Source: Folioceros fuciformis (taxonomy: Eukaryota). From it: 37,324 nucleotides of DNA. Shown here in pieces: positions 1 through 37,324 of this stretch (its first letter is position 1; each line of letters starts with the position of its first letter). The stretch is from contig JBNGIO010002532.1 in assembly GCA_049999805.1 (NCBI GenBank), positions 1-37,324 of the forward strand, written 5' to 3'. The position numbers were made by a program, and so were the translations under genes. The notes beneath the pieces were generated by a model, which was given only the letters and a program-made list of their open reading frames with translations, was not told the DNA's origin and ran no database searches.

Positions 1-532
1 GCAACGTTCATACGCGTGTGGAATCTGCACAGGGTAAGGAAGATGGTTTGTCAAGACAGGGACATACCTAGTCATGTGCCTGCGGAGGCATTCCAGGAGG
101 CAGAGCGACTATCAGGGCATGCGCCTACAGGACATGTTGTGGACGTGGGTGGAGGATGATTGCACCATGTGGACATGGCGAGCAATTCTTCTACTGCGCA
201 AACTGTTTGTGGATGAGGGGGGAGCAAATGCGTAGCTTGTGCCAAATGTTTGTGAAGGAGTGGGGGAGGAACTGCGCAGCCATGGCAGACATTAGGTGAC
301 TTGTTGGTCTGTGAAGGGATGGGGGCTAGAGGTAGAGAAAAAGGATAGTGGCAAGTGTGTCAGATTTTGTGTGAAGCAGTATGTACGTACGTAAGGGCCA
401 GAAGCCTGAACCCAAACACTGTGTGTGCTTCCGCTTTGCAGCTGTGGGGGCAGTACATCAGGCTGCCCGGCATTGTGGCACCTGCAATTCCAGCGTCGCA
501 TGCGTGCAAATTCATCCTTGTTTGAGGCGTGC

Positions 533-925
533 GCGCCCCTCGAATAACAGAGTCACAACTATGGTAGAGGCGGTTGCGAGCTGAACCCGTGTGACAGTGC
601 TTGAGACCGAGGGGAATAAGCTTTGTGAAGTTGCTTAACCTTGGGTACTTCCCTCATCGGACAGAGCTGAATGCTGCGAAAAATTGTTTGACTTGCTGAA
701 CAGTCCATTGGCCTGAATCACATGTCCTCTCTCCCGCTGGAGATGGGCTGTGTAATAGCGGTGGCCACTCTTGACTTGCATGGCAACCATCTCACAGTGT
801 TTCCCGTGGAGGCTTGCTCCTTGCGACTCACAATTGAAGACTTGTCCAACAAGAACTTGGCAGGTTTGCCGGCAGCACTTGGGAAGATGAGAACCTTACG
901 GAAGCTGGTACTTGCAGGGAATCTG
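533..925 (+). pseudogene. Degenerate leucine-rich-repeat gene fragment (LRRC40-like intracellular LRR), probably a processed pseudogene
   Basis: Reads SNNRVTTMVEAVAS*TRVTVLETEGNKL (stops at 582-584 and 636-638), frameshifts to [12 protein letters not shown] (stop 697-699), then [60 protein letters not shown]. These are LxxLxLxxN repeats with stops and frameshifts and no visible introns. The family assignment is from recalled similarity. Confidence 0.7.
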
Positions 926-1840
926 GAAGCGGGTACTTACACCTAAACCCTTACGGTCTGTAGATGAACACCTTTGTTCCTCAAGTTCCTAATAAGCAGG
1001 CTGCCGGTGCCAGACGTGGCCAGCACTGCAGCTATTGCCTCTGGCAATGTTTTCGGGGCAAATGTACAAGAGGCAATGGTTATGGCATGAAGGCAGGCAA
1101 TCTCGTTCAAGGTATTCTCACTCGCAAGGATGAAACTAGAGTAATCCACTACCGAAGTACCCTAAACCCATTCCAGGGACGAAAGTGTGCAGCGTGGCAG
1201 TGCACAAAATCCCGCGCAAATGTATGCACCAATGCACCGCAAGCGAAGTCCACGTGTCGCACAGCGACCATTTTCACCGCTACCTCAATAAGAGATTGAG
1301 AGGATTCGGACCCTACCACCTACAATTTCCCTGCCAGCAGTTGATCCTCCCGTACACACGATACCACCAAGCCCGCCTCATCATAACATCCGTTAGCCCC
1401 TAAACCTTGAAATGCACTCTTCTGTGAAGAACTCGCCATCGAAGGGAATGCCTGTTGCAGCGACCATGACCACCGTCACGGAACCACCTGACTGACGAAA
1501 TCTAAACAGCAGGCATAGCCAGCTCGCAGTGCATGTCTCCCAGGCGTAAGGCAACTTGCTTGCTCATCTGCGCCGTCCCGAGCCCCACCCAAGACACAGT
1601 TGTCATCGTGGTGACCTTACCAATCCTGCATACAGCTGGACATGAACAAGTTGCAGTGAGAAACCCGGAACCCAGTACTGTGAGTTGCAACAAGAACAGC
1701 CGCGACCTCTGACGTGTATTGCAATAACCCACCAGAGGAACTCCAGTCGACATAAGTGAATGTGTTGCAAGTGCGAAGTCCATTTGTGGCTTGCATCGGG
1801 AGGGCGTAGGGGCTTTCTGTATGCACCACGAAAGCAAAGC

Positions 1841-1921
1841 TTAGCAGCCGACAGCTGGCAAGAAACACACAAACAATAAGGTTAGCAGCCGAGGGCCGGC
1901 AAAAAACACACAAACAATAAG
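1841..1921. repeat. Tandem duplication, ~41 bp x2
   Basis: ttagcagccgacagctggcaagaaacacacaaacaataag (1841-1880) and ttagcagccgagggccggcaaaaaacacacaaacaataag (1882-1921). Confidence 0.85.
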
Positions 1922-3440
1922 GCCTCGACAACATTGTTCAGCGTATATTTGTGACCCGTTTTTCGCGAGGCTATCAATGACGAGGTGGAGGGTGTTGGCA
2001 AGAAGGGGGAGGGGGGGCGGAGGGAAAGCGTGTGCGTCGGAAGGGACAAGGCAGGCCAAACCCTAAACCCCAAGCACGAAAGGCAGAGAATGAGCGGCGA
2101 GAGATTTGGCTAGGCTGGTGGTAGCTTTTTCTTGGATCCGCGGAAACGTGTTTGAAGTGGCCTCAGACAAGTTTTTCCAGATGCATGTGTCAAATGTCCA
2201 CTTTGGTTTTCGCCTCCAAACTCGCGTACGTCCCAAAGGGGACACTCAATGGGTGTGTTCTAAAAAAATTGTAGAGAGAGGGGGCGTGTCCGCTTTGGTA
2301 TGCCATACGGTCGACGTCGGCAGTTCGTGGGCCGATGTGAAACGTGCCGGGTTTGCCACAGCTTACTGGAAACGGGCCCGGTTTGAACGGCAGATGCTGT
2401 GGACGGGAGGCTAAACCGTCATGCGTTCACACCGAAATCGTTTTTAATTACTACATACTTAATGTTTTTTGTACAACCGGTGAAGGTGGAGCACTGACCA
2501 GTGGCAACCGGTCGCACATGGCAAACGTTTGCTGGTCAGCTGTCCCATCACGGAGTGAATGTGAAGGAAGTGCACGCTATTTTGTGAGCCGCATGCCAAG
2601 ATCTCTCATTCTCAGCAAAACGATGGAGGAAGTGATGTTTCATGGCACGCCGTCCTTTCAATCAGCGCTTGTAAATCGTACTCTTGGCTTGGGAACTTCG
2701 ACGGTCTTGAAGCTTAGCGACCTCGGCTGGACACTTTTCGTGATTGGTTTTCAATGAGAGCTCTTGTACCTCAAGAAAAAAGTATATGGAGAGAAATAGA
2801 GTAAATTAGTGTTGATGACCATCTCACAGGTCAGTAAAGGGAAAACACCTAAAAAAGCAGTACATAACCGTATGTATAAAAATAAATATAAAAATTCGTT
2901 AAAAAGGGCGGGAAATGGAGAGTTTAGTGATCCATCGCAATCCACGGTTAGGATTGAGCAAAGCGACATTTCGAAATACGATTCTGCTCTACTTTCATTG
3001 GAGGCATTGTTCGGTGTTTAAGAACTGTGCAAAGCAGCCAACAACATGGTTTCCGCCGACAATTACATCCTCCTCTGCGCGAGTCAACCGTATTGTTGAA
3101 GAAGCCCCGGCGGGCAGCGGCCTCTATCCTATCTCTAATTGTTACTGCCGCTATATCTCTGTCTCTAACCTAATTCCAGACACCTAATCAAAATTCTCGT
3201 AATACGAGGTGGGCAGAATACTACTCGCCGTCAGATAATTTCCTGTGTCTGGCCCAAAAAATTGCTGGATCAGTATTAAAAACCTTGTCATTTAAGACAT
3301 CCAAACCTTTTGCCCAAACATATGCCACATTCATCCCAACAAAATTGTTCAAGCAAAAACTTGCTCTCCGCTGTAATCCACCTTGTCGATAAAGTCTTGG
3401 CACTGACCCACGTCCCAATCCAACAACATGCAGCAGAAAC

Positions 3441-5102
3441 TTATCCCTGTGCCTGGGAATAGAGGAAAGTTCCAAGAATCGCAATAGCAGCACCCACGGC
3501 ATTAACTGGTCGCACTGCTGTGCGGAACACTATAATAGATGCCACGATGACAGTCACTCGCTTCATGGTATTGCCGATGCTGAAGGTAAGTGGTGAAATC
3601 TCATTCAGCGACATGTAAGATACTTGGTTGTACAAGTGATAGAACACACTCTGGGCAGCCACCCACCTGCATCACGTTTAAAGAGCAACGTCAGCAAATC
3701 GACCAGCAAGTGTCATTTTCACACGATCCACAACATCAGAAACATGTAGAACGTGCCACACTGCAAAAGAACCTTGTAGAACGTGACATGCCACAGAAAA
3801 ACATAAGAGAACAAGACTTGTGACATACCACATGAATTGTTGACCAACTGATTGAATAGCAGATTGCCATCCTGTTGCCCAAAGCTTAGGGCCTTCCATC
3901 GCAAACGCAAACGGTGTTAAAAATACCAGTGACATCATGCATAGACATGCATAGTAGTTCATGCCTCCCACAGCCTTCCCTTTCATTCCTTTCTTGGAGG
4001 CAATGTTGCGGCCTACGAAAGCAATATTAGAGATCATTGCACCCATGAACCCTGCAAGATGCACCTCCTGAAAGTTAGTCTCCCTAACCCACATCTTAAA
4101 AATCAGGTGGCTTCAAAAGTTAAGTTGTAAGCAGTACCTGTCATGTTGAAGTTAAGTTCGGTTGCGGCTGCCAGACAACACCCTCCAACAATTGGCAGAA
4201 GCGACAAGTATACAGGTGTTGGGAAAGTTTCTCCCAAGAAAAACCGCTGGATTAGAACACTGAAAGCAGGCTCTGCGCTTTTGATGATGTGCGTGAAAGA
4301 TACTGCCACCTTAGACATACTTACAGTAGCTGCAACGTGGCCAATTGTATGGGCAAGTGCCACCTGCAGCAACATCAGAATGATTTGGATTCAGAGACAG
4401 CATGGGAAGCTGATCAACTTTTGCAAAGATAAATCCAAGCCTCTTGCCACATCCGCCTACTAAGGCAGGACAGACGGTGAGATGGCTTACCGGAGCAAGC
4501 GCCTTCCAGAAGTTGATATCGACATCCGGAACTTCAACAATCCTTAAAGCCCAGGAAGCAAGCATAATCACAGACCCCGCAGCAAGTGAAAGGGTAGACG
4601 TCAACCATGGACAGGGAAAGATGTTTAAGACTTTCTTGTTGTAGATGTTGAACACAACGTTCAGCGACCACCATAAAGCAAAATACAGGCCAATCTTAAG
4701 CCTCTGGGTAGTAGCTCTGGGTGCTTCCTGTTCGTTGGTAGCGGGAACTCCTGTAGGCCGGAAAGCATCTGATGTGCTAGCATCGTAAGCCTTGGCCTCC
4801 ACGGACAGGAAAGCTGCACCCCGCTTTTTTTCACCCAGGAGTCTTCGGAGGGGCTTCAAGGACTTGCCGGAGAAGAAAGGACTGAACCCCAAATCGGAGG
4901 ACCCTCTGAAGGAATTTGTCAGGCTGATTTTGAGAGCAGACCTCAGCCTCGGTGCAGCCACGGAATAAAAGGAGGTAGAGGTTGCCTCAGCCCCGCATCT
5001 GCAGTGCTGCCATGACGAAGATCCAAGCTGCATCAAGGAGGACCCACCAAGTCCCACTGCCCTGTGATCCGTAGCCTTGCCAGCTATGCTTCGGCTCAAC
5101 AT
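3441..5102 (-). CDS. GPT: Plastid glucose-6-phosphate/phosphate translocator (pPT family), ~428 aa
   Basis: Exons 5102-4491, 4363-4138, 4051-3829, 3666-3441 (GT-AG introns; 1287 nt, frame closes). Ser/Arg-rich transit peptide followed by LKIGLYFALWWSLNVVFNIYNKKVLN, HTIGHVAATVSMSKVAVSFTHIIKSAEPAFS, GGMNYYACL, FYHLYNQVSYMSL, SPLTFSIGNTMKR. Confidence 0.96.
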
Positions 5103-5160
5103 TGTATCCGCTGCTCAATCGATCCCGCCACACACTCCGAAAGGATTGCAGCCCTCAAGC

Positions 5161-5696
5161 CTACAAAAACTTTTGTCAACGAAGTCACAGTGAGCTGAGC
5201 TGACAAGTAAGCAAACCGAGACGCACGCACCTAATTCAATCACGAATCACAAACCTCTCCTCAAAACCACCAACAGCAACCAGCCAGTCGCATGCTCCAC
5301 AAGCCCGCCTTCACAGAGTCTCCCAACAAAACAGGGCTCCACAAACCAAACCTCATCCGACCGAGACAGCGCCGCAAGCAGTGGAGTGCCAGATTGCAGC
5401 GCCATGCATCCAAAACAGGGGAGCTAACACAATCCAACGACGAAATAAACCCCCGAGCTGCCAGAAGCTTTCGAGAAGTTGCATGTCACAGAAGGAAAGC
5501 TGAATGCAGCCCCTCACAAGCAAATCAAACTGACTCGTCACAACACGAAGGTGCCCAAGAGGAAACCCACGCGGGAACTACACAACTCCATACCAACCCA
5601 GACTCCGTGAACAGCCCTCGGAAACAAAAATTGTGTCCCCCAGACAGCCTACACAAACACAAATCGTCGATGGAAGCAGAACGCTCCCGCGCATAC
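5161..5696 (-). other. Putative 5'-UTR intron of GPT
   Basis: On the minus strand, donor G|GTATGC at 5696 and acceptor GTTTTTGTAG| at 5161, with a T/G-rich interior, between the TATA-like box and the ATG. Inferred from splice signals only. Confidence 0.4.
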
Positions 5697-6027
5697 CAAA
5701 CCAATTCGAGGAACGAAATCCACCAGCTTCGGACGCCCAGGAAATTGCGTAGATGAAGAAAGAAGTTGTGCCAGCACCCCCAATTTTTCGAGGGAAGAAG
5801 GACAGACTGGCGCAGCAGGAACGCTACAGCGCGCTGTGTTTGACGCCTGGTCGGCCGGGAGCTGTGAAGCCGGAAGTTGGGCACACACGTCGGGAACTTC
5901 CTCCTACGCTTTACATAGACGCGAAGCGGGAGGAGTGAAGAGAGAGGCGAGCCAGCAGAGCAGCCAGCAAGCCTGGTTCGCACGCTCCGGGCAGCCGAGT
6001 CTGGCCACCCCTGGCCAAATGGACACC

Positions 6028-6034
6028 ATTTATA
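6028..6034 (-). promoter_or_regulatory. TATA box candidate for GPT
   Basis: TATAAAT on the minus strand, followed ~90 nt downstream by a CT-rich leader-like tract. Confidence 0.4.
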
Positions 6035-6192
6035 ACAACAAAAGGCTGGGATTAAGCATTCTGTTACTCAGATCGAACTCTGGAGCTAGTCTCTAGGCTA
6101 GGTCTAGCATGGTATCCATTGTAAAGTATCGAATTCCACGACGGAAATCCCACGATGGTGTTACTTTTCACATTTTTCCCCAACGCGGACGC

Positions 6193-6860
6193 AAACTTTT
6201 CTCCCACGGCCCTGCCATCGCTCCCCGAAGCTGGGAGGTTCGGACTCTGTCGGGACTCACGGAGTATTAGCTCATGCATAACCCTAATTAGGGTTCTTTT
6301 AATCCGCGTTTTGTAGTGTGGAAGGCCGCTTGCAGTTGCAGCTCACCTCCTTAGTGAACTCCATTATAGAATTGTTCTTCCTGAACTCTTTCGTCCCTAG
6401 TGGACTCTTCTTCTTCTAGGGTCCTAGAAGCCCATCCTGACCGTATTGAGCCGGCCCGGTATTGGCCACGGGCCTGACGAGGCGGCCGCGGTGGCGCAGG
6501 CTGCTGGTTCCACCAACTCGCCACCTACCCTCCCCAGTCACTGCGCCCGGTTGCGTCGACATGGCGCACAAATGTCGCCAGCGTCACCGTCCCAGCCGGT
6601 GTCTGACCGACACCTCTCCACCTCGGGAGATCGCGGGATTCGGTTTCACCGCGAGCCAGCCCGTCCATGTGTCCCGGTAGGTGGCCGGGTTTTGGTACGA
6701 TACATATTTGAAACTTTTCCCCCAATCCACCTCGCCCCCCGAAGCTGCCGGGTTCGGACACTGTGTGGAGACTCGCGGGGTATTAGCAATGGCATAACCC
6801 TCATTAGGAGTTTTTTTTCGGTCTGCCTTCTGTAGGGCGGAAGGCCGCTTGAAGCTCGCC
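6193..6860. repeat. Degenerate ~150 bp direct repeat (copies 6193-6347 and 6711-6860)
   Basis: Shared collinear blocks: aaactttt, ccccgaagctg..ggttcggac, gactc.cgg.gtattagc, gcataaccct.attagg, tgtag.g.ggaaggccgcttg, agctc.cc. Confidence 0.8.
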
Positions 6861-9148
6861 GCAGCAAGCGGCTCTTGCGTGCATGCCAAGGGCCAGAATC
6901 GGTTTGTGAAAGACGTGTTGCGATGGCTCGCATGGCAGGGTGTGCATACAGTTGTTGCACAACAAATGCTATATAATGCATGGAAGAGAAAAGGGTGTGG
7001 GGCACGCTACCAAATTGCAATGTGTGTACGTAAGTTGTGAAGGAACGATGTGATGCAGCCAGGATGAAGGAGCCGGGAGGTCCATCTGCCCGGGTGCTGG
7101 AAGAGGCGGAGAAGGGGGGCGGCAGTGGTGTGGTCTCGAGACTGGGGACAGACCTGGAGATGTCAATGTCGTGAGGCCGATCAACTACGAGAAGCAATGA
7201 TGCAAGAGTGCGGGTTCCAGCGCCAGGAGGAGGCAGTCTGGCAGGGAAGAGGGTGGATGGGCCCCGGCCCTCCGGTTGTGGAACAGCCAGAGGCAGACTC
7301 AGAGGCAGAGTCAGAGGCAGAGATTCTCGTGGGGACAAGTTTGCTCAGCACATTCTTGGTGCCTGGAAAGCGAAGGCAAAGAAGACGAGGAGGAGCGAGG
7401 TTTCCGTGATGGACAGGGAATATGCGCACATGTTGTAAATGGGAACCGTGGCGACGGGACGGGCGGGCCAGGGCATATACTGGGGCCAATAGTGGGAGGT
7501 GATGGGAGGTGATGGCAGGAGCATCTGGCCTGCTGTAGCCTGGAGTCGTGAGCTGCGGGGCTGTATCCACCGTTCAGTGCTTCTGGTGAGAGAAGCTGCT
7601 GCGCTATAGTTCGTTACAGTACCGTTGGCAGTTGTTGGGGTCTCGGGGCTACAACAGAGACACCTCCGGCTGTGGGGGTGACACCTGGTGGTGGTGTGCT
7701 GCCGACAATGCCGGGTGACGACAAGGTGCAGGTAGAGAACCCTCTTCTTGGAGCACACAGGGAATACGGCAGCAAAGTGACGAGTGCTCTCTCTCTCTCG
7801 TCACGAGGCCGCCTGGACGCTACAGTCCAAGGATGCGGGCTCTTTCCAGTTCACACCCTCAGACTCTGATCATGGCGATGGCCGGTGAGGATGTAGCCGA
7901 GCAGCTGGCAGCTGGCCCCAACGCCGCGTCGCTGATGATTGCTATGGGCAGCAGCCTAAAACCTACTTGTATCCTTCTGGGAAGAAGAGCAGGAATCTTT
8001 CAGTGGGATTGTTGGATTACTTGGTGATCCGTGTTACCACTTGTCTCGCCTCCTGGTTGCTAAGTGTCCTTGCTGGTACTGTACTCATAGGTGAGGGCCG
8101 CTTTCGGAGCAACAGCAGGTGAACTTGGTCATCTTCGTCACGGATCTTAGGGGCTTACGCAATACACCTCAGTCTGCTCGGTATATGGACCCTTGCTACC
8201 TTGGCATTCCCGATAATCCACGGCGCCCAAGCATCGGAGCGAATGACGCTCTTAGCACGAGCTTTGTCCTATCTCGAGCAGCTTGCTCCGGCGGGGTTAC
8301 AGACCAAGGAGTCTGATGATTCCTATGATTAGCAACAATTTTGTTGCGGTCATCATCTCGTCTTAGACAGCGGGCCGGTACCGTCTACAGCCCGGTGGGG
8401 TGGACCTCTCCACCATACAGTATGAATATTTCCTAAGGAAAGGAAAGGACGAGACAACGACCAGGAACATGAACCCAACATGCGCGGCACTCTTGTCTTA
8501 TTCTGCAATTCGGTCTCCTTGACGTCCGTTGTCTCGTTGCGAGTACTTTTACAGTTGCCTTCATCTAGTTCGTGCAGAGAGTGGGAACAATTCCCGAGAG
8601 GATTTTTGCTGGATTTTTAGATGCGGGTTCGCTTTTCACGTGTGCCTACTATGCACATCTCATCCATCAACGCACATACTGTGTAGCATTGCGGTTCTAG
8701 AGCTGGAGTCACCAATTCGTGATATTCCAACTGCTTTTCAAGTCTCCGGCATTTTAGTCTCACAACAAAATGCCTTGCTCGCAAGAAGATAACGGTACGG
8801 GAAACGAGGCTCCCCAATTGTTCTCTCGATTTCTATCTAGAGATGCGCACACTTCCTGCCCAACCACACAGTCTTGTAGTAGAAGAGAGTGAACCTGGGG
8901 TCTACTTCCGTTACTTGAAGGGAATTCGTTGAGGAATTCCAGCTGTAGCTCGAGTCTCTGTCCATCTCGTACAGTTATCCAAGTCTGAACAGGACGATAT
9001 CGGTAAGCAACAAGCACTGGAATGATCCACAGTTCGTATCGTCGTGTGATGTCGTGACCGGATTCCACGTTTGAATAATTGTACATATTTACAGCGCTGC
9101 TGACCTTATGACAAGTGTACATATTAAGGTACAAAACCTCACGCCATG

Positions 9149-12100
9149 CTATATGCTAAGCTTAGGCCTCAAGTCGTGGGGAGCAAAAGGGGCAGTGAAT
9201 TGATCCGAACATGCCATTCGTATTCTTTCTGGCGTTGCAGGTGAGTCGAGCACAAAGTGTCCTTCCAACCCACTCTCTTTTCTTGCGGCTGCAATGGCAT
9301 CCTTGATAGCAAAGAGGACTGAGGAGGCAAGAAATAATGGCGGCTCTCCCACTGCCTTAGATGAATGGATGGCTTTTGGATTTGGAGCATCCTGCAAACA
9401 CGAAGCTTGCTTGAAAGGCAGTGGCACGGATCTAAACAAGATTACAGTGAACCAATTCTCACCTTCAATAATGATACACGAAAATCAATAGGTATGTCAT
9501 TTGCCGAGGGCAATTTGTAAGTTCCTGGTCCTTGCGTGAAAAGCTGCCCAGGTCTAATCCATGGATGCGCAGGGTCTCCCCACTTGAGTTCCTCCAAAGC
9601 CACTAGTCCCAAGCCTTGAATAAAAGCACCTTCCACCTGCACAAGGGGATACGACATTTTCAGATCCTGCAACTTGAGCTATTCCACAGAGCATGGATAG
9701 CCGGTGTCACCTGGCCAACGTCAATCGCTGGATTCAGAGAGTCGCCCAAATCCATGACTACGTCCACCCGTCGTGTATGGAAATCTCCAGACAATGCATC
9801 AATTTCCACCTCGGCAAACGCAGCACCATATGTATAATATGCGAAGGGCCTCCCTTTGCCCACAGAAAAGTCAAACCCTATGTCTGGGGTAATGTAGAAT
9901 CCGTGAGCTGATAGATCAATGCGCTCCATGCAGCAAACCTCTGCCAGCTGCAAGGGCGTAAGATACCAATAATGTCAGATACTTGTCAACGCAGATCTTA
10001 ACGATCAGCCTTTCACCTTGACTGCAACTGTTCATAGTTACCTCAGCGAACGAGGAATGCTCCCCTTTGGAAGCAATTGGTTCCATCCTAGATTTTAGCT
10101 GCTGGCAAGCATCAAGTACTGCTCCTCCATACAGATCTGCACTTGCAGAGGCTGCCGTCGGTGATGCATTTGGGACCTGAGATGAGGAGGATATAAGAAG
10201 TCACCACCCGATACGAACTAACGATGTACACATGATCCTTTTAACCACTTTATGCGCAGCGCATTCTACAAACAGTGACAAGTCACATGCAAGCCCACAA
10301 AGAACAACCCTTCTTACCTTATCTGTGCTAGTCTCTGAAATAAAGACCGAATCCACAGATATGCCAAACACGCTAGCAGCTATTTGAGCCATTTTCGTAT
10401 GAAGGCCTTGCCCCATCTCCACTCCACCATGAGTAACCAGAACCGTACCATCCGTGTAAACTTGCACCAATGCCCCAGCCTGAATCCCATGCATCATAAT
10501 CAGAGCACTTAACAGCAGAGCACCATCCCTCTCCGAAAATTTGTTCGGACACATGCTCCCTCGACAGATAGCAAACACAATGCAAACTACCATGTAAAAG
10601 GAAAATCCCGCTCAGTTTTCACACCTGGTTGAGAAATTTGGTTGTGAACGATATCCCAAACTTAGTTGGAACCATTGCGACACCTCGCTTTTTCCACCGG
10701 TGCTCCAAATTGAACGTTGCACCCTCTGCACACCTGGTGTCGAAGTCACAAGAAACACGCAATTCTTCCCATACTCGCTGCAACCTACAGTCATCCAAGC
10801 GCTGACCATAATGAAGCACGTAGCCTTCCTCCTGAAAATTCAGCTCCTGCCAGAAACAACGCATGATTCACTGCACTTCGTGCTGAAAACAGCATCACCA
10901 CGAGTCAACTGACGTGAGGTGACTGTGACTAACTCTTATGGCCTCTGGTCGTCTCCCGAGAGTGCGAGCAATATGCTCGATCCAGTTCTCAGTTATGAGC
11001 ATTCCTTGAGGACCACCAAAGCCTCGGAAAGCAGTGTTGCTTGCCAGATTTGTGTAACACACGTTTCCTTTGACATGCATATTTGGAATGACATACACAT
11101 TGTCGGAATGAAACATCGCACGTTCCAGAACCGAAAATGACAAGTCCAGGGAGTTTCCTCCATTGCTGTATATTTCAAGGTCCAACGCCTGAATTTTGCC
11201 CTCCTTTGTGAATCCGACCTGAGCAACAAAACAGAAAAGTCGCAGTGCTCTGGAATCAGAATCAAGCAGCCAATTCCCAACGTCATCCCCAGCATCCTTG
11301 TCCTAAAGGAAGGCCAGGGAAAGAAAGAGATGAAGCCGGTACTGCAATCATACCTTGTATTTCCCAAGAAAGGGATGCCTCTGACCACTTATCAGCATAT
11401 CAACGTCTCTGTCCAAAGTTATACGAACTGGCCTTCGTAACAAATAAGCAGGAACAGAAGCCACAGCAGCAATGAAGGCTGATCTGGTTTCTTTGCCTCC
11501 AAAGCCTCCCCCAATCCGCTTGGTCTTACAAACCACTTTATTCATAGGAAGGCCCAAGACGTGTGCAACATATTTTTGGTGCTTCTGTGGTGACTGTCAA
11601 CAGCACATAGCGTAGTCAGTGATAACCCTGGCAGGCCACAATAAGGCAGCGACACAGCTTGACTCAGCACGCTTCACACCTGAGTCGAGGATATCATATG
11701 CACTTCGTTTCCACCATCGGCGGTCCACACCAACGAGCAATTGGGCTCGAGATAAAAGTGCTCTTGACCGCCCACTTGTACTTTGCCCTCTCTAACATAC
11801 TCACATTCACCACTTTGGAAACAACGGTCTGCATCTCCATCATGGAGCACTCGAGCCGTAGTAGGAAAAAAACTTTTCGCCTCTAAGGCATCTTCAATGC
11901 TCAAGATCGCTGGTAACTCTTCATAGCTGACTTTCACTTTCTGAGCAGCAAGCTTGGCACTCTCGTATGTGTTGGCAACGACCACACCGATCACCTGTAG
12001 CACAGAGGAGTACGAGTTACCCAAAAGCATTTCCTGAAGGCAGACACCACAGTAGAACGAACAATGCGAAGCTCTGCCTCCAATCACCTGACCAACAGTT

Positions 12101-14655
12101 GTCACAACTGTGGTCGCAAAAAGCTCCTCGTCATGAGCAACAGCCCCCACATCGTTCCCTCCCGGTACGTCCTTGGCCGTGAAGAAGCCCTCAAAACCAG
12201 GCTGCACTTCTGCCTCTCTAGAGTCTATGGACACAATTTTTGCATGCGGTCTTGTGCTGAGAACCAGAGCCGCATGCAAACCATGTGCAGGTAATGGAAT
12301 ATCGTCGCAGTACTCAGCTTCACCAGTTACCTGAGGAACAGACACAAAGACATGTGATAAGAGCAATTGTGCGCACAACAAGCTCACGGAACGTGAACAG
12401 CAAGTGTCGAGAGAATATGCAAACCTGTAGCTTAGCAGAAGTATGAACGAAGGGCAATCCAACAGAGGTACCCTTGGCCTTCTTTTCATAAATCTGCATT
12501 CCATGAGATGGCTCTCTATGGTACGTTTGGGCAGCTGATTTATAGCTGGAGGGCAACTGGTGAACATAACCCGCCTCCACTTCAAGCTTGTAGACTGTAG
12601 ACAGGAAAAATTTAAAGAAGAAGCTAGACGTTAGGGAACGACGAAACTCGACCATGCCACCTGGTGCTTTGTCTGCTATCACTATATCGTTTCCGAGAAC
12701 ATGGAGTGCACCATCTACAGTCTCCTGATTCCAGGGTTTCCCCTTCAGAAATGCTTCCGTTTTCAATGCACGCAACGGCACTGCAGCTACACCTCCATAT
12801 GCCAAAGTTACATCATCTACCAGCCAGACTCCATCAGCTTCAGACAAGGTCACACGCATGCCCGCATTAACAAGCGCAATGTCGTCATCACGCCGATGAG
12901 CTTGTTTAAATTCCTTCACAAATTCATACTTTCTTGTCCAAGGAATGAACACAGACAATAGGATTTCAGAGTTCTGCAGATCAACCTTTCGATAACCTAT
13001 AAAAAAACTCTTCGCATCCACCGTTCTTGAGGAGTTATCACGGGAAAGCACGGTGAAAGTCGCTCGACTTGCCATCCATAGGGGATTCAGGTCCGAAATT
13101 GGACTAGCCGTACAAATGTTGCCACCAACAGAGGCCACATTCCTAATTTGACTTCCTGCAAACCACCGGAGCTGTTCAATGAAAGCCAGACAAGCTGACG
13201 TCTCAAAAGATGGGCGCTCCTTCACACTTTGTCGAAAGGCATCCAAAAGCTGTGTCAGAGTACATGCGGCACCCACCAAGATGCCATCGTCACTGATTTT
13301 CACTGTGTTCATCTCAGGCACACTTGAAACTCCAATGAGCACAGGGTAGATCAAGCCCTTGAATCTAGTTTCTATTCCAATTTCTGTGTTTCCAACCACA
13401 AGCTTGGCATCAGGGAACTTCTGTTTCAGAGACAGGAGATCGTTTAACTTTGTTGGGCGGTACCATACCATCCCTCTCATCCCCTTCAGGAGCAAAGGTT
13501 GCACCTTCCTTTTCACTAGTTCAGGCGGAAAGATAAGCTCACATGTCGAACCCTCATAGCCTCCAGCCTTCACACATGGCTTCTCACCAGCCTTTACCAG
13601 GTCGTGGCGGGCAGCAGCAACCTCCTTAAGCTCATACCCATTTTTTGGTTGCGCCTCAGACGTTTTGCCACATCCACAAGGCTTCCCTGTCGACGGGCAA
13701 ATCACCTGACCCTCCTTCGGGGTGACCATCTCTTTAGCATCTCCGACACCGGCAGCCGAGGCAGCTTCAGCGGTATATACAGAAGGGTCTGACTTGGCAA
13801 AGGTTCTGAATGCATCCAGAATGGGACGATAGCCTGTACATCGGCAGAGATTGCCTGCAAGGTGCTCCTCAATCTCTTCAAAGCTCGGAGGCTCGTCACG
13901 GGCCTTCAGCAGCGAATACATGGACATTACAAATCCTGGAGTACAGAATCCACATTGGGACCCATGAGCATTCGACAACGCTTCCTGCACATCACCATAC
14001 CAGACGCACACTACTTGTTACACACATATCATAGGAAACACACCATCCCAACAGGACCTGGGCAAAGTCACCTGCACTTTGTGCAAACCCTGCCGCCGGT
14101 TGCCAATTCCCTCAACAGTAACCACATGCATTCCTTCCACAGAATACAGTGGAGTGAGGCACGCATTCACCGCCCGGTGCCTGCATGCATCCACACACCT
14201 TCCACGTAAGCACACGAGGTCAACCAGATAGCTCATCCTGATCCAGTCAAGCAAGACCACTTACACGATGAGCTGCCGAAGAGAATCGTAGTGCGAAACC
14301 ATGACAGTGCAAGCCCCACATCCACCTTCCCCGCACCCAAGCTTCGTCCCCGTCAAGTGCATATCTGACGGCCAATATAAAACAAATGTGAGACACACAA
14401 CCCACACCCGATTTTCCAACTTCGACTTCGACCAGCTCTTACATCCGTCGTGGAATTCAAACTCTGGCCTTGCGCGTACACTGGAAATCAAGGGACACCG
14501 ACCACCCCAAACACCACACACCAATTACCCAGTCGTAGATACTCCAGCAAGGTGCGGTGCGCAGCGTCATCCGGCAGCACGTGCCGCTTCCCGTTCACGT
14601 ACAGGATGGCCTCGGAGGACGCGAATTCAATGGAGGCCTCGTCGAGCGAACCCAT
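9149..14655 (-). CDS. XDH1: Xanthine dehydrogenase (molybdo-flavoenzyme), ~1383 aa
   Basis: 14 exons: 14655-14529, 14364-14265, 14180-14072, 13984-12425, 12330-12088, 11994-11680, 11593-11354, 11218-10934, 10846-10625, 10479-10318, 10176-10042, 9947-9711, 9636-9463, 9391-9149 (4152 nt). 2Fe-2S motifs [14 protein letters not shown] and [22 protein letters not shown] domain [15 protein letters not shown]; Moco domain [27 protein letters not shown]. The N-terminus MGSL and FGGKE (Glu) fit XDH rather than aldehyde oxidase. Confidence 0.97.
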
Positions 14656-14862
14656 GGCGTCCTGGCTTCTCAGACGCAAGAGCTCGTGCTCACTAAGACG
14701 GGGAAGATTCGCCTTGCGTTGTACAAGCTCAAATTTGTGTTGCGCAAGCTGGGCTGGGAGCTCCCAGAGGCAGCTGCTGCTGATGCCGCTGCTGGTCCGT
14801 GAATTATTGGGAGAGAGGCTGCTGGGTGGTAAATGGAGCCGAAAGTGAGGGCCGTGGCAACG

Positions 14863-14868
14863 TTATAT
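14863..14868 (-). promoter_or_regulatory. TATA-like box upstream of XDH
   Basis: ATATAA on the minus strand ~210 nt upstream of the ATG. Positional inference only. Confidence 0.3.
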
Positions 14869-15131
14869 GCATGCGGCTTTGGCCATTACAGGCAATTCCA
14901 CCAGCCTTCCGCGTGGTGGCCAGGCCCCGAGCCCCAGTACCTGTCTCTCCACTTGTCGCTGTTTCTCACTCCTACCAGCCTATCGAACACAGCGCCATCC
15001 AGATCCAGGACTTCGTGTGACTATGTCTTGCTTCGTGTCCATGGAGGAAAGAAAGGGCCACCATAGAGGAACGAGGAAGAATATCATTCCTATTACTCTA
15101 ATTAATCTTTGCATACGTTTTATGTACCTTG

Positions 15132-15486
15132 AAAAGTCCTTGCCCATGGCCCCCATGAATCTCAAAAAGTCCTTGCCCATGGCCCCCATGAATCTCAAAG
15201 CAAGAGGATGAAGAGGATGAAGATATGTCTGTCTTGTAGGGGAGAATATTTATGGACTTTGGCGATCCCACAAACCTCTGCTGCCCAAAAAGGCTGTCTC
15301 TCAGTAAAACCCTATTACACAAAGTATATGGACATCCCGAACTATATTATGCATAACAAAGTAGTGCCCCACGTTGTCCCATGGAGACCTTGTATAACAA
15401 AGTAGTGCCCCACGTTGTCCCATTGAGACCTTGTGCTGATAATGGCAACCCCACAACCCCATGTCAATAATGGCAACCCCACAACC
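15132..15486. repeat. Cluster of short tandem duplications (33 bp x2, 41 bp x2, ~20 bp x2) in a decayed TE-like segment
   Basis: aaaagtccttgcccatggcccccatgaatctca at 15132-15164 and 15165-15197; ataacaaagtagtgccccacgttgtccca(tg/tt)gagaccttgt at 15353-15393 and 15394-15434; ataatggcaaccccacaacc twice at ~15439-15486. Confidence 0.85.
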
Positions 15487-16189
15487 GTGAATAGAGAGAT
15501 AAAACCATGAAATATATGTTAGGGCTCTATGTTTGGTAGCTTAACACATAGTGATCTTGGAATTGATCTTGAGATAAATAGATTTTCCATCTTGTTATTT
15601 AATGAAGTCTCTATTTGTTTCCTTCTTTTTTTACTTGTAGTAAATAATTTTTCTATCTGTTTTTTTTAAGGGTTATTTCTTTTCTTTTAAGTGTTTCAAA
15701 CTAAACTAGCAACTACAATTGAATGAATTGAGATGTCATTTGGGCTTAATCCATTCTTTGGCACCAGACATTACATGAGCGGGTGGTAGTCATGGGAATG
15801 GTGTTTAAGAGGGCTAGCCTCCTATTTCGTCTTTGGCTCTATTTTTGGTTCTTCTATCATTTTTGGGATCTCACATCTCTTGTCAATAAATTATATAACT
15901 TTTGTTAATGAAGTATCTTTATTATTTAGATTTCTATAGATATGATAGGTATATATAAATCAACATGTTGTTATTATATGTTATACTCAACTTAACTTAA
16001 TATGAACAAGTCATTATCACAAAAAAAACACACACACATTTTATAATTTAATGATTTTTCTTCTCTTTCTTTCTTTGATTCCCATTAGGAACTTCATTAT
16101 CTCCAATCATGCATGGTAAGGATTGGCATGCAATTATCTCAAATCATAACATGTTATATCAGCCCCCTTCCCGCTTGGGCTTTTTGGGT

Positions 16190-16537
16190 ATTGGCTGCCC
16201 CTACTTGGTTTTAGTCCTTTATGGGTTCTTTCCTCTGCTAGCCCCTTTTCCCCCCCTTGGCTTTTGGCCTCTATACGTTCTTTCCTCGGTTCGCCCTCCT
16301 CTATGCGTTCTTTCCTTGGCTAGCCCTCTTCTCTTTTGACCCTCGGCTACCCCTCTTTGTTCTTAGCCCGTTGTGTTCCCCTTAGCTACCCCTTGACTAC
16401 CCCTCTTTACTCTTGGGCCGCTGTGTTCCCCTCGGCTACCCTGTTTCGCTCTTAGCATGTTGTGTTCCCCTCGGCTACCCTTCTTTGCTCTTGGCCCGCT
16501 ATGTTCTCTTCGGCTACCCCTCTTCGCCATTGGCCCG
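16190..16537. repeat. Degenerate pyrimidine-rich minisatellite, ~39 bp unit
   Basis: Consensus cggctacccctctttgctcttggcccgctgtgttcccct. About 5 well-preserved units at 16344-16537 and more decayed units upstream. Confidence 0.8.
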
Positions 16538-17281
16538 ATCCATGAATCTCTTAAAGCATGTCACTTTTGAACGCTGATCGAAGTAATTAACATTAAAATG
16601 AAATTACGTATGAAATCAATATTAAACGTCTTATTGAACACTTTTTATTACTATAGCGTCAGATGTAAGCTCCTGCAATGGCCCAAACCTTGGCCTTTAA
16701 GATACTCAAATCTACCTGGATTTTGACGTCAACCTGTTTTATGGAGAACATCTTAACGTATTGTTCACAGAAAAATATTAAAAATAGAAACATTGGTCCA
16801 TAGATACGTAAGCCGGACACATTAAGTGGATGCTCACTTTTCCCAAGTACATACACTCCTCAAGCTTCCGGCCAGCTTCTGATCTACGATTCCCCAGGAT
16901 CGAAAAAGGACTTACGTAGCAGGTAGCGGAGTTGAGCTTACCCACACTGGTCCCTCTGAAACCGTCAGGCTACTCCAAACAGTTGAACTCTTCTGCGAGC
17001 CACACGGGCTCGCGTGCAAAGAATCTGGTTGTGGACATTATTCCACAAGAAACTGCGAATCAAATGATCTAGATAATGGTACAATACCCTACAAGCGGAT
17101 TCAACGATAGCGGACAGATGCGGGTGAAAAGTTGTCCGCATTTCTCAGCTGGTTTCGCATGCCGCGAACAGCTTGACTCTACAATTGACTCTACTCTTGG
17201 CACAACCCTCAGTCATCGCAATAATAGTTTCTTACCTCATCAACCAGTCTCTAGGCCCCTCACTGCGCCGGTATGATACAC

Positions 17282-20200
17282 TTAACCATCCAATCGCAGT
17301 TCATTCAATCCCACCATCCTCAAGTAGTTGAAATGAGCCTTTAGAGCTGTCCAAAACTACAAGGACGCAAACAGTTCAGCTTCAGACAAGCGTGAACGAG
17401 CACAATCTGTAAGCAGCGGGAAAAGAGGAGGACAGGTACTTACAGAGGGATAAAATGTGTAAGGAACCTTGAACTCTTCGCATGTCATCCTCACTATGGA
17501 CTGAATTGCTGGATAATAGACGTGGCAAACTGACGGAAACAAGTGATGTTCGATCTGAAAGGCGGCAACGGATTCAGGTCAGCCGAAAGCATCCAACAAA
17601 ACTAAGTTTCGCACAAGTTCTCAAGACACATCACTTAAACTCGAATTCCAACAAATCCGTGGTTCTATCCATGGCTTCAGCATACTTCAATTATCATCGT
17701 CAAGGATGACTCGAATGGTACGGACAATAGTATCATCATTAGCCAGTCAAGCACCGCTAATCAGTGGCCGCATCCCTCATGATAAGGGCCAGGCCCAGCC
17801 CTCCCACAGAGGACTCCACTTAACTACGTGACAGTCACTAGACGGCTTCACCGTGCGGCAAAATAACATAATTAACCCTGATCACTAAATACCTCCTGAC
17901 AGTACAACACATGAAGTGCTATCACATAGCCAACCACCGACGCTTGGTTCCAACAGTGACTCACAAGATGAGGCATGCCTCTATCCACAAAGGACTGAGA
18001 AACGTAACCAAGGCTAATCCCATAGGATTAGCTTCTTATCAAACGAAGACAATGCTTGTCACCCGTATCGCTTCAGTGTGTTGCAAGAGTGTCATCACCG
18101 CTTTCCCACTCAAATGGTACGGACAACACAATTCATCATCAGCTTAACTAACCCCACCCGAGGCCGCTGAGGCACGCCCAGGCAATTTCAAGAAGGCGAT
18201 TCACATTGCGAAAGGTCGGACGACGAGTTACCTGATGGTTTAATCCTCCACTAACATGTGTCCAGAAAAAGGATCCGGGGCTGAAGTTTGTAGTTGTCCT
18301 GACCTGTCAAGAATTTACCAAACAACCATAGGACAAATCAGAATTCACAGTACGCCGAGTACGATAGCCCAGAAGGTAAAGAAGGAGGGTTGACTAAACC
18401 TGAAGAGCTGCCCAGCTCTGGTTCACCACAGGAGTTTCACCACTGGAATCAACCGCTGGAAAAGCAGCATCCTCGACAACGTGGGCAACCTGGAAGAGGA
18501 ACGCTAGCATCCATCCGGTGACTAGCTGCAGGAAAGGAAAGACAACATTCAATAGGACATTCGTTTGAGCTTCAAGAACTAAGAAAGCAGTGAGTTCGGA
18601 TGAGGTCAGAGTCACATGAAAACCTGCGAAGCAATATAAAGAATGATGAAATTTGAAGTACTGTGGTGGCTGTATAGAAGGGGTAAAACAAACATGTAAA
18701 GCACGTAGAAGACCTTTCCCCCACAGAAAATATTGAACTCCAGTGGCGTCATCTTTGCAACCTTCACACTGAACCCCAGATACACATGTAAGCGTCCAGT
18801 CTACCAGATAGAAATGCCCAGATGAATCATCTTTTAAGCCAATTTCAGCGGATTTCTCATCACATTGAAACCAAACACAAGTTACAACAGCTGAAGACAT
18901 GAGCGATGAGCAGAAGAGAGCACTCACGGGCCAATGGCTCCCTTGATATACGCTGAGAAATCATCAAGAAAAACACTTTTCAGTGCCAGGAGTCCATACA
19001 AAACAGCCAAATATATGTGCTGCATCATTAACAAAACAGCGAGATTACTTGAAAGCCATCTTTATCAATAAGCGACAACGGAAACTCTATCCATTTTTCG
19101 TCACTGATGATTACCTGATAAGCATGGTACCATTGCCTGGGTTGCTGGGAAGTCACCCTTCGCAAGTCAGGATCTTTCACTCCTGCATACAACCGGCATC
19201 AGTTGCAAGCTTCAGGCACTAAGGGAAAAAGCTCAGAAGGGACTTCGGTGCCATACTTATGTCTGGGTCATAGTTGTCCACATTTGTAAAGGAGTGATGT
19301 CCAACAACATGCTGCTGTCTCCACATAAAACTGCATGCCATTAAAGTTCAGAGGCTGTCCAAAAATGGTGAGCGCGTATATACACATACACTTGCAAGAG
19401 AGCAACGAACACCACAAACCTGCTTGCACCAACCAAGTCCAAGCTAGCACCCATTACGTAACCCAGGCTAGTCCACTGCGAATAAGCCCCTGTCCAAGAA
19501 CGGAGGGGACAGACCCATTCAATGGTTGCCACGTCATCTTACACATTGAAATATTTCAAGCAATAAATCGCCACTCACGAACTACTGAGCTTAGAAAAAG
19601 GGTGACGTTACCATGGTTGCCATCGTGCTGGATAGAGACACCAACCTCACCAGCAAAGAATCCCATTCCAAGAGCGAACAGTAAAGAAACGACAAAGTTT
19701 TGGCCTCCAAAGAATGCTATGTAGTAGCACAGCACAAAACCAGCGAATATAAGCAGAGACTTGACGAACATGTGAGGATGAAATCTTGGGTTTATCTGCA
19801 AAACCAATTTAGAGTGATTACAAACAGACCATCTTTCCATTCGCAGCAGGAAATACGGACATCAACTTCACAAGGTTGTGCAATACCCTGTGCTTTTTGA
19901 AGTAAGCTTCAACCCTTTGCTTAAGTGTTAGATAGAACTGTTCACTGGCGGCATCAGAATACTGGACAACCGATGATCTCAAAGTGGCATCTTCTGGGCT
20001 TGTTCTCACAACACCAATGCAGTACTTGGCCAGCATTTTACTGGAACAGATTAACAAACACTAAAAAGTTTAGAGCTAACCGAGCTACTGTTTCCGGTAC
20101 AGAGTCAGACTAGCAAAACAGCTGTTCGGTTTAGAGCTCAGGCGCTCAGACATCACATGGACAAAGTTGTTCAAGCTGGAAGCGTCATAAGGAAGTAACA

Positions 20201-20710
20201 ACACATCTCATACACTAAAGAAAGAAGGATACGGACTTGAAGTACCTGACGTATAGAGGATGGTAAGAATCAAACAGCTGCGTGGAGTCGTGTCCAGCCT
20301 TGACGTATATCAGGCTACCGCCAGGGTGATTGGGGACCCTGCTCAATAATTCGGAAGAATATTTTTACAAATCCTGAATTTGGAAGTGCAACTCGCAAAA
20401 TACCGGCAAACAGAGGTCACCAGGACAAGCATGCGACTGACTTCAGACAGTGACAAAGAAATGAACAAACCGACAGCGACACAGAACCCGGTGATCAGGA
20501 AAGGAACTCCAGGCGCGCCTACCATGCAGTAACGTCGTACACCTTCCCCCAAATAATCAACCAACAATCTTCGGGCGTGTTGTGCAGAGCCACTTCCCCC
20601 AAGCTAAACTCCTTCAAGGGAAGCCCGTCCTCCTTGACCCCGCCCGCAGCCCGGCTGCGCAGACCCTCGGAAACCGCGACAGCATTGACCACGGAGGAAG
20701 GTGGCGACAT
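17282..20710 (-). CDS. DES5: Front-end delta-5 fatty acid desaturase with N-terminal cytochrome b5 domain (ARA/EPA synthesis), ~483 aa
   Basis: 13 exons: 20710-20523, 20338-20246, 20040-19887, 19795-19612, 19489-19420, 19330-19257, 19182-19115, 19019-18928, 18768-18624, 18525-18400, 18303-18232, 17554-17444, 17356-17282 (1452 nt). Cyt b5 motif [28 protein letters not shown]; His boxes HDGNH, HVVGHH, QIEHH; C-terminus LRLDG, as I recall for bryophyte delta-5 desaturases. Confidence 0.93.
17672..17745 (-). ncRNA. Intronic box C/D snoRNA (copy B), guide for 25S rRNA 2'-O-methylation
   Basis: Minus strand: TGGCT-A-ATGATGA(C, 17739-17733)-TACTA-TTGTCCGTACCA(guide, 17727-17716)-T-TCGA(D')-GTCATCCTTGAC-G-ATGATAA(C')-TTGAAGTATG-CTGA(D, 17680-17677)-AGCCA. 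Perfect 5-bp terminal stem. The guide is antisense to 25S rRNA UGGUACGGACAA. Confidence 0.88.
18070..18143 (-). ncRNA. Intronic box C/D snoRNA (copy A), same 25S rRNA guide
   Basis: Minus strand: GCT-G-ATGATGA(C, 18139-18133)-ATTGTG-TTGTCCGTACCA(guide, 18126-18115)-T-TTGA(D')-GTGGGAAAGCG-GTGATGA(C')-CACTCTTGCAACACA-CTGA(D, 18076-18073)-AGC. Terminal GCT/AGC stem. Confidence 0.88.
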
Positions 20711-21073
20711 TTTCGAACGCTGGACAACCAGAACACCAGAAGAAGGCAAATGACCTGGATGTTCCCAGGGAGAGGCAAACTAGGGCAAACCGACACGAAG
20801 CGACCCCAGCGCACCTTGTTCGTCACCGTGCCGGCACAACTCTGGTTGGATCCGGCTTGCTACGACCTGGGAAGCGCCGTGAAGGCACGGGTCTTAGGCG
20901 GGACGAGTGGGTGCGGGAGAGAAGGATCCAGCGACATGCAGCCTTGTAACAGCAATCCGAGCCCGATCCGGTCCTCTCGGGAGCAATGCCGCTGCCTCCG
21001 TCCCCTCTGTGTCGCTAGAGCGGAGAGGCAGAGTGGGAGGATGTTCACTGTAGACACCCTGGGGGATCCTAGG

Positions 21074-21079
21074 TTTATA
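21074..21079 (-). promoter_or_regulatory. TATA box candidate for the desaturase
   Basis: TATAAA on the minus strand ~365 nt upstream of the ATG, followed by a CT-rich tract. Confidence 0.3.
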
Positions 21080-24000
21080 CTTGGAGGCCAGTCTGTTCAC
21101 GGCATTCGCGCGCAGGCATACAGATCTATGCACAACATAGTTTTGGGCCGCTGCCTGTTCTGACTCGGAAAATCGGACTGTGACTGTGTTGGAACTTCCT
21201 CGTCCATCCTTGTGCAAACAAAACATATTTTGCTGCCTTTCGGGACCTGCAAATAATATTTTACTCGCTTCGTGGACTGCACACAATAATTTTGCTTCCT
21301 CTCGACCTCCGAAGGTTGTTGTTTGTTCTCTGGGTCGTCTACCATTGCCAGGGAGTCCAATATAATTACTTACAAATATTGGTTGCTAGCACAAGCCTTG
21401 AATGGCGACTTTTTCTACATACAATATTCTGTTTGTAGGTAGTCTTTTATGATGTCCGATTTTCTAGATAGCGTCCATAAATGAGTAAGTGTAGCAATGC
21501 ATTCCTATCCAAGGAATATCCAAGTTATTTAACCTCCCTCATGTGGTTATCAGATCTAGCTTATTGAATCTCCCTCTTAAAATACTTGTGCTATATGTAA
21601 AGGAATGATTTTTCTAGCCACATCCAATTGGATAATTTAAGAATCAATCTGGACAATATCAATGTTGTCTATCCGCATGCAATGTACTCATCTTATTGTT
21701 GTAGTTGAAGGCTAATTGTATGCTTACCGTGGAAGCCATTTACTTATGCACTTGCAACCAATCAAGAATATCCTGTCATGCCAATAATTAATATTGCATG
21801 ATAGAAAATGAGCCAAGCCCTTAGTGAGAGTTAATATAGTATCATTTAGTATTAGAAATAGAGTACTTTGTAAGATATATTTTTGTTGTACTCTAAGGGA
21901 TTTCTATTACGAATTGTTGTGTTACACTCATGCTGTAGGCCCTAAAACCTTCAAAAGTGTTCTTAGTAAAATATTCGAGAACAAAAAATGTTATAACACG
22001 TTTACTTAAGGTACATGCATGGTATTTGGATTAGTCTTGAGGTATAGCATGGGGCCATTAAGGCATATTCACTCGGCTGGAGTCTAGGTTGGAGAAGCTA
22101 GAAACACGACAATGACTAGGGTTTAGAAGATGCGCGTTAAGAAGAAGAAAAAAAATACAAATCTCAATCTCAAGGGCACGAGCTTGTGGGAGCTCGATCC
22201 TTAGGCACACAAGCTTGATACAACATAGCCTAGTCATAGGGGAAAGCACAAGAGCAAGGAAAGCTCACAAGCGTGAGGGAAGCTTGGTCGTTGGAGCTTG
22301 CCTAAGAGAGTAGCTCAGCTACAAAGATGAGATGAGGATGGATTGGAGAGAGGAACCGAACTGTGAAGGTAGGGTGGGTCTATAAGAGCCCAACCATGAA
22401 GGTAGGGCAGGGCTTTAGAAGCCTAACCTTGAAAGTACGGTTGTTCAGTAGACGTATAAGAGGGAAGCTTACCAAGCCCCAAGGGAAGCTAGTCTAGTAC
22501 AAAAAGTTCTTATTCTTTTTAGTAGAAATGTAAGAAACTTTAAAAGGAATTGGACAAGAATTCTAACAAAGAGTCCAACATTTGGGAATTGATTTGCGTT
22601 AAGAGCATGCTAAGATGATTTGGCAACCTACTATGTCTTTGAAGTGTCAAGGTTGATTGGATTTCAATTCTGGTATGTTAGGGCATTATGCTACTAACTG
22701 CATAAAGACACGCAATCAGATTACATTTGTGTCATTTTGCCGAGTGTTTAAGAATCTAGAACATAAGGCCAAAGATCTAAATATTTAAGCCTCCCTAGGC
22801 CACCATCGCCTAGATCAAGAGTGAGGATTACGGAGGCACAACAAGAAGGAGTCCCTACTATTGTACAGATAATAACTCCGAATAGAAGTACACCAGTGTA
22901 GTAAGTAGATACAAGGAGAAGCCATTGACTAAATCATAAGTATTTTCAAGAGTTGTGGATGAAGGATATTTCTGGTAATGCTAACGATAGTCAAGAGATC
23001 ATGGTGGCAAGGTTATCATATGCTAGAAATAGTTATAGCCATAAGAAGAGGATGAAGAAGCGAGGAGAAGAGAGCGTGATAATTCCCCTAAGGCATCAGA
23101 AATTAGGGAGTAAACACATGTTCAAAAGAGAAAGAAGGAGTTGCTATTTAGATAGAAGATCAACTCGTTGGGTCAGGAGGAGGAGAAATCATTTGCAAGA
23201 GGGGCTAACGAGTTAGTATTTCCACTTAACATTAGTCGCGAGGTTGTTGTAATGTTAGAGGAGGAGTTGAACAAGATGATATAGTGGCCGCCTAAGAAGG
23301 TTAACAAGGTCTAATCAAAATGAAAAGATTCTAGAAAGCCTATTTTGTCCACTTTGAATTTGGTTCAATCCGCACTCCATATCTACATTTTATCTATTTT
23401 TTTCTTAACATGAAGGCCGTCGACATGTCTTCATAAATTTTTTATTCCAAAAACTTGATTAATACAAAAACTAATGAGTCCACAATTTGAATGTTTTTAA
23501 AAAAACTTGATAATTCAAGTCTATTGAAAGTGGTACGCTAGTAGATCGGCATGTACTCAATATGGGCACATGTGTTCAATGTGATACCCAAGTGAGTGTG
23601 CTGGTGGTGCAAATAGGGGGAGGGAGTGGATCGGGCGAGGAGGAAGTAGGGGTCGTCTTTATTCCGTCAATGTCCACATGACGGGAATAGTAGATGCTTG
23701 TATATAGGAGTTTGGATGCAACCATGTAGCCACACCGGCGGTCGCCCCCCCCCCTTAGTACCGATGTCCACAACCGTGAACGTCATGTTAAGTTTCCCGC
23801 CACTTCAGCACTGCTTTGCGTCATTTGTGGATTGTGTTTGTAACAAATCCCTATTTGCACCGCCGGAATGCGGCCATTTATGGAACCCTGTACTCAATGA
23901 TTCCCTGAACCCGAAAGGCAAGGCCTAAATTACCACTTGTCCAACCATGCTCACCAGACGAAATGTCATTTGCTGGGCTCGAGGTACGAGCATGGGCTGG

Positions 24001-25109
24001 CAGGACGGCCTCGTAAATGAGGAACATAATAATGTTTGAGGGTTACAGAAAAACCTGGCAAAACGCAGCTAATGTTACCCATGTACACATGTAATGAGTT
24101 AGGTAGGCTGTACTCAGAGCCACAAGAATGGCTCACCTCGTCCCTTTCTCATATCCTTGTGTTGTCCACAGTGCAGCAGAGAGTGTGGTATGCCATGTAG
24201 ACAAAGCCTGTCCGCACCCCCCACCGTAGCCCAATCCAGTGTAGCACTTGTCCCTATCCTTAAACTCGAGCCTTTCACATGCATGTATGATATGCAGCAG
24301 AAACCCTCACTTGCAAAATGCCACAGTTTGTAGCGTCGAGGGCATGGAATATTGCAAAGGCAACAGAACCAAAAGCATTGACTGTAACCCGACACACCTT
24401 GCACGCGATAGTTGGGGGACGCCGCGTATGCAGAACATGTGGATTCTCATGGATATGAGTTTTATATGACAGTACGGCCAACAGCACATAGTGTGCATGC
24501 AAACGAAGGCAAAGTTGTGGTTGTTGGAGGCATAATGTGGCCATCTTCTAGACCATGTTTCAATGCCTACGAGGTGAACTGATGATGACTTGTCCAGGGC
24601 ATGCCATCCCCAATAACCTAACCTAAGTCTATTGAATATGGTGCGTCGGTAGACCGACACACCACCTATTCGAAAGATATCATGTTGATGTTTATGACGA
24701 TAGGCTCATACAAAAATAGGGTCATCATGGTTCGCCTTAGAATCAACAACTACATCTAAATCTCTAAGCCATTGAGCATCTGTGTTGCCAAAGTCATCAC
24801 CTTCCACCTCTAACACTAAAAAGTGGGGGTCGTCTATTGTTTGGGGTGGTATAGTATCATTCTTATCCCACACCGTAATAGCCTAAAGGTTCTCTACTGG
24901 CCTATCATTATTTTGGGACCTCTCTGTTCTTCCTTGAAAGATTGTACACTTGCATTTTGCAGTCAACGCTGCCATCTCCGGACACTTCTTTTGCCCAGAA
25001 CTTTGATGGTTTGCGTGCGAAACTTTGGTCTCTCATCCAGCGACTCTCTAGTGGGGATAGACCAACGAACATGTCAACTGACAGGACAGCATTATGAGCA
25101 ACGATAACA

Positions 25110-25410
25110 CCAACAAGCCGATGAGGCTAGGTTGTGGTGCAAGGCCCATAGTGTCCTATAGAGGGTAAAGCAACTAGCAAGAAGAGGGAGCTCATGCCAT
25201 GGCGAGCTATTAATCTGGCCGGGATCTACTTGTTAAGGGCCATTGATTTCTTCCTAAGCCATATAGCACAAAGAAGGCAAGCTTGAGATATTGGGGTTGT
25301 TGGTCATGGACGATTAGAGGACCAGTTGGGGCGCAATGGATGTGTGGTAATGTTCTAAAACATGAATAGCAAAACCGGGCCATGGTTGCTCAAGAGGCAA
25401 GTGGGCACGC
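25110..25410 (+). mobile_element. Highly decayed Ty3/gypsy integrase fragment (zinc-binding end and start of core)
   Basis: EARLWCKAHSVL*RVKQLARRGELMPWRAI..RAIDF, then a frameshift to LLVMDD*RTSW. This resembles the CxxCxxCQR..MPL..WAIDF..IIVATDYLTRW pattern of gypsy integrases. Confidence 0.45.
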
Positions 25411-25693
25411 TGCAAGGAGTTAATCGAAAGGCTAAGTAGAATAGTTTGTGTATTGCCAATTTTATTTAAATGTGTTGAGAAGAACGAGAGCCTAAATTAG
25501 CCAAAAGCTAATGAGGGTCTAAGTAATTCCTTTGTTGTGCACGGGAAGATTATCTTTCAATTTTTCTCTAAATACCAAGGTCAAATTTGTATTTCACTTT
25601 TTATCATATATTTTAAAGGTCCTTAATTCCTCAAACTCTAATTTTCAACATCATCAACCCCCTACATAAGCAACGGAGGGTTGTGTAAGTGAT

Positions 25694-25786
25694 AAAGTCC
25701 ATAAGTACTCTCCCTTGCTACAAGAGCATATTTTGATCCCATAGCTTTTAAGACCGATGGAGCCATGCGCAAGGACTTTTCAAGGT
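25694..25786 (-). repeat. Dispersed repeat, inverted copy of 15126-15259
   Basis: Minus-strand accttgaaaagtccttgcgcatggctccat and tcttgtagcaagggagagtacttatggacttt match plus-strand accttgaaaagtccttgcccatggcccccat and tcttgtaggggagaatatttatggacttt near 15126-15259. Confidence 0.7.
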
Positions 25787-26890
25787 TCATCAAGGAGTGT
25801 GTAAAGGTATATTATAGTTCTAAGAATAAGTTTATGCCTCTTTCCTTTGTGGTGACCTTTCAACGATGAGTATCCACTTCTTTGCAAAGAGCATTAGCCA
25901 ACAAAGTTTTAGAATAGTAACGAGCATAGATCAAATGGCTTCTTTGGCACCAGTGGTGGGTAGGCCTTTTATTATTCTACATCGCGACAATTTAAGAGTA
26001 GTAGGTATTTTTTTGAGAATGATGTTTGAAGGGCATAATATCTTTTTTGGCCTTTGGCCCTACTTGCGTTATTATTAATATGTTTGGAGTAGATGAGACT
26101 TTCCATTATTTTTTTCAATAGTAAAAAATAGCCCACATGGAGTTTTCAATGTGATGATCTAAAGCGAGTTAGGATAGCTCCTCTCATAGACTCTGATGTT
26201 GCACAAGTGAGAAGTGTACATAAAGTTGATAGACTGAATATGAGGAGTAGAAATCTTTTCTTTTCTTTTTTTTATTGAATTTTTAAAAAAATATATTTGA
26301 ATGTTCAAGGGTTTTGATATATTTAACTACTATGAAAGTGAAATAAGTTCTTATATTGTTAGTGCCAATAAATATGTTTGAAGTATTGTTAACGCACTGA
26401 ATAACAAGATTCTTGATCTTTGTGTGCTGTTGCTTGTTATCTATTCAGTCCTAAATTTTATCTTCAAGATATAGATGAGCGTATATTGTCAGTAAAGTTT
26501 GGAACTATGTCATTTAATGCAAATACTAATGTAGTCAACCCTTTTGCAATGATGAGATGTGTTAAGTTGAGTTGCTAACATTTGTGTCTAACTTGAAGTC
26601 TTCTTATGTGGGATTGAGTATATCGGCAGCTCACAAAATATACTCAACATCTCAGTAGCGGGTAGTATTGACCCATGTATATTATGTCTAAAAAAATCTT
26701 TGTGATGAATAACATAAGAACTAATCTTAACATTCTCACTCTTCATGTAGTAATGGGTATATCTATCAATGGTTCTCCTCTTGAGGAGTGTCATGGAGCA
26801 TGAAAAGTTTGGAACTATCGATGTCCCGAGTGTGAGCTTGTCCCGAGGCAACTCCACTAATCTTAGCTGTGAGAACTATGGAACTACCTC

Positions 26891-27059
26891 GTCCCATAGC
26901 TGGGATAGTCTCAGCAGTCCCGACAGTGGGATTGCCATGTCCCAAAGCTGGGAGAGTCCCGGCAATCCCAGCGATAGGACTGCCATGTTCGAAGGCTAGG
27001 ATAGTCCCGGCAATCCTAGCAGTGGGACTGCCATGTCCCATGGCTGGAACAGTCTTGGA
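26891..27059. repeat. 48-bp tandem repeat x3.5
   Basis: Units start at 26891, 26939, 26987 and 27035; consensus gtcccatagctgggatagtcccggcaatcccagcagtgggactgccat. Confidence 0.9.
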
Positions 27060-27217
27060 TGCGGCTCCCTTGCCTCTTGTTACTTGCCCACTTGTCAGCA
27101 GCATAGTATTTGGAATTGCTATAGCCCGAATTGGGCCAAAGTTTCGGCAATCCAAAGCATGAGTCCGCCACAAAGGGTCCCCCTTGCAAAGAACAAAACA
27201 TGCTGGGAGAGCATATG

Positions 27218-27950
27218 CTCCTACCCCCCCTAGCCATTGAAGCTTGTATGCCGTAGTGCTGAGGCTGCCAGAGAAGCAGCACATAGTGGACAATACCACA
27301 GCTGCTCCGACACCTCGGAGAGAGGCGGCTGCAAGCAAAATGGTGCTCGCTGTTGCAGTGGTAGCACAGCAACATCAGCTCAGGGTCATCTATTCTCCTG
27401 CAAATTTGGTATGGGTAATCAACCGGAGGTACCCAATCATTGGTGACAATGGTTGGATCCAAGTTGGGCAAATGGCAAGGCGCACAATTTTTCATGTGAT
27501 CCTTTGTGGTACATCCATCTGATCCTTGTAGCACTAGCACACCATTGTCCTTGCCCTCTTGAACTCGTAGCACATGTCGACTGGTGGTGGTGTCAAGGGT
27601 GTCTCCCACTTGCTTCTACAAGTAAACAAAGTCTCCCACCTAGAATTTCTTAAGCTTGGGTCTGAAGCTGCTGCTGCGAGTGTGGGCATATCTAAGGGTG
27701 TCCCGATGTTGGGCAATCCTCAAATTAGCCATGGCCATCAACATGGTTTGCCGAAACAGCATGGCACGCTGACCAATGACCGTTGCCCAAATTGCAGGAT
27801 CATCAAGATCCACTACCTCATAGAGTTGCTTGGCAATGGAGCTAGGCGGCATGGGTTCCCTCCCAAACAACAAGAAGTAGGGGCTGAAATGTGCCAAGAA
27901 GGCATGCTGACTCATACAGTAGAACAGCCCTATGATAGGCAAAGGGTGCA
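27218..27950 (-). mobile_element. Ty3/gypsy retrotransposon remnant: integrase C-terminus fused to a PHD finger, followed by a polypurine tract
   Basis: One frame reads FSPYFLLFGREP..AMANLRIAQHRDTLRYAHTR..F*VGDFVYL*KQ..HMKNCAPCHLP..YQICRRIDDPELMLLCYHCNSEHH, then frameshifts to FCLQPPLSEVSEQLWYCPLC. TAG stops at 27640-27642 and 27616-27618. AGGGGGGGTAGGAG lies at 27231-27218. Confidence 0.85.
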
Positions 27951-28837
27951 GATGAGGGTTCTGGATGGTGAAAAAGCCGTGGTTTTTGGTCGGTCCATCT
28001 TAAGATGAGGGTGACAAGGGTGGGGGAGCAATTAAAGTTGATGACAATACACTGAGGTATTTTCTATCATTGAAAAAGAGATGGAAAGTCCATCTACTCA
28101 AAAGAGGAACAACCCCAGAAAGGCCAAAAAGGTACTAGCCCCTACACTTGCATGATTGATCTTGCGAGGCGTGGGCCATTCGAGTGAGACAAAGACCATG
28201 CTATTGTCATGTGCAAGCTAAAGTAATGTTATAGACTTGAGGTTGTTTTTAAATGTATGCAAAAGTTATGGCAACATAGAGTGGAAGGACTAGTGTTTTC
28301 AAAGCAGTGTTAGGCTGTACCCCAGAATGGGCCCGCACATGTGCTCAAGGCAATGCCTATGTTGAGCCTGATAGGTGTAGTTAGCTCAAAACACATAGAG
28401 TGAAAGCATGCACCAACAAGAGACTTGAAGTGGCCAGCTTAAAGGTACATAGAAATTACGCATGCGCAATGACTTCGGCGATCATGTCAAGGCTTGAGAA
28501 GAAAAAAGTGTTGCAAGTAATGGGTACCTTGCGCATCGATTTGCATGGTTCTGTCCGTTATGGGTTGACAATGACATACATGGGAAAACTTCTCATGGAG
28601 ATAGGTACGAGACATGTATCTAAAACCGACGTAAATGTCCGTCCTGGAAAGAAAGCAAAGTTGCAGCTACAACTGAAATAGTTGAAACACATATATATCC
28701 CACCAGAAATGAAAACCTAAAATGAATATGTGGTGCAAGCGGTACTGCCTAATAGTCATTGTCTCCAATGTCCGAAATTCATCAGACACTCTACTAAGGA
28801 GCTCCATTGTGTCAGATTCAATCTGGTTCCCACACAT

Positions 28838-31800
28838 CTATATCGGACGTCTTAATGATTTAACACCCCATACGTCATCCGCGAACTCCCGTATAGTCCG
28901 ATCGCTGCTGAATTTTCCCGAAGACGCTGTGCTCAAGATGCTCATTTTCAACCAGCGAGTGCGATCAACGAAAGCTTTATCAACGGCAGCCTGTCAACGA
29001 CGCTTCGTTAAACACCTTGCTGAAGCACATGCCTCCTGCCGGTCATCAAGGGATGCAGGGAAGACACCAAAATTCGTACCTGTGCCTCCAAGTAGCTTGC
29101 AAAGTCGTTTCCTAGGAGGTAGAAATCTCCACCCTGCCCATCCAAGGTATCGCACAATGGCCCGAACACTTCTTTATGCCCAAAAACGCCACTGCGTATC
29201 ATTCTGCAGACGAGGAAAGAGTTACACGACGCAAAGAATTGCATGCCAAATACTTGCACACGGACACTCACCCTACAACCCGCAGAAATTCCAAAGGAGG
29301 ATTAAAGTTCCGTCGTTCCTCTCGCAGTTGAGCCACTTGGTCTGCCGTGACACCGAAGATGAACTGCAAAACACATCAAATCTTTAATGTTTGTTATGTG
29401 GTCCTGTACCAGAATGACTCAGCAGAAATTCGAAACTTATTTACCATGTTGTCGACCCCTATCTCATCCCGAATCTCAACGTTTGCTCCATCCATTGTAC
29501 CAAGAATAATACAGCCGTTCATTGCGAATTTCATAATGCTCGTTCCTGACGCTTCATTGCCAGCTAGACTGGGGCCCAGTGAGTGGATGTCAGAAAATCG
29601 TTTCAAAGAGTTTGAGAGTGAACAAGAGCTTTCTTTCGAACAATCTACTAACCTGATGTGTTGAGACAGATCACTAGCAGGTATGATTAGCTCTGCAACC
29701 GATACGTTGTAATCTGGAATGAACACCTGTGTGTACGAGGAGCCGTGAATACACAGCAGCAAGCATCACACAGAATCAGCTACAACTAGCTCACGCGACG
29801 GCAAGGATCACACTCACCACTTTCAGAAGATTCTCAACGTCTGCATCATTGTTTATAATTTTACCAATTGCATGTATCAACTTGACTATCAGCTTCGCGA
29901 CGTCATAACCTGGAGCAGCTTTCCCACCAAAAATGCAGACACGAGGGACGACACGTCTCCTCTCTTCAGGAGACAAGTTCTACAACATGATACTTGCAAG
30001 GATCAATGACGACAGACCTAGATTCAGACTTGCAAGTTCTTTGGACAGATTGCAGGACGTGGTACATGGAGATGGGCGTCACCTTTATGCAGTCATAACG
30101 GTGGATGATGCTCAGCACATTGAGAAGCTGCCTCTTGTATTCGTGAATGCGCTTGGTCTGGACGTCGAACATTGCATCGATGCTCACCTGAATTGGACAG
30201 CTGCGGTTAATCACAGCATCATATAATGCAGATGAACACGGAGGTGCACTTCAAATACCTTCACGCCCGTTAACTTTTCAATATATCTTGCCAGCCGCTG
30301 CTTGTTGTGACGCCGAACCTGACACAATGACGGTGTTGAGATGTGATCTGACTAGTAGAACAGACTCGTGCCATTATAAGGTGCCCTTTCAGTACCTGGA
30401 ACCACTCCTGTTGTAAGTTGAGATCATTCGCGTGCTCCTTAAGCCCCAGTAACAAATCTAGATTGGTAATCCAGGACTCTGTACCCAGCCATTTGGTTAT
30501 GACCTCCCGTAGTCCTTGGTTCGAGGAAGCTAGCCATCGCCGCTATTCGAAAAATCAAGGAATTCCACATCAGTTTTCTCCAAGCGCAGCTCAGAGGGAA
30601 AAAGGGATAACGTCGATCCACAACATTCGCATATCATGGCTTCCAAAACGGAAGACAGGCGAAGCAAGATCAAACCTGAGTGACGCCATTCGTCTTGTTG
30701 TGAAATTTATGAGGCGAGATGTCGAAAAAGTCCTGCACAGAGAGAACGTAGAGAATTCTTCATTGCATCCAACACTATCTGAGGAAGAGCAATTGGTAGA
30801 CGATATACATCTGCATAAGTTCCAAAATTTTGTGCAGCACAGGGTATCATGCCTTGAAGACGTTCTGCTTGAGGTGCAGAGAGTGGATTTCAGCCACCCC
30901 ATTAACTGCGTGACATGCTACCAGACCCAGTGTTGCCATTCTTACGGCCTGCTACAAGCACAGGAAATGATAGGCAACCACTTACAACACTTCCAAACTA
31001 TAATTAAAAATTCGCAAGTGCAGAACCAGAGCTTTCATGTAAGATGCAGTGCAAACCTTTTTTTCTCCCTCCTCAATAATAGACATTCTAGCCAAGCGGT
31101 CATAGTCATTTCCAATTTTCTTCTTCAGGTCTTCAAGAAATTGGTAATTGATCTCGTAGATGATCTTAAGGGAACAGAACAGAACAGAACAGATCAATAC
31201 ACAAGGAACGCACGACACATGTATCTCAAATGACAACTAGCCATGGCATTCATTTGATTACTTTATCTGAAGAAGTTGACTCTTAAGCAGAATAGAATAT
31301 TATGAACAGAACAGCCAGCGGAATTCGATGGTGCCAGTCAGCTGTGCGGAAACCCATTGAGCAAAGAGATCTCACACACCTAACAGAATCAGCTTGGCCA
31401 GAACTTTAATACCTGCAGATGGCGTGGTAAAACTTTTTCTAGAAGCTCTACTTGCCACTTCTCCAGTGCCTCCGGAAGTACAGTGTGCACCGTGAAAGAG
31501 AAAACCTGTGTAGTGATTGCCCAGGCTGTGCTCCACTCAAGCTCTTCAACATCCACTAAAAGACGCATTAGTTCTGGCACCCCAATGATTGGATGGGTGT
31601 CATTGAGGTGTAAGGCGACCTGGGGAGAAACAATAAGTCAGTTAAACCCGAATGCTGACAATTGTCAATCAGAATTGCTTGCTCAATGTTCAGGCACATA
31701 TGCTCAACTGTCAGTGATAGTTGGTTACAAGTGCTATGACGAGGACATAACGCAATTCTTTACTTTATCAGGAAACTCATCGAAAGTTGGATGGTGGTCC

Positions 31801-34386
31801 TTGTATCGTCGAACCACGTCCTGCAGAGATGCCGAGACAAAAAAGTGCTGTTGCTTCAACCTAAGCTCCTTACCCTGCATATGACGTCATCAAACACTTG
31901 GGATGAGACATCGTTAGTGGTGTCATAAAGTTACGATGCCACAAAACACATAGATGGAGCTCGACTTGAGGGACCAAGCGCATCTGCAACAGACCTGATA
32001 AGTTCGATCATCCGGATAAAGAATGCTGCTGATGGTCTCCGCTCGCTGTTTACTGAGGATAGCATTCACATAATCCCCTGTATTGAATGATTGCTATCCA
32101 AGTGTACAAAGTCCTCATAAGCCATAGTACAGCACGAATTCCAGGCCCAACACAAGGACCCGTTACATAAAACTGGACATGCTATACTGAAAATGTGGGC
32201 AGGATCGCTACCAAATCAATTTCTCCACTTGGTTTAGCGGCCCAAAGGCGCATATTTATCGTGTTGTTCGTACCATAACCGGGAATAGGGTTGTCATAAG
32301 CAACAGCTTCAACCTAACATGAGCCAGATGTGAAACATCAGGAGGCAGAATGAGCAGCTGAGTGAGACACGAACAGCACACCAGAGTCGAGGAATAGCCA
32401 AACTTACTAGTTCTCCAGGAATCCATTTAAAATGCTTCTGCCCATTGCGCAACTCTTGTTCTACTGTTCCATAAAACTGGACATGGCACACAACCGAAAA
32501 ATTCAAATAGAGACCTGTGCACAAAATTCTACCAACGACTTGTAAATCAGGAGGCAAAACTCACTTGCACAGAGTATGTGACATGCACCCGCTCAATCTC
32601 CCATGGATTCCCAAAGTTCAGCCAATAGTCAGGCTGCTCGTGTTGATACCCATCTTGAATTGTCTGCCTGAACATGCCATACTGGTACCGAATGCCATAC
32701 CTAACCCGGAAACAAAAGTGCTCATTAGAGGACCATCACAACCAAAGCATTGCCAGAACAGCGTTCTCTCAGCTGACAGGCACGTACCCCCAAGCTGGAT
32801 AGTCTAGCGTTGCAAGAGAATCCAGGAAACACGCAGCTAGGCGTCCCAGTCCTCCATTGCCCAAGGCAGCGTCCCGTTCCTGCACGCGAAGACATTAGAC
32901 TGATTTCCATGCCCGGGCTTGTGAGACGGTGAATTACCATCGGGGCTCATGTCTGGAAAAGAGAAGCCCAGGAGAACATCACATTCTCACCCAATCAATT
33001 CAATTCTACTACTGAATCGAAAGTAAGCCTATCCGACATGCCTGACGTTATCACAGATATCAGCTAATTGGCAACTGCCTGACCTTATTGGTTCCTGAAA
33101 TTGCATACCAGCTCCCTAACATGCTGCAAACCAAATTTTATACGATACTGCCACGTTTAGGTGGATACGATTTAATGATGGAAGGGTAGCCAGCCAAATC
33201 AGTCCCTTTCCAAACACCTACCTGTTCCACCAACACCTCCAAGTTGTAGCCTAGCTGCCTTAATGCTTCGGCGTATTGATCCTTGATTCCAAGATTGAAA
33301 ATGCTGTTAAGCAAGGAACGACCTACGCATGACGTGCATGGTCAGAGTCATCAAGTCGCACCTGCTGTTTGCAAGCGAGACATGAATGTTCAAATAGAGT
33401 TCACACACCCATCAAGAACTCCATGGACAGGTAGAACACTCGTTTCACATCCCTGTCCCTAAAGAACTGCTGGGTATCATTCCAGCTCTCAATAAGACGG
33501 TCCCGTACACTGTAAGCTGTACCCTGCACAATGTTCTCAACCGATTGTGAGAACCCAGAACTTGACCACTGGCAACACAATAAGGAATCAGGTGGCACAT
33601 CCCAGCCGGCAACTTCTTTGAGGATACCTGGTAGGCCTCAAAGTCATCGAACTTGAACCGTGACCGAGCAACCGTGTACTCAACATGATCCACTATACTT
33701 TTTTGTATACTCCTCACGTCATCCTTCAAATACTGGTCCACTATGCTGTACAAGAGCGCTGTTCTCCCTTTCATCTCCGGTGTCTCCAGCAGATCATCTG
33801 CTTTTCTGGAGAGTACAGAAAGCGGTCGGCTTTGCACCTTTCCCTTCCCTGAAAGAAGCTCCTCATCCAAGACTGACAGCAAAGCTTTTGTTATGTTTTT
33901 CTTATCCGCGGAGTTCAAAATCTTCTGCCCCTGCTTGTCCGTGAGATGGAAGGATTTGGAAACATACTCTCCGTCTTCAAGGTCAATTGCAGCTCTGGAC
34001 ACCTGCAAACCGAGGTCCTGAAAAGTGGAAATCACCCTTTGCAGTAATGCTGGCCTGTTGAAAGCCTTCACACGTATCACAGTGTGTTCCTCAGAGCTGT
34101 CGTTGTCCACCGTAACAACACTGGAAATAGAATTCCCAGCTCTGCGGGAGGCGGATAAATCTGGACGGGTATCCACGACGTCCACGGCGTTCTTCCTCAG
34201 TTGAGCAATCGTGAGACAGGCAACCTTGTTGACCGGGCAAACCGTGAAACCACCACATGGCAACTTACTCCTCAGAGCACGTCCATGATACGAAGAATGC
34301 CGAGCTCCATACTCCCGAGAGTGACTCTCGAATTCTGCTTTGGCCAAGAAAGGAGTCTGTGCTGCTACATGCGCCAGGCTCCCCAT
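28838..34386 (-). CDS. Alpha-1,4-glucan (starch/glycogen) phosphorylase with transit peptide and N-terminal ACT domain, ~1030 aa
   Basis: 22 exons: 34386-33628, 33523-33409, 33322-33222, 32879-32788, 32700-32565, 32476-32408, 32313-32212, 32093-31995, 31874-31764, 31619-31413, 31164-31057, 30948-30853, 30732-30676, 30542-30396, 30318-30259, 30187-30083, 29979-29818, 29726-29653, 29568-29445, 29363-29272, 29203-29080, 28990-28838 (3093 nt). GT35 motifs [79 protein letters not shown] (PLP Lys), FSSDRTI. Confidence 0.95.
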
Positions 34387-34921
34387 CACAATTCCCGAAT
34401 TCAGACACCTTCCAACTCTTCAATGCAGCTTGGCTTTGGAAGGAGTGAACATTTCTCCCAGCGTCGACTGGAATGATTTCGTTGCCAGCGTCATTCCCTG
34501 CGAATGTACTAGAATTGTTGACTGAAGTCACAACACAAGTTGTTAGAGCTTCCCTTTTCACTCGCATGCACTGGCTGACCGGGGAACGAAAGCTATTTTG
34601 CTACAGAGCATTCGGTTCCCCTCTCATGATGACATCCCGGTCCAGGGGATGAATTTCACGGCCAGGGGATCTCCTACCACAGACACTCGCAGTGGTGGGG
34701 CAAAGATTGCATGGCTTGAACAAGCGGCAGCAAGCGAGCCAGAGAATTCCACTCATGCAACAACGCCGATAGGTATGTCGTGGGACCTACGAAGATATTT
34801 CTAGCTTCCGGGCGCATGTACACTGCTCCGGGCGTTCTTAATAGTGAATAAAACAGTTGGAACATGAAACGTTACATTTGTGTAAGATGGCCTAAAGGAA
34901 TCTACAGATTCTCAGTGTCTG

Positions 34922-37246
34922 CTACCGGAGGGCCTGCTGAAGCTGGAGGACTTGCTGTCTCTGTTCTATGGGTAGAGAGTTGATCTGCTCAGGTGTGAGA
35001 TTCATCACCTGCTGCAACAATGCCTTCTGCTGCTCAAGTTCTAGAGCTTGCAACTGCAACAGGGATGCATTCGAGGCTGGGTTAAGACTGGACGGCGGAA
35101 GTAGTTTATTCTTCAAGTGAGAGACTGTAGAGACACGTACTTGTGGTTGGGCTTGAGCCTGAGACTGGGCTTGGAGTTGGGACTGCTGCAGCCTTTGGGC
35201 ATACGATGGTGGCATCATGGATGTACTGCTCCCTAATTCATCACCTGATGCTGCAGTTGGTCGAGCATAAGCTATCCTGGAGCTGGCCTCGCCTAGCGGG
35301 CCGCCGGCCATTGACATGCCCATGCCACTACCCATATTCCCACTTGCCAGCAAGTGGCCACCGCTCATGGCCACACCCATTGATGCACCGAGGTTGCCAC
35401 TTGCTTGTGAGGGGTGCATGATTCCCGTGGCCATGCTGCTCAAGCCGCCACTCATTGCTGGAACCCTAGACTGAGGGACACCTAACATCCCTGAATTTCC
35501 TAACATCGCTCCTCCACCTATGTCGCCGCCCATCCGAGACGCAATCTGCGAAGAAAAAGACGAGAAACACGTCACCCACGCAGTCCACTCTGATAGGGAA
35601 CGAGAGAGGATCACACAAACTGAACAAAAGTGTTACCTGCTGCTGATAAGCCTGCTGACTCACAGGCTGGTTTGATGCGTGGGGTCCATGCTGGTAAGCC
35701 ATGGCAAGTTGCGCTTGAGAAATTGCAGTACCCTGCTGATGTTAGAAAAGAAAGAAAGTGACGGTGAGACGATGAGTCAATTAGGGCTCAAGCTACATGC
35801 TTCGTGTTAAGGGTGTTCTTAGCACCTGGAATGGGACATGCTGCTGGTTGGACGTGCCCTGAAAGCTCATACTCTGTAAAGGCTGCTGGATGCTTTGTGC
35901 TGCTGCTGCCGAGACTCTTGGCTGCTGCGATTGCAGCTGCGGGGCTAGTTGCTGGTTCAGTACACTAGTTGGCTGCTGGGAGAGAGATCCCTGAGCCTGC
36001 TGATTAGGTAGCACTGCAGACCCCTGAACGAAACTCGTCATTAGGAATGCAACCTCTACTGGAAACCCACAATAACATGGAAGTAACGCAAACATTGCAC
36101 GAGTACATACCCCTTGCATAGAAGGCTTGACCATGCCCAGCATAATTTGTGCCTGCCGAAAGCAAGAACAATGTCATCGACAGAGCTCTATGGAAGGCCC
36201 TGCAAAATCAGCATGCATGTGTCCAACACGTGTCACAACTTAGAAGAAAGCAGAGTAGACAAACCTGAAATAGTGCCTTCGTGAACTGAGGGTTTGAGAG
36301 AAGGAATTGACGAGCTTGCTGCTGGTTCTGTTCCAAAAAAGTCTGCATGTACATAAGTTTCCCTTGTTAGAGGACTTCAAGCTACAAAACCGCAAACAAG
36401 TAACATCTGAATACCAGAAAATATCAGAAGCGCATGCAGAGCCCGTCCAAAATCTACAGCAAACGTGAAGGGAAAAATACCCTCATCTGGACCATAACGT
36501 CGTAGAGTTGCGGCTTAGACATAGTAGCCAAGTGGTTGGTGAGGTCGGCGCCCCCATTCGACTGAGCGGGTCCATTCCCCTGACCCGCTCCTTGAGCTTG
36601 GCTCATCAGCATGGCGAGCTGCGAACCTCCTAGCGCGCCCGCCATCAAGGATGCTGCTGCACTTGCCGCTTGGTAGCCAATGGGCTGTTGGTCCAGAGGA
36701 CTATCCACGTTGTGCAGACCCGAATGAGTCACCTGCGGCGGCTGCTGCTGCTGCTGCTGCTGCTTTTGCACATCTGCAAAATGCGGTGCGAAAAACTCAG
36801 CTCATCCCCCTTTTCTAGACCTGCAGCAAGATCACCCGTGATCCCAAAACACCTACCGTATCCATAGGACGGTTGTTGCTGGAGCCCAGGGCCGCCGCGC
36901 CCCTAACGAACCACATAACAAGCAAACCCTAAGTCAGTAAGTCAGCAGTAGGAAGCCATCCGTATTCACCCCTCAAGTAGCCACACCCACAACAAAATCT
37001 TCATGTACGAACGAATCGAGAGGAGGCAAAGCCAAAGAAACGAAAGGAGTTCCGTTCCGAACCTGCTCTCTGTTCCGGTCTACTCCTCCTCCACCTTTTT
37101 CATTCTCGGCAAAATCAACGCGGAGCTGGCGACCGTTTATCTCATATCCCTGGAGATTCCGGCGAGCACTTAGCGCTGTCTCCTCGTCCCGGAACTCACA
37201 GAATCCGTAGCCTTTAGGCTTTCCAGTTTCCCTGTCGATCACAAGC
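34922..37246 (-). CDS. CSTF64: Cleavage stimulation factor 64 kDa subunit (5' end lies beyond the window)
   Basis: Exons 37246-37063, 36902-36857, 36773-36481, 36342-36265, 36152-36111, 36023-35826, 35735(or 35732)-35637, 35545-35141, 35053-34922. [39 protein letters not shown]; hinge [42 protein letters not shown]-terminal domain [29 protein letters not shown]. Confidence 0.95.
36742..36762 (-). repeat. (CAG)7 coding microsatellite, poly-Gln in CstF-64
   Basis: ctg x7 on the plus strand, inside exon 36773-36481. Confidence 0.9.
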
Positions 37247-37324
37247 CTGCGGAGTAGAAGAACAGCCAGGAGACAACATCATTACCGCCCCCGCACCCCT
37301 GTATCGCAAAAAGGACACTTTGCT

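Follow-up and report, generated by a model that had tools for sequence, protein, structure and literature searches.

What occupies the one outsized intron of a desaturase gene in Folioceros fuciformis, and what would it do there? The window analyzed here, a stretch of 37,324 nucleotides from contig JBNGIO010002532.1, carries a minus-strand gene in which a single intron far exceeds the others in length, and a reading made from the letters of the DNA (hereafter the sequence-only reading) had placed in it a tandem pair of box C/D snoRNAs aimed at 25S rRNA. Our analysis supports, with a probability of roughly 85%, the view that the intron holds two paralogous, divergent genes of the plant box C/D family snoR117 (Rfam RF01423). 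Their coordinates and those of the host gene are collected in Table 1.

Table 1. Features of the desaturase gene and of the two snoR117-like units in its long intron (window coordinates).
Feature	Position	Strand	Length or sequence	Basis or remark
Host CDS	17282..20710	-	483 aa, 13 coding exons	X1 splice joints, spliced translation
Host intron	17555..18231	-	677 nt, GT..AG	both snoRNA units inside
Unit 1, snoR117-like box C/D snoRNA gene	18070..18143	-	74 nt	direct reading; Rfam; model R1
Unit 1 box C	18139-18133	-	AUGAUGA	
Unit 1 D′ antisense element	18115..18126	-	TTGTCCGTACCA	A18118 is the fifth nt upstream of D′, pairs with target U
Unit 1 D′	18113-18110	-	UUGA	
Unit 1 C′	18097-18092	-	UGAUGA	
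Unit 1 box D	18076-18073	-	CUGA	
Unit 2, snoR117-like box C/D snoRNA gene	17672..17745	-	74 nt	direct reading; Rfam; model R1
Unit 2 box C	17739-17733	-	AUGAUGA	
Unit 2 D′ antisense element	17716..17727	-	identical 12-mer	A17719 is the fifth nt upstream of D′
Unit 2 D′	17714-17711	-	UCGA	
Unit 2 C′	17702-17697	-	UGACGA	
Unit 2 box D	17680-17677	-	CUGA	

The host gene and its long intron

In a spliced contig of the public run X1 (depth 153), position 17554 is joined directly to 18232, skipping exactly 677 nt that are bounded by CT..AC on the plus strand, the very length that the sequence-only reading had assigned to the intron. It is intron 11 of the coding sequence and, with the 5′UTR intron counted, intron 12 of the transcript. 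The other X1-supported introns of the gene (n = 13) measure 74–211 nt, essentially the 75–205 bp given earlier, and the 677-nt intron is ~3.2 times as long as the next-longest. Contigs of X1, a run that we judged to be cDNA-like from its spliced contigs and whose contigs show neither RNA ends nor levels, join across 14 introns of the gene, all of them GT..AG on the minus strand, indicating that the host is transcribed and that the 677-nt intron is removed exactly. Two other runs, X2 and X3, each contributed one short, partial record and are uninformative. Transcript contigs of the gene extend from ~16670 to 21224 and include one intron in the 5′UTR and one in the 3′UTR.

Front-end desaturases are marked by an N-terminal cytochrome b5 domain with the motif HPGG and by three His boxes with a glutamine in the third (QxxHH). 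The spliced translation of the host has all of these features, with HPGG in an N-terminal cytochrome b5 domain and the His boxes HDGNHG, QHVVGHH and QIEHHLF. Single host exons match Pfam Cyt-b5 (E 1.5e-7) and, just under the cut-off, FA_desaturase (E 3.7e-6); both domains are present in a homologue that is 71% identical to the host protein (P0001). Named homologues of the host protein include a Selaginella ‘acyl-lipid (8-3)-desaturase’ (63% identity), a Lobosphaera ‘Delta 5 desaturase’ (55.5%) and a Mantoniella ‘acyl-CoA dependent delta5-desaturase’ (47%); related proteins were also found in Ceratodon, Sphagnum, Riccia and Calypogeia. Judged by its sequence, the host is a cytochrome-b5-fused front-end desaturase whose nearest named homologues are Delta-5 (acyl-lipid (8-3)) desaturases, in agreement with the earlier designation of the host intron as Delta-5 desaturase intron 11. 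The Delta-5 regiospecificity of the enzyme itself is putative, as it is taken from the annotation of these homologues.

Two box C/D units of the snoR117 family

Box C/D snoRNAs carry box C (RUGAUGA) close to the 5′ end and box D (CUGA) close to the 3′ end, brought together by a short terminal stem. The two sense-strand units of ~74 nt that had been described in the intron, each with C, D′, C′ and D boxes, can be read directly from the DNA. Both combine AUGAUGA and CUGA with a terminal stem, which is GCU/AGC (3 bp) in unit 1 and UGGCU/AGCCA (5 bp) in unit 2, and both have a D′ box that is one position off CUGA. The shared 12-nt guide, TTGTCCGTACCA, lies one base before D′ in each, again as previously reported. 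Unit 1 starts 88 nt past the 5′ splice site of the host intron. Minimum-free-energy folding forms the terminal stem of unit 2 (z -1.83) and leaves that of unit 1 unformed (z +0.74); by this measure the units are indistinguishable from shuffled sequences (z +0.23 to -1.83), which is usual for box C/D RNAs and uninformative.

In Rfam, both units match snoR117 best, with 35.6 bits for unit 2 (E 9.5e-6 in a 1-kb search, 3.5e-4 over the whole window) and 24.6 bits for unit 1 (E 0.012 in the 1-kb search). The Rfam check that the sequence-only reading had proposed bears out the assignment as far as the best family goes and falls short on score: neither unit reaches the snoR117 gathering threshold of 42 bits, and the window yields no Rfam match at gathering score. 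This threshold is operational rather than biological and belongs to a model whose seed comes from flowering plants. All four matches at E ≤ 1 in a whole-window Rfam scan by E-value fall on the two units, and the scan returned no other snoRNA candidates and no snoR116. The 324-nt spacer between the units is free of further Rfam matches at E ≤ 10, except for weak box C/D ones overlapping unit 1. The family name snoR117 does not occur in the sequence-only reading.

Relatives of the units were collected by a pattern scan of metagenome contigs that combined the C-box core, the guide and GAG. The scan returned 39 units (20 distinct) at 38 loci. Each unit further has two features that the pattern did not demand, a D box and a covarying terminal stem. 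In the terminal stem of the 20 relatives, 86% of the cells are paired, all five pairs show double changes, and the covariation score was reached in 0 of 500 shuffles. Eleven of the 16 related loci tested pass the Rfam snoR117 gathering score, including two bryophyte-like ones, L018 and L025, that have the UUGA D′ box and a GGCU/AGCC-type stem in common with the window. A model built from this covariation-bearing set of 20 distinct relatives, with the window units left out (R1), was run over the 37 kb with filters off. It finds exactly the two units, both on the minus strand and thus on the sense strand of the host within one spliced intron, with 53 bits (E 1.8e-12) for unit 2 and 42 bits (E 2.1e-9) for unit 1; the next match has 12.2 bits (E 0.34). 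These scores, together with the relatives’ loci that pass the Rfam threshold, bridge the gap left by the below-gathering matches, and the sequence resemblance of the units to snoR117 is far beyond chance. The snoRNA pair accounts for the one intron that is three times longer than the rest in the gene.

The guide element and its predicted rRNA target

The guide of both units equals the guide of the Rfam snoR117 consensus and stands in the same register, with the guide followed by U and then by D′. In the window, it has exactly two exact sites and one site with a single mismatch, against ~0.09 expected, and 0 of 100 shuffles reach three. The mismatched 12-mer (32264-32275, plus strand) is treated as a chance occurrence because R1 has no match there at E ≤ 10. 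An inverted repeat between the unit 1 guide and 18293-18304 (I2, 83%) was likewise judged to be chance.

Each guide forms a perfect 12-bp duplex with four eukaryotic LSU rRNA loci, at one site per locus; these loci were picked by a motif containing the target site. Ten loci on contigs carrying this rRNA motif were run through Rfam, which identified these four and rejected the other six as rRNA, leaving the latter as chance 17-mers. The motif has no match in the viral contigs scanned, and the 37-kb window has no rRNA at the Rfam gathering threshold. By the fifth-nucleotide rule, both units are predicted to guide methylation at the U of UGG-U-ACGG in LSU rRNA, a target that derives from the four eukaryotic loci and from Arabidopsis. 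In the Arabidopsis reports, snoR117 is a 72-nt C/D snoRNA with a D′ guide to 25S Um2103 over 12 bp (PMC2875012, PMC2685112), detected by northern blot and nucleolar (PMC2875012; PMC2685112). A RiboMeth-seq table lists 25S U2114 with SnoR117 as guide (PMC8053127), and Um2103 in the older numbering is U2114 in that of RiboMeth-seq (PMC2875012, PMC8053127). The uridine named by the sequence-only reading is the site assigned to Arabidopsis snoR117 (PMC2875012, PMC8053127), and the Arabidopsis Um near 2103 that it cites is correct (PMC2685112, PMC2875012).

For the element upstream of box D, we searched eukaryotic SSU, 5.8S and LSU (model positions 1-2941) rRNA. Unit 1 gave no duplex of ≥9 bp over the fifth nucleotide, and unit 2 gave only one 9-bp duplex with two G-U pairs. 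Because the D-side element is not the same in the two copies and no rRNA target was detected for it, each copy would act as a single guide.

Probable duplication and retention of both copies

The two units align with a score of 68, compared with 24.3 ± 6.5 for shuffled sequences, and 0 of 500 shuffles reach it. Their flanks do not align: the score of the 88 nt upstream is matched by 99 of 200 shuffles and that of the 117 nt downstream by 74 of 200. At the ~399-nt spacing, direct repeats are confined to three blocks: C-box/stem, guide/D′ and D-box/stem. That boxes and guide were kept while the flanks were randomized suggests selection on both copies, and the sequences suggest that the duplication is old and that the functional blocks of each copy have been under purifying selection.

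The copies could nonetheless differ in fate, with only unit 2 working and unit 1 decaying as a duplicate that forms no stable snoRNP. Unit 1 has the shorter terminal stem (3 bp compared with 5 bp), folds without that stem at minimum free energy and scores lower with both Rfam (24.6 versus 35.6 bits) and R1 (42 versus 53 bits); moreover, a relative, L018, has a clearly degenerate second copy (L018:19-94, 33 bits, weakened C and D boxes). However, the C, C′ and D boxes of unit 1 are still perfect and its 12-nt guide is complete, in flanks that are randomized relative to unit 2, and a neutral copy of such age would be expected to have lost these elements. We therefore regard its decay as unlikely. 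That both units are functionless relics or chance resemblances, in an intron that became long for another reason, is extremely improbable. This reading could draw on the below-gathering Rfam scores and on the inferred status of the mature RNAs, yet it is at odds with the R1 E-values, with the identity of the guides to the family consensus and with the selective conservation of boxes and guide between the copies.

Expression and proposed processing

A second X1 contig, 637 nt long with 0 differences and a depth of 8.45, spans 17625-18261 and runs unbroken from the upstream exon through both units, indicating that a host-derived precursor exists. With two snoR117 genes in the intron, RNA polymerase II would transcribe the desaturase gene together with the units, which lie on its sense strand within the 677-nt intron. 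On its C/D kink-turn, each unit may then assemble a box C/D snoRNP, a particle whose components are fibrillarin, Nop56/58 and a 15.5K-type protein. Nucleases would trim the intron or pre-mRNA to protected mature cores of ~74 nt, the route described for snoRNA clusters of plants, both polycistronic and intronic. The 12-nt guide would pair with LSU rRNA, and in this species 2′-O-methylation would be expected at the uridine that faces the fifth nucleotide before D′ and corresponds to Arabidopsis 25S Um2103/U2114.

Plant snoRNA clusters are mostly independent polycistronic units, and the pair might instead be driven by its own promoter, located within the intron or close to it and separate from that of the desaturase. 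A GGGCC-rich stretch ~50 nt upstream of unit 2, which we take to resemble the site II promoter motif, would fit such an arrangement. So would the setting of Arabidopsis snoR117, which is clustered with snoR116 and snoR85a/b in intergenic DNA (PMC2875012, PMC2685112), and the small number of plant snoRNAs that are intronic, as stated in PMC5122169. Against it, the X1 contig is unbroken from the upstream exon across both units, and unit 1 leaves a mere 88 nt after the 5′ splice site. Telo-box sites, counted with a motif that we assumed from general knowledge, number five in the window and none in the intron. An autonomous promoter is thus improbable, and we favor production of the units from the host transcript.

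In the depth bins 18806-19072, 19073-19339, 19340-19606 and 20141-20407, the depth calculated from the X1 contigs is exactly that of the exons, so that no X1 contig covers the other introns there. Compared with these introns, the 677-nt intron is the only one seen in an intron-containing X1 contig. This is no more than a weak hint, because contigs drop rare variants, and the contig could be plain unspliced pre-mRNA. A bolder proposal is that snoRNP assembly on the pair would delay or gate the splicing of intron 11, coupling desaturase output to the supply of the U2114 guide. Such gating would explain why the sole intron-containing contig lies at intron 11, and methylation of U2114, a plant-specific 25S site, would then follow a lipid-remodelling (for example, temperature-responsive) promoter, leading to condition-dependent ribosome heterogeneity in the lineage; we consider it highly improbable.

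Genomic settings of the relatives

On the bryophyte-like contig L018, a snoR117 unit starts past a 5′ splice site, and the second copy lies ~300 nt downstream on the same strand. The preceding exon encodes H_PPase (Pfam E 1.1e-29), identifying the host there as an H+-pyrophosphatase. On flowering-plant-like contigs, snoR117 is intergenic and linked to snoR116. At a further locus (L008), none of ten ORFs could be assigned to a Pfam family with any credibility. A tblastn search with the host desaturase gave 0 matches at E ≤ 1e-3 among the 38 snoR117 loci, many of which are short. With the desaturase at none of these loci and a similar pair in an H+-pyrophosphatase intron at one, the link between desaturase and snoR117 looks lineage-specific. 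The genes of this snoRNA shift genomic context, being intergenic on flowering-plant-like contigs, in an H+-PPase intron on one bryophyte-like contig and in a desaturase intron in the window. The window also adds a bryophyte-grade member to snoR117 that Rfam’s flowering-plant-seeded model misses at its curated threshold, and, with 20 distinct units on environmental contigs, conservation of the guide to the plant 25S site Um2103/U2114 is seen to reach far outside the flowering plants.

Comparison with known systems

The main text of PMC8583080 contains no U2103, U2114 or R117, and among the literature matches listed there was no bryophyte snoRNA catalogue covering hornworts, Marchantia or Physcomitrella. 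A close known counterpart is Arabidopsis thaliana snoR117, which the window units resemble in box C/D architecture, in size (72 compared with 74 nt) and in the order of the 12-nt D′ element, U and D′. The predicted target uridine is also the same, 25S Um2103/U2114 (PMC2875012, PMC2685112, PMC8053127). The window units differ in their D′ boxes (UUGA and UCGA in lieu of CUGA), in an unrelated spacer and D-side element and in falling under the Rfam threshold. Whereas the Arabidopsis gene is single-copy and intergenic with snoR116 and snoR85a/b, the window has two copies in a protein-coding intron and no snoR116. The pair on L018 is alike in its start past the 5′ splice site (89 nt there, 88 nt in the window), a UUGA D′ box and a second copy downstream on the same strand, but it sits in another host gene, its second copy has degenerate C/D boxes and its contig ends before the 3′ splice site.

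Plant intronic clusters consist of at least two snoRNA genes that share a spliced intron and have the same orientation as the host, and this is the arrangement found here. They also occur in rice and Chlamydomonas. In Arabidopsis, a published list gives snoR79a-c in At1g31860, snoR90a/b in At2g33430 and snoR87-2a/b in an eIF3G intron, with a histidine-biosynthesis gene and a plastid-development gene among the hosts (PMC2875012). The sequence-only reading had regarded a host outside ribosome or translation functions as remarkable; with such Arabidopsis hosts already listed (PMC2875012) and the desaturase at 0 of 38 related loci, that emphasis is weak. The Arabidopsis clusters and the window pair alike place at least two paralogous snoRNA genes, in sense orientation, within a single intron of a spliced protein-coding gene, and differ in that those listed are H/ACA snoRNAs and the window cluster is a C/D pair in a desaturase gene. 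The pair is real, yet as an intronic snoRNA cluster it is ordinary for a plant, and it introduces no new mechanism, since such clusters are already on record for plant hosts outside translation.

Architecture and host intron of the two snoRNA units

In both units, the 12-mer TTGTCCGTACCA and a single U precede the D′ box. The 12-mer occurs exactly twice in the 37-kb window, with one further site at one mismatch, against ~0.09 sites expected, and three sites were reached in none of 100 shuffles. As the boxes can also be read directly on the minus strand, the coordinates and box calls of the sequence-only reading are right, with the sole qualification that both D′ boxes lie one position off the CUGA consensus.

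Features of the snoRNA units and of the host gene introns
Feature	Coordinates	Strand	Length	Elements
Unit 1	18143-18070	-	74 nt	3-bp terminal stem GCU/AGC; box C AUGAUGA; D′ UUGA; C′ UGAUGA; box D CUGA
Unit 2	17745-17672	-	74 nt	5-bp terminal stem UGGCU/AGCCA; box C AUGAUGA; D′ UCGA; C′ UGACGA; box D CUGA
Host intron	18231..17555	-	677 nt	GT at 18231, AG at 17555 (sequence read)
5′UTR intron of host	20720-20814	-	95 nt	X1 splice joint
3′UTR intron of host	17025-17235	-	211 nt	X1 splice joint

Contigs of the public sequencing run X1, placed on 14000-22000 at a match of at least 99% and with no differing letters, bridge 14 introns, which belong to a single minus-strand gene and are without exception CT..AC on the plus strand, and we therefore take X1 to contain spliced transcripts of this organism. 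The run contains 87% of the sampled words of the snoRNA intron. One joint, 17554 to 18232, skips exactly 677 nt, and the joints of the remaining 13 introns give lengths of 74-211 nt. The joined exons form a 483-aa ORF, with its ATG at 20710 and its stop ending at 17282, and place the snoRNA intron as CDS intron 11, as had been proposed, and as transcript intron 12, one intron being in the 5′UTR.

The encoded protein carries the HPGG motif of cytochrome b5 and the His boxes HDGNHG, QHVVGHH and QIEHHLF, and Cyt-b5 and FA_desaturase are matched on single exons (Pfam). Its identity is 66-71% with proteins from mosses and liverworts (Sphagnum, Ceratodon, Riccia, Calypogeia), 63% with a Selaginella entry annotated as acyl-lipid (8-3)-desaturase and 55.5% with a Lobosphaera 'Delta 5 desaturase'. 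A hornwort source would be compatible with the similar distances to moss and liverwort sequences. These homologue names agree with the earlier Delta-5 label and are what supports it, so that the regiospecificity is putative.

Transcription of the intron

The word depth of the host gene in X1 is ~128-153, against 6-15 for the neighboring gene. A further 637-nt contig (17625-18261, depth 8.45, no differences) spans 30 nt of the upstream exon and both units; a host-derived precursor with both units therefore exists. In four bins, the depth matched to the first decimal that expected from exons only (92, 142, 69 and 92 exon bases × 128.2/267 = 44.2, 68.2, 33.1 and 44.2), so no X1 contig lies on the other introns within those bins. 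There is in this a weak hint that the snoRNA intron outlasts its neighbors, weak because contig data, which are also blind to small-RNA ends, drop rare variants. The boldest interpretation, a coupling of desaturase expression or splicing to methylation of the predicted plant-specific 25S target site, would draw on this hint of persistence and seems to us very improbable.

Other features of the window

The telo-box motif occurs at 2058, 9873, 15307, 22117 (minus strand) and 36924, five sites against 0.89 expected, and none of 100 shuffles reached five. None of the five window sites lies inside the snoRNA intron; that at 22117-22124 (minus strand) precedes the start (5′ end) of the host transcript contig by ~0.9 kb. 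The neighboring gene (12323-14017, minus strand, extending upstream to ~14860), whose X1 contigs have a depth of 6-15, has [2Fe-2S]-binding, FAD_binding_5 and CO_deh_flav_C domains, a set that fits a putative gene of the xanthine dehydrogenase/aldehyde oxidase type. Downstream of the desaturase gene, at ~16136-16560, stop-to-stop ORFs in several frames with short repeated peptide patterns suggest a tandem DNA repeat, and no X1 contig was placed there.

Assignment to the snoR117 family

At gathering thresholds, Rfam gives no match in the window. By E-value (17400-18400), the Rfam comparison proposed with the sequence-only reading returns snoR117 (RF01423) as the top family for both units, but at 35.6 bits (E 9.5e-6) for unit 2 and 24.6 bits (E 0.012) for unit 1, both below the gathering threshold of 42. 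All four Rfam matches at E ≤ 1 over the whole window sit on the two units, and the snoR117 consensus has the identical guide, followed by U and then D′, in an unchanged register.

A pattern scan of metagenome contigs (C-box core, 5-10-nt gap, guide plus U, NN, GAG) yielded 38 loci; these contain 39 units, which reduce to 20 distinct ones. These matches hold the guide and the C-box core by construction; the D box and the terminal stem, which the pattern does not require, were found in all units. The stem covaries, with 86% of cells paired and double-sided changes in all five pairs; its score was reached in 0 of 500 shuffles, and slid controls were 32-52% paired. The Rfam snoR117 threshold was passed by 11 of the 16 loci tested, the five below it being L008, L009, L003, L001 and L032. 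Two that pass, L018 and L025 (48.4 and 47.4 bits), resemble the window units in their UUGA D′ box and GGCU/AGCC-type stem, and in flowering-plant-like loci snoR116 adjoins the snoR117 unit, as in Arabidopsis. R1, a covariance model built from the 20 distinct units without the window, scores 53 bits (E 1.8e-12) on unit 2 and 42 bits (E 2.1e-9) on unit 1 with filters off, against 12.2 bits for the next match. On the strength of these scores, we assign both units to snoR117 as predicted divergent members that fall short of the operational Rfam threshold.

The two units align with a score of 68, against 24.3 ± 6.5 for shuffled sequence, and 0 of 500 shuffles reach 68. Their flanks resemble each other no better than shuffled sequence does, with equally good scores in 99 of 200 shuffles for the 88 nt upstream and 74 of 200 for the 117 nt downstream, and direct repeats at ~399-nt spacing comprise only the C-box/stem, guide/D′ and D-box/stem blocks. 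The terminal stem of unit 1 has just 3 bp and is absent from the minimum-free-energy fold, and the unit scores lower than unit 2, as a decaying copy would; such decay is nonetheless unlikely, given that the functional blocks are preserved in both copies while the flanks are randomized. That exactly these blocks persist argues for an old duplication with selection acting on both copies.

Predicted rRNA target

The A of GTACCA (A18118 in unit 1, A17719 in unit 2) is the fifth nucleotide upstream of D′, which predicts that the U in UGG-U-ACGG is methylated, the target originally put forward. As a proxy for the organism's own 25S rRNA, we searched prokaryote assemblies with the 17-nt motif of the sequence-only reading; four of the ten motif loci tested are contaminating eukaryotic LSU rRNA, and each of the four has exactly one site with which the guide pairs perfectly over 12 bp. 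By arithmetic on one of these loci, L054, the site corresponds to approximately position 2120 of the Rfam LSU model.

A 72-nt snoR117 from an intergenic cluster is assigned, through D′, to 25S Um2103 (Chen and Wu 2009, PMC2685112). Kim et al. 2010 (PMC2875012) gives AtsnoR117 the same D′ target over 12 bp, places it in the cluster snoR117/snoR116/snoR85a/snoR85b, reports that it is nucleolar and that its northern signal has the size expected, and has 'Not modified' in its row where yeast or human counterparts are given for others. A RiboMeth-seq table lists 25S U2114 with the guide SnoR117 (Wu et al. 2021, PMC8053127), which we infer to be the Um2103 site under different numbering.

The D-side elements differ between units 1 and 2 and among bryophyte-like relatives. 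In the rRNA searched, no target is convincing for the element of either unit, and we therefore read the two as probable single guides. GC-rich, probably algal snoR117-like units have a second, conserved D-side guide (L010:8704-8784 and L001:998-1086; also L004, L011, L020, L033 and L038), complementary over 12-13 bp to eukaryotic LSU rRNA ~208 nt downstream of the first target (offsets 410 vs 202 in the LSU locus L039). Flowering-plant-like units have just a short D-side remnant before box D. Ancestral members may thus have been double guides, with the D-side target later lost in land plants.

Genomic context and comparison with known clusters

In bryophyte-like L018 (1-700, minus strand), the unit starts 89 nt past a 5′ splice site, after an H+-pyrophosphatase exon (Pfam H_PPase, E 1.1e-29), and a second copy ~300 nt downstream is degenerate, with weakened C and D boxes. 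The GC-rich contig L003 has a nearly identical snoR117-like tandem pair 480 nt apart (884-981 and 1364-1461, plus strand). In L008, whose surroundings match no Pfam family, the snoR117-like unit is followed 393 nt downstream by a different box C/D-like unit (7496-7567, plus strand; GUGAUGA, internal and terminal CUGA, AGCU/AGCU stem; R1 25.4 bits). The host protein has no tblastn match in any of the 38 related loci, many of which are short. From these arrangements, short clusters on one strand are a recurring feature, with an intronic position in at least one case, while the host gene varies, and the association of snoR117 with a desaturase appears lineage-specific.

In vertebrates, snoRNA hosts are typically translation genes, and one paper reportedly describes intronic gene clusters in Chlamydomonas. 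In plants, a metabolic host is not remarkable on that account: for Arabidopsis, PMC2875012 already records clusters inside introns of At1g31860 (histidine biosynthesis) and of At2g33430 (plastid development), besides those of ribosomal-protein and eIF3G genes. According to PMC5122169, most plant snoRNAs belong to polycistronic clusters and just a few are intronic. The two units are snoRNA genes absent from the annotation, correctly and carefully detected; each is an orthologue or paralogue within a named family whose target is known, and their arrangement as an intronic snoRNA cluster is of an already known kind.
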